A stretch of 64,000 nucleotides of DNA from Desulfuromonadales bacterium. Its GTDB lineage: Bacteria; Desulfobacterota; Desulfuromonadia; Desulfuromonadales; SZUA-540. The notes below the pieces were generated by a model that worked only from the letters and a program-made list of their open reading frames with translations, had not been told where the DNA came from and did no database searches. The position numbers were made by a program, and so were the translations under genes. Where the stretch lies: the NCBI GenBank assembly GCA_033549025.1, contig JAWSUS010000004.1, positions 114,847-178,846 on the forward strand, in the 5' to 3' direction. Positions 1 through 64,000 of this stretch are shown piece after piece (the first letter of the stretch is position 1; each line of letters starts with the position of its first letter).

Positions 1-120
1 CTTGTCGCCCGGATTTTTGTCCGGATGGTATTTCAGGGCCAGCTTGCGGTAGGCCTTCTTGATCTCTTCGGCTGAGGCCTCCTTGGCCACGCCGAGCACG
101 TCATAGTAATTCTTGGTCAT
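1..120 (-). CDS. DnaJ/CbpA-family J-domain protein, N-terminus (continues off window)
   Basis: Manual translation [40 protein letters not shown] with HPD motif; AGGAG RBS upstream. Confidence 0.9.
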
Positions 121-421
121 GCGGTCTCCTGCTTATGTAGAGCCTGTGTCGGAACTTACTATAATTACGCCTGCCCGCTGCGTCAAGCGCGCCCGGTCAA
201 AATGCAGGGGTAAAGGCACATTCCTTGCTTTGTATGGAGCCTGAATGTGACGCAGGACGGTCCGCCAAGACAGAGAGTGCAGGTTCCGCTTGACCCCGCC
301 GGTGGGCTGTTCTATGTTTTTTCGTGCGGGTGTGGGTTGAAAATACCCATCTTCCCGGTTATTTGACCAGGTCGGTCCAGGTCCTTTGAATCCATTCCAT
401 CCTCCAACCCAAGGAGCTACG

Positions 422-1831
422 ATGCGCGTCGCCATTATCGGAGCCGGTATTTCCGGTCTGTCCACGGCTTTTGCCATTGAACGCCTGGCCCGCGAGGCCG
501 GCCTCGACCTGCAGACGGTCATTTTTGAAAAGAAGGAGCGCACTGGCGGCAAAATTCACAGTATCCAGGAAGAGGGATATCTGTGCGAGTGGGGGCCCAA
601 TGGCTTTCTCGACAACAAGCCCATGACCCTTGAACTCTGCGACCGGCTGGATATCCGCGGCCAGCTGGCCCGCTCCAACGACAACGCTCGCAAGCGTTTC
701 ATCTATTCGGAAGGACAGTTGCACCGCCTGCCGGAAAACGGACCGTCCTTTCTGAAATCCCCGCTGATCTCCTGGCCAGGCAAGCTGCGTCTCGCCTGTG
801 AGACGCTGATTCCCGCCTACCGGGGTGACGATGACGAGACCCTCGCGCATTTTGCCCGCCGCCGCCTGGGCGAGGAAGCCCTCGACAAACTCATCGCCCC
901 CATGGTTTCCGGTATTTTTGCCGGCGACCCGGAGACCATGAGCCTCAAGAGCTGTTTCCCCCGCATCCATCAACTCGAACAGGATTACGGCGGCCTGATC
1001 AAGGCCATGCTCAAGCTGGCCAAAAAGAAGAAGGCCGAGCGCAAAGCCGGCAAGGTCGTGGCCAGTGCCGCCGGCCCTGGTGGCGTTCTCACCTCATTTG
1101 TCGGCGGCATCCAGGAGTTGACCGATCGTCTGCAGCAGGCCGTCACCGGCGAACTGCGCACGGGGGTGGGTGTCAACGGCATCCTGCCCAAAAAAGGAGG
1201 ATTTGAGCTGCACCTGGAGGACGGCTCCATCGAAGAGGCGGAGATGGTGGTCAGTGCCGCTCCCGCCTACGCCCTGGCCGGCATGCTGGAAGAGTCCCTG
1301 CCCGAGGTAGCGCAGACGCTCAAGGAGATCCCCTATGCCTCCATGAACGTCGTCTGCTTCGGCTACGCACGGGAGCAGATTGCCCGGGACCTGGACGGCT
1401 TCGGCTACCTCATTCCCCGCAAGGAAGGGCGCCACACGCTGGGCACCCTGTGGGATTCGAGCATTTTCCCCAACCGTGCCCCCGAAGGGCATGTCCTTCT
1501 GCGCTCCATGATGGGCGGCGCGACCCATCCCGGCGCCTTCGAGCTGACCGAAGCGGAGGTCAAGTCGCGCGTGATGGAAGACCTGGCCACCATCATGGGG
1601 ATCAAGGCCGAGCCGCAGTTTGTGCGCATCTTCCGCCATCGCCGCGCCATCCCCCAATATGTGGCCGGTCACGCCAGCAAATTACTGGCGCTGGACGAGA
1701 GGCTGGGGGCATGCCCCGGGTTGTTCTTCACGGGCAACGCCTATTTCGGGGTGGGGCTCAACGACTGTGTCAACGCCTCCAACCAGATGGCAGAAAAAGT
1801 GCTGGACCATGTCCGGGCCACCAAGGTCTGA
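422..1831 (+). CDS. hemG: Protoporphyrinogen/coproporphyrinogen oxidase (HemY-type, FAD)
   Basis: MRVAIIGAGISGL Rossmann motif, EWGPNGF, AIPQY, GNAYFGVGLNDC; AAGGAG RBS before ATG 422. Confidence 0.92.
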   Translation: MRVAIIGAGISGLSTAFAIERLAREAGLDLQTVIFEKKERTGGKIHSIQEEGYLCEWGPNGFLDNKPMTLELCDRLDIRGQLARSNDNARKRFIYSEGQLHRLPENGPSFLKSPLISWPGKLRLACETLIPAYRGDDDETLAHFARRRLGEEALDKLIAPMVSGIFAGDPETMSLKSCFPRIHQLEQDYGGLIKAMLKLAKKKKAERKAGKVVASAAGPGGVLTSFVGGIQELTDRLQQAVTGELRTGVGVNGILPKKGGFELHLEDGSIEEAEMVVSAAPAYALAGMLEESLPEVAQTLKEIPYASMNVVCFGYAREQIARDLDGFGYLIPRKEGRHTLGTLWDSSIFPNRAPEGHVLLRSMMGGATHPGAFELTEAEVKSRVMEDLATIMGIKAEPQFVRIFRHRRAIPQYVAGHASKLLALDERLGACPGLFFTGNAYFGVGLNDCVNASNQMAEKVLDHVRATKV

Positions 1832-1846
1832 GAATTCTCCGGATTG

Positions 1847-2794
1847 ATGCGTCCAATCAACCCTTCAGCCGCAACCGCTTTGGCGGGACGGGATGTCGGC
1901 CGAATCATCGGCCTGGTGGTGGTCTTCTACCTGGCCTGGGTGGGATTTTCTCTGGGCGTGCAACAACTGCCGGCACCCTCCATGCTCGAGGATTTGCTCC
2001 CCCTGCTGACTCTGGGGCTGCATCTGGGCTTCGCCGCTCTGGCCCTGGCTCTCTTCCACCGCACTTTCAGTCGGATATTCAAGGCCCATCCCCGCCTGCG
2101 CCTGGCGCTGATGGCCTTCTGCGTCCTGGTGGCCCTGGCCTTGTTCGGCGGCAGTCGCTGGCTGGTGCTGCCACCGTCGGTTTTTGTCGATCTGTTCGGC
2201 ACGGCCAACCTGCTGCTGCTGGCCATGGTGCTGGGGAGCTGGATGACGACCGCCTTGAGCCGTCCGGCCGAGTTGGTCCCCGTTTGCCTGGTGATGTCGC
2301 TGGTCGATATTTTCAGCGTGAGTCGCGGCCCCAGTCGCATCATTGCCGGCCGCATCGAGGAGTTCTACCTGAAGGGGAGGGAGGGGCTGGCCCCGGCCGG
2401 CGACTTTCTGCTCATCAAGATGACGCTCCCCGGCGACGCGGCCACCTTTCCCGTCTTTGGCGTATCGGACTGGATCATCGTCGCCTTTCTGGCCTTGGCC
2501 GCCGCCCGCTTCGGCTATAACGACAATCTGCTGGGACCCGGCCTCGCCACCCTGGGTGAGAGCAAAAGACCGGCGCTCTACTTCCCCCTGCCGGCAGCCG
2601 CCCTGCTGCTTGCCGTACTGCTGGCCCAATTTGCCGGCGTCTTCCTGCCGGCCCTTCCCTTTATTTCCGTACTCTTTCTGACCTTTCTCTTTGTGCGTTA
2701 TCCGGCCAGCCGTCAGCTGCTGCGCACCGACTGGATGCTGGTGCTGACCTCCTTTGCGGCCATGGCCGCTCTCATGCTGCTCCCTTTGCGGTAG
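1847..2794 (+). CDS. Polytopic membrane protein with presenilin/signal-peptide-peptidase-like motifs
   Basis: About 9 hydrophobic segments; SLVDIFSV, FGVSD and LPALP motifs in the order expected for GxGD-type aspartyl intramembrane proteases. Confidence 0.6.
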   Translation: MRPINPSAATALAGRDVGRIIGLVVVFYLAWVGFSLGVQQLPAPSMLEDLLPLLTLGLHLGFAALALALFHRTFSRIFKAHPRLRLALMAFCVLVALALFGGSRWLVLPPSVFVDLFGTANLLLLAMVLGSWMTTALSRPAELVPVCLVMSLVDIFSVSRGPSRIIAGRIEEFYLKGREGLAPAGDFLLIKMTLPGDAATFPVFGVSDWIIVAFLALAAARFGYNDNLLGPGLATLGESKRPALYFPLPAAALLLAVLLAQFAGVFLPALPFISVLFLTFLFVRYPASRQLLRTDWMLVLTSFAAMAALMLLPLR

Positions 2795-2814
2795 CTTCTC
2801 CGCTCATAATAAAG

Positions 2815-2840
2815 AAAGGCCGACATACGCCGGCCTTTTT
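2815..2840. terminator. Probable bidirectional intrinsic terminator
   Basis: aaaggccg...cggccttttt hairpin between convergent genes. Confidence 0.6.
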
Positions 2841-2874
2841 GCTTAAAATCCCTCTGCCTCTAACGTGCAGCGTG

Positions 2875-3516
2875 TCAGGCATCCCATTTGCTGTGGCGAT
2901 GCTCGGCGTAGTCGCGGCGCACCTTGCCCGTGAACATGGTGGGGAGGAGGGGACGGTTGGCCTTGATCAGAAAAGCGCCGAGATGGGCGACGAACAGGCC
3001 GAGGAAGGCCATGGTCGCCAGGGTGTGGGTCAGGGTGACCACCTGCAGAAAGGTCGGATCCAGCGTGATGACGCCGGTGTTTTTGTAGACCTTGATCAGG
3101 CCGGTGGCGATGAGCAGCAGCGAAGTGAGACCCATGGCCGCGTAGGCGAGGCGCTGTTCGGCCAGAAACTTGCCGCTCGGCGGCTCTTCCTGGCCCGTCA
3201 ACATGGCCTTGATGATCTCGACGCTCTCTTTGACATCCCCTTTTTGCGGGACGGCGGCGAATTCGCGGCGGCGCAGATGAAAGACCAGGTGAAAAAAGAC
3301 GGCGACGGTAAAGACTATGGCCGCCAGATAATGGATGACCTGCTGGACCAGAAAATCCGAAGCCCAGCCCAGTCCCGGCAGTTCGTTGACATAGAAGCGA
3401 CCGTACAGAGGCATGGTACCGAAGCCGGAAAAGATCAGAACCAGGCCGCTGATGGCCACGGCCCAGTGAGTCAGGCGCACGGCGCCATCATGACGCAATA
3501 CGTAATTATTTTTCAT
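2875..3516 (-). CDS. Di-heme cytochrome b, FdnI/formate dehydrogenase gamma-like membrane subunit
   Basis: RH..AVRLTHW, IHY, FHLVFH, KF..EQRL, TH, AHL His-bearing TM helices; start MKNNY overlaps the upstream gene. Confidence 0.85.
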   Translation of the reverse strand: MKNNYVLRHDGAVRLTHWAVAISGLVLIFSGFGTMPLYGRFYVNELPGLGWASDFLVQQVIHYLAAIVFTVAVFFHLVFHLRRREFAAVPQKGDVKESVEIIKAMLTGQEEPPSGKFLAEQRLAYAAMGLTSLLLIATGLIKVYKNTGVITLDPTFLQVVTLTHTLATMAFLGLFVAHLGAFLIKANRPLLPTMFTGKVRRDYAEHRHSKWDA

Positions 3517-4480
3517 CGTTCTTCTCCCGTTTCGATACCGTGGCGGCAAAGGCACCGACGACGCCGGCCACCGGGGCGAGCAGGGCCGCCTTGGCCAGGG
3601 CGCTCTGCTTTTCCAGGGCGTTTTCAGGGTTATGCAAGCGCATGACCTTGGCGGAATCAGCCCCTTGTCGCAGGGCGACATCGATCTGGTCAAAGGGCAC
3701 TTTGGAAACATACAGGGTCGCGGTGCCGCCGTGTTCCGTATTGCCATAAAGGTGACCGGAGTAAGAAGCGGCCAACGCCTCCGCCTGTCGCAGAATATCC
3801 TGGCGGTGTCCAATGTGCATGGCGCCACGAGGGCAGGCCGTCATGCAGGCGGGCTTTTCGCCTCGGGCCAGATCGTCGCGGCAGAGGTCGCATTTGTACA
3901 TGACGCCGCCGCCGACGGGAGCGGGGTCGAGATAGGTATAGACGCCGACGCCGGCCTGACGCTGGGGCACATCCCAGGGGCAGACGGTGCGACACTTGGC
4001 GCCGCCGAAGCAGAGGGACGGGTCGATATGCACAGGCCCGTCCTTGTCCTTCTTGGCGGTGCCGAAGGGGCAGAGCTTGACGCAGGGGGGATTGTCGCAG
4101 TGCATGCAGCGGCGCGGGATGCTCAGTTCCTGTGGCTGGCCATCGACCTCGACGGCGACCTTCTGCACGAAGAGCCAGTTGTAGGGGGTCAGGCGTTCCG
4201 TCAACTCGCGGCGGCCGCTCCAATCCTCATGGGATTTTTGGGGCCAGTAATCCTTGAGCATGGCCGGATCGGGCTCGGGAAAGCGGGAGGCGTTGTGCTG
4301 GCGGCAGGCCGACACACAGGCTGGCGTGTCCTTGCCGGGGCAGCCGTCGCAGCGGGTGAGATCGATCAGGGTGGCGTAGGAATCGTCGGCAAGAGCCGCC
4401 TGCGCCCGGCCCTTCGGGACGACCGTGGCCGCGGTGGCCGCTGCCATGCCGGCCAGAAAGCTTCTGCGGGAAAATTTCAT
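3506..4480 (-). CDS. Tat-exported 4Fe-4S dicluster protein (HybA/FdnH/NrfC-like)
   Basis: MKFSRRSFL twin-arginine signal; CDGC...CVSAC, CMHC..PPC..LCP, CF...C..VCP, KCDLC...PAC..ACP; C-terminal TM helix. Confidence 0.88.
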   Translation of the reverse strand: MKFSRRSFLAGMAAATAATVVPKGRAQAALADDSYATLIDLTRCDGCPGKDTPACVSACRQHNASRFPEPDPAMLKDYWPQKSHEDWSGRRELTERLTPYNWLFVQKVAVEVDGQPQELSIPRRCMHCDNPPCVKLCPFGTAKKDKDGPVHIDPSLCFGGAKCRTVCPWDVPQRQAGVGVYTYLDPAPVGGGVMYKCDLCRDDLARGEKPACMTACPRGAMHIGHRQDILRQAEALAASYSGHLYGNTEHGGTATLYVSKVPFDQIDVALRQGADSAKVMRLHNPENALEKQSALAKAALLAPVAGVVGAFAATVSKREKNDEK

Positions 4481-4534
4481 AGACACCTCTTTTTCATTTC
4501 TTGCGGAAAGTTCAATGGGCTTTGTTTTGGCTGA

Positions 4535-4549
4535 AATGAACGTTCGTTC
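4535..4549. promoter_or_regulatory. Putative TetR operator (AATGAAC|GTTCGTT)
   Basis: Imperfect palindrome upstream of the Fe-S gene; 13/15 identical to the site at 15802-15816. Confidence 0.55.
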
Positions 4550-4569
4550 GGTGCGAGTAGGTAAAAAAT

Positions 4570-5166
4570 CTATCTGCTGACCGATTTCCAGGAACATTGC
4601 CAAACCGGTTCGAAATAACGCGATACCTTGTCTTGGATAAGACCGTCCAGGAAAAGATAGACCATGCGCATGGGGCCTCCAAACAGGCTGGTAACCGCCA
4701 CGATGGGATCCATAACCGCGATTTCCCCATTATCCATCCCTTCCTGAACCATCTGTTTCATCAGGGCGAAAGGGCTGGACGAACAGATGGGGACGCCGTC
4801 CGACATGAACTCGCGATGGCGGGCGTTCAGGATAAACTCCGTGGCCGCCGGCTGGTTGTCCGCCATGGAGAGCAGCAGAGCGATCGCCGCCCGGCAGCGC
4901 TCATAGGCGCTGGTGTGTTGGGCCAGAATGTTGCGCATGGCCTCTTCCATTTGTGTCAGCAGGTCGTGGTGGATCGCCTTGGCGATGGCTTCTTTGCTGG
5001 CAAAATGGTGATAGATGGAGCCGATGCTGATGTCCGCTTCCTTGCGGATATCCTGTACGGAGGTATTGAAATAGCCGTTACGGGAAAAGAGCCCCAAGGC
5101 CGTATCGAGAATCAGCCTCCGGGTCGCATCGGGTGTGGATGTTTTTGTCCTGGCCTCAGTCGTCAT
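4570..5166 (-). CDS. TetR/AcrR family regulator
   Basis: HTH TSVQDIRKEADISIGSIYHHFASKE. Confidence 0.92.
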   Translation of the reverse strand: MTTEARTKTSTPDATRRLILDTALGLFSRNGYFNTSVQDIRKEADISIGSIYHHFASKEAIAKAIHHDLLTQMEEAMRNILAQHTSAYERCRAAIALLLSMADNQPAATEFILNARHREFMSDGVPICSSSPFALMKQMVQEGMDNGEIAVMDPIVAVTSLFGGPMRMVYLFLDGLIQDKVSRYFEPVWQCSWKSVSR

Positions 5167-5247
5167 AAAAGTCAGCGGCGTTTGGCAGGCTGGCCCACCA
5201 GATCTTTAATCAGTATTTATAGCTCTAGGTTTATATATTGAAAAGTG

Positions 5248-5276
5248 AATATATAGAAAGGGCAGCCCCAGGTCAA
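5248..5276 (-). promoter_or_regulatory. Sigma70-like promoter for tetR
   Basis: Minus strand TTGACC-17 nt-TATATT. Confidence 0.5.
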
Positions 5277-5290
5277 GCTTTTAATGAGAC

Positions 5291-6124
5291 TCAGGGAGTG
5301 ACCGCTTCCAGCGGTGACAGGGGGGGGATGTCCAGGGTCTGCACGAGTTGGGAAAACTCGCCGTCTTTGAAGACGATGGGTAGCATGCGGGTGAGGGGGC
5401 GAAGCTTGCGGGGGTTTTTGAGCCAATCCTCCAGGTCTTTTTCGGACCAGGGCGCATCCTTGCCCGGTTTTTCAGGGCTGCGCGGATAATAGGGGGTGAG
5501 TAGGCCGGAGAGGTTGGGGGCCGTTTCACCCTCACCGAGCCCACCCTCTTTCAAGGTGAGGGCGCGGTGACAACCGCCACAGCGTTTGGCGAAGATGTTT
5601 TCCGAGGCGGCGCCTTCTTTCTCGAAGTGAATGACCAGCGGCGTCTCGGCGAGCGATGGCGGGGCAGCGGCCCCTTCTTTAAGCAGAAGCGTCACCATGG
5701 CAGCAAGATCATCAGGCCCGAAACGGAAGTCGGGCATCAGGGCCACGGGTTGGCGGATACTCTCTTCCAGTTCCAGCGGTGGCGTGACGGCGGCGGCGCG
5801 GTCAAGATTGCTGGCCAGGGTGGTGCCCTTGCCGCCCAGAGTGTGGCAGCGCCGGCAGCCGGCCTGGTCGGCCAGGGTGGTGCCGCGTTTTACCACGGGA
5901 GAGTCGGTCTGGTTGAAGGTGGCATGGCGGCCGGGCACGAAGCGGTCATGAGCGATCTCCTGGCGCTTGGTGCCGGGGTGCCCGCGATGGCAGTCGGTGC
6001 AGGTGCCCTGACCGTCAAAATGAGTCTCATGACAGCGCAGGCACAAGGGTTGACCGGCTGCGCAGGAAGCGCCCACGGGCATAGCCAGCAGAAAAAGAAT
6101 CAGAAAGGCAACACGAAAGCCCAA
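5291..6124 (-). CDS. extS: Tetraheme c-type cytochrome, ExtS-like
   Basis: Signal peptide; CLRCH, CTDCH, CRRCH, CGGCH; last gene of the ext-type operon. Confidence 0.75.
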   Translation of the reverse strand: MGFRVAFLILFLLAMPVGASCAAGQPLCLRCHETHFDGQGTCTDCHRGHPGTKRQEIAHDRFVPGRHATFNQTDSPVVKRGTTLADQAGCRRCHTLGGKGTTLASNLDRAAAVTPPLELEESIRQPVALMPDFRFGPDDLAAMVTLLLKEGAAAPPSLAETPLVIHFEKEGAASENIFAKRCGGCHRALTLKEGGLGEGETAPNLSGLLTPYYPRSPEKPGKDAPWSEKDLEDWLKNPRKLRPLTRMLPIVFKDGEFSQLVQTLDIPPLSPLEAVTP

Positions 6125-6513
6125 TTTTCACCTCGAAAAAACATGGCAATCAGCGTCAGGGTCAAAATGCCGAAGAAGGCGACCAGGCAGAGGGCGGTGG
6201 CCAGACGCTGATCACGGCCAAACCAGCGAGCGCGGGTGGCCGGAGGCGATCCTGGCAGGAAGGGGAGCAGCAGAAAGACCAAGGCACCGACGATGATGAG
6301 ATAGACCAGGTACTTGGAATAGCTCACCAGTTCCTGGGTCCACAGCAGGAACCAGGCGGATTTGACGGGATTGGGCACGGTGGCGATGTCAGCCGGCCCC
6401 TGCAACGGAGCGGGGAGGAGCAGGGCCAGCCCCATGAGCACGAGGCAGGTGACCCATGCCGCCCTTTTGATGAGAGGAAAGAAACCCTCGGTGCTGAAAA
6501 CGTATTTTTTCAT
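6100..6513 (-). CDS. extQ: Cytochrome b6f subunit IV-like membrane protein, ExtQ-like
   Basis: APL..PAD...PNPVKSAWFL motif, 3 TM; ATG overlaps the stop of the cytochrome b gene. Confidence 0.75.
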   Translation of the reverse strand: MKKYVFSTEGFFPLIKRAAWVTCLVLMGLALLLPAPLQGPADIATVPNPVKSAWFLLWTQELVSYSKYLVYLIIVGALVFLLLPFLPGSPPATRARWFGRDQRLATALCLVAFFGILTLTLIAMFFRGENWAFVLPF

Positions 6514-7136
6514 AGGTAGGGCAACACTCCCTTGTCTCGCCGGATGCGGTAAAAATGCAGCAGGCAGAGGGCGAGCATGCAGGCCGGCACAAAGACGATA
6601 TGCAGGGCGTAAAAACGCAGCAGCGACAGCTCGCCGCCGACCTCGTCGGGCACCAGAATCCGTTTCAGCGCCGGGCCGCCGGGTACCGTGGCTAGCAGCT
6701 CCATCCCCGTCTGCGTGGCCCACAGGGCGAGCTGATCCATGGGCAGCAGATAGCCGGTGTAGGCGGCGAAGACGGCCAGGCAGAGCAGTCCGAAGCCGAT
6801 AATCCAGTTCAGCTCCCGCGGCTTGCGGTAGGCCCCGGTGAGAATCACGCGCAGGGTATGTAGGAAGATAAAAATCAGCAGCGCGTGGGAGCAGATGCGG
6901 TGCAGGCTGCGGATATAGCCGCCCAGAAAGACGCTGCGCTCCAGGGCCAGAATCGACTCAAAGGCCTTCTCCGGGGTCGGCTGATAGTAGAAGATCAGCA
7001 GCAGGCCGGTGACGATGAGGAGCAAAAAGGCGGTAAAGGCCAGTCCCCCCAGGCAAAAGGTATAGGTCATCCGCAGGTTGCGTCGCAACACCACGCGAGG
7101 GAAGAGATGGGCGATAAAGTCTCTATACACGCTCAA
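6510..7136 (-). CDS. extP: Cytochrome b (b6 N-terminal-like), ExtP-like
   Basis: RSLHR, LHTLR, Y.KPRELNW, TGYLLP.DQ...WA, RFYALH. Confidence 0.85.
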   Translation of the reverse strand: MSVYRDFIAHLFPRVVLRRNLRMTYTFCLGGLAFTAFLLLIVTGLLLIFYYQPTPEKAFESILALERSVFLGGYIRSLHRICSHALLIFIFLHTLRVILTGAYRKPRELNWIIGFGLLCLAVFAAYTGYLLPMDQLALWATQTGMELLATVPGGPALKRILVPDEVGGELSLLRFYALHIVFVPACMLALCLLHFYRIRRDKGVLPYL

Positions 7137-7535
7137 TCAGGCCTTTCCGCTGTAGATCGTCAACAGGTCGCCACGTTCTTCCAAAGCCAACCGCCGCAGG
7201 GGCTCGTCGGCCGGGCCGGACAGTACGGCGCCGTCGCGGGCAAAGAGGCTGCCGTGACAGGGACAGACCAGGTTCGTGGGGGTGACCGACACCGTACAGC
7301 CCAGATGGGTGCAGGTCAGGTCCAGGGCGAACACCTCTTCGCCCTGACGGATGACGGCCACCCGTGCCTGGCGAAAGACCAGGGCGCCGTCGGGGGGGAT
7401 GTCACCTCGTGGGACCTCCAGCAACACCTGCTGCGGGGCGGCCTTGGGAAAGAGAAATTTGCCGACCAGCAGAGCCAGCCCCGAAAAAGTCAGGGTTTTG
7501 AGGAGGTATCGACGCTTTCGACCAAACTTTTCCAT
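7137..7535 (-). CDS. Rieske 2Fe-2S protein
   Basis: CTHLGC and CPCHGS motifs; RKRRYLLK Tat-like N-terminus. Confidence 0.88.
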   Translation of the reverse strand: MEKFGRKRRYLLKTLTFSGLALLVGKFLFPKAAPQQVLLEVPRGDIPPDGALVFRQARVAVIRQGEEVFALDLTCTHLGCTVSVTPTNLVCPCHGSLFARDGAVLSGPADEPLRRLALEERGDLLTIYSGKA

Positions 7536-8722
7536 TTTTCGATATAAGCCTTGGTGTAGGTGGACGTCGGTGTGCTCAGGCGCTCGTAGCGTTCTGGCGT
7601 CATGAACTGGCCGTTGACCAGGGTCTGTCCTTCCTGACTCCAGAAAGAGGGCAACGGCAGACCGTCGCGCTGCAGTTCGTAGATACGGTCTCGGGGGTCT
7701 TCCAGCAGAAAGCGGCGCGGATTGTCGTGGCAGGCCTCGCAGGTCGCCGTGCCGCGACGGATGGTATGGGGAAAGAAGGCTTTCCACTGGGCGGCGACCA
7801 GGGCGTTTTCCACCCGATTCGGATCATCCTTTTGGCGCAGGTCCGAGTAAAAGGCGATGAACTGGGGCCGGATTGGGCTGACCTTGCCGCGACTGTTCAG
7901 CCCCAGGGGGGGCGCGTTCTGCTGGCGCAGATAGGCGCTCTGCACATATTCATCGGCCGGATTCTGCTTGAGATTGAAGTACTCGCGGTTGGGGTTGTTC
8001 CCCAGTCGCAGGAAAAAGCTGCCGTATTCCTGGGGTGCCCAGCTGGCGTGGCAGGCAGTGCATTCCAGTTGTTCCCGATGGGCGGCGATGCGGTGCTCGA
8101 CAATGGTCGGGTCCGGTTCATGGCAGTCCGTGCATTCCTTGGCGCTGAGACGGCCGTCCACCAGGCTCTGCATGCTGTGGCAGTCGCCGCAGCTCAGCCC
8201 CGCTTCCTCATGCACGTCGGGGCGCATCTTCAGGTAGGCTTGGCCGTCGACGATTTCGCCCCGCTGGTAGCGGTTGTGATTCTCTCGCGGCGCCCGTCCG
8301 AAAAAGTCGGCGCCGACAAAATAGCCCTGGTGACAGCGGTGGCAGGTGTCCGAAGTCGGGCGCGTGAGGGTATGGATGTCCGCCCCGTGGCAATCAGCGC
8401 AGGAACTTACATGGCAGTCGGCGCAGTTCTTTTGGAAAAAGTCAGCGTCATGGGCTCCGAAAGCGCCGTGTACGAAGGCCTTCTCAGCGCTGCGGGTGGT
8501 CATGGCCTGGGTAAATATAGCTTCATAGCCGCCGTGGCAGTCCGCACATGCCCGTGCCCCGTCGCGCACCGGGCCGGCGTCGCCTGTCGTATGGCAGTCG
8601 GCGCAGCTGAGGTCGCCATGGGCGCCGCTGAGGCGTTTTGTGGTGGGGTCGGCCACGGCCGCCCCGCAGAGGCTAAGGCCGAGCAGGCACAGAGCGCTCA
8701 AGGCAGCGATCCAGCGCGCCAT
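7490..8722 (-). CDS. Nonaheme c-type cytochrome (ExtN/ExtO position)
   Basis: Signal peptide and 9 CxxCH motifs; C-terminal half resembles the upstream dodecaheme (LGLN.RGKVSP.RP). Confidence 0.88.
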   Translation of the reverse strand: MARWIAALSALCLLGLSLCGAAVADPTTKRLSGAHGDLSCADCHTTGDAGPVRDGARACADCHGGYEAIFTQAMTTRSAEKAFVHGAFGAHDADFFQKNCADCHVSSCADCHGADIHTLTRPTSDTCHRCHQGYFVGADFFGRAPRENHNRYQRGEIVDGQAYLKMRPDVHEEAGLSCGDCHSMQSLVDGRLSAKECTDCHEPDPTIVEHRIAAHREQLECTACHASWAPQEYGSFFLRLGNNPNREYFNLKQNPADEYVQSAYLRQQNAPPLGLNSRGKVSPIRPQFIAFYSDLRQKDDPNRVENALVAAQWKAFFPHTIRRGTATCEACHDNPRRFLLEDPRDRIYELQRDGLPLPSFWSQEGQTLVNGQFMTPERYERLSTPTSTYTKAYIEKWKSLVESVDTSSKP

Positions 8723-10556
8723 AGTCGAGTTCCTTTTGGTAGATGGGGTCTTTGGGGTTGTCGTGGCAGACCAGACATAGGTTGACCGCCAGCACTTTCT
8801 TCACCTCTGCCCCATTGAGGGGCCGGGAGTTCTCGCGGGTGATGGCGGAAAAGGCCTTTACCTTGCCGTTCTCCATCGTCAGATAACCGTCCAGAGGCTT
8901 GCTGTCTGATTTTTCGCACAGCAGGGTCCCTTCGATGGTGGCGCCCTCGATGACATGCTGCCCAAAACCGAGGAAAGACGGATTGCCATGACACTCGGCG
9001 CAGCCGACAGCCCGGGTGCCGGTGTTGTGGCTGTAAAAGGGGGCGAAACGCAGCTGTTGGCGGTCGCCGAAGCGGGCCACGTACTCGTCCTTGCTCTTGC
9101 GGCCGTCGCGTTCGATGACGGTGACGAAGGTCTGGCAGCCCGGTGTCACCGGCGAAACCTTCCCGCGCTGGTTCAAGGCCAGGGGGAAGGGGTAAAGCAT
9201 GCGAAAATCTTCTGTTTCGCTGAAGGCGCCGGGGGTGTCGTAGCCCTTGACAAAATCGCGAGCGTTGCGGGTGAGGTCGTACTCGGTGTGACAACCGTAG
9301 CACTGCACCACCGTACGCGAATGGCAGCTGTAACATTCGAGGCGGTCGTGGCCGACGATGGTGTGCTCCGGCGTGTCGGTGATGACCTTCGATTCATGTA
9401 GCTTACCGCTGCGCTTGCCCTGCAGCCAGATCTTGCCGTCCTGCTCGAAGACGTTGGCGTATTTGCGCCTCTTGGCTGTCAGCACCATGTTGGCGCCGTA
9501 GGTCATGGGCAGCTTGTAGCTGCGCGATTCTACCAAAGCGCTGTCGTTCTCACGGCTGATGGCTTCCAGCCGTGGGTGCTCCCGGGCGCCGCCGTGACAG
9601 TCTTCGCAGGCGGTCTCCGTCTGCAGATACATATTCTCGTAGGCGTAGCCATCCCCCATGACATCGCGGGAGGTGTGGCAGTCGATGCAGTCCATCCCCT
9701 TGGCGTGGTGGATGTCGGGGGCGATGCTGGTGACGTTGCGCACGCTGCCGATGAGTTCAGGGCCGGGGATGGCGTCTCGGGTGGGCACCAGGCTGTTGTT
9801 GCCGTCATTAAGGCCCTGGTAGGAGAGGGCGATGCGCCCACTGCGGTTGTGACAGCGGAAGCAGACCTTGTTGTCGGGCAGGGCGGCCATTTCATGGCTG
9901 GCCGAATAGGGCCACTTGCCATGCACCGTCTCGTCGCCGCCCTGGTAGGTGGCGTTGTCGTTGTAGGGGAAATGGCAGGCGGCGCAGCCCGCGCCATGGC
10001 TGCCCGTCCAAATCTGATTAGCTTCCTGGCCGACGTGGCAGAGTGAACAGCCCTTGCGATAGAGTTCACCGGCGAGATTGTTGAGGTCTTTGACGGGGTG
10101 CAGTTTTTGCGGGTCGCCCTTGGCGTCAAAAACCTCCTCCTGGCGGGTGCCGTACAACTGGCCGTCTACACCCTCCCAGGTGAGTTGGGCGTTTTTGATG
10201 ATGCCGGTGTTGGTGTACATCAGGTTGGAGCGGACCCGTTTCAGTTGGCTCTCGTGGCAGCCGCCGCAGCCCTTGTCCCAGAACGCGGGGTCTGCCGGAT
10301 TCTTTTTGCCGAACATGCCCCGGTGGGCGGCGTCCTTGTTGTCGGTGCCGGGGTCGCCGCCGTGACAGGTCGTGCAGGCGCCGTGGGTGGGGGAGGCGAG
10401 CTCCAGCCCCTGGTGGCAGCTCTCGCAGCGGGACTCCTCGTCCTGGCTGGTGGTGCAGCCGATGGCGGATAAAAGGAGCAGGACAGCCAAGGCCCAATAT
10501 GACAGAAGACGATGCAGCGGCATAGATTCAGTAATGATGGATGATGGCGATTTCAC
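8673..10556 (-). CDS. extM: Dodecaheme c-type cytochrome lipoprotein, ExtM-like
   Basis: 12 CxxCH motifs; lipobox SAIGC; true start may be ATG 10523. Confidence 0.85.
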   Translation of the reverse strand: MKSPSSIITESMPLHRLLSYWALAVLLLLSAIGCTTSQDEESRCESCHQGLELASPTHGACTTCHGGDPGTDNKDAAHRGMFGKKNPADPAFWDKGCGGCHESQLKRVRSNLMYTNTGIIKNAQLTWEGVDGQLYGTRQEEVFDAKGDPQKLHPVKDLNNLAGELYRKGCSLCHVGQEANQIWTGSHGAGCAACHFPYNDNATYQGGDETVHGKWPYSASHEMAALPDNKVCFRCHNRSGRIALSYQGLNDGNNSLVPTRDAIPGPELIGSVRNVTSIAPDIHHAKGMDCIDCHTSRDVMGDGYAYENMYLQTETACEDCHGGAREHPRLEAISRENDSALVESRSYKLPMTYGANMVLTAKRRKYANVFEQDGKIWLQGKRSGKLHESKVITDTPEHTIVGHDRLECYSCHSRTVVQCYGCHTEYDLTRNARDFVKGYDTPGAFSETEDFRMLYPFPLALNQRGKVSPVTPGCQTFVTVIERDGRKSKDEYVARFGDRQQLRFAPFYSHNTGTRAVGCAECHGNPSFLGFGQHVIEGATIEGTLLCEKSDSKPLDGYLTMENGKVKAFSAITRENSRPLNGAEVKKVLAVNLCLVCHDNPKDPIYQKELDYGALDRCLERSVPARP

Positions 10557-10640
10557 GAGATGAAAAGACTTCCGGTATCTTAACCGAAGTCCTCCGGGAC
10601 AACCAGTAAAAAGGTCGGCGGTGAAGCGTCGATGTTCACG

Positions 10641-10690
10641 AAAAAAAGCGGCTGACCGGATATCTCAGCGGGAAGAATCCGGCCAGCCGC
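10641..10690 (-). terminator. Intrinsic terminator/attenuator after extKL
   Basis: gcggctgaccggat/atccggccagccgc stem followed by a T7 tract on the minus strand. Confidence 0.7.
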
Positions 10691-10733
10691 GCATGGCAAG
10701 GTGGTTCATTGTCAGGAGGGCTACGGCCAGTGC

Positions 10734-12050
10734 TTAAAGTTTACTGACCTTCACCGTTTTGACCTCTTCCTTCCAGAGGAAGGGGTCGCTCTGCTTGTTG
10801 CCGTAAGGCAGATACCAGAGCTGCACTTTCAGTTCCATTTCCGTTTGCCCTTCGGGGAAGCGGATTTCAAAGTGTTCCTTGACTTTCTTTCCCGGGTGTA
10901 GCCCGGTGTCGGCAATGATGCCGCTCTTCTCGTAGGGGCCGCGGCCCATTTCGTCGCCCCGCGCAAATTTCTGCGGGATAGGCATGTAGATCTTGTCCTG
11001 ATTGTAAACTTCCTGACCATCCTTCGTTGTAGCGATTACCGACAGAACCAGTCGGTTGGGGGTCGGTCAGCCATCGGGGATGGCGTGGCCGGTGCGGTTG
11101 GTCATGGCCACGTCAAGCATGACCTGAGGCACCACATTACGGCCGTCACGCCAGTTCATAGCATTGGCATGGACTTCAAACTCCACGGCCCGATCCGCCA
11201 TGCCTTTGTCGCGGTAGCTCTGCATGTTGTGGCCGAGCCCGCTCTCTTGCATGTGACACTCCTGGCAGGTCTGGTCGCCGCCGCCGGCTACGTAGGACCA
11301 GAGGTAGCTGCCATAGGCCGTGGCGCACTGAGTGGGGTTGTCCAGCTCCAGGTTGGGCCCGAGGCCGTGACACTGGCCGCAGAGGATCGACTCCTTCATG
11401 ATGGGGCTGGCCTTCATGACCGGGAAGTCGGCATCCATGTGTTCGCCGTCCACGTTACCGTAGACCACGCCGGCCTGCGGATAGCCGTCGGCCCACTTGT
11501 GGGTGATGGCCATGCGGTTGTGGCAGACCAGGCAGTTGATGTTGAGCTTGAGCAGGGTTTCCTTCTTGGCTTCGAAGGTCTTCATGTCGTCTTCGGCGTA
11601 GGCGTTCATGAAGTCGTAGATGGTGCCGACGAATTCCTTGGCCACGGCGTCGGTGGCGTCAGCCAGCTGGGGCAGGTGGCACTTGGCGCAGCCCATCAGG
11701 TGTTCGACTTCGACATCCTTGGGGTCGGTGACGCCCGAATAGGCCCAGGACATAAAGCCGTTGGTAAAGGCGGTCTTGAAAGTGGCGGCGGTACGGCCGG
11801 TGCCGTACACCGAGCGGGAGTGAGCCGATTGGGCCCACTCGTCATGCGCCTCCTGGTGGCAGTCGACGCAGGAGCTCGAATCGTACATGTCGATCAGCTC
11901 CTGCAGGGTGTTCGCTTTGCCTTTTTTGGCGGCGATGGTGCCGTCCTTGCCGATGCCCGCCGCCTCGCTGGGAGAGGGAGCCAGGCCAAAGGTGGCAGCC
12001 GCCAGGAAAGCGAGACCCCAGATACTAAGAGTCCTTCCTGTCGCGTTCAT
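10734..12050 (-). CDS. extKL: Pentaheme c-type selenocytochrome ExtKL (Sec at in-frame TGA 11067-11069)
   Basis: 5 Cxx[20 protein letters not shown] continues in frame into the 10734-10985 ORF; hairpin directly after the TGA; 438 aa in total. Confidence 0.9.
11039..11066 (-). promoter_or_regulatory. Putative SECIS element of extKL
   Basis: ccgac-cccc-aacc-GACT-ggtt-ct-gtcgg stem-loop immediately 3' of UGA. Confidence 0.75.
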
Positions 12051-12091
12051 ATCCGTTCCATTTCATATTTGGGTTGTTTGGTGCAGTTCAG

Positions 12092-12136
12092 AAAAAAATC
12101 AGGGCAGATCAGGCCCATTTAAGCCCGACCTGCCCC
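12092..12136 (-). terminator. Hairpin plus U-tract between extJ and extKL
   Basis: gggcag..../....ctgccc stem with a T-run on the minus strand. Confidence 0.5.
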
Positions 12137-12147
12137 GAGGGTGGGAA

Positions 12148-12390
12148 TTAGCAGCCCATCAGCATGTCTTTGCCTTTTTTAGGGGCGGCTTTCTTCTCTT
12201 CTTTTTCTTTCTTTACTTCCACTTTCACGGCATCGCCGACGCTCACGTCAGCCGCATCGCCTTTTTCCACTTCAATAGTGACCGTTTTGCCGCTGACGGC
12301 GGTGACCTTGCCTTTAAGCTCGGCTTCGTCAGCGAAGGCGACGCCGGCGCTCAGCAGGGTGATAGCGGTCAGAATAAGCAGTTTTTTCAT
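12148..12390 (-). CDS. extJ: Small periplasmic protein ExtJ-like
   Basis: Signal peptide, OB-like GKVTAVSGKTVTIEV, C-terminal LMGC; sits between the porin and extKL. Confidence 0.8.
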   Translation of the reverse strand: MKKLLILTAITLLSAGVAFADEAELKGKVTAVSGKTVTIEVEKGDAADVSVGDAVKVEVKKEKEEKKAAPKKGKDMLMGC

Positions 12391-12422
12391 GGTTTCTCTC
12401 CTTTTTTACTATTCAGCAGAGG

Positions 12423-13607
12423 TTAAAAAATCAGCTGCAGCTGGGCAGCCAGGGTGTTGATATCCTCGGTCTTCTCGCCACCGAAGAACCCTTCCTGGTC
12501 GAAGTCTGCCACAGAATACTCAACAGTCAACTTGAGATCCTGGCCGCGCAGATAATAGTTGAAGCCAGCGGCGTAGGCGGTGATTTCCTGGTCAACCACA
12601 TTGTTCAAGGTGGCAAAAGACCAGTCTTCATAACGGGCGAAGATCTGCAGCGGAGTGTTGGGCAGCATGTAGCCGGCCTTGTAGTAAGAGCCGTTTTTCT
12701 CGCCGTTGATGCCGGTGAGGCCGGTAGCGGTGTTGGTCTGGTAAGCGTCGTCGAGATCATAGTCGACGTAGGCGCCGGACAGGGTGAAGGTGCCGACATC
12801 TTCGACCGGATACTCGAAGAAGCCGTCCACGGTCCAGGCGGCGTAATCGACGGAACCGCTATTGGGAGCTTCGTACTCGACGTCAGACTCGAACTGGTAG
12901 GCGGCGCCCACGGTGAGGACCTTCTTCTCGCCCATGTAGGTGCCTTTGTAGCCGTAGCCGGTCTCTTTGTCGAACAGGCTCACATGACCGCGTGCGCTGT
13001 AGCGCAGGTTCGATTTGGGGGTGGAGTCGCTGTCGTTGCGGCCGTTCATGGCGTCAACGCGGTACTGGAACATGCCGTCAGCCAGATTGCCCCACACGGC
13101 CACCCCTTTGTCGCGGGTGCTGACATAAGGGGCGCGGATGAAGTACGACCGGTCGAGGGTCAGGGGCGCCTCGCAGGCTTCGAGGTTTTCACGGGTCAGG
13201 TTGTATTTGAACTGACCGACCCAGATGTTGACCTGCTCGTTGAGCTTGAAGCGCATGACGGCATCCAGAATGCGGAAATCCGAGTTGTCGCCGTCACTGA
13301 CGGAAATAGATCTGATGTTGTTGTCCTCGTTGAATTCGGTCTGCACATAGAGGCCGAAGTTGGAGCCGTAGGCGCCCATGAGGGCCAGACGGTTGCGACG
13401 GAAGTTGAACTCGCTGGCCGACTCGTCATTGTTCTCACCGGCGCCGGTGTCACGATGGTTGAACTGGAACTGACCTTTGTACTCCAGTTTGAGCAGGCCC
13501 TGGTCCTCGGGACCAAACTGCCAGACGGGTCCGGCCACGGCCGTAGAGGCCAACAGCATCATGCCCGCGAGGGAAGTTACGATATGACGTAGTTTCACGG
13601 TATTCAC
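12423..13607 (-). CDS. extI: Outer-membrane porin (phosphate-selective porin O/P-like), ExtI
   Basis: Signal peptide, FRRNRL, GQFK, RD.G, terminal QLIF beta-signal. Confidence 0.85.
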   Translation of the reverse strand: MNTVKLRHIVTSLAGMMLLASTAVAGPVWQFGPEDQGLLKLEYKGQFQFNHRDTGAGENNDESASEFNFRRNRLALMGAYGSNFGLYVQTEFNEDNNIRSISVSDGDNSDFRILDAVMRFKLNEQVNIWVGQFKYNLTRENLEACEAPLTLDRSYFIRAPYVSTRDKGVAVWGNLADGMFQYRVDAMNGRNDSDSTPKSNLRYSARGHVSLFDKETGYGYKGTYMGEKKVLTVGAAYQFESDVEYEAPNSGSVDYAAWTVDGFFEYPVEDVGTFTLSGAYVDYDLDDAYQTNTATGLTGINGEKNGSYYKAGYMLPNTPLQIFARYEDWSFATLNNVVDQEITAYAAGFNYYLRGQDLKLTVEYSVADFDQEGFFGGEKTEDINTLAAQLQLIF

Positions 13608-13650
13608 TCCTTTATGGAAAGTTCCGAATTTCAGATATAGCTCAAATTAC

Positions 13651-15045
13651 TTAGCACAGAGGCGCATCGCTACCGCTAACAGGCGTAGCCGGACCACTTT
13701 CGGCGCCGCCACTGGAAATATAAGCGTCATCCGTCGTTTCAACCTGGTTGGTTTCGGCCGCGCCCGGCGCGTACCAGTTCTCAAGGTCAGCGCTGAAGGG
13801 AGTCCGGTAGATGTCGCTAATTGTCAAGGGGACTATAGAGTCATCTGCGAGTTTCTTTGTGTTACCGTTTGTAGCATTGTACGAAGGTCCTGTTGTCCCG
13901 TCGGTGGAGACCACGTATTGCGAAAGATCCCAAAGGCTCCCAATGGGAAGTCCAGCGCCGGTCACACTATCGTATCCATCTTCGGCAACGGTGCCGGTAA
14001 TGGCGGCGTACTGGCCCGCGGTGCTCCAAGAGCCGTCAAAGACCTGGACGGGGCTACCGAGGATGGCTTCAAGTGCGAAGTAGATCGGGGTGCAGGAGTA
14101 GCCGGAAGTGCAGTATGTGATAACTGGCAGGCCCGGTTCCCAGCCCACGGCTTCAAAAAGGCTTGTAAGATCGTTGGTGGTGTCGGCGTCATCGTCGCTG
14201 ACAGGCTTGAATTTGCCGTCAGAGCCGAAAAGGGTCCCTTGGGACAACGCTACGCCGCCAGCGGGGCGACCTTCAAAAACGACGAAATTGCTACCCATTA
14301 GGGAGCCAGTCGCGGCTGTACCGTAGAACCCGGAGGTTGTAGAGGTCAGGGAGGCGCGGGCGTCCATAGTCAGGTAATCGACGCCGTTGACTTCATCTGA
14401 GTCCAGTTTGGCAATGAGTTCACCGATGGAAACGCGCAGGTCGCTGTTCAGGGTCCCCAGATTCTTGACGCTGTAAGTCGAGGGTGTAGGCTCTGGAACT
14501 TCTGCAGTCAGTTCAAAACCATCAGCAGCCCAGGCATTATAGCCCCCGTTAAGCACTTTCAGGCGTTCCTGAGGGAATCCCCAGTAGCGGAATGTCCAGT
14601 AGACGCGGGTTTCAAGATACATAGACCCGGAAGTGACGAAAACGATAGTGGTGTTCTCGTCGATTCCCAGGCGCTGGATGACGGCGTCCATTTGCTCGCC
14701 GGTGGCAACCATTGATCCTGCTGGAGCCAGGCCATCAAGGCGGGTGCCGCGCAATTCATTGGTGCCAACACGACAGGCTCCGGGTATCCGGTCACCACTG
14801 CTGCCGTACTCGAGGATAACAACCTTATCGTTGAAACTGCTGTCAGTATTGACCAGGCCCTGATCAATCCAGGCCTTAAGGGTAGCTGGTTCAATAAGTA
14901 CATCTGTGGCTGAGCCAGCCACCGGGGTGTTGGTGACGGTCGTTGGGGTATCATAGCTGTCCGACCCGCAACCCCACATGACCACAGAGGTCAGCAGAGC
15001 CAGGGTCACCATCATAAACGATTTTCTGAACGTGCTCAGATTCAT
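13651..15045 (-). CDS. extH: Tandem rhodanese/sulfurtransferase lipoprotein ExtH
   Basis: Lipobox MWGC; RIPGA, LGI...TTIV, VLNGG..AW, YCTSG active-site loop, FDGSW; terminal Cys. Confidence 0.85.
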   Translation of the reverse strand: MNLSTFRKSFMMVTLALLTSVVMWGCGSDSYDTPTTVTNTPVAGSATDVLIEPATLKAWIDQGLVNTDSSFNDKVVILEYGSSGDRIPGACRVGTNELRGTRLDGLAPAGSMVATGEQMDAVIQRLGIDENTTIVFVTSGSMYLETRVYWTFRYWGFPQERLKVLNGGYNAWAADGFELTAEVPEPTPSTYSVKNLGTLNSDLRVSIGELIAKLDSDEVNGVDYLTMDARASLTSTTSGFYGTAATGSLMGSNFVVFEGRPAGGVALSQGTLFGSDGKFKPVSDDDADTTNDLTSLFEAVGWEPGLPVITYCTSGYSCTPIYFALEAILGSPVQVFDGSWSTAGQYAAITGTVAEDGYDSVTGAGLPIGSLWDLSQYVVSTDGTTGPSYNATNGNTKKLADDSIVPLTISDIYRTPFSADLENWYAPGAAETNQVETTDDAYISSGGAESGPATPVSGSDAPLC

Positions 15046-15199
15046 GATTAGGTGCCTCCAAAGTTAGATTCGATACCGCTTGTGTTCGTTACCTTGGTCC
15101 AGTTTGTTAAGGTCCTTTCCCGGGCAACCTCCTTTCTCATTTGTGTTTTGCCGATGTTCAACTCGTATGGCCGGCCACCGAGGCGCGGCCTCTCAGTGC

Positions 15200-15787
15200 T
15201 CAGATCGCCTTGATTGCCGCCCAGGCGTTCTCGATAATCAGGTCGCCGATCTCCGTCAGCGGTTCTTCCAGTACACAGATCAGGCGCAGTTCGGCGGCGC
15301 GCAGGATGACGCCGGTGTAGGCCGCGCCCAGAATGTAAACCTCGCCCGCTTTGATCTCGCCGTCTTCGATGCCTTTACGCACGATAGTCTGTACCCGTCG
15401 AAAAGGATCGGTGAAGCAGAGGGGCGGTTCTATCGATTTGAGATCGCCCTGGTTGATGAAGAGCATGTAGCCCATCATGTCAGGGTCGTTCTCGGTAATC
15501 TCGAAAATCAGCCGGGCAAAGACCGCGAGTTTGTCCCGGGCGGTCTTCTTGTCTGCCAGGCGTTGGTCGAATTCCTGGTAAAAGTCGTCCAGGGTCTGCT
15601 TGCGTATAAAGCTGACCAGGTTCTCCTTGCTGCCGAAGTGGTGATAGATCGCACCGGTGCTGGTGCCCGAGGCCTTGACGATCATGGGAATGGAAACATG
15701 GTGAACGCCATTCTTGACAAAAAGACTGCGGGCAACTTTGACGATTTGGTCATGCTTAACTTGTGGTTTGGGAAGGGTTGTAGCCAC
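15200..15787 (-). CDS. TetR/AcrR family regulator heading the ext operon
   Basis: HTH SIPMIVKASGTSTGAIYHHFGSKE; GTG start. Confidence 0.9.
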   Translation of the reverse strand: MATTLPKPQVKHDQIVKVARSLFVKNGVHHVSIPMIVKASGTSTGAIYHHFGSKENLVSFIRKQTLDDFYQEFDQRLADKKTARDKLAVFARLIFEITENDPDMMGYMLFINQGDLKSIEPPLCFTDPFRRVQTIVRKGIEDGEIKAGEVYILGAAYTGVILRAAELRLICVLEEPLTEIGDLIIENAWAAIKAI

Positions 15788-15798
15788 CTAAATAACTC

Positions 15799-15818
15799 CA
15801 GAAAGAATGTTCGTTCTG
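15799..15818. promoter_or_regulatory. Putative TetR operator (CAGAAAGAAT|GTTCGTTCTG)
   Basis: 8/10 inverted repeat between the sigma54 site and the tetR start. Confidence 0.55.
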
Positions 15819-15830
15819 TTTTTCTCTGAG

Positions 15831-15847
15831 AGCATAATTTGTGCCCA
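15831..15847 (-). promoter_or_regulatory. Sigma54 (-24/-12) promoter for tetR-ext operon
   Basis: Minus strand TGGGCACAAATTATGCT = GG-N10-GC with GGCAC. Confidence 0.6.
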
Positions 15848-16176
15848 AGAAATGGTCGAATGGGGCGTTTTAATAGATTGGGATGTTTGAATTCTTGTTA
15901 AATCCACATGTTGCGGTGTTTTAATGTCTTTACAGTTTTATCTTGGAAGGGGCGGGACTGTGGTGTCGCCTGTGCCGCGATTTTGCTGGGAAGGCTGCTT
16001 TGGTGGTAAACCCGTGGAGGGAGTGGTCAGCTTGATTGCGGCTGGTCATTTGGCTGCATTATACAGGTTAAATCACGGAGTCAAGCGAGGCTAAGATATT
16101 GTTATATAAGTATTTTTGTTTATAGAGGTATTTGGATTAAGCGAATCGTTTGACGCTGCCCAGGCAGAAATGGCCC

Positions 16177-16204
16177 TTGACAGGATGGGCGGAAAAGGTA
16201 TGAT
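16177..16204 (+). promoter_or_regulatory. Sigma70-like promoter for mob/mod operon
   Basis: TTGACA-16 nt-TATGAT. Confidence 0.5.
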
Positions 16205-16241
16205 TTTGCCGTTGTGCAAAATACGCATATCGGAGGATAGC

Positions 16242-16826
16242 TTGGCAGAATTCGAGGATGTGACCGGCGTCTTGCTGGCTGGTGGGCAGAGCCAGCGCAT
16301 GGGGCGTGACAAGGCGACGCTGCCTGTTGGCGGGGTACCGCTTTACCGGCGCGCCCTGAGGGTGCTGCGGAGCCTTTTCGCCCAGGTTCTCATCGCCGGC
16401 GACCGCCCTGATCTGGCTGGCGAGGGTGTGCCCTGCTATGGCGACATCTATCCCGGCAGCTCCCTCGGCGGGCTCTATACGGGGCTGCTGCGGGCAAGCA
16501 CGCCCTTCATATTCGTCGCGGCCTGCGACATGCCCTCGCCCGACCCTGCTCTTATCCGCAGTCTGCTGTCCTGGCGCCGCGACTTCGACGTGGTGGTGCC
16601 GCGCACGCCGGCGGGGCTGGAGCCCCTCTTCGCCTGCTACGGCAAGGGGTGCCTGGCACCCATGGAAGAGCTGCTGCGGCAGGGCCGCTACCGCATTTAC
16701 GATTTTTACGACCAGGTGCGCGTTCGTTACGTGGAGGCGGACGAACTGCCCTCCGGCTGGCAGCAGGCCCTGCGCAACGTCAATACCCCCGCCGACATGG
16801 CGACCATCAAGGAGGAACTGTCATGA
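16242..16826 (+). CDS. mobA: Molybdenum cofactor guanylyltransferase
   Basis: LAGGQSQRMGRDKA, ACDMP, EPL, NVNTP; GGAGG then TTG start at 16242. Confidence 0.92.
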   Translation: MAEFEDVTGVLLAGGQSQRMGRDKATLPVGGVPLYRRALRVLRSLFAQVLIAGDRPDLAGEGVPCYGDIYPGSSLGGLYTGLLRASTPFIFVAACDMPSPDPALIRSLLSWRRDFDVVVPRTPAGLEPLFACYGKGCLAPMEELLRQGRYRIYDFYDQVRVRYVEADELPSGWQQALRNVNTPADMATIKEELS

Positions 16827-17332
16827 ACGTACCCGTTGTTTCGGTCGTGGCCAAAAGCGGCACCGGCAAGACGACCCTGCTGGAGAAGCTCATTGCCGGC
16901 CTGAAGGGGCGCGGCTACCGGGTGGGGGCGCTCAAGCACGACGCCCACCGCTTCGAGATGGATCACGAGGGCAAGGATTCCTGGCGGCTGACCCAGGCCG
17001 GCGCCGCCACCACCGTGATCACCTCGCCGGCCAAGATTGCCATGATCAAGATGAACCGCGACGCCCAGGAGCCGCCGCTGGAGGAGACGATCCAGCGGCT
17101 TTTCGCCGATGTGGACATCGTGATGACCGAGGGCTTCAAGAAGAGCGCCATGCCCAAGATCGAAGTGCACCGCACCGCCCGCAGCGAACGTCTGCTCTGC
17201 CGGGATGAAGAGCACGACCCCACCCTTATCGCCGTGGCCTCCGACGCCGGACTGCAGCTGGATGTGCCGGTCTTTCATATCGATGACGCCGAAGCGATCT
17301 GCGATTTCATCGAAGCGCGGTTTTTGCGGTGA
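16823..17332 (+). CDS. mobB: Molybdopterin-guanine dinucleotide biosynthesis protein B
   Basis: SGTGKTT, KHDAH.F..D..GKDS, EGFK. Confidence 0.93.
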   Translation: MNVPVVSVVAKSGTGKTTLLEKLIAGLKGRGYRVGALKHDAHRFEMDHEGKDSWRLTQAGAATTVITSPAKIAMIKMNRDAQEPPLEETIQRLFADVDIVMTEGFKKSAMPKIEVHRTARSERLLCRDEEHDPTLIAVASDAGLQLDVPVFHIDDAEAICDFIEARFLR

Positions 17333-17664
17333 CCACTGTGCAGGCCCGTTCGAAAGTCTGGCTGGAGGTCGACGGTCAGCCGCTCTTGGGAGATGGCCGC
17401 GAACGCCTTCTGCGCCTGGTGCATGAAACGGGCTCCATCAGTGCGGCGGCCCGGGCGATGGGCGTCTCGTACCGCAAAGCCTGGACCCAGCTGCAATGCA
17501 TGGAGGACCTGCTGACTTGGCCGTTGCTGGTGCGGCAGAAGGGTGGGGCGCAGAAGGGGAAAACGTCCTTGACGCCTGAAGCCCTGGAGCTGTTGCAGCA
17601 GTTCGACGACCTCAAGCAAGGGGTGCGCGAGTTTGTCGATGCCCGCTATCGGGAGGTCTTCTGA
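17329..17664 (+). CDS. modE: ModE-type winged-helix regulator (N-terminal domain only)
   Basis: KVWLE, G.GR..LL, GSISAAA..MG.SY.KAW, GG...G...LT. Confidence 0.85.
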   Translation: MTTVQARSKVWLEVDGQPLLGDGRERLLRLVHETGSISAAARAMGVSYRKAWTQLQCMEDLLTWPLLVRQKGGAQKGKTSLTPEALELLQQFDDLKQGVREFVDARYREVF

Positions 17665-18443
17665 TGGGCCGTCTTCTGCTGCGGGTGCTGCTTGGCCTTG
17701 TCTTGATTCTGCCGGGCCGGCCGGCATGGGCTGACGAACTTATGGTCTTTGCCGCCTCGTCCCTGACCGAGGCCTTTACGGAACTCGGCCGGCAGTATGA
17801 GCAGGTGCATCCCAACACCCGGGTGGTCTTTCATTTTGCCGGCAGCCAGGCTCTGGCCGCCCAGATCAGCCAGGGGGCGGCCGTCGATGTCTTCGCCGCC
17901 GCGGACGACCAGGTCATGAGCCGCCTGCGGCAGCAGGGGCTGGTCGAAGCGCCCGCCTTCTTTGCCGGCAATCGTCTGACGCTCATCGTCTCCCGGCAGG
18001 CCGTTCAACCGATACCGGACCTCGCTTCGCTGGCCCGACCCGGCAATCTGCTCATCCTTGGTGCCCCTTCGGTACCCGTCGGTCGCTACACCCAGCGGCT
18101 GCTGGATCGCCTGGCGTCTGACCTGGCCTATGGGCCGACCTTCGTGGCGGGCGTGCGCCGCAATCTGGTCAGCGAAGAGGCGAGCGTCAAAGCGGTGGCC
18201 ACCAAGGTGGCGCTGGGCGAGGCCGATGCGGGGGTGGTCTATGTTTCGGACCTGACCCCCTATCTGCAGGAGCGGGTGCGGGTTGTCCTTCTCCCGGAAA
18301 TTCATGTCCCCCCGGTGCGTTATCCCGTCGCCCTGGTGGTCGATTCTTCCCGTAAGGTGTCCGCCCGGCGTTTTATCGATTATCTGCGCTCCCCCCAGGG
18401 ACAGCAAATTCTGGCCGCCCACGGCTTTTTACCGGCGAGGTAG
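17664..18443 (+). CDS. modA: Molybdate ABC transporter substrate-binding protein
   Basis: VFAASSL, FAGS..LA.QI, VPVGRY, GEADAG.VY.SD. Confidence 0.92.
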   Translation: MGRLLLRVLLGLVLILPGRPAWADELMVFAASSLTEAFTELGRQYEQVHPNTRVVFHFAGSQALAAQISQGAAVDVFAAADDQVMSRLRQQGLVEAPAFFAGNRLTLIVSRQAVQPIPDLASLARPGNLLILGAPSVPVGRYTQRLLDRLASDLAYGPTFVAGVRRNLVSEEASVKAVATKVALGEADAGVVYVSDLTPYLQERVRVVLLPEIHVPPVRYPVALVVDSSRKVSARRFIDYLRSPQGQQILAAHGFLPAR

Positions 18444-18446
18444 GGG

Positions 18447-19316
18447 ATGAAGGCATCCGGGCCAAATCAGCCGGCGCCCTGGCAGCCGCTGGATTTCCAC
18501 CCTGAACGCAGCCGGCGCCGACGACGCACCGCCTGGCTGTTCAAGGCAGGGCTGTTCGCGGCCACGGCCCTCCTGGTGCTGCTGCTCCTTCTTCCCGTCG
18601 CTGCTCTGTTGCTGCACGTGACTCCGGCCCGCCTGCTGGAACTGCTGACCGCCGCCGACGTGGCCGCCGCTCTGCGGGTGACGCTGCTCTCCTCGGCTGC
18701 TTCGACGCTCCTGATCTTTCTGCTGGGGCTGCCGGTGGCCTACGCCGTCTCTCGCCACCTCGGCCGGGGGCGTTTTCTGCTCGACAGCCTGCTGGAGCTG
18801 CCCATGGTCATGCCGCCCGTGGTGGCCGGTCTCGCCCTGCTGCTGGCTTTCGGTCGCCGGGGACTGGTCGGCGTCTGGCTGGCGGAGCTGGGCATTCAGC
18901 TCCCCTTCACACTGGCGGCGGTAGTGCTGGCCCAGCTCTTCCTGCTCACCCCCTATTTCGTCAAGCGGGCCGTCGTCCTCTTCGACGGGGTCGACCGGCG
19001 GCTCGAAGAGGCCGCCATCCTGCTGGGGGCCGGCCCCTTCCGCACCTTCTTTTCTGTCAGCCTGCCCCTCTGTCGCCGTGGCCTGCTGGCCGAAGCGGTC
19101 ATGGCCCTGGCCCAGGGGGTCGGCATGTTTGGGGCCGTCATCCTCTTTGCCGGCAATCTGCCGGGACGGACGCAAACCCTGTCCCTGGCCATCTACAGCA
19201 CCTTCGAGGGGAACCCTGAAAAAGCTTTTGCCCTCTCCGCTCTGCTGCTGGTGCTGTCCTGTCTCCTGTTGCTGTGCTTCCGTCTGATCTCCCGCCCCTT
19301 GGCGCAGGAGGGCTGA
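18447..19316 (+). CDS. modB: Molybdate ABC transporter permease
   Basis: LPMVMPPVVAG, EEAA.LLGA, FAGN.PGRTQT. Confidence 0.9.
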   Translation: MKASGPNQPAPWQPLDFHPERSRRRRRTAWLFKAGLFAATALLVLLLLLPVAALLLHVTPARLLELLTAADVAAALRVTLLSSAASTLLIFLLGLPVAYAVSRHLGRGRFLLDSLLELPMVMPPVVAGLALLLAFGRRGLVGVWLAELGIQLPFTLAAVVLAQLFLLTPYFVKRAVVLFDGVDRRLEEAAILLGAGPFRTFFSVSLPLCRRGLLAEAVMALAQGVGMFGAVILFAGNLPGRTQTLSLAIYSTFEGNPEKAFALSALLLVLSCLLLLCFRLISRPLAQEG

Positions 19317-19317
19317 G

Positions 19318-20391
19318 ATGGCGACGCTGCGTTTCGACCTGACCTGCCCCTTGCGGGACTTCACCCTGCAAGCGGCCCTTGAGGTTCCCAGCGGTGTGAC
19401 GGTGTTGATCGGCCCCAACGGCAGCGGCAAAAGCACTCTGCTTCGGTTGCTGGCCGGCCTGACAACGCCGGGTGACGGGCAGGTACGCATCGACGATCAC
19501 ATCCTTTACGATGCCGCCCGCCGCTTCAATCTGCCCCCCCAGGATCGCGGTCTGGGCATGGTCTTTCAGGACCTGGCTCTCTTCCCTCATCTGAACGTGG
19601 GCCAGAACCTGGCTTTCGGCTTGCGCGCCCGCCGTCTGCCGCGCCGGGAGCAGGACAGCCGCGTGGCCGCCATGCTCGAACGCCTGGGGCTGCGGGAGCT
19701 GGCGGCGGAGCCGGTCGGGGCCCTGTCGGGTGGCCAGCGGCAGAAGGTGGCCCTGGCCCGGACCCTCATGGTCGCGCCCCGGGCGCTGCTGCTCGATGAG
19801 CCGACGGCGGCGCTGGATCAGGGGAGCCGCTGGGAGATGAGGCGCTGGCTGGGGGAGATTCTGATGCAGTTGCCCATCCCGACGGTGCTGGTCAGCCACG
19901 ACCCGGCCGACGCTTCCTATTTTCGCAAGCGTCTCGCCGTGCTCGAGCAGGGGCGCATCAGCCAGCAGGGGAGCTACCATCAGCTGCTCCATTCGCCCAC
20001 CACCCCCTTTGTCGCCCAGTTTGCCGGGGTCAATTTTATCCCAGGCCGGGTGGTGGATAGCGGCGGCCAGACCGCCTTTCACAGTGACGGCGGCGTGAGT
20101 TTTCTGGCCCCCTTCGAGCAGGTACGCCCGGGCCCGGCCTGTCTGACTATCTATCCCTGGGAGGTCGCCCTCTATCGCGCGGTGCCTGAGGGTAGCCCCC
20201 GCAATATTCTGCCGGGGGAAGTGACGGAGATCATCACTGTGGGGGATACGGTGCGCGTCACCGTGAGCGGACGGGAGAAGCTGGTCGCCGAGATCAGTTA
20301 TCGGGGATTTCTCGGTATCGGCCCCCTGCAGGTGGGGGAGACAGTCTATGCCATCTTCAAGGCGCGGGAGACGCGCGTGGAAAATACCTGA
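19318..20391 (+). CDS. modC: Molybdate ABC transporter ATPase with TOBE domains
   Basis: GPNGSGKS, LSGGQ, LLLDEP; C-terminal SPRN TOBE. Confidence 0.9.
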   Translation: MATLRFDLTCPLRDFTLQAALEVPSGVTVLIGPNGSGKSTLLRLLAGLTTPGDGQVRIDDHILYDAARRFNLPPQDRGLGMVFQDLALFPHLNVGQNLAFGLRARRLPRREQDSRVAAMLERLGLRELAAEPVGALSGGQRQKVALARTLMVAPRALLLDEPTAALDQGSRWEMRRWLGEILMQLPIPTVLVSHDPADASYFRKRLAVLEQGRISQQGSYHQLLHSPTTPFVAQFAGVNFIPGRVVDSGGQTAFHSDGGVSFLAPFEQVRPGPACLTIYPWEVALYRAVPEGSPRNILPGEVTEIITVGDTVRVTVSGREKLVAEISYRGFLGIGPLQVGETVYAIFKARETRVENT

Positions 20392-20405
20392 AACGAGGGA
20401 AATAG

Positions 20406-21617
20406 ATGCTGAACTATTCGGAAGCCCTTCAGATTGTCGGAAAAACGGTCCAACCCCTGCCACCCCGCCTGCTGCCCCTGGCCGAGACGGCCGGGCTGGT
20501 TCTGGCCGAAGAGACCTTCTCCCGCGTCGACCTGCCGCCGGCGGATAATTCCGCCATGGACGGCTACACCTACGGGTTCGCGGGGCAGCAGGCCGGAGCC
20601 CGCCTGCCCGTCACCGACTTCATCCCGGCGGGGGCAATGCGGACGGCGGCGGTGCCGGCCGGACACTGCGTGAAGATCATGACCGGGGCGCCTCTGCCGC
20701 CGGGCTGCGATACCGTAGTGCCGATTGAGGAGACGGAAGAGAGTGACGGCCAGATGCGTCTGCTCAAGGCCGGCCGTCAAGGGGAGCATGTGCGCACCTG
20801 CGGGGAAGAAATCCGTAAGGACGAGCCCCTGCTTTCGGCAGGTACCCGCTTGGGGCCGGGAGAGATCGGCTTGCTGGCGGCGGCCGGCGTGGCGCAGGTG
20901 CGCGTTTATCCGCGGCCGCGGGTGGCGGTTCTCTCCACCGGCGACGAACTGGTGGAGCTGGGCGCTGCCATGCGGCCGGGGCAGATCGTCAATTCCAATA
21001 GCTATCTGCTGACCGCCCGCCTGCGGGAGCTCGGCTGCGAGGTGGTGACGCTCGGCATCGGCGGCGACGAGCCCGAGGCTTTGCGCGCCCTCATGCAGGA
21101 AGGGCTGAAAGCCGACCTGCTGGTCACCTCCGGCGGCGTCTCCATGGGGGACCGCGACCTGGTGCAGGAGGTGATGCAGGGGCTGGGTTTCTCTCTCGGA
21201 TTCTGGAAAGTGGCGATCAAACCGGGCAAGCCGGTGCTTTTCGGCACGGTGGGGGCGGTTCCGGTGTTCGGCCTGCCCGGCAATCCCGCCGCTTCGGCCG
21301 CCACCCTGGAGATTTTCGTCGCCCCCGCCGTGCGTCTCCTGGCCGGTGCCGCCGATCCCCTGCCGCCCCGACTGCCGGTGCGTCTCGGCGCAGACATTCC
21401 CGCCGGCGGCAAGCGCGAGACCTTTCTGTGGGGATGTCTGCGCTGGGCGGAGGGAGGGTATTGTTTCGACCCCAGCCAGCGGCAGGGCTCCGGGCAGAAC
21501 CGCAGCCTGCAGGGGGCGCACGCCCTGCTGGCCGTGCCGGCCGGGGCGCCGCCGCGCTCGTCCGGGACAACGGCCGAGGTCCTGCTCCTGCGTCTGCCCC
21601 CCGGCGGCGCCCTCTGA
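20406..21617 (+). CDS. moeA: Molybdopterin molybdotransferase
   Basis: NSAMDGY, IMTGA, STGDEL, SGGVS.G, KPGKP, LPGNP. Confidence 0.94.
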   Translation: MLNYSEALQIVGKTVQPLPPRLLPLAETAGLVLAEETFSRVDLPPADNSAMDGYTYGFAGQQAGARLPVTDFIPAGAMRTAAVPAGHCVKIMTGAPLPPGCDTVVPIEETEESDGQMRLLKAGRQGEHVRTCGEEIRKDEPLLSAGTRLGPGEIGLLAAAGVAQVRVYPRPRVAVLSTGDELVELGAAMRPGQIVNSNSYLLTARLRELGCEVVTLGIGGDEPEALRALMQEGLKADLLVTSGGVSMGDRDLVQEVMQGLGFSLGFWKVAIKPGKPVLFGTVGAVPVFGLPGNPAASAATLEIFVAPAVRLLAGAADPLPPRLPVRLGADIPAGGKRETFLWGCLRWAEGGYCFDPSQRQGSGQNRSLQGAHALLAVPAGAPPRSSGTTAEVLLLRLPPGGAL

Positions 21618-21865
21618 GGTTTTCTGGCCGCCTGTCTGGTCAAATCACCGGGTACCCACTGTTTCCCCCGAAATTGCCGCCAATGGAACATACGTGGGTG
21701 GACTTCCAATGGCCTAAATTGTCATAAAAATCCCGCATGAAACGGTAAAATGGTTTTTCTGCCTTCAACTGGTGTGGTATTTGCTAGTTTTAATTTGTTT
21801 TTCGTGACAATTGACCATGAATTGTCGACGGAATGGTGGTCTTGGTCTCATGGCAGGGGGGGGCA

Positions 21866-24574
21866 ATGAGCCTCAGCATCAGGAGCAAGCTTTTTTTCGG
21901 TTTTCTGGCGGTGGCCGTCCTGGCGGCGACTTCGGGCTTCTTTGCCCTAAGCGCCAACCGGCAGATCGTCGGCTATTTCGAGGGAGGGGAGAGCCATTTC
22001 CGCTCCAACGTGGCCGCCGCCACCGAGGTGGCCAGCCATGCCAAGCGCCTTGAAAGCCATCTGCTCCTCTATCTGTCGCTCCATAACATCGAGGACCGCG
22101 CCGCCGTATTCTCCTTTTATGAGGCGATGGGCAAAGAGTTGGCCACCCTGGAGGCCCAGGTGGAGAACCCCGAGGCCCGCCGTTTTTTGGAGACCCTTCA
22201 TCGCACCCGGGAAACGGTCAAGCACTGGGCGCTGACCGCCATTCTGGCCCATGACGAAGAGCTGGATGGCTCCAGCGAATTTGTGCTGGCCCGTCACAAC
22301 ACCGCCTTGCGCAACCTGAGCGATGCCGTCGATCATCTGGCGGCCAGCGCATTGCGTATCGCCCACCTCGAAACCAATTTCCTTAACAAGCAGGAAGCCA
22401 TCACGGCGGCAACGACCGTGGCCAGTCTGGCCAAAAAGGCCGAGAGCAGTCTGCTCTTTTTCCTTTCCCTTGGTTGTGAAGAGGACCGGGCTGATTTTTT
22501 TGATTTCAATCTGGACTTGACCCGAAACATCACTATTTTGCGGGATCGGGTCAAGGAGCCCTATGGGCAGGCCCTTCTCGACCGCATCGCCGCGGGCGAG
22601 CGGAACATGTTTCTGGCCGGACGGCAGCTGGTGGAAATCCGTGATGCCGGGGTGGTCGGGGGGCAGTTCGATTACCACAAAAACGACAGGCTGCTGCGTG
22701 ACCTGCACGAAGCGGCGGCCAGCATCCGCTCCTTGGGCAACCAGATGGCGGACTATGAAGTCGGCCTGGAAAGCCAGCTCAAAGCCGGTGCCGTCGAGAA
22801 GGCGCAGCGCACCATTTTCCTGGTGTCGCTGGTCATGGGGGCCGGGGTGGTCCTAGCGCTCGGGCTGGGCTATGCCATCTCTCATTCCCTGTCCCTGCGT
22901 TTGCAGAAGCTGAAAGCGGCGGTCAGCGACATCGGCCGCGGCCATCTGGAAACGGCCGTCCCCGTTGACAAGAAGGACGAGATCGGCGAGGTCGGCACCG
23001 CCATCAACCTGATGGCGCGCGACCTGCACCACACGCTGGTGTCACGGCGCTATGTCGAAAACATCCTCCATTCCATGATGGATATGCTGCTGGTCTTTTC
23101 CTCCGATTTGAGCATCCAGGTGGTCAACCGTTCGACCCTGCATCTCCTCGGCTACCGGGAAGAAGAACTCATCGGCCGCTCTTTTGTTGACATCGTCGGT
23201 ACCGGTTTTAACGACATGATCAGCCGCAATCTTTTCCATGCCGGCTTTGTCTCCAATATCGAACTGCACTTTCTGAGCAAGGGCGGCGAGCGGATTCCGG
23301 TGCTCTTCTCCGCCTCGGTCATGCGGGATGAGGGGCGCAGCGTAGAGGGCGTGGTCTGCGCCGCCCGAGATATGACCGAGATCAAGCGGGGGGAGGAAGA
23401 GCGCGCCCGCCTGCAGGCCCAACTCATTCAGGCCCAGAAAATGGAGACCGTCGGCACCCTGGCTGGCGGCATTGCCCATGATTTCAACAATATCCTGACG
23501 CCCATTCTGGGCTTCAGCGAGTTGTGCAAAGGGGAAGTGCCTGGCGACAGCCGGGCGAGCCAGTGCCTCGACCATGTTATCAACGCCGCTCGCCGCGCCC
23601 GCAATCTGGTGCAGCAGGTCTTGACCTTCAGCCGGCGCACCGAGGGCCGCCGCCGTCCCGTCGATCTGCGGCAGGTGGTCATCGAGGCGATGGAATTTCT
23701 GCAGGCCTCCCTGCCCAAAAAAATCGGCCTCCGTCAGCGACTGGGGAATGACCTGCCTCTGGTCATGGCCGACCCGACCCAGATCCACCAGGTGCTGATG
23801 AACCTGGGGACCAACGCCCTGCAGGCCATGCCCGGCGGCGACGGCGACATCGAGGTCATTCTCGAAAAAGCGCATGTCGATGCCGCCCAGGCCAGAATCT
23901 ATCCCGAACTCAAGCCGGGTGACTACCTGCGGCTGAAAGTCCGCGACAACGGGCAGGGGATGAGCGAGGAGACCTGCAAGCGGGTCTTCGAACCGTTTTT
24001 CACCACCAAGGATGTGGGGCAGGGGACGGGGCTGGGGCTGTCGGTGGTCCACGGCATTATTAAAAGTCACGGCGGTCATATCGCCGTGCAGAGTACCGCA
24101 GGCAAAGGGACCACCTTCACCATTCTGTTGCCGGTCGCCATAACCTCTGAGGAGGAGGGGGCGCCTGCCATGGCCAGTGCAGCGGCCGGGCAGGGTCACA
24201 TTCTGCTGCTGGATGACGAGGAGATCGTGCTCTTGCTGGTGGAGGAGATGCTGGCGGCGCAGGGATACCAGGTGTCCGCCTTCACTGGAGCCGATGAGGC
24301 CCTGGAGGCCTTTGGCCGGCGCCCGCAGGATTTCGATCTGGTCATCACCGATCTCTCCATGCCGGACCAAAACGGCCTGGAAGTGGCCCGCCAGATCAAG
24401 GGGATCCGCCCTGAGTTGCCCATCGTGCTGCTGAGTGGATTTGTCGGAACCATATCCCCGGAGGAGAGCGCCGCAGCCGGCATCGACCGCTTGCTCATGA
24501 AGCCAATCGTGGCCGCCGAACTCCATGAAACAGTCGGCGACCTGCTGGCCGGCGGGGTAGAGGGCAAGGGATAG
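21866..24574 (+). CDS. Hybrid sensor histidine kinase (duplicated periplasmic helical sensor, HAMP, PAS, HisKA, HATPase, REC)
   Basis: AHDFNN H-box, FFTTK, GTGLGL, LLLDDE...ITD..MP receiver. Confidence 0.93.
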   Translation: MSLSIRSKLFFGFLAVAVLAATSGFFALSANRQIVGYFEGGESHFRSNVAAATEVASHAKRLESHLLLYLSLHNIEDRAAVFSFYEAMGKELATLEAQVENPEARRFLETLHRTRETVKHWALTAILAHDEELDGSSEFVLARHNTALRNLSDAVDHLAASALRIAHLETNFLNKQEAITAATTVASLAKKAESSLLFFLSLGCEEDRADFFDFNLDLTRNITILRDRVKEPYGQALLDRIAAGERNMFLAGRQLVEIRDAGVVGGQFDYHKNDRLLRDLHEAAASIRSLGNQMADYEVGLESQLKAGAVEKAQRTIFLVSLVMGAGVVLALGLGYAISHSLSLRLQKLKAAVSDIGRGHLETAVPVDKKDEIGEVGTAINLMARDLHHTLVSRRYVENILHSMMDMLLVFSSDLSIQVVNRSTLHLLGYREEELIGRSFVDIVGTGFNDMISRNLFHAGFVSNIELHFLSKGGERIPVLFSASVMRDEGRSVEGVVCAARDMTEIKRGEEERARLQAQLIQAQKMETVGTLAGGIAHDFNNILTPILGFSELCKGEVPGDSRASQCLDHVINAARRARNLVQQVLTFSRRTEGRRRPVDLRQVVIEAMEFLQASLPKKIGLRQRLGNDLPLVMADPTQIHQVLMNLGTNALQAMPGGDGDIEVILEKAHVDAAQARIYPELKPGDYLRLKVRDNGQGMSEETCKRVFEPFFTTKDVGQGTGLGLSVVHGIIKSHGGHIAVQSTAGKGTTFTILLPVAITSEEEGAPAMASAAAGQGHILLLDDEEIVLLLVEEMLAAQGYQVSAFTGADEALEAFGRRPQDFDLVITDLSMPDQNGLEVARQIKGIRPELPIVLLSGFVGTISPEESAAAGIDRLLMKPIVAAELHETVGDLLAGGVEGKG

Positions 24575-24589
24575 CCCAGGTCGCCGCGT

Positions 24590-25090
24590 CTATTTCTTGC
24601 GGCGAAAGACATCCGTCTTGAGGCTGGAGACGCGATCGAGAAAGAGGAACCCGTCAAGATGGTCCAGCTCGTGCTGGATGGCCACTGCTTCGAACCCGCT
24701 GGCCTGGATCACCGTTTCACGCCCCTGCCGGTCGAGAAACTGCACCACCACCTGCTCGGCCCGACTGACGTTGCCCGTGTAGTCCGGCACGCTCATGCAC
24801 CCCTCGCGCATGGTACTGCATCCCGCCTTTTCCAGAATCACCGGATTGACCATGACCAGCAGGCCGTGATTGTTCTCCCGCCCCAGTTTCGACTTGGAAA
24901 CATCGACAACGACGGCGCGGCGGGTGACGCCGATCTGCGGCGCCGCCACCCCCACGGAGTGCCCGGCGGCAACCATGGTGTCGAGCAGATCCTGGATGAG
25001 CGTGTCCACCGAGGCGTCGAACGCCTCGATCGGGGCGCAGACGGTTTTAAGAATCGGGTCGGGGTAAAGAAGGATTTCCTGTACGGCCAT
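24590..25090 (-). CDS. def: Peptide deformylase
   Basis: GVAAPQIG, EGCMS, QHELDHLDG. Confidence 0.95.
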   Translation of the reverse strand: MAVQEILLYPDPILKTVCAPIEAFDASVDTLIQDLLDTMVAAGHSVGVAAPQIGVTRRAVVVDVSKSKLGRENNHGLLVMVNPVILEKAGCSTMREGCMSVPDYTGNVSRAEQVVVQFLDRQGRETVIQASGFEAVAIQHELDHLDGFLFLDRVSSLKTDVFRRKK

Positions 25091-25093
25091 GGT

Positions 25094-25633
25094 CTAGAGC
25101 TCGACGGGGGTGATGGAGCGAACGTTGATGTCCACCTGCAGTTCATCCTTGAGGCCGGCCATGATCGCTTTCAGGCTGTCCTCGTCCTGCCCTTCGGGGA
25201 GCATCGCTTCGAGCATCATGACATAGACCGGGCGCTCCTCGCTGCCGACCAGTTTGGTATTGAGGTCGGTGATGTTGATCTGCCGGCGGGCCAGTTCCTG
25301 GGTGACGCGATAGACGATGCCGGGTTTGTCCGAACCGTAAACCGAGATCATGCAGATTTCGCCGCGCATATCGGCACGAAGCTCGCCTCCCGGTTTGAGT
25401 ACGCGCACAAAGACGGAGAGGCCGCTCTCTTCAATGCCGGCGAAGGCGTCGAGAAAGGGCTGCTTGCCGTCGATGTCGGGGCTGGAGACGATGAGGATCA
25501 TGGCGAACTGGCCGCCGAGCAGGGTGCAGCTCGAATCGGCGATGTTGCAACCGAGGCGGTAGAGAACTTCGGTAACGTCGGCGACGATGCCGGGCCGGTC
25601 GCGGCCAATGATGGTCAGGGCAAAATAGTGCAT
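25094..25633 (-). CDS. GcvR-like tandem ACT-domain protein
   Basis: G.DRPGIV and GSDKPGIV ACT motifs; start MHYFALT. Confidence 0.85.
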   Translation of the reverse strand: MHYFALTIIGRDRPGIVADVTEVLYRLGCNIADSSCTLLGGQFAMILIVSSPDIDGKQPFLDAFAGIEESGLSVFVRVLKPGGELRADMRGEICMISVYGSDKPGIVYRVTQELARRQINITDLNTKLVGSEERPVYVMMLEAMLPEGQDEDSLKAIMAGLKDELQVDINVRSITPVEL

Positions 25634-25886
25634 GGCGGGCTCCACAGACAGGGGTGAATAGATCAAGGCTTTTTCTAGCATGAACCGTCCCGCTTGCCAA
25701 GGTGAACAATGCCCATTGCATAGAAAAAGCCCCTGCCGGTTCGACAGGGGCCATGACATTACAATGGAACAGGTTCTGCTGGCTAACCGCTAAAAAAAGC
25801 CCCGCCAGGCGGGAGCCGATTACATCAGATAGGTATTACGGGGCATTGGCAACATATCTGTCGATGCCCCGTTTCTTATGGCCCGG

Positions 25887-27239
25887 TTACCGAGTGAATG
25901 CCGTTGTTACCCTTGTCGCAGTGAGTTCTTGAGCGGTTGCTGCCAACTGGTTTTCTACAGCCTGGATGGCCTTTTGATACCTGAAGACCTCTGGTGCCAG
26001 TTGCGCTGCCCGTTGATATTCCTGTAATGCTTTATGCAAATTGCCGTTTTTCTCATTCGACCTGCCAAGCCAATAGACCGCTGAGGCGTTGTCCGGAAAT
26101 TTCCTGACGTTTAGATTGGCTATTTCCACGCTGCCCTGCAAATGATCCGCAGACCGTCTTTCATTTCCCATCAACTCGTAAGTTTCCACCAGTGAAAGAT
26201 GTGATGCAACGCTGAGCGGCTGCCTGGCAAGAGTATCAAGGTCCGCCTGCTCTGCTTTTTCAAGGAAATTGCGGGCCAACTGTGGATCGTTCAATTTGGT
26301 GTAGCAAACGAACAGATTGCGCAATGCCGAGGCATTGATCGGTTCCTCTTTATGCACCAGCAGATATAATTGCGCGGCACTGTCCCATTGCTCATAACGC
26401 TTGTAGCGATCAGCAAACTTCTCCACACCATTGTAGAACCGGGCTTCCATTTTTGGTTTCTGGATAGGTGAATAATAACTTGCGGTGGTGGCAAAAAAGG
26501 CGAGAAGAGTTACACCAAAGACCAATGAACCGGTTTGCCCGGCCAACCGCTTCGAATCCGCCGCAGGCCACTCAGGAATATCCTTAAGTTCCTGCTGCCT
26601 GTGCGCGGAAAGCAAAAAATTGAAGCACATGGTGGCCAGCGCCAGCGGGATCAGTATTTCAGCAATTTCAGCCTCGTTGAACTGAAGAAGTCCAAGCTCA
26701 AGCACGGCGCTGAATACAAAAAAGGGCCAAAGGTAAAGTGGCGGGTGCGGCAGGCCTTTATTGCTGAACCAGACGGCTAATCTCCAGCGTAAACCCAAAA
26801 GGAGAGGGAACAGCAGCCCATAAACGACCAACCCCAGAGCGATCAGATATTCCATCGATTGCTTCAATGTGGTCTTGAACGGACCGGTGAAAAAATTATG
26901 CAGGTTGGTCTCATTTTGCAGATTATGTGTTCGAAAAAAATCGGGAGTTGTCAGATTGAAGATTCTTTGGCCCCAGGAAATTTCTTCACCGACAACATAG
27001 AAACAGGCCAATGCCAAAATCGCAAAGAAGAGCCGGTAGTTCGACTTGCCACAGGCAACCCGAACCGAGAGCAGCATGGTTGCGGCAAAGAGAAAGACTT
27101 GGGCCCACTCGCCGATCAGATCTTCGTAAGTCGCAACGATATACGCCAGAGGAAACCTTGCCGCCATGAGAAAATAACCACCGGCAATAACGACAAACAA
27201 TCCCCAGGCAAGGAGTTTGTGGGGTTTGGCCAGTTTCAC
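25887..27239 (-). CDS. Membrane protein (GEEISWGQR family) fused to C-terminal TPRs
   Basis: EDL.GEW, GEEISWGQRIF, NLQNETNLHN motifs in 7-8 TM; helical TPR-like C-terminus. Confidence 0.75.
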   Translation of the reverse strand: MKLAKPHKLLAWGLFVVIAGGYFLMAARFPLAYIVATYEDLIGEWAQVFLFAATMLLSVRVACGKSNYRLFFAILALACFYVVGEEISWGQRIFNLTTPDFFRTHNLQNETNLHNFFTGPFKTTLKQSMEYLIALGLVVYGLLFPLLLGLRWRLAVWFSNKGLPHPPLYLWPFFVFSAVLELGLLQFNEAEIAEILIPLALATMCFNFLLSAHRQQELKDIPEWPAADSKRLAGQTGSLVFGVTLLAFFATTASYYSPIQKPKMEARFYNGVEKFADRYKRYEQWDSAAQLYLLVHKEEPINASALRNLFVCYTKLNDPQLARNFLEKAEQADLDTLARQPLSVASHLSLVETYELMGNERRSADHLQGSVEIANLNVRKFPDNASAVYWLGRSNEKNGNLHKALQEYQRAAQLAPEVFRYQKAIQAVENQLAATAQELTATRVTTAFTR

Positions 27240-27403
27240 CGCAACCCTCCCGGAATTAGTTGTGAGTGAGTTGGCAGCATCCTGTCACCACCTGTGCGAT
27301 TGTCTTGCCGATGCCGAATGGCCAGGGGGAGTACTCGTCCTGGCTCTCTTTTCAAAACGGCTGCCGGGCATTTCCGGCAGCCGTTTTGAATCAGCTTGAA
27401 CTG

Positions 27404-27805
27404 TTAGTAGTGATCGCTGTCGGCGCTATCATCACTGTCACTGTCGTGATGGTAATCCACAAAATCATAGGTCGGAACTTCGGAATTCGGGCAATCGCCG
27501 TTCACTTCAACTTTGGCCTGCCAGTAGACGCCTGTCGCGTAAGCGGGTGCATTCCAGGTGTACTCAACCGCAGTGGTACGGCCTTCGCTCAACCAGGCTT
27601 CTTTGCAGAGCTGGCCAATCTTGACTCCGGCATTGTCGAAACCGGTCATTTTGACAGCGGCCCGAACACTTTGAGACGTTGTATTCTTTACCGAAGCTTT
27701 GACGGTTGCAGCCTGGTTGAACTTCACCTGGGTTCCGGCGTGAGCCAGAGTGATACTTACGAAGGCGATGAACATCGCCAGTAAAATCAGTTTTGCTGTT
27801 TTCAT
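27404..27805 (-). CDS. Small secreted hypothetical protein
   Basis: Signal peptide (AHA), beta-rich body with 2 Cys, acidic D/H tail; GGAGG RBS. Confidence 0.7.
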   Translation of the reverse strand: MKTAKLILLAMFIAFVSITLAHAGTQVKFNQAATVKASVKNTTSQSVRAAVKMTGFDNAGVKIGQLCKEAWLSEGRTTAVEYTWNAPAYATGVYWQAKVEVNGDCPNSEVPTYDFVDYHHDSDSDDSADSDHY

Positions 27806-27858
27806 TTGTTCCTCCAGATCGTTCATCTCTCGTTACAGGATTCGTCGATTCAAACCAC

Positions 27859-29292
27859 TTACGGTACGACCGCAGTCGGGGCTTCGATGAAGACAATAAA
27901 GTCTCCCGGGGCAACCGTGCCCGGCTCCGTCGAAGCGGTGGCGGCGTCGAAGGTCGGGGTGATGCGGATGGTGAAGCTCGCGTTGCCGTTGCCGTCAGCG
28001 GTCGGCCAGTTGCCGGCATTACCAACGGCGATAAAGGTGTTGATATTCACGTTGGCAAAATCGTCGATGTCACCAGGGATCCAGAGCGGATTGCTGTCCC
28101 AGGAAGCGACAACATCAGCTGGAATCACCGTACGGTTCAGGGCCGGATTCAACGGTTCGATGCCGGCAGAGGGAGCAATGGTCCACGTGCCGTCACCGTT
28201 GTCAACCGGAACCAGCGACGAACGATAGGTGACCCATTCACCCTGGCAACCTTCTGCGGCATTAACCTGGGCTACTTCCTCGTTAAAGGCGCCATCACAA
28301 TGCCCCATGAGGGCATTGTCCGTGTAAACGATGCCATCCATATCAAAGTAGATTGCACCTTTCAGATTGCTCGAAGGCATCCACTCACCGAACAGGTCCT
28401 GATGCGCCGGATGCATTCCCACCGTGCGGATAAAGGTTTCGCCCGCCTCAAGAGCAAAATTGGCGCGAACGTAGGGGTTAAAGTAGCCCGCCGAGGTATG
28501 ATGTTTGTCCGGTGCGCCGAACAGGCCGTGCGCCAGCAGTGAATCAAGTTCACCCTGATTGGCCATGCTGCTCGCAGTCGGATTGTCATTGCTGTGTTTG
28601 GTCCCGTTCTTCAAAGCGAAGGCCAGTCCTTGGCCCGGCTGGGCTTCGGTGAAGACCCCATTGACCAGGAAGCCGAGCTGCTGGGTGTAGCCGGAGACAC
28701 GTTGCCCGGTCTGGTTCCCGTACTTCTGCAGGATACGGTAGAGATCTTCCTGACCGTTGTCGCTGACGTTGAACGTTAAATCGACGGGAGCGTCAAGAAC
28801 ATAACTGACAACCTTGAAGCGCTTGCTTGACTGCCAGGGATCCGAACATTGCTTGAGATCAACCCCCCACCAATCGCTCATCTGTGTAGCCTCAGGCGTT
28901 GAGTCAGGGTTCCAACCGGCAGACATGATGCAGTTGTCGCCCGTCACATCATCACCGGTCACGATACTGAGACCGGGACCCTGGGTGTCGCGCTCTTTCC
29001 AGGTCATGGCCCCGTTCGGCAACAGAGTTGTTCCGCCGGCATACTTGGAGTAACCACTCGGCATAAAACCGCCCTCAGCGATGGCACCCGTGTTCGGATC
29101 GAGCAGGGACCCGGGTTCAACATAATTGTACTGATCAAAAACAAAACCGGGATCAGTCACATTGGTCGGGGCACCGGGGGTTGCATTGGACATGTCCCAA
29201 CTACTGATCTCGGCGGCCGCAGAAAAACCGGCCGTTCCAAAGAGGGCTATTAAAGCCCAGGCAAACGTAAAGAACCTCTTTCTGCATTTCAT
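27859..29292 (-). CDS. Choice-of-anchor F family secreted protein
   Basis: Signal peptide; NCIMSAG, CSDP.QSSKRFK, YR..QK..N.TG.R, GLFG motifs recalled for this family. Confidence 0.65.
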   Translation of the reverse strand: MKCRKRFFTFAWALIALFGTAGFSAAAEISSWDMSNATPGAPTNVTDPGFVFDQYNYVEPGSLLDPNTGAIAEGGFMPSGYSKYAGGTTLLPNGAMTWKERDTQGPGLSIVTGDDVTGDNCIMSAGWNPDSTPEATQMSDWWGVDLKQCSDPWQSSKRFKVVSYVLDAPVDLTFNVSDNGQEDLYRILQKYGNQTGQRVSGYTQQLGFLVNGVFTEAQPGQGLAFALKNGTKHSNDNPTASSMANQGELDSLLAHGLFGAPDKHHTSAGYFNPYVRANFALEAGETFIRTVGMHPAHQDLFGEWMPSSNLKGAIYFDMDGIVYTDNALMGHCDGAFNEEVAQVNAAEGCQGEWVTYRSSLVPVDNGDGTWTIAPSAGIEPLNPALNRTVIPADVVASWDSNPLWIPGDIDDFANVNINTFIAVGNAGNWPTADGNGNASFTIRITPTFDAATASTEPGTVAPGDFIVFIEAPTAVVP

Positions 29293-29463
29293 TGGATGTG
29301 CCTCCTGTGCTGTGTCGTTCCATTTGAGGTCTGTTCGGGCTGACCATTAGCCCTTGAATGTCGAATTCTCCAGCGCCGGAAAGACGGATCCCTTCGCCAG
29401 AAACTTTCGATACACCCTGCAGGATGTCTCTCCGAAACGTTGACGGAGTTTCGGCGGATACAT

Positions 29464-29479
29464 AGCACCAGCTGTGCCA
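29464..29479 (-). promoter_or_regulatory. Putative sigma54 promoter of the choice-of-anchor F operon
   Basis: Minus strand TGGCACAGCTGGTGCT (TGGCAC, GG-N10-GC). Confidence 0.5.
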
Positions 29480-29890
29480 GTCGTTTCATTGAGAATGGCT
29501 GCGCGTTGATGAAAGGAGGTTTGTTGAGAAATGTTATCGAAAGAACTGCTTGTCGAAAGCTGGGCGTTATGTTGCGATCACGGCGTTGAAAATAAAAAGA
29601 TTTTCCCACAGACAAAGCCTGTATCTGAAGAAAAGGGCGCTAGGGGTTTTGTAGGGTTTTCCCCTTATTTGACATTAATTACCGTTAAGTATTTATGGCG
29701 GGACTTGCGGGGGTATTGGTGCTGGTGAATTCCCCGTCAGTAGGGGGAAAACACCATTGGATCTGACTAATCTTGAGTTTTGCCCATAAAAATGGAGGTG
29801 CTGTGACAGGTATGTTATCCGTCTTTCTTGCGCCGGCATGTTGCCTCTGTTAGCATGCAGCGTCCTTCAACGAAAGGGAGGTGAAACGGA

Positions 29891-30094
29891 ATGAAGTACG
29901 ATGTGGAGAACATTCAGGAGCGTCTGGTTGAACTGGAAATACGCTATACCCACCTGTCGCAGCAAGCGGAAGAACTTAATGATGAGGTGATTCTCTGTCA
30001 CCGGCGCCTCGATGGGCTGGAGCGTGAAAATCGTCGCCTGCAGGACGCTCTGAAATCCCTGGCGCCCGACACCCCCGAATCGCCCGACGAATGA
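29891..30094 (+). CDS. slyX: SlyX family protein
   Basis: ERLVELEIR......EELND.V coiled coil; GGAGG RBS. Confidence 0.75.
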   Translation: MKYDVENIQERLVELEIRYTHLSQQAEELNDEVILCHRRLDGLERENRRLQDALKSLAPDTPESPDE

Positions 30095-31704
30095 GCCGGT
30101 GGCCCGGGCAGGATCTGCTGCTCATCCATCCGCCGGCCGCCAAGCCCGCCGAGCCTCCCCTGGGGATGGCGTCCCTGCTGGGCCATCTGCGCGGTCACGG
30201 CTTCACGGTGGCCGCGCTGGACGCCAACCTGGAGGCCTATCTCTATCTGCTTGAAACCTCCCGGCTGGAAGGGGCGCTGGGGCCTTCGCCTTCCCGCGCT
30301 CTGCAGCGGGCCGTACGGCATGCCCGCTCTTCCCTCGACCTGCTGCGTTCCCCGGAGTCCCTGCAGAGCTTCGCCCGCTACTCCACGGCAGTGCATCATC
30401 TCAATCAGGCTCTGTCCGTCTACAATGGGGAGGGGGGGCGGGAGCGCCTGACCCTGGGGGATTACCAGCACGGGGATCTTTCCGAGTTTTCTCCCGCCGA
30501 CCTCGACCGGGCGGCGGCGGGTGAGGTATCCACGCTTTTTGCCCCTTACTTCCGGGAGCAGGTGCTGCCGCAGCTGGAAGAACAGCGGCCGCGCTGGGTT
30601 GCCCTCTCCGTCAATTACCGCCACCAGGTGCTGCCCGCCTTCGAGCTGGCGGGCATGATCCGCCGGCAGCTGCCCGACATCGGCCTGGTCGGCGGCGGCG
30701 GGATGTTCACCTCCTGGAAGCCGTTTTTGCAGCAGGGCCGGCAGCGTTTTACCTGCTTCGACCACATCGGTTTCGGTCCCGGCGAGGCGGTGCTGGGCCG
30801 GCTGCTGGACGGTCCGAACCCGGCTGGCGCCTATGACCTGGAGGACTCTTCCGCTATCGCCTTCACGCCGGATTACAGCTTCGCCCCCTTCGCCCGTTAT
30901 CTCTCCCCCGTGCCGGTGCTGCCACTAGCCGCCTCTCGCGGCTGCTACTGGCAGAAATGCCTGTTCTGCCCCGAAGCCACCTCGCCGACCCATCCCTGGG
31001 CGGCGGTGGGGGATGCCGACTTTGTTCCCTGGCTGCTGGAGCTGAGCGCCCGCTACGGCACCGGGCATCTTCATCTCTCCGACAACGCCATCCCGCCGCG
31101 CCTGCTCAGGGCGATGGCCGCGCGGGCGGACGAGATGGCAGCGCTGCGCTGGCATGGTTTTGTGCGCTTCGAGAAAGCCCTCCTTGACCCCCACCTCGTG
31201 CAGGATCTGGCCGCCGGCGGCTGCCGCCTGCTGCAGCTGGGGCTCGAAAGCGGCTCCCAGGCCGTGCTCGATCGTCTGGGCAAGGGGACTCGCCTGACCG
31301 ATGTCTCCGCTATTTTGCGCAACCTGCAGCGCGCCGGCATCGCCACCTACGTCTACATCATGCTCGGTACCCCCGGCGAGACCGAAGCCGATGCCGAGGC
31401 GACCCGGCGTTTTCTCGAAGAGCACGCCGAGGCCGTGACCTTTCTCAATGTGGCCATCATGAACCTGCCGCGCCAGTCGGAGATGCTGACCCGCCCCGAC
31501 GACTTCGGCATCGAAGGTGCCAGACTTCCCGCCGACCGCGAATCCCTGGGACTCTACGAGACCTTTCAGGCCTCTTCCGGCTGGGGGCGCCGCGAGGCCC
31601 GACGGTTTCTGCAGCAACGCCTGCTGGCCTCGCCGGCGGTGCGGGCCATGGTCAACCGAGTGCCCCCCCTCTTTACCTCCAGCCATGCCTTCCTGTTTTG
31701 CTGA
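30091..31704 (+). CDS. B12-binding-like radical SAM protein
   Basis: IHPP..PPLG N-terminus; SRGCYWQKCLFC; GLESGS; G.PGET. Confidence 0.85.
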   Translation: MSRWPGQDLLLIHPPAAKPAEPPLGMASLLGHLRGHGFTVAALDANLEAYLYLLETSRLEGALGPSPSRALQRAVRHARSSLDLLRSPESLQSFARYSTAVHHLNQALSVYNGEGGRERLTLGDYQHGDLSEFSPADLDRAAAGEVSTLFAPYFREQVLPQLEEQRPRWVALSVNYRHQVLPAFELAGMIRRQLPDIGLVGGGGMFTSWKPFLQQGRQRFTCFDHIGFGPGEAVLGRLLDGPNPAGAYDLEDSSAIAFTPDYSFAPFARYLSPVPVLPLAASRGCYWQKCLFCPEATSPTHPWAAVGDADFVPWLLELSARYGTGHLHLSDNAIPPRLLRAMAARADEMAALRWHGFVRFEKALLDPHLVQDLAAGGCRLLQLGLESGSQAVLDRLGKGTRLTDVSAILRNLQRAGIATYVYIMLGTPGETEADAEATRRFLEEHAEAVTFLNVAIMNLPRQSEMLTRPDDFGIEGARLPADRESLGLYETFQASSGWGRREARRFLQQRLLASPAVRAMVNRVPPLFTSSHAFLFC

Positions 31705-31785
31705 ACAGGCCATTGACAGGGCGTTTTTCAGGGTGTTAGTCTTAATCGCTTAAGTTCCCGACACCCGACGAGGAGGAAGAAGATC

Positions 31786-33141
31786 ATGGAAAAAAAGCTG
31801 GAGATGCTCCTCGATACGGTTAAAAAACTGATTCGCCGCGGGGCCTACCCCAATCTCACCAAGGTTATCGCCAAGACCCATCCCGTCGATATCGCCCACC
31901 TGTTCCGCTACCTCGATCTCAAGGAGCAGCGCATCCTCTTCAACCTGATCGAAGAGGCCGAGACGGCGGCTTACGTCCTTTCCGAACTCGACCACAGCGT
32001 CGGCGCCCAGCTGCTCGAACAGATCGAGACGGAGACGATCACCGAAGTTCTGCAGGAGATGCCCTACGACGACGCCGTCGACATCATCCGCAACATGCCG
32101 GAGGAACTGGCGGAAGAGATCCTCAACATCATGCAGGACGAGCACTCGGAGGAGATCGAGCAGCTCCTGCGCTACGATGAGGATACGGCCGGCGGCATCA
32201 TGTCGACGGAGATCTTCTCCCTCAACCAGGATCTCAGCGTCAAAAAGGCCGTCGAGTCGCTGCAGCAGGCCGAGGACGTGGAGATGGTCTTCTACCTCTA
32301 CGTCACCGACGAGAACAACCACCTGGTCGGGGTGCTCTCCCTGCGTCAGCTGCTGACCGTGCCGCCGTCAACCCTGCTCAAAGACATCATGATCCGCGAC
32401 GTCATCAGCGTTCGCACCGACATGGACCAGGAAGAGGTCGCCCTGCTGGTCGCCAAGTACAACATTCTGGCCATCCCCGTCGTGGATGACAGCAACAAGC
32501 TCATGGGGATCATCACCGTCGATGACGTTATCGACGTCATGCGGCAGGAGGCCACCGAAGATATCTACAAGATGGCCGGCGCCAGCGAGGAAGAGCTGCT
32601 GTACGGCTACAAATCTTTCAAGATCGCCCGTCTGCGCCTGCCCTGGCTGGTGACCAACCTCTTCGGCGGCGTCGTCACCGGCTATCTCATGTGGCGCTTC
32701 AAGGCCACCCTCGAGCAGGTCATCGCCCTCATCTCCTTCATCCCGGTTATCACCGGCATGGGCGGCAACGTCGGCGGACAGTCCGCCACCATCGTTGTGC
32801 GCGGCTTCGCCACCGGTCGCATCGATTTCTCGACCCTGCGCCAGGTTTTTTTCAAGGAACTGCGCGTGGGGATGATCATGGGGGCCGTCTGCGGCTTGGT
32901 CGTCGGCCTAGTCGCTTTCATCTGGCACCACAATATCTATCTGGGCCTGGTCGTCGGTCTGGCCATGGTCACCGCCATGACCGTGGCGGCCACCATGGGG
33001 GTTGTCGCCACCTCCTTCTTCAAGAGAATCGGTATCGATCCGGCCATCGCCTCCAGCCCCTTCGTGCAGACCGCCAACGACATCACCGGCATCCTGATCT
33101 ATTTCGGCACCGCCACCATGTTTCTCAGCTATCTCGCCTAG
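31786..33141 (+). CDS. mgtE: Magnesium transporter MgtE
   Basis: N-domain, CBS pair, RLPWL, GGNVGGQ, DPAIAS.PF; TTGACA-18-TAGTCT promoter at 31713-31742. Confidence 0.95.
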   Translation: MEKKLEMLLDTVKKLIRRGAYPNLTKVIAKTHPVDIAHLFRYLDLKEQRILFNLIEEAETAAYVLSELDHSVGAQLLEQIETETITEVLQEMPYDDAVDIIRNMPEELAEEILNIMQDEHSEEIEQLLRYDEDTAGGIMSTEIFSLNQDLSVKKAVESLQQAEDVEMVFYLYVTDENNHLVGVLSLRQLLTVPPSTLLKDIMIRDVISVRTDMDQEEVALLVAKYNILAIPVVDDSNKLMGIITVDDVIDVMRQEATEDIYKMAGASEEELLYGYKSFKIARLRLPWLVTNLFGGVVTGYLMWRFKATLEQVIALISFIPVITGMGGNVGGQSATIVVRGFATGRIDFSTLRQVFFKELRVGMIMGAVCGLVVGLVAFIWHHNIYLGLVVGLAMVTAMTVAATMGVVATSFFKRIGIDPAIASSPFVQTANDITGILIYFGTATMFLSYLA

Positions 33142-33206
33142 GAATCGCGCCGGAACCTTATTGGCAACCAACTAAGATCTTGGCCGTGGGAAGGACTTTT
33201 TAGTCA

Positions 33207-35183
33207 ATGGGTATCGCAGCGGATATCGTCATCATCATCGTTGCCGGTCTGCTCGGGGCGCTGGTCGCCCATCGCCTGAAGCAGCCTTTGATGCTGGGCT
33301 ATATCCTGGCCGGCGTTTTGGTTGGCCCCTTTACCGGGGGGGTCTCGGTGGCGGATGCCCATGACATCGAAAAGCTGGCCGAAATTGGCGTCGCCCTGCT
33401 GCTTTTTGCCCTGGGCCTCGAGTTTTCGCTGAAAGAGCTGCGGCCTGTCCGCACGATCGCCCTGGTGGGGACGCCGCTACAGATCCTGCTGACCCTGGGC
33501 TTTGGTTTTTTCATCGGCCGCTGGCTGGGCTGGGACAGGGTGCCATCCTTGTGGCTGGGGGGCGTGGTCTCCTTTTCCAGCACCATGGTCATTCTCAAGA
33601 CCCTGATGAACCAGGGGGTGATGGGAACCCTCTCCAGCCGCGTCATGATCGGCATCCTCATCGTGCAGGATCTGGCCGTGGTGCCGATGATGATCATGCT
33701 TCCCCAGTTGAGCGATCCGGCCTCGGGGTTGCCGACCCTCGGTTTTGCCGCCATCAAGTCGGCGGTCTTTCTGGCTTTCATGCTGCTGCTCGGCACCAAG
33801 CTGCTGCCGAAACTGCTGGCCATCATCGCCCGCTGGGATTCACGGGAGCTCTTTCTGCTCTCCATCACCGCCATCGGCCTCGGCATCGGTTACGCCACCT
33901 ATCTGGCCGGGCTCTCTTTCGCCTTCGGCGCCTTTGTCGCCGGCATCGTGCTGAGCGAATCGGATTACGGCCACCAGGCCCTGAGCGACATCATCCCCCT
34001 GCGCGACCTTTTCGGTCTGCTCTTCTTCACCTCCGTCGGCATGCTGCTCAATCCGGCCTTCGTCATGGCCAACTGGTTCGAAGTGCTCGCCCTCGTCCTG
34101 ATGGTGGCGCTCGGCAAGGGGGTCATCATGGGGGTCTTGGCGCGCGGCTTCGGTTATGGCAACGTCATCCCTCTGGCGACGGGGCTGGGCATGTTCCAGA
34201 TCGGCGAATTTTCCTTTCTGCTCGCCCAGGAAGGCTACGGGATCGGCGCCCTGAGCCTCGATCAGTATTCCCTCATTCTGGCGGCCACCATCATCAGCAT
34301 GTTCCTGACGCCCGTCGTGTCGGGACTGACGGCCCCGCTCTATGCCCTGCGCCAGCGCTTCGGCAGCAACGATACGCTGGAGGTCATCAATCTGCCGGCC
34401 GAAGAGCTCAAGGACCACATCGTCGTGGTCGGCGGCGGGCGGGTCGGTCAGCATGTGGCCCGGGTGCTGCGTCAGATCGATGTGCCCTTCGTCATTGTGG
34501 AGGTCAACCACCGGCGCTTTGAGGAATGCAAGCGGGCCCGGCTGCCGGCTATTTTCGGCGACGCCAGTCAGAACATCGTCCTTGAAGCGGCGCGGATTCA
34601 CAGCGCCCAGCAGCTGCTCATTACCGCCCCGGCGGTCATTTCGGCCCAGTCCATCGTCCGGCATGTGCGGCAGTTTTATCCCGATCTGAACATCGTTGTG
34701 CGCGCCCATGGGGAGGATCAGATGCGCTCCCTTTACGAGGAAGGTGTCTACATGGTCATCCTGCCGGAACTGGAGGCGGGACTGGAGATCGCCCGTCAGG
34801 CCCTTCTTCACCTGAAGATGCCCATTCCGGTCATCCAGCGCTATACCGACGCCATCCGCCGCGAACTCTATCACCCCCTCTCCGAAGGGCGGGACGACCA
34901 TCAGGAGATCCGTCAGCTGCGGCGGGCTGGTGACCTGCTGGAGTTGAGCTGGGAGCGCCTGGCCGCCGGCAACCCCATGGTGGGCAAGAATCTGCGGGAT
35001 TTGGAGGTCAGGCGCCGCACCGGCGTCTCCATCGTCGGCGTCATCCGGCAAGGGGAATTTCTCCCCAACCCTGAAGCCGATTTCCATTTCGCCGAAGGCG
35101 ATCTGATCGCCACCATCGGCAATACCGCCCAGCGGCAGGCCTTCAATGCCGCCATGATGAAAAAGGCGAGTCCGACGACCTGA
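33207..35183 (+). CDS. CPA2 cation:proton antiporter (Kef-like) with TrkA-N and TrkA-C domains
   Basis: [26 protein letters not shown]. Confidence 0.92.
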
Positions 35184-35205
35184 AGTGCCAAGGAGCTGAG
35201 GATTC

Positions 35206-35616
35206 ATGTCTGATCGGCGGACGAAAATAATCGACAGCAGGGTGCTCAGGCTGCTGCTTACCGCAGCCGGGCTGGTCAGTACGGCACTGGCAGTGCTCGG
35301 TATCTTTCTGCCCCTGCTGCCGACCGTGCCTCTGCTTCTGCTGGCCGCCGCCTGCTTCGCCCGGGGCTCCGAACGCTTTCACAACTGGCTCCTCGACCAT
35401 CCCCACCTGGGACCGATGATTCGTGGCTATCTCGATGGTCAGGGGATCCCCCTGCGCGCCAAGATCACCGCCATCACCCTTATCTGGATCAGCATTCCCG
35501 TTTCCGTTTTTTTTCTCATCCCCCTCTTCTGGGTCAAAGTCTTCCTTATCGCCATCGGCCTGTGCGTCACCATCTATCTGCTGCGCCTGCCGGTATGCGA
35601 GGGGGGCGAAGAATAA
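35206..35616 (+). CDS. YbaN/DUF454 membrane protein
   Basis: GIFLPLLPT.P.LLLAA.CF.R.S.R...WL..HP. Confidence 0.9.
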   Translation: MSDRRTKIIDSRVLRLLLTAAGLVSTALAVLGIFLPLLPTVPLLLLAAACFARGSERFHNWLLDHPHLGPMIRGYLDGQGIPLRAKITAITLIWISIPVSVFFLIPLFWVKVFLIAIGLCVTIYLLRLPVCEGGEE

Positions 35617-35619
35617 CCG

Positions 35620-36723
35620 TCAGAACGCTAAAGCCAGTTGGGCGGTGACCTGGTCCCGGCGATCCAGCCCGATGCCTTCCTCGTTGAAGCCGAATCCCCG
35701 GCTGAATTCGGCGCGCAGATATTCGAGAGACAAGGTGGCGTTAGGCCAGGGGCTCCAGGACAGATCCAGACCGTACTGCCGCCGCGGCTGCCCGAGAAAT
35801 TCGTCGCTGCCTTCCCAGCGCAGGGCCAGTTGGAGATCGTCACGCATGGTCCAGAAGGCCTCCACATTCCAGGCTGTCGGTTTGTCGCCCATTCCATTTC
35901 CGTCGCCGTCGAGATCTGCGGCCGCGAAAGATCGCGTCGCTCCCAGAATCTCCGCTAAAATCCCGCCCCTGTTGCCGGCGGCCAGCACAAAGGCGCTCCA
36001 GCCGGGCACACGGCGTTCGTAGGTCGTCACGATGGCCGCGTCGCTGTCGGCCAGGTCGGCCAGGTAGCTGCCGCCGAATTCAATCCCGTCCCGGGGAGTG
36101 AAAATCAGGCTGGCGCCCCAGTCGCGGATATGGTCTTCCTCTTCCAGGCGCTCGCTGTCACCGTTAAAGGCAAACAGGGACAGGGAGAAGAGGTCCCGGT
36201 CATAGCCGAGCAGAGTCGCCGTTTCGCGGGTTTCCCCCAGTTCGAGGGTCAGCGGATCGCTGATGAAATGACTGTGGTAGACGCCGAAGGGAAGATAGAT
36301 GCGGCCGATTCGCCCGAAAAACGGGTCCAGGTTGAAATCGACCGAGGCCTCGTCCACCTCGAAATCAGTAGTATCTTCTTCATAGAGGAAGTTGATGCTG
36401 CCTCGGACCCGGTCGGTGAATGTCATCCCCAAGCCGAGTTGGGTCGTGGCCAGCACCAGGTCGCTGCTGCTTTGGGTTCGGCCGTCGTCCAGATGCATCT
36501 TGGCAGCGGTTGCCTCCACTTCCAGCAGGCCGGAAAAAGTCAGTCGTTCCCCCAGGGCAGTCGCCAGGCCGGCGGCCTTTTTTTCGGCCAGCGTGTGGTA
36601 GAGCTCGCTCTGCCGGCGCTCCAGATCTGCCAGGCGCTCTTCCAGCGTAGCGGCCGCCGCCTGGCTGAGAAGAGAGAGGGAGAGCAGGACGGACGTTAAC
36701 AGAATGATCACAGGGTTTTTCAT
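35620..36723 (-). CDS. LbtU-like outer-membrane porin (iron-associated)
   Basis: Signal peptide, coiled coil, SGLLEVEA, LYEE, LPFG...SHFISDPLTLELGET, terminal QLALAF. Confidence 0.8.
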   Translation of the reverse strand: MKNPVIILLTSVLLSLSLLSQAAAATLEERLADLERRQSELYHTLAEKKAAGLATALGERLTFSGLLEVEATAAKMHLDDGRTQSSSDLVLATTQLGLGMTFTDRVRGSINFLYEEDTTDFEVDEASVDFNLDPFFGRIGRIYLPFGVYHSHFISDPLTLELGETRETATLLGYDRDLFSLSLFAFNGDSERLEEEDHIRDWGASLIFTPRDGIEFGGSYLADLADSDAAIVTTYERRVPGWSAFVLAAGNRGGILAEILGATRSFAAADLDGDGNGMGDKPTAWNVEAFWTMRDDLQLALRWEGSDEFLGQPRRQYGLDLSWSPWPNATLSLEYLRAEFSRGFGFNEEGIGLDRRDQVTAQLALAF

Positions 36724-36770
36724 GTAACAGGGCCTCCATGGGATTGAATCGCTTCCTGAAAAGTCAGTAT

Positions 36771-36793
36771 ATAAAAACGAAAACCGATTTCAA
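36771..36793. promoter_or_regulatory. Fur-box-like site upstream of the porin
   Basis: ataaaaaCGAAAACcGATTTCAa; 21/23 identical to 37542-37564. Confidence 0.65.
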
Positions 36794-37459
36794 TTAGTGG
36801 GTCAAAAAAAAGCTGTTGCCGCCGGTGAGCGAGGATTGTCCGGTGACCTGGTGGGCCAGTCGACGGGCCATCCGGTTTCGGCAGTGGGTGAAGCGTTGGG
36901 CCAGTTGCAGGCTGCGGCGAGGATCACCGTAGATTCGCCAGAGACGCTGGCAGCTGAAGGGGAGGGAGACCCACCCCATGAAAGCGGCGACATCCTTGAG
37001 AGGATAACCGAGAAAAACACCGATTTCATGCGGGAAACCGTCGCCGGCCTGCAGGCGCTCCTGCAACTCGGCCAGAACGCGATCCGGGTGAAAGGGCGCC
37101 TGATAACCAGCCCGGCGCAACACGGCCATGACGTTGGGGCGGGAGAGGAGAGCCGCGAAGACCTCGGGCCGGTAGACCAGCAGCAGCAAGGACTCGCCGC
37201 GGTCAATCAGGACGCTGGGGGTGAGGCCGCTGTCGGCCAGCAGGTCGTCGCCATGCTGCTTCCAGAGCTGATAGAGATTGCGTCCGCAGGGCTGGGGTCT
37301 GTTGGCAATATTGATGAGGTTGGCCGGCTTGACGCCATCGAGGATTTCGGCCGTCTCCAGAGCCAGAAACGCCGCGCAGCACGCGCGTTCATCGAGGAAG
37401 AGAGGGGCCAGATGATTCCAGCCAAGATGCTTTGCGGGGTGAGTGGCTGCCGCAGACAT
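36794..37459 (-). CDS. DUF3793 family protein
   Basis: L.GVKPANL, FPHEIGVFLGYPL.DV..F, W..YG. Confidence 0.88.
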   Translation of the reverse strand: MSAAATHPAKHLGWNHLAPLFLDERACCAAFLALETAEILDGVKPANLINIANRPQPCGRNLYQLWKQHGDDLLADSGLTPSVLIDRGESLLLLVYRPEVFAALLSRPNVMAVLRRAGYQAPFHPDRVLAELQERLQAGDGFPHEIGVFLGYPLKDVAAFMGWVSLPFSCQRLWRIYGDPRRSLQLAQRFTHCRNRMARRLAHQVTGQSSLTGGNSFFLTH

Positions 37460-37541
37460 GAGAAACCTCCATGTATTGATAGAAAACAGGGGTCAACGAC
37501 CACGGTTTCGAGGCTACGTTAACAGGGGCTGCCAAGTCAAG

Positions 37542-37564
37542 ATAAAAATGAAAACCGTTTTCAA
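37542..37564. promoter_or_regulatory. Fur-box-like 7-1-7 palindrome
   Basis: TGAAAAC-C-GTTTTCA perfect inverted repeat in the divergent intergenic region. Confidence 0.7.
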
Positions 37565-37722
37565 AAAGTCGAGCTCCCCAGTCTGTCCAGGGTATGACGG
37601 CGGTGCTCTGGATGTTTTTCCGGGATAGTAGCCATGCGGCGACGGGCGGTCGGCATCCCCTTGCACTGCTGCCGAAAAAGATTAGAGTTTTATGAAGTGT
37701 GAGGTGGCGAAAGGGGGAAGGT

Positions 37723-39039
37723 TTGAGCTACGTCTTTTCCGGGCTGTTCTGGATTGGGATCTATCTGGCGCTAGTGATGGCGCCGCTGCTGGTGCTTCTG
37801 CTTGGTCCCATGCCCGCTGGCAGCGGGTTCTGGTGGGACTTTTCTCTTGCCCTGGGCTTTGCCGGTACGGCCATGATGGGTACGCTTTTCGTGCAGACGG
37901 CGCGTTTCCGGCGCCCCTCTGCCCCTTTCGGCATCGATATCGTCTATTATTTTCACCGGCAGAGTGCGCTGGTGGCCTTTGCGTTCATTCTGCTCCATCC
38001 CCTGTTGCTGCTGGCCCGTGAACCGACCCTGTGGTCTCTTTTCCGTCCCGGTCTGGCCCCCTGGCACTTCTGGGCCGGCGTGGCTTCCCTGGCCGTTCTT
38101 TTTCTGCTGCTGACCAGTTCGCTCTGGCGCAAACCGCTGGGAATCGATTACGACCGCTGGCGTCTGGGGCATGCTGTACTGGCCGTGTTGACCCTCGGTC
38201 TGGCCATCGCCCATATCGTGGGGGTGGGGCACTATGTCGCCACTCCCTGGACCAAAATCCTGTGGGGGGCGATCTCCCTGTCCTGGCTGCTGCTGCTGGT
38301 GACCGTGCGGCTCATCAGACCGGCCATGCTGCTGCGCCGTCCCTACCGGGTCACGGGCGTGAGCGCCGAGCGGGGCGATGCCTGGACGCTGCGGGTCGCT
38401 CCCGAAGGGCACGACGGCTTCAACTTCCTGCCCGGCCAGTTCGCCTGGATCAGCCTCGGGGCTTCTCCTTTCGCCCTCAAGGAGCATCCCTTCTCTATCG
38501 CCTCCAGTGCCGCAAAGACGGGCGAGCTGCACTTTACCATTAAGGAACTGGGGGACTTCACCCGCCGCATCAAGGAGGTGGAAATCGGCACGCCGGTCTA
38601 CGTGGATGGCCCCTACGGCTGTTTCAGTCCCGACCGGCAACCGGCCGGCAGCTATGTCTTTGTGGCCGGCGGCATCGGCATTGCCCCGATTATGAGCATG
38701 CTGCGCACGCTGGCGGATCGCGGCGACCGCCGTCCGCTGCTCCTCTTTTATGCCTACAATACCTGGGATCGCACGACCTTTCGGGAAGAACTGGAGATGC
38801 TGCGGGAGCGCCTTGATCTTCAGGTTGTTTTCATCCTGAACGACCCTCCTCTCGACTGGCAGGGCGAGGTGGGGCTGCTCACGAAGGAACTGCTTGGCCG
38901 CCATGTGCCGCCGCCTCTGGCGGCCGCGGAGTATTTTATCTGCGGCCCGGTGGCGATGATCCACCTGGCGGAAAAATACCTGCATGAATTGGGCGTTCCG
39001 CTGCGGCAGCTTCATTCCGAACTGTTCGATCTGGTCTGA
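37723..39039 (+). CDS. Ferric reductase-like transmembrane flavocytochrome b
   Basis: His-bearing TMs, PGQF, EHPFS, GDFT, DGPYG, AGGIGIAP, CGP, HSE.F. Confidence 0.9.
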   Translation: MSYVFSGLFWIGIYLALVMAPLLVLLLGPMPAGSGFWWDFSLALGFAGTAMMGTLFVQTARFRRPSAPFGIDIVYYFHRQSALVAFAFILLHPLLLLAREPTLWSLFRPGLAPWHFWAGVASLAVLFLLLTSSLWRKPLGIDYDRWRLGHAVLAVLTLGLAIAHIVGVGHYVATPWTKILWGAISLSWLLLLVTVRLIRPAMLLRRPYRVTGVSAERGDAWTLRVAPEGHDGFNFLPGQFAWISLGASPFALKEHPFSIASSAAKTGELHFTIKELGDFTRRIKEVEIGTPVYVDGPYGCFSPDRQPAGSYVFVAGGIGIAPIMSMLRTLADRGDRRPLLLFYAYNTWDRTTFREELEMLRERLDLQVVFILNDPPLDWQGEVGLLTKELLGRHVPPPLAAAEYFICGPVAMIHLAEKYLHELGVPLRQLHSELFDLV

Positions 39040-39064
39040 ACGAGGAATAGAGAAGGAGGCAACC

Positions 39065-39157
39065 ATGCGACTTTTACTGGCCAAGTTGCTGGCCTGGTCA
39101 ACCGGGGGGATCATTCTGATCCTGGCCGGACTCTTCGCTCTGACGCAGAACAGCTGA
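39065..39157 (+). CDS. Unannotated 30-aa single-TM small protein
   Basis: AAGGAGG RBS; MRLLLAKLLAWSTGGIILILAGLFALTQNS. Confidence 0.6.
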   Translation: MRLLLAKLLAWSTGGIILILAGLFALTQNS

Positions 39158-39295
39158 TCTTTTCCTGTAACTTCCCTGGCCGGGGACATTCCGTTTGATC
39201 TCGGCCTGCCTCCCGGCTATGATACGCCCTGCGGGCCGACCGTTTTTTTTCTTGTGGTTCGTCAATCTCTTCTCACCTGAAAACGGCACTTTTTT

Positions 39296-40054
39296 ATGCA
39301 GCTCCTGCGCAGCGAAGCGATCATTCTGCGGCACGTCGACTACGGTGAAGCGGACAGGATCGTGACCTTTTATACGCCCGAGCTCGGCCTGCTCAAAGGG
39401 TTTGCCCGCGGCGCCCGCCGCAGTCGCAAGCGCTTTGGGCCGGCCCTGGAACCCTTTGCGCAGGTGATGATGCATTGGAGCCCGCCGGGGCGGGGACAGC
39501 TGCTGTCGCTGAAGGAGGCCGAGCTGGTCGATCTGCACGCCGGTTTGCGCGCCGACCTGTTGGCGCTGGCCCTGGCGGGCTATGGCTGCGAACTGGTGGA
39601 AGAGTTGCAGGGGGAAGAATCGGGGCATCCGCAGGTTTACGGACTGCTGCAGGCTTTTCTGCACCATCTGGCCGCCGCCGGCGGCTCAGCGGAAGCCCGG
39701 CTGCTCTTCGAGCTGCGTCTGCTGGAACTGGCCGGCTACATCCCCCATCTGCTGCACTGCTCCGAATGTATGGAAACCCTCAAGACGGAGACCGTTTTTT
39801 TCGACGCCTCCCGCGGCGGCAGCCTCTGTCCGGCCTGTGAGGGCGCGCGCGGCAGCCTCTCGGTCAGCCTGCTGACGCTGGGAACCCTGTCCCGCATTCT
39901 GCGCGCTCCCCTGGAAAGCTTCGAGGGCTATCGCCTGAGTCCGGCTACGTTAACGCAGGGGGAGAGGATGCTCACCGCGGCCATCGGCCGGCACCTGCAC
40001 CGCCGACTCAAGTCGCTGGTTTTTCTGCAACAAGTTGCTGGTGGAAGCGGCTGA
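39296..40054 (+). CDS. recO: DNA repair protein RecO
   Basis: YGEADRIV, ARGARRS.KRF, CSEC/CPAC zinc finger; recO-glyQS synteny. Confidence 0.93.
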   Translation: MQLLRSEAIILRHVDYGEADRIVTFYTPELGLLKGFARGARRSRKRFGPALEPFAQVMMHWSPPGRGQLLSLKEAELVDLHAGLRADLLALALAGYGCELVEELQGEESGHPQVYGLLQAFLHHLAAAGGSAEARLLFELRLLELAGYIPHLLHCSECMETLKTETVFFDASRGGSLCPACEGARGSLSVSLLTLGTLSRILRAPLESFEGYRLSPATLTQGERMLTAAIGRHLHRRLKSLVFLQQVAGGSG

Positions 40055-40095
40055 TCCCCCGCCAGCGGAGGTCCTGTCGCCTCTCAGAAATTGCC

Positions 40096-40124
40096 TTGAC
40101 AGGCCCGGGGTCAGGGGCTAAAAT
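40096..40124 (+). promoter_or_regulatory. Sigma70 promoter of glyQS
   Basis: TTGACA-17 nt-TAAAAT. Confidence 0.7.
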
Positions 40125-40208
40125 TCAGCTTTTTAAATTTGTATACAGTATACCAATAAACAGGCCCTGAAGAGGGGGCGTAAACTGTTTTGACGGCCTG
40201 GAGGCATC

Positions 40209-41078
40209 GTGACTTTTCAAGATCTCATTCTTTCCCTGCAGAATTACTGGGCCAAGCAGGGCTGCATCATTCAGCAGCCCTACGACATGGAAAAGGGGGC
40301 AGGTACCTTCAATCCCGCCACTTTTCTGCGCGTTCTCGGCCCCGAGCCCTGGAAGGTAGCCTACGTGGAGCCGTCCCGCCGCCCCACCGACGGCCGCTAT
40401 GGCGAAAATCCCAATCGACTGCAGCACTACTACCAGTTTCAGGTCATCATGAAACCCTCTCCCCTGAACATTCAGGATCTCTACCTCGATTCCCTCAAGA
40501 GCTTCGGCATCAACCCGTCGCAGCACGACATCCGCTTTGTCGAGGATGACTGGGAATCGCCGACCCTGGGGGCCTGGGGGCTGGGGTGGGAAGTGTGGCT
40601 CGACGGCATGGAAATCACCCAGTTTACCTACTTCCAGCAGGCCGGCGGCATCGATCTCAAGCCCGTTTCCGGTGAGATTACCTACGGCTGCGAGCGTATC
40701 GCCATGTATCTGCAGGGCGTGGACAACGTCTACGATCTCGAGTGGGTCAAGGGGGTCAAGTACGGCGATGTGCATCATCAGGGCGAGGTGGAGTTCTCTA
40801 CCTACAACTTTGAAGAGGCCGACGTCGACATGCTGCTTAACCTCTTCACCATGTACGAGAAGGAATGCATCCGCCTGGCGCAGCGCGGCCTGGTCCTGCC
40901 GGCCTACGACTACGTCATGAAATGCTCCCACGCCTTCAACATGCTCGATGCCCGCGGCGCCATTTCCGTGACCGAGCGTGCTTCCTACATCGGCCGGGTG
41001 CGCAACGTGGCGCGGCTCTGCGCCGAAGGGTACGTGGCCCAGCGAGAGAAGCTTGGCTTTCCGCTGCTGAAGAAATGA
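40209..41078 (+). CDS. glyQ: Glycine--tRNA ligase alpha subunit
   Basis: [36 protein letters not shown]. Confidence 0.97.
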
Positions 41079-41125
41079 TTGGCCGGGGCGCACCCGCGTC
41101 CCGGTATCCTCTTACCGGAGATACC

Positions 41126-43192
41126 ATGTCTGCTGAACTTTTTCTTGAAATCGGTACCGAAGAGATTCCGGCCGGCTTTCTGCCGGCGGCCATGCGCGAT
41201 ATGGAACGCCTGCTGCGCAAAGAACTGGAGAACGCCCGCATCTCCTTCGGCACGATCCAGACCTTTGCCACCCCCCGTCGTCTGGCCATCGCTGTGGCCG
41301 ACGTGGAAACGGAACAGCCGCGCCAGGAGCTGACCCTCTCCGGGCCCTCCGTCAAGGTCGCCTTCGATGCCGACGGCAATCCGACCAAGGCGGCCCTCGG
41401 CTTTGCCCGCGCCAACGGTGTCGATGTTTCCGAGCTGCAGCAGGTGGAGACCGAAAAAGGGGCCTATCTGTTCATCTCCAAGGTCGAGGAAGGCCGCCAG
41501 ACGGCCGATCTGCTGCCGGAGATGCTGCCCCGTCTGATCGGCGGCATCCCCTTCAAAAAGTCCATGCGCTGGAAGGATCTCGACATTCGCTTTGCCCGGC
41601 CCATGCACTGGATTGTCGCCCTCTACGATGGCGTCGTCGTTCCCTTTACTTACGGCAACCTCGAGAGCGGCAACCTCTCGCGGGGGCACCGGTTCATGGC
41701 CCCGGCGACCTTCCCGGTGACGGGTCTGGCCAGCTGGCTTGAGGCGTGCGAGCGCCATTTCGTCACCCCCGAACCGGCCAAGCGCCGCGACCTCATCGCC
41801 CGCGAGATCGAGCGCGTCGCCCACGCGGCCGGCGGGGAGGTCAATACGGATGAGGCTCTGCTCGACGAGGTTTCTTACCTCGTGGAAGACGCCACCCCCA
41901 TCATCGGCTCTTTCGAGGACAAATACCTGCAGCTCCCCCGCGAGCTGCTGATCACCACCATGCGCGAGCACCAGCGCTATTTCACCCTGGTCGACAAAGA
42001 GGGGAAGCTGCTGCCCCGCTTCATCACCATCTCCAACACCCGGCCGGAAGACCCGGCCGTGGTCGCCCGCGGCAACGAGCGGGTCTTGCGGGCCCGTCTT
42101 TCCGACGCCATGTTCTTCTGGACCGAGGACCAGAAGGTCAAGCTGGAAACCCGTCTCGAGGCGTTGAAGAACGTAGTCTATCAGGCTAAGCTCGGCACCA
42201 GCTACGAGAAGGTCATGCGCTTTCGCGAACTGGCCGCCCTGCTCGCCGCCCAGCTGTCCCCTGCCGACAGCGCCCTGACCGACCGGGCTGCCCTGCTGGC
42301 CAAGTGCGACCTGGAAACCGGCATGGTGTATGAGTTCCCCGAGTTGCAAGGCATCATGGGGCGCGAGTACGCGCTGCTTGAAGGGGAGGACGCCCGGGTG
42401 GCCCGCGCCATTCATGAGCACTATCTTCCCGTCGAAGCCGGCGGCGAGCTCCCTTCCGATCACCTAGGGGCCTTCGTCTCCATCGCCGACAAAATCGATA
42501 CCATCTGTGGCTGCTTCGGCGTCGGCCTTATTCCCACCGGTTCGGCCGACCCCTATGCCCTGCGGCGCAGTGCCATCGGCGTCCTCGCTATCCTGCTCGA
42601 CCGGGGCTATCGCCTCTCGCTGACCGCGCTGGTCGGCAAGGCCGTCGATCTGCTCGCCGCCAAACTTACCCGTCCGGCCGACGAGGTGAAGAAGGACGTC
42701 CTCGAATTTATCCGCCTGCGTTTCTTTAATATGCTGACCGGCCAGGGACAGCCCCAGGACGTGGTCGACGCTGTGCTGTCGGCCTCCTTCGACGATGTCA
42801 TCGACGCCCAGGAGCGCGTCAAGGCGCTGGCCGCCCTCAAGGGACGGGAAGATTTCGAGCCGCTGGCCGTGGCCTTCAAGCGGGTGGTCAACATCATCAA
42901 GGGAGGCGTGAATACGCCGGTGAACGCCGACCGTTTCGAAGCCGCCTGCGAGAAAACCCTGCATGCCGAAGTGCAGTCGACCGCTGCCCGCGTCGCCGCC
43001 GCCACCCAGGCCGGGGACTACGCCGCTGCCCTGCAGGCCATCGCTGCGCTGCGCGGGGCCGTGGACGACTTCTTCGAAGGGGTGATGGTCATGGCCGAGG
43101 ATGAAGGCGTGCGAATAAACCGGCTGGCCCTGCTGACAGGGGTCGCCCGCCTCTTCGAAAACATCGCAGATTTTGCCAAGATAGCCGCCTAG
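41126..43192 (+). CDS. glyS: Glycine--tRNA ligase beta subunit
   Basis: EIGTEEIP, TPRR, MRW, EFPELQG.MG, DPYALRR. Confidence 0.96.
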   Translation: MSAELFLEIGTEEIPAGFLPAAMRDMERLLRKELENARISFGTIQTFATPRRLAIAVADVETEQPRQELTLSGPSVKVAFDADGNPTKAALGFARANGVDVSELQQVETEKGAYLFISKVEEGRQTADLLPEMLPRLIGGIPFKKSMRWKDLDIRFARPMHWIVALYDGVVVPFTYGNLESGNLSRGHRFMAPATFPVTGLASWLEACERHFVTPEPAKRRDLIAREIERVAHAAGGEVNTDEALLDEVSYLVEDATPIIGSFEDKYLQLPRELLITTMREHQRYFTLVDKEGKLLPRFITISNTRPEDPAVVARGNERVLRARLSDAMFFWTEDQKVKLETRLEALKNVVYQAKLGTSYEKVMRFRELAALLAAQLSPADSALTDRAALLAKCDLETGMVYEFPELQGIMGREYALLEGEDARVARAIHEHYLPVEAGGELPSDHLGAFVSIADKIDTICGCFGVGLIPTGSADPYALRRSAIGVLAILLDRGYRLSLTALVGKAVDLLAAKLTRPADEVKKDVLEFIRLRFFNMLTGQGQPQDVVDAVLSASFDDVIDAQERVKALAALKGREDFEPLAVAFKRVVNIIKGGVNTPVNADRFEAACEKTLHAEVQSTAARVAAATQAGDYAAALQAIAALRGAVDDFFEGVMVMAEDEGVRINRLALLTGVARLFENIADFAKIAA

Positions 43193-43282
43193 GAAACTAG
43201 GCGGCTCTTTTATTTTCAGTAAAAAACGGTGCCTGAAATGGCGCAATTGTTTATTTTTACTAACCTTTGAGGAGGAGTACCC

Positions 43283-45946
43283 ATGGCAACGAAGTACGTT
43301 TATTTCTTCGGCGACGGCAAGGCCGAGGGAAAAGGGGACATGAAAAACCTGCTGGGCGGCAAGGGGGCCAACCTGGCCGAAATGACCTCGATCGGTCTGC
43401 CCGTGCCGGCCGGTTTTACCATCACCACCGAGGTATGCACCGAGTTCTACAAGAACAACCGCCAGTACCCCGCCGAACTCAAAGGGCAGGTGGAAGAAAA
43501 CCTGAAAAAGGTCGAGACGCTGATGGGCAAGAAATTCGGCGACGCAAAAAACCCGCTGCTCGTCTCCGTGCGCTCCGGTGCCCGCGCCTCCATGCCGGGC
43601 ATGATGGACACCGTCCTTAACCTCGGCCTCAACGACCAAACGGTGCAGGGCATCATCGAACAGAGCGGCGACGCCCGTTTCGCCTACGACTCCTATCGCC
43701 GCTTCATCCAGATGTACTCCAACGTCGTCCTTAATCTCGACGGCGACATTCTCGAACATATCCTCGAGCAGATGAAAGAGCAGCGCGGGGTCCAGCAGGA
43801 CACCCAGCTGACCGCCGACGACCTCAAGGAAATGGTCATCCTCTTCAAGAAGAAGGTTCGTGAAGAGATGGGTCGGGACTTCCCTGAAGATCCCCAGGAG
43901 CAGCTGTGGGGCGCCATCGGGGCCGTCTTCGGTTCCTGGATGAACCCCCGCGCCATCACCTATCGCAAGCTCAACGGCATCCCTGCCGAGTGGGGAACCG
44001 CCGTCAACGTCCAGTCCATGGTCTACGGCAATATGGGCGACGACTGCGCCACCGGCGTGGCTTTCACCCGCAACCCCTCTACCGGCGAGAACGTCTTCTT
44101 CGGCGAGTTCCTGGTCAACGCCCAGGGCGAGGACGTGGTGGCCGGCATCCGCACCCCGCAGCCCATCAACAAGGCGGGCGGCGACGGTACCCTGCCTTCC
44201 ATGGAAGAGGTCATGCCCGTCTGCTACGACCAGCTTATGAAGGTGCAGCAGACCCTGGAGAAGCACTACCGCGACATGCAGGATATCGAGTTCACCATCG
44301 AGAAGGGCAAGCTCTACATGCTGCAGACCCGCAACGGCAAGCGCACCGCCAAGGCGGCCGTGAAGATCGCCGTCGACATGGTGCGCGAGGGGGTCATCAA
44401 CGAGAAGGAAGCCGTCCTGCGCGTGCAGCCCGAACAGCTCGATCAACTGCTCCATCCCTCCCTCGATCCCAAGGCCTCCAAAACCATCATCGCCAAGGGC
44501 CTGCCCGCTTCTCCCGGCGCCGCCAGTGGTGAAGTCGTCTTTTCGGCCGACGAGGCCGAAGAAGCGGCCAAGATCGGCCTCAAGGTCATTCTTGTCCGCG
44601 TGGAGACCAGCCCCGAGGACATTCACGGCATGCACGCCGCTCAGGGCATCCTCACCGCCCGCGGCGGCATGACCTCCCACGCCGCCGTTGTCGCCCGCGG
44701 CATGGGCAAGTGCTGCGTGGCCGGCTGCGGGGATATCAAGGTCGACTACAAGACGCAGCAGTTCGTCGCCCGCGACGGCGTCGTCATCAAGAAGGGGGAT
44801 GTCATCACCCTCGACGGTTCCACCGGCGAAGTCATGAAGGGTGAAGTTCCCACCGTTCAGCCTGAGCTGACCGGCGATTTCGGCGCCCTCATGGAGTGGG
44901 TCGATTCCTTCCGTCGCCTCAAAGTGCGCACCAACGCCGATACCCCCAACGACTCCAAGGTGGCCCGCAACTTCGGCGCCGAGGGCATCGGTCTGTGCCG
45001 CACCGAGCATATGTTCTTTGAGGCCGAGCGCATCATGGCCGTGCGCGAGATGATTCTGTCCGAGGATATCGCCGGTCGCAAGGGCGCTCTGGCCAAGATC
45101 CTGCCCATGCAGAAAGGGGACTTCCTCGGCATCTTCCGCGAGATGAAGGGCCTGCCCGTGACCATCCGCCTGCTCGATCCGCCCCTGCACGAGTTCCTCC
45201 CCCACACGGACAAGGACATCGAGGAGCTGGCCGCCGTCATGAAGGTGCAGCCCCAGGTGCTGCGCAACAAGGTCGATTTCCTGCACGAATTCAACCCCAT
45301 GCTTGGCCACCGCGGCTGCCGCCTGGGCATTACCTTCCCCGAGATCTACGACATGCAGGTGCAGGCCATCATGGAAGCGGCCTGTGAACTGGTCAAGAAC
45401 GAGGGCTTCGACATCGTGCCCGAGATCATGATTCCCCTGGTCGGACACGTCAAGGAGCTGGCCATTCTGCGGGCCAACGCCATCCGCGTCGCCGACGAAG
45501 TCGTGGCCCGCTACGGCGTCAAGGTCGAGTACCTCATCGGCACCATGATTGAGCTGCCCCGCGCCGCCCTGACCGCCGACGAGATCGCCAAGGAAGCCGA
45601 ATTCTTCTCCTTCGGCACCAATGACCTCACCCAGACCACCTATGGCCTGTCCCGCGACGACGCCGGCAAATTCCTGCCCTTCTATGTCGAGCGCGAGATC
45701 TACCCCAACGACCCCTTCGTGGCTCTCGACCAGAGCGGTGTCGGACAGCTGGTGGAGATGGGCTGCGTCAAGGGGCGTCAGACCCGCGCCAACATCAAGC
45801 TCGGCATTTGCGGCGAGCACGGCGGCGAGCCTTCCAGTGTCATCTTTTGCCACAAGATCGGTCTGGATTACGTCTCCTGCTCTCCCTTCCGCGTCCCCAT
45901 CGCCCGCCTGGCTGCCGCCCACGCCGCCCTGATGGACGAGAAATAA
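43283..45946 (+). CDS. ppdK: Pyruvate, phosphate dikinase
   Basis: LGGKGANL, SMPGMMDT, GGMTSHAA, GTNDLTQ. Confidence 0.97.
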   Translation: MATKYVYFFGDGKAEGKGDMKNLLGGKGANLAEMTSIGLPVPAGFTITTEVCTEFYKNNRQYPAELKGQVEENLKKVETLMGKKFGDAKNPLLVSVRSGARASMPGMMDTVLNLGLNDQTVQGIIEQSGDARFAYDSYRRFIQMYSNVVLNLDGDILEHILEQMKEQRGVQQDTQLTADDLKEMVILFKKKVREEMGRDFPEDPQEQLWGAIGAVFGSWMNPRAITYRKLNGIPAEWGTAVNVQSMVYGNMGDDCATGVAFTRNPSTGENVFFGEFLVNAQGEDVVAGIRTPQPINKAGGDGTLPSMEEVMPVCYDQLMKVQQTLEKHYRDMQDIEFTIEKGKLYMLQTRNGKRTAKAAVKIAVDMVREGVINEKEAVLRVQPEQLDQLLHPSLDPKASKTIIAKGLPASPGAASGEVVFSADEAEEAAKIGLKVILVRVETSPEDIHGMHAAQGILTARGGMTSHAAVVARGMGKCCVAGCGDIKVDYKTQQFVARDGVVIKKGDVITLDGSTGEVMKGEVPTVQPELTGDFGALMEWVDSFRRLKVRTNADTPNDSKVARNFGAEGIGLCRTEHMFFEAERIMAVREMILSEDIAGRKGALAKILPMQKGDFLGIFREMKGLPVTIRLLDPPLHEFLPHTDKDIEELAAVMKVQPQVLRNKVDFLHEFNPMLGHRGCRLGITFPEIYDMQVQAIMEAACELVKNEGFDIVPEIMIPLVGHVKELAILRANAIRVADEVVARYGVKVEYLIGTMIELPRAALTADEIAKEAEFFSFGTNDLTQTTYGLSRDDAGKFLPFYVEREIYPNDPFVALDQSGVGQLVEMGCVKGRQTRANIKLGICGEHGGEPSSVIFCHKIGLDYVSCSPFRVPIARLAAAHAALMDEK

Positions 45947-45971
45947 ACCTTTCGACTTTTTGTCTGATGCG

Positions 45972-46005
45972 ATCCCCCGGGAAGCCTTTCCCGGGGGATT
46001 TTTTA
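45972..46005 (+). terminator. Intrinsic terminator after ppdK
   Basis: atcccccgggaa/ttcccgggggat stem plus T tract. Confidence 0.85.
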
Positions 46006-46104
46006 TTCCTGTGGCCCGCTTGCGAGCCCGCCATAATCTGGTAAATTTTCTGTCATGACAATGGGTTAAGAGGTTTTTGATTTCTGTCAACGAAAGGATT
46101 TTCT

Positions 46105-46641
46105 ATGGCTTCACGGTTTACCTCTGCGCGCGACGGCGTCTGGAATCCCTATCTGGCTGGAGCCCTTTCCGGGCTGGTCTCCGTCTTCTCCGTGTGGATC
46201 GCCGGGAAATATCTCGGCGCTTCCACCACATTTGTCCGTGCCGCCGGCATGATCGAAAAGGTCTTCTCGCCGGAGCGAGTGGAAAAGCTCGACTACTTCA
46301 TTAAAACGGCGCCCAAAATTGACTGGCAGTGGATGTTCGTAGTTGGCATCTTTATCGGCGCCCTCATTGCCTCCGTCAGCGGACGCACCTTCCGGTTGCA
46401 GGGCTTGCCCGATATGTGGCGCCAGCGGTTCGGCGGCGCCAGTTACGGTCGGCGCGCCCTCTTTGCCTTCACTGGCGGCGCCGTAGCCATGTTCGGAGCG
46501 CGTCTGGCCGATGGCTGACCGAGTGGTCATGGGCTGAGCGGTTCGCTCCAGCTAGCTGTCAGCGGTCTTATTTCTCTCGCCTGCTTCTTTATCGGCGGCA
46601 TCCTTGTCGCCCGCCTTATCTACGGGAGGAAGTCCTCATGA
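46105..46641 (+). CDS. YeeE/YedE (sulfur transporter) family membrane protein, probable selenoprotein (Sec at TGA 46516-46518)
   Basis: WNPYLAG, LGAS, GARLADG-TGA-PSGHGLSG matches the family GxRxxGGCxSGH motif; frame stays open to a TGA overlapping the next ATG; 178 aa. Confidence 0.82.
46514..46563 (+). promoter_or_regulatory. Putative SECIS element of the YeeE-like gene
   Basis: gcUGAc pairs with gtcagc (46558-46563); upper stem gctgagcg-GTT-cgctccagc. Confidence 0.65.
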
Positions 46642-47165
46642 ACATGCTCATTTACGGGCTGCTCACCGGTGTGGCCTTCGGTTTTATTCTGCAAAAAGGC
46701 GGCGTGCTGCGCTACGACAAGCAGCTCGGCGCTCTACGTCTTATCGATATGACCATTATCAAATTCATGCTGACCAGCGTCCTGGTCGGCATGGTTGGTA
46801 TCTATCTGCTGGTTGATCTGGAGCTGGCCAAGCTCAGTCTCAAGACGACGATTCTGGGCGGCAACATCATCGGCGGGCTTATTTTCGGCATTGGCTGGGG
46901 CCTGCTCGGGTACTGCCCCGGCACCTCTGCCGGTGCCCTGGGTGAGGGACGCTGGGACGCGCTCTACGGCATCCTCGGCATGGTGGCTGGCGCCGCCGTC
47001 TACGCCGAAGTCTTTCCCCTTATGAAGCGCACCGTACTCACTTGGGGTAACCTAGGCAAGATCACCATCCCGCAGGTGCTGGGTGTCAATCACTGGCCGG
47101 TGATCCTGGTCTTCATCATCGGAGCGGTTTTGCTCTTTCTGTTTTTTGAGAAGAAGGGGTTGTAG
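46638..47165 (+). CDS. YeeE/YedE family partner membrane protein
   Basis: G..FGFILQ, GGLIFG.GWGL.GYCPGT motif; ATGA overlap. Confidence 0.88.
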   Translation: MNMLIYGLLTGVAFGFILQKGGVLRYDKQLGALRLIDMTIIKFMLTSVLVGMVGIYLLVDLELAKLSLKTTILGGNIIGGLIFGIGWGLLGYCPGTSAGALGEGRWDALYGILGMVAGAAVYAEVFPLMKRTVLTWGNLGKITIPQVLGVNHWPVILVFIIGAVLLFLFFEKKGL

Positions 47166-47173
47166 TCGTCAGA

Positions 47174-47887
47174 TCATTTGCCAAGTACCTTCTCCGTTTC
47201 TATCTGCCGGAAAATGTCATGCAGGGCTTCCACGTAAATCTCTTCCCGCTTGCCCTCGATAGGATGGAAGGGGTAGACGAAGATGAGTAGAGCCTCCACC
47301 CAATTGCTCAGGGAGGCCTGGCGCTGATAACTTTTGACCAGAGCGCCTTTCACGTTATAGACGTCCGCCGTGATGGTGTACTCCCAGGTGTAGGGCGCCG
47401 GGATTAAGGTCAGGCTGACCAGGCTGATGGTGCCACTGAGAAATTGCTGCTTGAAGGAGGCTTCCTCAAAGAAACGGATGTCGATAGTGTAGTCATGGGT
47501 TTGACGAAGTTCCTCCTGTTCCCGGCGACGCTCGGGGGCGTTAACATCCGTGGGGAATTCCGTATGGGTGGCATATTCGGAAATGTTGGTTATTTCCCCC
47601 AAGGCGCCGCGAAAAATATTTTCAAAATCCGGGACACCCTGTGGTTTGACCTTGGGAAGGGCGTCAAGGCCGTGCTGCTGGCTCAGGTGTCTGAACAGAA
47701 AGAACACACTTACTTTTTCGGCGCCCAGATTACGCTCCGGCGGTTGGGTGAAAGCGCCGGTTAGATCCGACCGAGAGGCTGCGCAGCCTGACAGGGTGCT
47801 CGCAAGAACAAGGATAACCACAAAAATCCAGTTTTTTGAGCTTTTGGTCGGCCGCTGTGTCCATTGTTGGTTGCTAGTGTTGTTCAT
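47174..47887 (-). CDS. Hypothetical lipoprotein
   Basis: Lipobox LSGC; internal hydrophobic SLVSLTLIPA segment. Confidence 0.7.
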   Translation of the reverse strand: MNNTSNQQWTQRPTKSSKNWIFVVILVLASTLSGCAASRSDLTGAFTQPPERNLGAEKVSVFFLFRHLSQQHGLDALPKVKPQGVPDFENIFRGALGEITNISEYATHTEFPTDVNAPERRREQEELRQTHDYTIDIRFFEEASFKQQFLSGTISLVSLTLIPAPYTWEYTITADVYNVKGALVKSYQRQASLSNWVEALLIFVYPFHPIEGKREEIYVEALHDIFRQIETEKVLGK

Positions 47888-48010
47888 GTCGTGTTCTCCC
47901 TCACCCGTTAGCTTTCATGATTGGCAGGTGTCCCACTTTCACCCTCATGACAAACACATTATCGCTTTATTGCTGTTCAGCAAGGAGGCGATGATTATTC
48001 AGGAGATGAT

Positions 48011-48967
48011 ATGAAAATCGCAGTGCTCGATGGCTATACCCTGAACCCCGGTGATTTGAGCTGGGGCGCTCTGCAGTCCCTGGGCGAGTGCGTCATTTAC
48101 GAGCGCACTCCGGCGGCGCAGGTGGTGGAGCGCTGTCAGGGCGCCGGGGCCGTGCTCACCAATAAAGTGGTCTTCTCCGCCGAGGTCCTTGATCGGTTGC
48201 CCGAGCTGCGCTATATCGGCGTCACGGCCACCGGCTACAACGTGGTGGCGCTGGAGGAGGTGCGTCGTCGGGGCATCACCGTGACCAATGTGCCCGGTTA
48301 CAGCACGGCCTCGGTGGCGCAGATGGTCTTCGCCCTGGTGCTGGAGCTGACCCAGCAGGTCGGCCACCATGACCGCCTGGTTCGGCAGGGGCGCTGGTCG
48401 GCCAGTCCGGACTTCTGTTTCTGGGATCGGGGCCTGACCGAACTCGACGGCCGGATCATGGGGGTGGTGGGTTATGGGCAGATCGGCCGGGCGGTGAGCC
48501 GCATTGCCGCCGCCTTCGGCATGAAGGTGCTGGTTCATACCGCGCATCCGGAGAAGTATGGCGAGAGCGAAGACGTGACCTTTGTGGCGCTCGATGCGCT
48601 CTTTGCCCGCGCCGACGTCATCAGCCTGCACTGTCCCCTCACTCCGCAGACCGAACGACTGGTGGATGAAGAGCGGTTGGCCGCCATGAAGAAAACGGCC
48701 CTGCTCATCAACACGGGGCGTGGTCCTCTGGTCGACGAGGACGCTCTGGCCGCTGCCCTGAACCGCGGCGATATCGCCGGCGCCGGCCTTGATGTTCTCA
48801 GTAGCGAGCCGCCGGCAACGGACAACCCTCTGCTCACCGCAAGGAACTGTTTCATCACCCCGCATATCGCCTGGGCCACCCGCGAGTCCCGCCAGCGCCT
48901 CATGGATATCACCGTCGGCAATCTGGCCGCCTTCCTGCGTGGAGAAGCGGTCAACATCGTGAGTTGA
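48011..48967 (+). CDS. D-2-hydroxyacid dehydrogenase (glycerate dehydrogenase/HprA-like)
   Basis: LDGYTLNPGD, GYGQIG, LHCPLT, NTGRG, TPHIAW. Confidence 0.92.
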   Translation: MKIAVLDGYTLNPGDLSWGALQSLGECVIYERTPAAQVVERCQGAGAVLTNKVVFSAEVLDRLPELRYIGVTATGYNVVALEEVRRRGITVTNVPGYSTASVAQMVFALVLELTQQVGHHDRLVRQGRWSASPDFCFWDRGLTELDGRIMGVVGYGQIGRAVSRIAAAFGMKVLVHTAHPEKYGESEDVTFVALDALFARADVISLHCPLTPQTERLVDEERLAAMKKTALLINTGRGPLVDEDALAAALNRGDIAGAGLDVLSSEPPATDNPLLTARNCFITPHIAWATRESRQRLMDITVGNLAAFLRGEAVNIVS

Positions 48968-48987
48968 CAACCTTTCCCCGCTTCATC

Positions 48988-49016
48988 TTGACACCCGCCA
49001 GGGCCAATGGTATAAG
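48988..49016 (+). promoter_or_regulatory. Sigma70 promoter
   Basis: TTGACA-17 nt-TATAAG. Confidence 0.65.
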
Positions 49017-49040
49017 AGGCCCTCGCTCAACAGGACAACC

Positions 49041-49073
49041 AGCCGCAGGGAATTTTCCCTGTGGCTTTTTTTT
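49041..49073 (+). terminator. Intrinsic terminator hairpin
   Basis: agccgcaggg/ccctgtggct stem plus T tract. Confidence 0.75.
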
Positions 49074-49089
49074 GAAAGAAGGAACGTTT

Positions 49090-49536
49090 ATGAGTCAGAA
49101 GAAAATCTCCGCCGGCGACCTTGTCGACTCCCAGTGCACCAAGTGCCGCATGGTCACCAACCATACCGTCGTCGCCATGGTGGGCGACAAGGTGGTGCGG
49201 GTTCAATGCAATACCTGCGGCGGCATGCACAATTACCGGGAGGCGGCGCCGAAGAAGACCGCCAAGCCGCGGACCACGACCACCAAGGCCGACGCCGTGC
49301 CGCGCCAGCCCCGGCAGCGGGCCGCCACCGCCGACCTGATCTTCTGGGAGGAACGCTGCGGCGAGGACGCCACGGGTTCCGCCAAAACCTATGCCATGGA
49401 CGGCGCCTATCGCGCCGACGACCTGGTGAGCCATCCTGTTTTCGGTATCGGTATCGTCACCGCCGTCACCCCGCCCAACAAGGTAGAAATTCTCTTCCGC
49501 GACGGCCGCAAGCTGCTGCGCGGCCTGCCTCGCTGA
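49090..49536 (+). CDS. Zinc-ribbon plus Tudor-like hypothetical protein
   Basis: CTKC...CNTC, K/T/R-rich linker, HPVFGIGIV. Confidence 0.8.
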   Translation: MSQKKISAGDLVDSQCTKCRMVTNHTVVAMVGDKVVRVQCNTCGGMHNYREAAPKKTAKPRTTTTKADAVPRQPRQRAATADLIFWEERCGEDATGSAKTYAMDGAYRADDLVSHPVFGIGIVTAVTPPNKVEILFRDGRKLLRGLPR

Positions 49537-49622
49537 TTCAATCTCTCGATTAATGGCCAGGCCCCACTTTTTCCGCGGGCCTGGCTCCTTTATCTCTGCC
49601 GCCTGCCCTCGAAAAATCCTTC

Positions 49623-49730
49623 ACCACCAAGACACAAAGACACCAAGGAAACCCCTAAATTCAAACGGGACTCAGATGCGGACTGTTATCCTTAAGCCAG
49701 CCCTACTTGGTGCCTTGGTGACTTGGTGGT
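49623..49730. repeat. Palindromic element of 8-bp CACCAAGN units
   Basis: accaccaagacacaaagacaccaag (49623-49647) is a 22/25 inverted repeat of cttggtgccttggtgacttggtggt (49706-49730). Confidence 0.75.
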
Positions 49731-49778
49731 AGATTATCTTTTACCGGTGATGTTAGCTCGATGATGACGGGGGAAGGG

Positions 49779-50477
49779 ATGGACTTTGCACATCTGCACG
49801 ATTGGTCGGTGACCTACACCGAGGCGGTCGCCCTCCAGCGGCGGCTGGCAGACCAGGTGCGTCTGGAGGATGGCCTGCCTTCTTCGCTGCGATGGGTGGC
49901 GGGGGTGGACGTCTCCTACGAAAAGCACGGGGATTTGTTCTTTGCGGCGGTCGTGGTGCTGAGCTATCCCGATCTGCAGGTGGTGGAGGAGGCCAGTGCT
50001 GTGGACCGGGTCAGCTTCCCCTATATCCCCGGACTGCTCTCTTTTCGCGAATTACCGGTGTTGCTGCAAGCCTTCGAGGGTTTGCAGACGCGACCGGACG
50101 TCGTTCTGGTGGACGGACAGGGCATCGCCCATCCCCGCCGTCTCGGTCTGGCCAGCCATCTCGGCCTCTGGTTGAAGTTGCCGACCATCGGCTGTGCCAA
50201 GAGCCGGCTATGCGGTGCGCACGGGGAGCCGGGTTTGCAGAAAGGGGAGGGGGCGGTGCTGGAACTGAACGGCGACCCCGTGGGGGTGGTGCTGCGGACG
50301 CGAGAGCGGGTGCGCCCCCTTTATGTGTCGCCGGGACACCTGTGTACGGTCGCCCGGGCCGCGCAGGTGACCCTGGCCTGCACGACGCGTTACCGCATGC
50401 CGGAACCGACCCGGCAGGCCCATCTGTTTACCAATCGGCTGCGGCTGCAGGCCCGGGAAGGGGCCGCTAAAGCCTGA
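49779..50477 (+). CDS. nfi: Endonuclease V
   Basis: GVDVSY, FPYIPGLLSFRE, DGQG.AHPRR.GLASH, GCAKS, YVSPGH, PEPTR.AH. Confidence 0.94.
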   Translation: MDFAHLHDWSVTYTEAVALQRRLADQVRLEDGLPSSLRWVAGVDVSYEKHGDLFFAAVVVLSYPDLQVVEEASAVDRVSFPYIPGLLSFRELPVLLQAFEGLQTRPDVVLVDGQGIAHPRRLGLASHLGLWLKLPTIGCAKSRLCGAHGEPGLQKGEGAVLELNGDPVGVVLRTRERVRPLYVSPGHLCTVARAAQVTLACTTRYRMPEPTRQAHLFTNRLRLQAREGAAKA

Positions 50478-50484
50478 GGCCGGC

Positions 50485-51357
50485 CTATTTCTGCAGCAGG
50501 CGACGCAAGGCAGCGGCCTTTTCGGCGCTCAGCCGCCCGGAGTCTTCGGCCAGGTCTACCGTCTTTTCTCCCATGAGGCAATACAGGCGCCTCACCTCTT
50601 CCGGCAGCCCTTCCAGCGCCGCCAGATGTTTTTCGACGGTGAGGATGTCCCCACGCACGATGGGCCCGGTGAGTGCCGACTGCGGTCCCAGAGTGGAGAG
50701 GTTTTTCACGGTGCCGTTGAGCAGGGGAGCAAAGAGGCGGCCGGCGTCTTTCGCGTCGATGCCGCAGTACGACAGCATCTCTCCGGCAGTTGCCACCAGC
50801 GTGACCAGAAAATTGGAGGCTGTGCAGGCGGCGGCGTGGTAGAGGGGTTTCTGCTCGCGGGTGAGGATGAACGGCTGGCCGCCCACATCATCCACCAACT
50901 CTTTGGCCAGGGGGATGAGGGAGGCGTCGCCTTCAATGGCGAAGAGGCTGCCGGGCAGATTGCGCATGCCGATGACCGCGTCGGCAAAACTCTGCATGGG
51001 GTGGATGGCCAGTCCCAGCACTGGCGTTCCCTCCTTACCCAGCAGGATGCTGCTGTCGTGAATACCGCTGAAGTGAACAAGGATGGTACCGGGCCGAACC
51101 AGACCTTCCTGGCGCAGGCGGGTCGCCATGGGGGCGATGGCGTCGTCCGGCAGGGCCAGAAAGACCATCTCCGCGTCCTTGACCTTCGTCAGGTCTGTCG
51201 TCGCTGCCTGGGGATTGCCGATAAAGCGGGCGGCCGCCCGGGCCCTGGCGAGGTCGCGGCTGACCACGGCGACGAACTCATGGCCGGCGTCAGCCAGCAG
51301 GCGGCAGACCGCCTGCCCCAGCCGTCCCGGTCCGACGAGGGCGATGCGGGAGCTCAC
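50485..51357 (-). CDS. Rossmann-like + DUF2520 protein (PanG-like ketopantoate reductase candidate)
   Basis: GPGRLG, PDD, H.SG, HP.QSF, YHAA, LTGP..RGD. Confidence 0.85.
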   Translation of the reverse strand: MSSRIALVGPGRLGQAVCRLLADAGHEFVAVVSRDLARARAAARFIGNPQAATTDLTKVKDAEMVFLALPDDAIAPMATRLRQEGLVRPGTILVHFSGIHDSSILLGKEGTPVLGLAIHPMQSFADAVIGMRNLPGSLFAIEGDASLIPLAKELVDDVGGQPFILTREQKPLYHAAACTASNFLVTLVATAGEMLSYCGIDAKDAGRLFAPLLNGTVKNLSTLGPQSALTGPIVRGDILTVEKHLAALEGLPEEVRRLYCLMGEKTVDLAEDSGRLSAEKAAALRRLLQK

Positions 51358-52010
51358 TTCACCCCCACTTCAAGGCAGCCGACCTTGTCGATTTCGGCCC
51401 GCAGACGACTGCCCCTCCCTACCGGACCGACCCCTGCCGGGGTGCCGGTCAGGATGATATCCCCTTCCTCCAGGGTGAAGATAGCCGAGATCGCCTGGAT
51501 GATGGCCGGCAGGCGCCGCATCATCAAAGCGGTAGAGGCATCCTGGCGCACCTGGCCATCGACAGAGAGCCGGATGCCCAGATCGTGCGGGTCCTCCACC
51601 TCGCTGGCGGCGACGAAATCCGACAGCGGACAGGCGGTGTCGAAACCTTTGGCGATCTCCCAGGGGAGCCCCTTGGCTTTAAGCTCCGACTGCACATCCC
51701 GCAGGGTCATGTCGATGGCGATACCGTAGCCGGCCACATGGCTCATGGCATCTCTTTCGGCGACGTTTTTGGCGTACTTGCCGATGAGCACCGCCAGTTC
51801 CACCTCATAGTGGCAGTCGTTGCTGTACGCAGGGATGACCACATTCTCGCCGTCGCGGATGATGCTGGTGGCCGGCTTGATGAAAAGGACTGGCTTGTCG
51901 GGAACCTCGTTCCCCAGTTCCTTGATGTGGTCGGCGTAGTTGCGGGCCAGACAGACGATTTTCCCGACCCGGAAAACCTTCTGGCTGCTAAGAATATGAA
52001 CGGTCTGCAT
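51354..52010 (-). CDS. Fumarylacetoacetate hydrolase family protein
   Basis: RNYADH, HYEVEL, DMTLRD, KGFDT, TGTPAGVG. Confidence 0.92.
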   Translation of the reverse strand: MQTVHILSSQKVFRVGKIVCLARNYADHIKELGNEVPDKPVLFIKPATSIIRDGENVVIPAYSNDCHYEVELAVLIGKYAKNVAERDAMSHVAGYGIAIDMTLRDVQSELKAKGLPWEIAKGFDTACPLSDFVAASEVEDPHDLGIRLSVDGQVRQDASTALMMRRLPAIIQAISAIFTLEEGDIILTGTPAGVGPVGRGSRLRAEIDKVGCLEVGVK

Positions 52011-52096
52011 GATGCGCTCCTCAAAGATGGTCTAGGGATTTCTGTACAAGTAAACCGCAGGAAAGAACAAAGGCAAGGCCCGTTTCATCATAGACT

Positions 52097-52702
52097 TCAA
52101 GCGCGCGCCTTGGGAAGAGCCCAGTTGTGGCGGATGGCCAGCAGGCGCACGATGATAACCGTCAGGGCGGCCAGGACCACTGATAGACCGTGGGGCAAGG
52201 GGAGGTGATGCAGCAGGTAGAGCAGGGCGCCCCCGGCCAGGCAGGCGGAAGCGTAGACTTCCTTGCGCAGGATGAGGGGCACCTGGTTGGAGAGGACGTC
52301 GCGCACCACGCCGCCGGCGGTGGCGGTCATCACCCCCATCATGACGGCGCCGATAAAGCCGGTGTTGAAGGCCAGCGCCTTGCTGGTGCCGATGACCACG
52401 AAGGTGCCGAGGCCGATGGCGTCGAAGTAGAGCAGGGGATGCTGCAGGCGGTGCAGGCGGTGGTGGAAGAAAAAGACGGCCAGGGAAACGGCAATGGAGA
52501 GATAGAGGTAGGTCTCATCCTTCAGGCTGAAGGGCGGCAGGTCGCCCAGCAGGATGTCGCGCAGGGTGCCGCCGCCGGTGGCGGTGACCAGGCCCAGCAC
52601 CAGCACGCCGAGCAGGTCCATTTTGCGTCGAACGCCGGCCCAGGCGCCGGAGGCGGCAAAGGCGGCGGTGCCGATAAGATCGAGGGCATAGAGCAGGGAC
52701 AT
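52097..52702 (-). CDS. TRIC/UPF0126 (YadS-like) membrane protein
   Basis: GT.AFA.SG, GGGT.RD, DA.GL, GG..RD. Confidence 0.9.
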   Translation of the reverse strand: MSLLYALDLIGTAAFAASGAWAGVRRKMDLLGVLVLGLVTATGGGTLRDILLGDLPPFSLKDETYLYLSIAVSLAVFFFHHRLHRLQHPLLYFDAIGLGTFVVIGTSKALAFNTGFIGAVMMGVMTATAGGVVRDVLSNQVPLILRKEVYASACLAGGALLYLLHHLPLPHGLSVVLAALTVIIVRLLAIRHNWALPKARA

Positions 52703-52849
52703 GGTGGGCTACCTCCAGGCTGGGCAGAATACTCTTTTCAGGGGGGGAAAGCAAGAGATGTCAGTCGGCGCAATCTGTGTTAAACTGCCCTCCGGACCGC
52801 GTCGCCGCTGAGCTTTTCGAGAGGGACGCTTCGCTGAGAAAGGTTTGCC

Positions 52850-54028
52850 ATGTTTCTTCCCATTGGCGATACGCCCAATCCTCGCACCACCCCCATCATG
52901 ACCTACCTGCTTATCGGGCTCAACGTGGCGATCTTTCTCCTGGTCTCCCTGCCGCTCACCGCCCGCAGCCCCGAACTGACCGACCCCATGCTGCTCGAAT
53001 ACCTGCGCTCTCTTGGTGTGCGCGGCGGCATCTCCGCCCAGCAGGTTCTGGCGCACCTGAGCGCCTACGATGTCTTTGTCTACCAGTACGGCTACCGCCC
53101 TGGCGATCCCTCCCTGCTTACCCTCTTTACCGCCATGTTCCTGCATGGGGGCTGGATGCACCTGGCCGGCAACATGCTCTTTCTGTGGATTTTCGGCGAC
53201 AACGTCGAGCACCGCCTCGGCCATCTCGGCTTTCTGATCGCCTATCTGGTCACCGGCGTGGCCGCCACCCTTTTCTTCGCCCTCTTTGTGCCCCATTCCC
53301 AGGTGCCTCTGGTGGGGGCCTCCGGCGCCATCTCCGGTGTGCTCGGTCTCTACTTCCTGTGGTTCCCCCGCAACCAGGTCAAGGTCTTCATTTTTCTCTT
53401 CCCCTTCATCATGAACACCTTCCTTATCCCCGCCCGCCTGGTGCTCGGTTTCTATCTCATGGTCGACAACCTGCTCCCCTTCCTGCTGTCCCGCGGCGGC
53501 GAGGGCGGCGTGGCCCACGGCGCCCACATCGGCGGCTTCATCGCCGGAGTGGCCATCGCCTGGGGCATCGATCGGTTGCCTCTCTGGCGGTCCGCCTCTT
53601 CGGTAAAGTCGGCGTCGTCCCCCCGGGATAACGCCGAGCGCTCGGCCCTGCCGGAGCAGATCGCCGGCCACCTGCGCGAAGGCAACCCGGCCTGGGCGGC
53701 GGCCAAATACTTCTCCCTTGCCAGCCGCGCCGACCGCCTGCGGGTGCCGACACCGGTGGTACTCGAACTGGGCGAATATCTTCTCGGCAGCGGCGCCTAC
53801 CCCCAGGCCCTTTCCCTCTTTCGGCGCGTCATCGGCGAGCGTCCCACCGATCCGCAGATCGCCCGGGCCTATCTGGGGGCCGGCCGGGCTCAGCTGCATA
53901 TCCCCCGGGCCGTCACCAGCGCCTACCATTACTTTCTCTCGGCCCTCGATACCGCCCACAACGACGAGGTCGCTGCCGAAGCCCGTCTGCACCTGCGTGC
54001 CATCGAGCGCCTGGGCGAAAAAGACTAA
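52850..54028 (+). CDS. Rhomboid intramembrane serine protease with C-terminal TPR-like region
   Basis: MFLHGG..HL.GNM, GASG, AH.GG. Confidence 0.9.
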   Translation: MFLPIGDTPNPRTTPIMTYLLIGLNVAIFLLVSLPLTARSPELTDPMLLEYLRSLGVRGGISAQQVLAHLSAYDVFVYQYGYRPGDPSLLTLFTAMFLHGGWMHLAGNMLFLWIFGDNVEHRLGHLGFLIAYLVTGVAATLFFALFVPHSQVPLVGASGAISGVLGLYFLWFPRNQVKVFIFLFPFIMNTFLIPARLVLGFYLMVDNLLPFLLSRGGEGGVAHGAHIGGFIAGVAIAWGIDRLPLWRSASSVKSASSPRDNAERSALPEQIAGHLREGNPAWAAAKYFSLASRADRLRVPTPVVLELGEYLLGSGAYPQALSLFRRVIGERPTDPQIARAYLGAGRAQLHIPRAVTSAYHYFLSALDTAHNDEVAAEARLHLRAIERLGEKD

Positions 54029-54195
54029 TAAAAACCGATTTCCCCACGGATTCAAGCCCTTACAAATGTGGTCATTTGACATGAAAGGCTGTTTATGTTA
54101 AAAACGTTCGCGTACGAAATATTCGACTTGAAAATAAATGGCGGGCTTTTCAGCTACCCGCCCTGGCATTCACTATCACCAAAGGAGTTTTCCCC

Positions 54196-55504
<1,309 letters not shown>

Positions 55505-55512
<8 letters not shown>

Positions 55513-56344
55513 TACCATAGAGCAGTTTGGACAATCGACCATCCAGCACGGCCCCCACAGCAACCGGGCCTACCTGATGAGCCTGGCGGCCGACGACCTG
55601 CCCCGGCTGGTTCCCTATCTCGATCAGCTGGCTCAGGAGCAGGCCTACACCAAAGTCTTCGCCAAGGTGCCGGAGGCGGCTCTGGAGCCTTTCCGGCAGA
55701 GCGGCTACGAAGCCGAGGCCGAAATCCCCGAATTCTATCGGGGGGAAGAACACGTCTATTTCATGGGCAAGTATTTCTGCCCCGAGCGCCAGCAGGAGCG
55801 CAAGCCCGATCTGGTGGAGAGCGCTCTGCAGGCCGCCCAATCCCGACAAGGGAGCCAGGCCGACCTCGCGCTGCCGGCGTCCATGACCTGCCGTCTGACC
55901 GAACCCGCCGATGCAGAGGCCATGGCCGACGTCTACCGGCAGGTCTTCGCCACCTATCCCTTTCCCATCCACGATCCCGGTTATCTGCGCGAGACCATGG
56001 AGAGCCATGTCGATTACCTGGGCATCTGGGATAATGACCAGCTCGTTGCCCTGGCTTCGGCCGAAAAGGACGTGCGCGGCCGCAACGCCGAGATGACCGA
56101 CTTCGCCACCCTCCCCGACTACCGGGGGCAGGGGCTGGCCGGCCATCTGCTCGACCGCCTTGAAGAAGTCGCCGGTGAGCGCGGCATCCAGACCGCCTAC
56201 ACCATCGCCCGGGCCTACAGCTACGGCATGAACATCACCTTCGCCCGCGGCGGCTACACCTACAGCGGCACCCTCACCCACAACACGCAGATCTCCGGCG
56301 AACTCGAAAGCATGAACGTGTGGTACAAGCCGCTGGCCAGCTGA
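55505..56344 (+). CDS. ablB: Beta-lysine N-acetyltransferase
   Basis: QHGP...[37 protein letters not shown]. Confidence 0.88.
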
Positions 56345-56436
56345 AGCGCCGGCGCAAAGCCTTTGCCATTTTCGGCCAGTGCGGGTAAAGTCGGGGGAGT
56401 TTCTCCCCCGCAACCCCAGCAGGCAGGACATCAGGC

Positions 56437-57327
56437 ATGTACTACTATTTCGATTACCAGGAGCCGGTCTTCCGGCCCCCCTCCGAAGCCCAGTCCCTCA
56501 TCTTTCAGATCACCGTCGGTTGCAGCCAGAATCAGTGCCGCTTCTGCGGCATGTACAAGATGAAGTCCTTCCACGTCCGCTCGGTGGACGAAATCGCTGC
56601 CGAGATCGCGGCGGTGCCGGCCCATCATCGCCCCCACATCCGGCGGGTCTTCCTGGCCGACGGCGACGCCCTCGTCTACCCCCAGGCCGGTCTGCTCGAC
56701 CTCCTCGACCGCCTCGCCGAAGCCTTTCCCAACCTCACCCGCGTCGGCGCCTACGCCTCGCCCAACAGCCTCACCACCAAAAGCCTGGCCGATCTCGAAG
56801 CCCTGCGCGAAAAGAAGCTGCGCATCCTCTATTTCGGGCTTGAAAGCGGCGACGACGACACCCTCAAGCTGGTCAACAAAGGCTTTAACGCCGCCGACAT
56901 GCTGCAGCTCTGCCGCAAAGCCCAGGCCGCCGAGATGAAGCTCTCCGTCACCGCCATCCTCGGTCTGGCCGGCCGTGAGCGCAGCCGCGAACACGCCCGC
57001 GCCACGGCGGCGTGGATCACCGAACTCTCCCCCGAATACTTCTCGCTGCTCACCATGTTCCGCCGGCACAACGACGCCTACTTCCGCCTCATCCGCCCCT
57101 TGAGCAACGGCCAGGTCATCGAAGAAGCCCTCGACATCGTGCGCCACCTCGACCCCCAGCGCACCATCCTGCGCTCCAATCACGTCTCCAATATCCTCAA
57201 CCTCGCCGGCAGCTACCCCAAAGATCGCGACCGCATCATCGCCCAAGCCGAAATGGCCCTCGCCGAAGCCAAGAAGCACCCGCAATGGTTCAACCTGGTG
57301 CCCGAGTATGAGGAAGAGTTTTTTTAG
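56437..57327 (+). CDS. Radical SAM protein of unknown function
   Basis: RPPSEA, GCSQNQCRFC, FLADGD, GLESG, SNH.SN. Confidence 0.88.
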   Translation: MYYYFDYQEPVFRPPSEAQSLIFQITVGCSQNQCRFCGMYKMKSFHVRSVDEIAAEIAAVPAHHRPHIRRVFLADGDALVYPQAGLLDLLDRLAEAFPNLTRVGAYASPNSLTTKSLADLEALREKKLRILYFGLESGDDDTLKLVNKGFNAADMLQLCRKAQAAEMKLSVTAILGLAGRERSREHARATAAWITELSPEYFSLLTMFRRHNDAYFRLIRPLSNGQVIEEALDIVRHLDPQRTILRSNHVSNILNLAGSYPKDRDRIIAQAEMALAEAKKHPQWFNLVPEYEEEFF

Positions 57328-57341
57328 GAGGAAGGCCCCTG

Positions 57342-58259
57342 ATGAAACCCACTGAAACGAACGTACTGATTTATCAGGCTGATGACGGGAAAACCCGCCT
57401 TGACGTACAACTGGATAACGAGACTGTCTGGCTGACTCAGGACCAGATGGCCGAACTTTTTGATCGAGATCGCTCGGTAATCACCAGACATCTTCGAAAT
57501 GTTTTCAGAGAAGGCGAATTAGTCGAGTCAGCAGTTCGTGCAAAATATGCACGAACTGCTGCTGACGGAAAAACCTATCAAACTCAGGTTTATAATCTCG
57601 ACGCCATCATTTCGGTTGGATATCGCGTAAATTCCAAACGCGGCACCCAGTTTCGCCAGTGGGCCACGCGGGTGTTGCGTGATCATCTAGTCAAAGGCTA
57701 TACCGTACATGAACAACGGTTGCGGGAAGAATCGGCCAAGTTCAAAGAATTGCGCCAGACGGTCGATCTTCTGGCCCGCACCCTGACCTCGCAGGAGCTG
57801 GTGACGGATACCGGCAAAGAGGTACTTCAGGTCATCACCGACTATGCCTACGGGTTGGCCCTGCTTGACCGCTACGATCACGGCCAGTTGACCATCGAGG
57901 GAACCACCCGCAAGACCGGCCACCAGCTCGACTACGACGAAGCCATCGGCATCGTCACCTCCATGAAGGGAACCTTCGACGGCAAAGAACTCTATCCCAG
58001 TGTTGAAGAGAAAGCCGCCAACCTGATTTATTTCGTGGTCAAGAACCACGCCTTCTCCGATGGAAACAAACGCATCGCCGCCGCGCTGTTCGTCTATTTT
58101 TTGGCGCTCAATCAGATCCTCTACCGCCCCGACGGATCCAAACGTCTTGCCGACAACGCCCTGGTGGCGCTCACCCTGCTCATTGCCGAAAGCCGCCCCG
58201 AAGAGAAAGAGACCATCGTCAAGGTTATCGTTAATCTGATCAATCAGAGCAATGAGTGA
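57342..58259 (+). CDS. RhuM-like domain fused to Fic/Doc domain
   Basis: TVWLTQ.QMAELF, YNLDAIISVGYRVNS.RGT.FR.WA; HAFSDGNKR. Confidence 0.88.
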   Translation: MKPTETNVLIYQADDGKTRLDVQLDNETVWLTQDQMAELFDRDRSVITRHLRNVFREGELVESAVRAKYARTAADGKTYQTQVYNLDAIISVGYRVNSKRGTQFRQWATRVLRDHLVKGYTVHEQRLREESAKFKELRQTVDLLARTLTSQELVTDTGKEVLQVITDYAYGLALLDRYDHGQLTIEGTTRKTGHQLDYDEAIGIVTSMKGTFDGKELYPSVEEKAANLIYFVVKNHAFSDGNKRIAAALFVYFLALNQILYRPDGSKRLADNALVALTLLIAESRPEEKETIVKVIVNLINQSNE

Positions 58260-58272
58260 TTGTGGATCATCC

Positions 58273-58296
58273 GTAGGGGCGCAATTCATTGCGCCC
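58273..58296 (+). repeat. GTAG-type REP-like palindrome
   Basis: GTAG-gggcgcaat-tc-attgcgccc. Confidence 0.65.
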
Positions 58297-58593
58297 GCTT
58301 GAAAAAAGGTGTGAATATCAGGGATTTCCTGATACACAAATTGTTTTTAATCCTCTATTATTGGGTTGTTGTTTTTGCTGGGCGGCGCTCTAACCGGCTT
58401 TTCTACTGATATGGCTTTTTTTGACTGGATGGTTGGCCTATAACCCCTGCCCTTTTTCTATCTGTTGACCGGAGTCTAACTTTTTTCACTAACGACATCG
58501 ACCCCGAGATGCGGTTGCGCAATGTCTTTGCTTTTCTCTGGCCTGAGTCTTCTCGTTACTTGCTTTAACGGTTTTATTTAAGGGTTAACAATA

Positions 58594-58953
58594 GTGAGCA
58601 ACATGACCATCGATAAGCTTAAATTAATTATTCAAACCTTTTGTGAGGTTCGCGACTGGGACCAATACCATGGCCCCAAAGATCTGGCCATTGGGGTTAT
58701 TACCGAGGCGGCCGAGCTTCTTGAACACTTCCGCTTTCAATCTGATGAGCAGTCGCTGGCTCTGCTAAGAGATCCGCAGGTGAAGGAAGAGATCGAGGAT
58801 GAACTTGCCGACGTCCTCTTTTTCTTGTTGCGGTTTTCGCAACGCTACGATGTCGATCTGACTGCAGCCTTGCTGAGGAAGATCGAGAAAAATGGACGGA
58901 AATATCCGATAGCCATGGCAAAAGGGAAAAACACAAAGTATACGAAGCTGTAG
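58594..58953 (+). CDS. MazG-like nucleotide pyrophosphohydrolase
   Basis: RDW.QYH.PK.LA, E..EL.E, ELADV, K..KN..KYP. Confidence 0.9.
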   Translation: MSNMTIDKLKLIIQTFCEVRDWDQYHGPKDLAIGVITEAAELLEHFRFQSDEQSLALLRDPQVKEEIEDELADVLFFLLRFSQRYDVDLTAALLRKIEKNGRKYPIAMAKGKNTKYTKL

Positions 58954-58983
58954 GTAAGTATCTGAACTTACAGGGGACATCAA

Positions 58984-61383
58984 TTGATCGTCTACGCCGC
59001 CACCAAAACCAGGTTCCAAGACGATGTCATGACCAACGACATCGACAGCATCATCCTTAGCGCCTTCGAGTCAGCAACGGGAAGGACTACCGGCAAGGCT
59101 GAAGTCCACTCTTGGAAGAGTTCCTTAGAATACATGGAGCGAGTCCTTCGAGATGATGAGATACCTTATGATGCCGGTGTTGCCATCGAGTACCACCTTC
59201 CGCAGACAGCGAAACGCATTGACTTCATTTTGACTGGTCAGGACAGGAATAGGCAAGAGTCTGCCGTACTCGTCGAACTAAAACAGTGGGAGAAGGCGGA
59301 GCTCACCCAGAGCGACGCGGTTGTTATCACCCGTTTTAAGCACGGTCTCGCAGAAACCCTCCATCCGTCCTACCAGGCTTGGTCCTACAAGCAATTGCTG
59401 GAAGACTACAACGAGACAGTGCAGGAGGAGTACATTGGGCTGTATCCCTGCGCTTACTTGCACAACTACATAGACGACGGGGTTATTACAAACTCGTTCT
59501 ACGAAGAATATCTTAAGAAGGCACCGGTTTTTCTTAAGCAGGATGCTAAGAAGCTACAACAGTTCATTAAAGCCCACGTCAAGTACGGTGATACGACCCG
59601 GGTCATGTACCGGATTGAGCATGGCAAGATCAAGCCGTCAAGGAATTTGGCCGATGAGTTGGCGTCGATGCTCCATGGCAACCGAGAATTCGTCCTGATT
59701 GACGACCAGAAGGTGGTGTTCGAGAAGGCTAATCGGCTGGCAGAACAGGCTTCAGACAATGCAAAGAAGGTCCTGATCGTCGAAGGGGGGCCAGGAACCG
59801 GTAAGTCGGTTTTAGCTATTAATCTTCTAGTGGAACTTACGGGTAAAAGCCTTAATGCTCGGTATGTTACACGTAATTCTGCACCCCGGCAGGTTTATGA
59901 ATCGAAACTCACAGGCCACTTTAGAAAGACCCGAATCTCAAATATGTTTACAGGCTCTGGGTCATTTTATTCCACAAAGTCGAATAGTTTTGACTGCCTA
60001 CTGGTCGATGAATCTCATCGGCTAAATGAGAAATCCGGCCTCTTCAGCAAAGGAGAGAACCAGATCAAAGAAATCATAAACGCCAGCAGGTTGAGCGTTT
60101 TCTTTATCGATGAAGACCAGAAGGTGACCCTGAAGGACATCGGTGACAAAGAGGCGATTCGCATCTGGGCGAAGAAGCTAGGTGCCGAGGTCGTCGAGAT
60201 GAGCTTGGAATCCCAGTTCCGCTGCAACGGTTCCAACGGCTACCTAGCGTGGCTGGACAACACCCTGCAGATCCGACCAACGGCCAACGAAACGCTGGAT
60301 ACTCTAGAGTACGATTTTCGTATCATCGACTCTCCTTCGGCGCTGCACGACCTGATTAAGGCCAAGAATAGAAAAAACAATAAAGCGCGAATGGTAGGCG
60401 GATACTGTTGGGACTGGATCAGTAAGAAGAATCCGCTGTTGAAGGACATTGTCATTGGTAACTACAAGGCGACCTGGAACCTGGAGACGGACGGCCAGGC
60501 ATGGATCATTAAGCCCGACTCAGTCAGCGAGGTGGGGTGCATCCATACCTGCCAGGGCCTAGAGGTGGATTACATCGGTGTTATTGTTGGCCTAGACCTC
60601 GTAGTCCGCAACGGCAAGGTGCAGACCCGGCCGGGCGAGCGGTCGAGAATGGACAAGTCTATCCATGGGTGGAAGAAGTTGGTCAAAAACGACCCTGCGG
60701 AAGGAGCAGTGCGGCTCGACGCCATCATCAAAAACACCTACCGGACCCTCATGACCCGAGGACAGAAGGGGTGCTACGTCTACTTTGTCGATGAGGAAAC
60801 GCGCAGGTTCTTCGCCGGCCGGATGCAGGCTGAGTCGGAAGCGGAGGCGAAAACTGAGCGATTGCTGATGCCGCAAAATGTAAGGCCTGTATCGCCCCTG
60901 CCATTCCGTCGCCTTGGGCTGGGTGAAGCTAGGCCGTATGTGAACTGTGTCCCATTGTACGACCTTAAGATCGCTGCAGGTGAATTTAGCGAAGAGCAGC
61001 AAAGTCATGATGTTGAATGGGTTGAAGTGCCGGGAAGACCGCCGAAGTTTGGACAGTTTGTCGCCCAGGTTCTAGGCGAATCCATGAACCGCAGGATTCC
61101 CAATGGGGCTTGGTGTATATTTCAAATGAATCCAGTTGGGAGCCGTCATGGCAAGGTCGTCTTGGTATCGCACCGGGAGATTGCCGATACAGACACCAGC
61201 GGTCACTACACTGTCAAGATCTACGAGAGTACGAAGGAGAATCTTGATGATGGTTCGTGGCGTCACAGCTCGATCATCCTTCGGCCTGATAGCTATCTCC
61301 CGGGATATGAGCCGATTGTCTTAAGTGAAGAGCAGGCGGAGGATTTGCGGGTGGTTGGGGAGTTGGTGGCGGTGCTGGGGTAG
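58984..61383 (+). CDS. DUF2075 (Schlafen group 3-like) helicase with N-terminal nuclease-like and C-terminal S24/LexA-like domain
   Basis: IEY...RID...VELKQW; GGPGTGKS; VDESHR; QFRC; QGLE; LMTRG; C-terminal AAG...GESM...TVK. Confidence 0.85.
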   Translation: MIVYAATKTRFQDDVMTNDIDSIILSAFESATGRTTGKAEVHSWKSSLEYMERVLRDDEIPYDAGVAIEYHLPQTAKRIDFILTGQDRNRQESAVLVELKQWEKAELTQSDAVVITRFKHGLAETLHPSYQAWSYKQLLEDYNETVQEEYIGLYPCAYLHNYIDDGVITNSFYEEYLKKAPVFLKQDAKKLQQFIKAHVKYGDTTRVMYRIEHGKIKPSRNLADELASMLHGNREFVLIDDQKVVFEKANRLAEQASDNAKKVLIVEGGPGTGKSVLAINLLVELTGKSLNARYVTRNSAPRQVYESKLTGHFRKTRISNMFTGSGSFYSTKSNSFDCLLVDESHRLNEKSGLFSKGENQIKEIINASRLSVFFIDEDQKVTLKDIGDKEAIRIWAKKLGAEVVEMSLESQFRCNGSNGYLAWLDNTLQIRPTANETLDTLEYDFRIIDSPSALHDLIKAKNRKNNKARMVGGYCWDWISKKNPLLKDIVIGNYKATWNLETDGQAWIIKPDSVSEVGCIHTCQGLEVDYIGVIVGLDLVVRNGKVQTRPGERSRMDKSIHGWKKLVKNDPAEGAVRLDAIIKNTYRTLMTRGQKGCYVYFVDEETRRFFAGRMQAESEAEAKTERLLMPQNVRPVSPLPFRRLGLGEARPYVNCVPLYDLKIAAGEFSEEQQSHDVEWVEVPGRPPKFGQFVAQVLGESMNRRIPNGAWCIFQMNPVGSRHGKVVLVSHREIADTDTSGHYTVKIYESTKENLDDGSWRHSSIILRPDSYLPGYEPIVLSEEQAEDLRVVGELVAVLG

Positions 61384-61604
61384 AAAATGTTTTTAAAAAA
61401 TACCCTGAAACAACAGTCGCAAATGCCGTGGATAAAGCACAGGTCGGCCATTTTGAGACATGCAGACCGTCTGAGTAATCTAACATCAAATACGCCTTTT
61501 CGGACAAGCGTACCCACAAGACTCTAACGACTAACCGGCTAGGGTGATGCTGAAACGAATAGGACAGCAACAGGCTGTGCCTTTAGAGAAGCGTATGTGA
61601 AGCA

Positions 61605-62099
61605 CCACCCCCGAACAAACAGCTCAACTTCATGCTGCACGAGTGTAATGTCTACACCCTGTGTTGCGCCTGCCGACCGGACTCTTCTACGCCTAAGGGT
61701 GAAGACGAACGTTCTCTTCTTGGAGCGTAAGCCGGCCAGCGAGACGCTGTGGACCAAGAAGCTGTGGATCTACGACCTGCGCACTAACATGCATTTTACC
61801 CTCAAAACCAATCCGTTGAAGTGGTTCGACCTCGACGAATTCGCAGTGTCAATCCACGTACCGCCACCTGGAGTGCGGAGAGCCCCACCGGCCACTGGCG
61901 CTGCTACGATTACGCCGACCTGATCGCCTGCGACAAGGCCAGTCTCGATATCTTCTGGCTTAAGGATGATTCGCTGGAGGATTCGGACAATCTGCCCGCG
62001 CCCGGCCTGATCGCCGCAGAAATCGTGCAGGATCTGGAAGCCGCTTTGGAGCAGTTTCGCTTGATTGCCGAGGATTTGGGAGCAGAGGAAGTTGCCTAG
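61605..62099 (+). pseudogene. hsdM: Decayed type I RM methyltransferase (HsdM) C-terminal remnant
   Basis: NKQLNF, LRLPTGLFYA*, VKTNVLF, WIYDLRTNMHFTLK, SLDIFWLKD.SLE motifs across frameshifts, a stop and deletions. Confidence 0.8.
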
Positions 62100-63026
62100 A
62101 TGAAAGCACTAATCGTAACACTTTTGCCGATATTCGTTTTGTATGGTGTTATTTATCTGTTCGCGTGGGGGGCCCTTCATTTTTATCAGACCAGCAAAAA
62201 TGGTCGTAGGTCACCCCTTTCCCATAAACTGCTTCGTGCGCCGGGACAAACGCTGGCAGGCCAGGTCGAGGATATTACCGTGGAACTGAATGGCGATTTA
62301 GCCATGCTCTTTTTGTTGCCGTTTTCTATTTTTTCGCTGTACTTGGTGCAAGTCCATTGGGGGTCGTTGAAGCCATCCCTTGTAAATGTTGGGGGGCACA
62401 CCCTGATTGGATTGGCCACCATGGTTTTTGTTGCCAAGCGACTTCACAGCCGGTTGAAAACACGGAATTTACTCCGACTTGGTTTAGAAGCCGAGATGGC
62501 GGCCGGGCAAGAGCTCAATCATTTGATGCTTCACGGTTGTCATGTTTTTCATGATTTTCCTGCCGAGGAGTTCAACATCGACCACGTCATCGTCGGACCC
62601 AGTGGCGTGTTAGCTGTGGAAACCAAAGGCCGGCCGAAGCCGGATAAAGGGCGCGGGGCAATGGATGCCAAGGTTATTTATGACGGCGAGGCATTGCGTT
62701 TTCCCGATTGGAATGAAACGAAACCCCTTCAGCAGGCCAAGAGGCAGGCTGTTTGGCTTTCCAAGTGGCTCAGCAGTGCAATTGGGGAATCCGTTACTGC
62801 AAAACCAGCGTTAGCCTTGCCCGGTTGGTTTGTCGAGCGAACAAAGCCGGGAGATGTCCTTGTCTTTAATGGCAGAAGCCCGCAATTTTTGGCAAAACCC
62901 GGCCGAGAGGGGCAACTGTCACCCGAGATCATCCAACGAATTTCTCACCAACTTGAACAGCGGTGCCGTGACGTGGAGCCGGTCGCTTATCGCAAAGAGA
63001 ATAAAAAGCAGGCCGGAGCCAAATAA
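62100..63026 (+). CDS. Membrane-anchored NERD nuclease-domain protein
   Basis: 3 N-terminal TM; G..AE, HD....NIDH..VGPSG...VETK. Confidence 0.85.
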   Translation: MKALIVTLLPIFVLYGVIYLFAWGALHFYQTSKNGRRSPLSHKLLRAPGQTLAGQVEDITVELNGDLAMLFLLPFSIFSLYLVQVHWGSLKPSLVNVGGHTLIGLATMVFVAKRLHSRLKTRNLLRLGLEAEMAAGQELNHLMLHGCHVFHDFPAEEFNIDHVIVGPSGVLAVETKGRPKPDKGRGAMDAKVIYDGEALRFPDWNETKPLQQAKRQAVWLSKWLSSAIGESVTAKPALALPGWFVERTKPGDVLVFNGRSPQFLAKPGREGQLSPEIIQRISHQLEQRCRDVEPVAYRKENKKQAGAK

Positions 63027-63030
63027 CGCC

Positions 63031-63408
63031 ATGTCCTCTTGTCCCTTCTGCCAAATCGACGCTTCTCGAATCCTCCTGGCCAATGAACTGGCCATGGCCA
63101 TTCACGACGGCTATCCCGTCAGTTCCGGTCACAGTTTGATCATCCCAAAGCGGCATATTGCCTCGATCTTTGAGACGACGCCTGCTGAACAGGCAGCGCT
63201 ATGGGAGCTGGTCGTGAAGATGCGAGAGAGTCTACTTGAAGAACACCATCCCGCTGGTTTCAACATTGGCATCAACGACGGGGTGGCGGCAGGGCAGACG
63301 GTGCTGCACCTGCATATCCACCTAATACCCAGATACTCGGGCGATCAGTGTGATCCTCGCGGGGGTGTGCGCTGGATTTTCCCAGAGAAGGCAAAATACT
63401 GGAAATAG
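63031..63408 (+). CDS. HIT family nucleotide hydrolase
   Basis: CPFC, PV..GH.LIIPKRH, AGQTV.HLHIHLIPR. Confidence 0.92.
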   Translation: MSSCPFCQIDASRILLANELAMAIHDGYPVSSGHSLIIPKRHIASIFETTPAEQAALWELVVKMRESLLEEHHPAGFNIGINDGVAAGQTVLHLHIHLIPRYSGDQCDPRGGVRWIFPEKAKYWK

Positions 63409-63410
63409 GC

Positions 63411-63929
63411 ATGACAATTCCGGCAGCTGAAGACCAACTCAAATTTATCAATAGCATCCAGCGAATTCTGGATGAAGGTGCCTTTGTTGCCACCTATAAA
63501 TTTGCACTTATTTTGGCACTCGCTGACTATGCCGTCGAGCACGGCGATGACTCCGGTCACCCTGTTTCCCTGGCAACTGATGATATAGCCGAAAAATTTA
63601 TAGAGTATTACTGGCGGCAGGTCGTACCTTATGCCTTTGAGTGCAAGGGCACCGCCATGGTACTTAAACAAGGGGCAGGAAGCCAGCCCGTAATTTTGCA
63701 GCGTGTTATGGACTTGCACTCGAAGGTCAATGGTTCCTTGTCTGCAGCACGTATGCATGTAAAAGACTGGGCACTCCTTTCCAAAAAAGTTGCCACGACT
63801 ATCGCGGAAATGCCCCTTTGGCGCCTTCAAGTGGCAGGGAACACAATTCTGCCTTTTTTATATAAGCAGCATGGTGCAGGAAGAACAATCGATCTGCATA
63901 GTGGGGTAGTTTACAATTTTAGGTGTTAG
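63411..63929 (+). pseudogene. HNH endonuclease-associated protein, N-terminal part only (probably IS-truncated)
   Basis: ATYKFAL, YYW, MPLWRLQ motifs typical of HNH-protein N-termini; no HNH motif before the stop. Confidence 0.6.
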
Positions 63930-64000
63930 ATCTGAACGCGTTGTTTACACTTTTAAGCCATAGAAATGATCCAGCAACTTTTCGTATGGCGTTAGATCGT
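63924..64000 (-). mobile_element. Probable IS481-family element end with transposase C-terminus
   Basis: Begins TGT at the truncation point; minus-strand frame DLTPYEKLLDHFYGLKV* ends at 63945. Confidence 0.5.

Follow-up and report, generated by a model that had tools for sequence, protein, structure and literature searches.

The 64,000-nucleotide stretch of DNA analysed here (the window) contains a half-size YeeE/YedE gene interrupted by an in-frame UGA at codon 138. Comparison of related sequences makes it almost certain that this codon is decoded as selenocysteine (Sec), which would give a 178-aa protein, and this Sec half is a further member of a selenoprotein family whose listing goes back to 2016 at the latest. 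The Sec half (46105-46641, plus strand) begins in frame 1 with the ATG at 46105 and runs for 137 codons to the TGA at 46516-46518, in the context GARLADG*PSGHGLSG, after which exactly 40 codons stay open before a terminal TGA (46639-46641). That stop overlaps the ATG of the partner gene at 46638 in the sequence ATGA (46638-46641, plus strand), and the partner half (46638-47165, plus strand) encodes 175 aa. The TGA, the 40 further codons and the ATGA overlap, together with the GYCPGT motif of the partner, had been described in the original prediction and are seen in the sequence. It had also placed one more hydrophobic helix beyond the TGA; residues 150-168, within the 40 additional codons, are indeed the top hydrophobic stretch of the Sec half, and residues 145-173 form a helix in its predicted model. 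The ATGA overlap, which recurs in 87 of the 95 loci compared below, Cys forms among them, would couple the translation of the two halves. Upstream lies ppdK, named through a PPDK_N match on the equally long 887-aa gene upstream of the pair in another locus (L034), and a terminator-like hairpin 3′ of it (45971-46000, plus strand; 13 pairs and a T-rich tail, consensus match only) parts the pair from the upstream genes. On the downstream side a 237-aa ORF converges on the pair and matches neither Pfam nor NCBIfam. Because of these flanks on both sides, the pair is a stand-alone two-gene unit.

Codon 138 and the downstream hairpin

To compare codon 138 we used 95 distinct loci, the window's own included, that remained after 15 duplicates were dropped. 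Eighty-two of them carry TGA at this position and the other 13 carry TGC or TGT (Cys), and neither TAA nor TAG occurs in any; this is the Cys/TGA alternation that the original prediction had proposed to test for. In a DNA search of the order, 92 of 201 genomes matched at E ≤ 1e-15, and the top 30 loci comprised 23 with TGA and 7 with Cys; the best 80 of 219 GTDB loci comprised 72 with TGA and 8 with Cys, and none of the alignments contained a further stop. At the protein level, 119 of the best 120 homologues listed (of 5376 matches) have Cys at column 138, the sole exception being the truncated product of the window itself, although the truncation of TGA forms in the database skews this set towards Cys. 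In every one of the 95 loci another 36-42 open codons follow codon 138. Across 119 homologues the mean identity is 0.72 for residues 139-178 and 0.60-0.67 elsewhere, so that conservation, no lower here than in the remainder of the protein, does continue past the TGA. An RNA-library contig (X6, record 28, 46329-46572) shows no difference to the window across the TGA, which is therefore not a sequencing error. RNA-library contigs cover parts of both genes (X6 in 25 of 30 bins, X12 in 19 of 30), a coverage that is no proof of transcription or co-transcription.

The labels of the TGA loci include Thermodesulfobacteriota, Nitrospirota, Myxococcota and Bacillota. A quick version of the locus tree, read without root or direction, needs 14-15 label changes, at least 5 of which are forced by well-supported branches. 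Three more distant matches that had been scored with one TGA each (in G042, G198, and G148) all have Cys at the site and thus provide no second origin of Sec.

A bacterial SECIS-type hairpin follows the UGA (46533-46552, plus strand). It has 8 pairs, one bulged base (46548) and, 23-25 nt after the UGA, a G-first loop, GUU (46541-46543), and corresponds to the upper stem gctgagcg-GTT-cgctccagc of the original prediction, which conservation and covariation bear out. All 8 pairs are present in 72 of the 82 TGA loci versus 1 of the 13 Cys loci, and the loop G is invariant (82/82 TGA loci). Synonymous codons under the hairpin are frozen (Ser AGC in 82/82, Gly GGT in 78/81, and Ser TCG in 78/80), whereas a neighbouring Gly codon varies freely (43/18/16/5). 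Across 70 distinct rows, pairing is kept in 97.7% of cells, and 25 show two-sided changes, namely G-C to A-U in 9 and C-G to U-A in 16 (two pairs); these counts come from related sequences and are not probabilities. None of 500 shuffles matched the paired share, the two-sided changes or the covariation score, while the number of covarying pairs was reached by 413 of 500 shuffles and is not above chance; slid controls were 25-45% paired. The folding energy of the single sequence in this region is unremarkable (z −0.3 to −1.2), and it is the comparison between loci alone that is informative.

The predicted lower stem fared differently. GCUGAC/GUCAGC is complementary in the window, but all six pairs are found in only 20 of the 82 TGA loci, with two of the pairs holding in 53 and 44 of the 82, and we ruled it out as part of the conserved element.

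The genome has the machinery that decoding would need, a point that the original prediction had put up for checking: selA, selB, and selD lie together on contig C5, all above their cut-offs, and tRNA-Sec (selC) is on contig C3. The selD gene has an in-frame TGA of its own. Since selA was found in 180 of the 201 genomes of the order, its presence discriminates little, and the departures are more telling. In one 100% complete genome (G028), placed inside a TGA clade on the tree, the site is TGC and the hairpin is broken, and we found no selA, no selB and no strong match to tRNA-Sec (47.8 vs 74.6 bits); two genomes of the same genus (G001 and G043) keep selA, selB, and tRNA-Sec. Another genome with the Cys form (G044) had neither selA nor selB. 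Among the 23 genomes with the TGA form, one (G163, 83% complete) gave no selA match and has selB. Close Cys-type matches occur in 47 genomes, of which 5 are among the listed selA-negative ones (one selA-negative genome is unlisted), and many Cys-form genomes retain selA, so that a capacity for Sec does not impose its use here. Sec is optional at this site and, as Cys versions of the gene exist, would be an upgrade of the Cys. G028 (L012/L036) records an apparent change from Sec to Cys with decay of the SECIS element, while relatives in the same genus keep Sec. P. propionicus, listed as Sec-negative, has the Cys form (P0097).

That UGA138 is a true stop, a pseudogene lesion or a codon read through as another residue is extremely improbable. 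Such a stop would fit the truncated entries of 131-137 aa in public databases and the hairpin folding that is not significant in the single sequence. It is contradicted by the restriction of the codon to TGA or Cys in every locus, by the conservation of residues 139-178, and by a hairpin that tracks TGA, with Cys appearing where the Sec machinery is missing; TGA also still serves as the terminal stop of the same gene in 89 of the 95 loci. The short entries instead bear out the expectation that gene callers would truncate the Sec half: 137-aa examples are BCA78896.1 and MCP3176863.1, and those of Malonomonas have 133-135 aa. The Sec call therefore corrects the annotation of a subgroup that is held in public databases largely as such truncations. 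Malonomonas rubra DSM 5091 carries the pair twice, as separate TGA-bearing loci (L042 and L043), both deposited as truncated hypothetical proteins.

A catalogued selenoprotein family

A YeeE/YedE selenoprotein with domain PF04143 and representative WP_012471001.1 is already catalogued in rows of PMC13188914 and PMC9312934, the former giving the motif GUxSG. The supplement of PMC5029168 counted 5 proteins in 5 organisms in 2016, and its main text makes no mention of the family. Supplements of PMC12013277 print the sequence of WP_012471001.1 and two further predicted members, again with no mention of the YeeE/YedE selenoprotein in the main text, and the main text of PMC2398784, which PMC13188914 and PMC9312934 cite for the family, mentions YeeE/YedE nowhere.

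The Sec half fits this family by domain and by motif. On PF04143, where the cut-off is 27 bits, the read-through 178-aa protein scored 79.9 bits over profile positions 170-310 and the truncated 137-aa form scored 48.8 bits, and the single Sec lies in GUxSG at the conserved Cys column (G137-U138-P-S-G). When WP_012471001.1 (PMC12013277, supplement file 3) was compared by eye with the Sec half, the 24 residues A128-A151 were identical, Sec included, and the protein is likewise half-size. The window's protein therefore resembles the catalogued one in domain, size, number of Sec residues and motif, with no difference in kind. Two Trichlorobacter loci serve as proxies for WP_012471001.1: by tblastn L084 shares 71% and L098 68% identity with the Sec half, and both repeat the TGA, the hairpin and the partner seen here; in L098 a partner protein named for T. 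lovleyi stands beside the TGA gene. We take WP_012471001.1 itself to come from Trichlorobacter (Geobacter) lovleyi.

The novelty implied for a Sec-containing transporter thus does not hold, as the family and its motif had been tabulated with a close homologue having the same Sec site as representative, and the Sec call adds no selenoprotein family. The rows for the family in the catalogues are silent on the partner gene, the mapping of the site and the covariation of the SECIS element, and the 82 distinct TGA loci lie far above the five organisms of 2016. In the open-access papers searched we found no experimental study of the YeeE/YedE selenoprotein, and no data on selenium incorporation at the protein level or on transport for any Sec form.

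Probable pairing of the two halves

The two genes correspond to opposite halves of TsuA/YeeE, with the Sec half being PmpA/YedE1-like and the counterpart of the C-terminal half, and the partner, which matches PF04143 and DUF6691, being PmpB/YedE2-like and the counterpart of the N-terminal half. Against the structures of S. thermophila YeeE (8j4c/6leo), the Sec half aligns to residues 232-330 (E 0.0035), which puts Sec138 (46516-46518, plus strand; motif G-U-P-S-G-H) on Cys293, and the partner aligns to residues 2-117 (E 1.5e-5), with its Cys93 on Cys91. The position of Cys22 is Leu in the partner. In StYeeE, C293 meets thiosulfate at a periplasmic indentation, and C91A and C293A are inactive while C22A is active (PMC7449682, in part). 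The original prediction of a split YeeE/YedE pair with Sec at the conserved relay Cys is thus upheld; of the thiosulfate relay that it invoked, two chalcogen positions (Cys91 and Cys293) have equivalents here and Cys22 has none. A second Cys of the Sec half, Cys160 (46582-46584), lies in its last helix; its conservation reaches at least 90% across 124 aligned homologues, and S. thermophila YeeE has no counterpart.

The two halves very probably pair 1:1 and rebuild the YeeE hourglass as a heterodimer. The partner gene is adjacent to the Sec-half gene in all 110 loci, and its Cys codon is TGC or TGT in 80 of 80 loci, with TGA in none. Fusions of the two half types into a single chain occur in nature; one of them (P0242) joins a partner-like segment (residues 1-144; 39%, E 1e-24) to a Sec-half-like one (residues 197-332; 36%, E 2e-19). 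Complex prediction for the natural Cys pair of L036 gave 0.49 versus 0.00 for the best control, with a contact agreement of at least 98% and a partner pLDDT of at least 73. Of 157 solved complexes, 116 reach the mark that it passed, as do 2 of 215 mismatches, and scores of 0.60 or less include 18 of the 157 solved complexes and both passing mismatches; the score may mirror likeness to solved YeeE, and we grade this support as weak. The AlphaFold model of the Sec half alone is poor (pLDDT 66, pTM 0.39, and below 50 around Sec); with this low-confidence model of one half, the best Foldseek row was 6lep (E 2.6), none being significant, and a VIA search returned nothing significant. Another candidate fusion, P0240 (318 aa, 57% identical), was rejected as an N-terminally over-extended call.

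PmpA/PmpB in Serratia and YedE1E2 in Cupriavidus and Sinorhizobium are likewise encoded by two neighbouring half genes, each with a single key chalcogen residue, at the position of Cys293 in one and of Cys91 in the other. For the former, PmpA is the C-terminal and PmpB the N-terminal half, and a heterodimer has been proposed (PMC11582611, in part). The window's pair differs from both in the length of its halves (175-178 versus about 130 aa), in having Sec in place of Cys and in the absence of a persulfide dioxygenase gene beside it; by its length it belongs to a longer subgroup. TsuA/YeeE of S. thermophila (6LEO, 8J4C) and E. coli has both halves homologous to ours and the C293 and C91 equivalents; unlike it, a single chain of 330-350 aa, the pair here is split into two genes and has no C22 equivalent and no adjacent TsuB/YeeD.

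Cargo, mechanism and the ext cluster

Our preferred reading, held with modest confidence, is that the pair imports sulfane sulfur, from polysulfide or persulfide, as a heterodimer in which a selenolate acts as the nucleophile at the entry. SelB almost certainly binds the hairpin at 46533-46552 so that UGA138 is decoded as Sec, and the two-gene operon supplies both parts of an inner-membrane transporter of the YeeE/YedE type. Sec138 very probably sits at the periplasmic entry site, in the position of Cys293, with Cys93 of the partner one step inward, in that of Cys91. The selenolate would attack an S-S bond at the entry, the sulfur would pass to Cys93, and it would be released to cytoplasmic thiols or to sulfurtransferases encoded elsewhere. 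A selenol pKa of 5.2 is given in PMC13510729 (in part). Sulfane sulfur as the cargo, by analogy with the split YedE1E2 pair, has somewhat better than even chances; it is favoured because that pair imports zero-valent sulfur and requires both Cys (PMC10812762, in part). Transferring function from PmpAB or YedE1E2 is nevertheless a stretch, since the halves here are so much longer than those of the tested pairs.

The presence of Sec at the entry residue and never at the inner Cys of the partner may point to a covalent relay, in which the selenolate cleaves polysulfide or persulfide and the resulting selenosulfide hands the sulfur to Cys93; we propose this step tentatively, at a little under even chances. 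Whether YeeE proteins use a hydrogen-bond or a sulfur-transfer relay is debated (PMC11582611, in part). If the covalent relay were true, it would contrast with the S-H···S hydrogen-bond relay proposed for thiosulfate and would make the pair an integral-membrane sulfur-group translocase with Sec in its pore, and natural pairs of Sec and Cys orthologues would be a ready test of the covalent versus hydrogen-bond question for the whole YeeE family. Sec occupies the substrate-entry residue of a transporter family of debated mechanism, and Sec and Cys versions within one genus make that mechanism testable.

A thiosulfate importer for assimilation, with the same Sec heterodimer working like TsuA through non-covalent passage along chalcogen residues, is unlikely. 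By sequence the pair matches TsuA models and structures best, and both residues essential in StYeeE have equivalents here, while C22 is dispensable there (PMC7449682, in part). The scores nevertheless fall far under the NCBIfam cut-offs for TsuA (NF041049 and NF052577; 30.6 vs 645 and 46.9 vs 400), and a selenolate, being a poor hydrogen-bond donor, would be expected to repel the anion. TsuB is essential for TsuA (PMC11582611, in part), yet neither TusA nor TsuB occurs among the 150 nearest neighbours scanned.

These neighbours were taken from 80 loci with a crude ORF picker, 150 of 155 being scanned, and they give almost no clue to the cargo. The flanking genes are not conserved and no conserved functional partner was found in the 80 loci; the recurrent neighbours are sensor kinases (20), a cNMP-binding protein (9), a PsiE-family protein (7), and a CoA-disulfide-reductase-like flavoprotein (7), and the scan returned one rhodanese, one AhpC and one ArsR. 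The flavoprotein follows the pair within a single clade (L075, L087, L090, L094, L096, L107, and L112), where its gene lies directly 3′ and has an inserted CxxxxC segment; a 44% homologue is on contig C13 of the window's own genome. The PsiE-family membrane protein gene lies just 3′ of the pair in L060, L065, L074, L077, L092, L098, and L100, and in some loci abuts the partner gene.

Two other YeeE/YedE loci occur in the same genome. A Cys-only paralogue pair on contig C22 (L120, G000:C22:3500-11500; 45-47% identical) stands behind an MBL-fold plus rhodanese gene and a DASS-type transporter, near TauE, and is a typical sulfane-sulfur module; like the flavoprotein, it speaks for a sulfane-sulfur cargo. 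On contig C12 (L121:3611-5012), a fused 376-aa YeeE/YedE below all NCBIfam cut-offs is followed by an 80-aa TusA-like gene and is the likelier TsuA/TsuB-type system of this genome. The two TusA matches of the genome are on C3 and C12, with none beside the Sec pair. The one on C3 (G000:C3:181911-182607; open frame of 201 aa) lies about 400 bp from tRNA-Sec and is possibly YedF.

Transport of a selenium species (selenide, selenite or selenosulfide), with the pair gating itself by selenium supply through its UGA, is quite unlikely. Other YedE proteins (TIGR04112 and NF033796 YedE/FdhT) belong to the same superfamily and are Cys-containing membrane proteins tied to selenium metabolism (PMC5322559; PMC11582611; both in part), and the order of the genes here, Sec half first, is the domain order of NF033796. 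Unlike them, the pair is not beside sel genes, of which none occurs among the 150 neighbours, and it lies below their cut-offs, with no TIGR04112 match at the locus and an NF033796 score of 27.9 vs 350. Close Cys orthologues also persist in G028 and G044 without Sec machinery, and an importer that requires Sec would presumably be missing when selenium is scarce.

The original prediction had further suggested that the transporter may serve the ext system, a link that we find to be weak. The ext cluster (extH, I, J, KL, M, N/O, and S) lies within the window at about 5294-15045 on the minus strand, 31 kb from the pair, which is on the opposite strand and behind its own terminator-like site. With at most 8 candidates scored per genome, the search turned up ExtKL in 15 of the 23 TGA-form genomes versus 39 of the remaining 178, while 17 of the 47 genomes with close Cys-type matches had it; this enrichment is confounded by kinship. 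In one genome (G197) three other genes and a distance of 3.4 kb separate the pair from extS. ExtKL had no match in the remaining 8 of the 23 TGA genomes, six of which are at least 98% complete, and in 39 of the 54 genomes with ExtKL no TGA form was seen. MccSep reduces polysulfide in the periplasm, and the consulted part of that source mentions neither YeeE, YedE nor a transporter (PMC13510729). That the pair is a dedicated inner-membrane component of ext (MccSep/ExtKL) polysulfide or selenite respiration is accordingly very doubtful, and a way of life common to these organisms, sulfur-respiring and rich in Sec, accounts for the overlap with ExtKL just as well as a dedicated link.

ExtKL/MccSep in the window, a known selenoprotein polysulfide reductase, has one in-frame TGA of its own (match at 10746-11987). 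On the other side of the pair, ablA and ablB (54196-56344, plus strand), encoding lysine 2,3-aminomutase and beta-lysine acetyltransferase, both score above their NCBIfam cut-offs and presumably form an osmolyte pathway.
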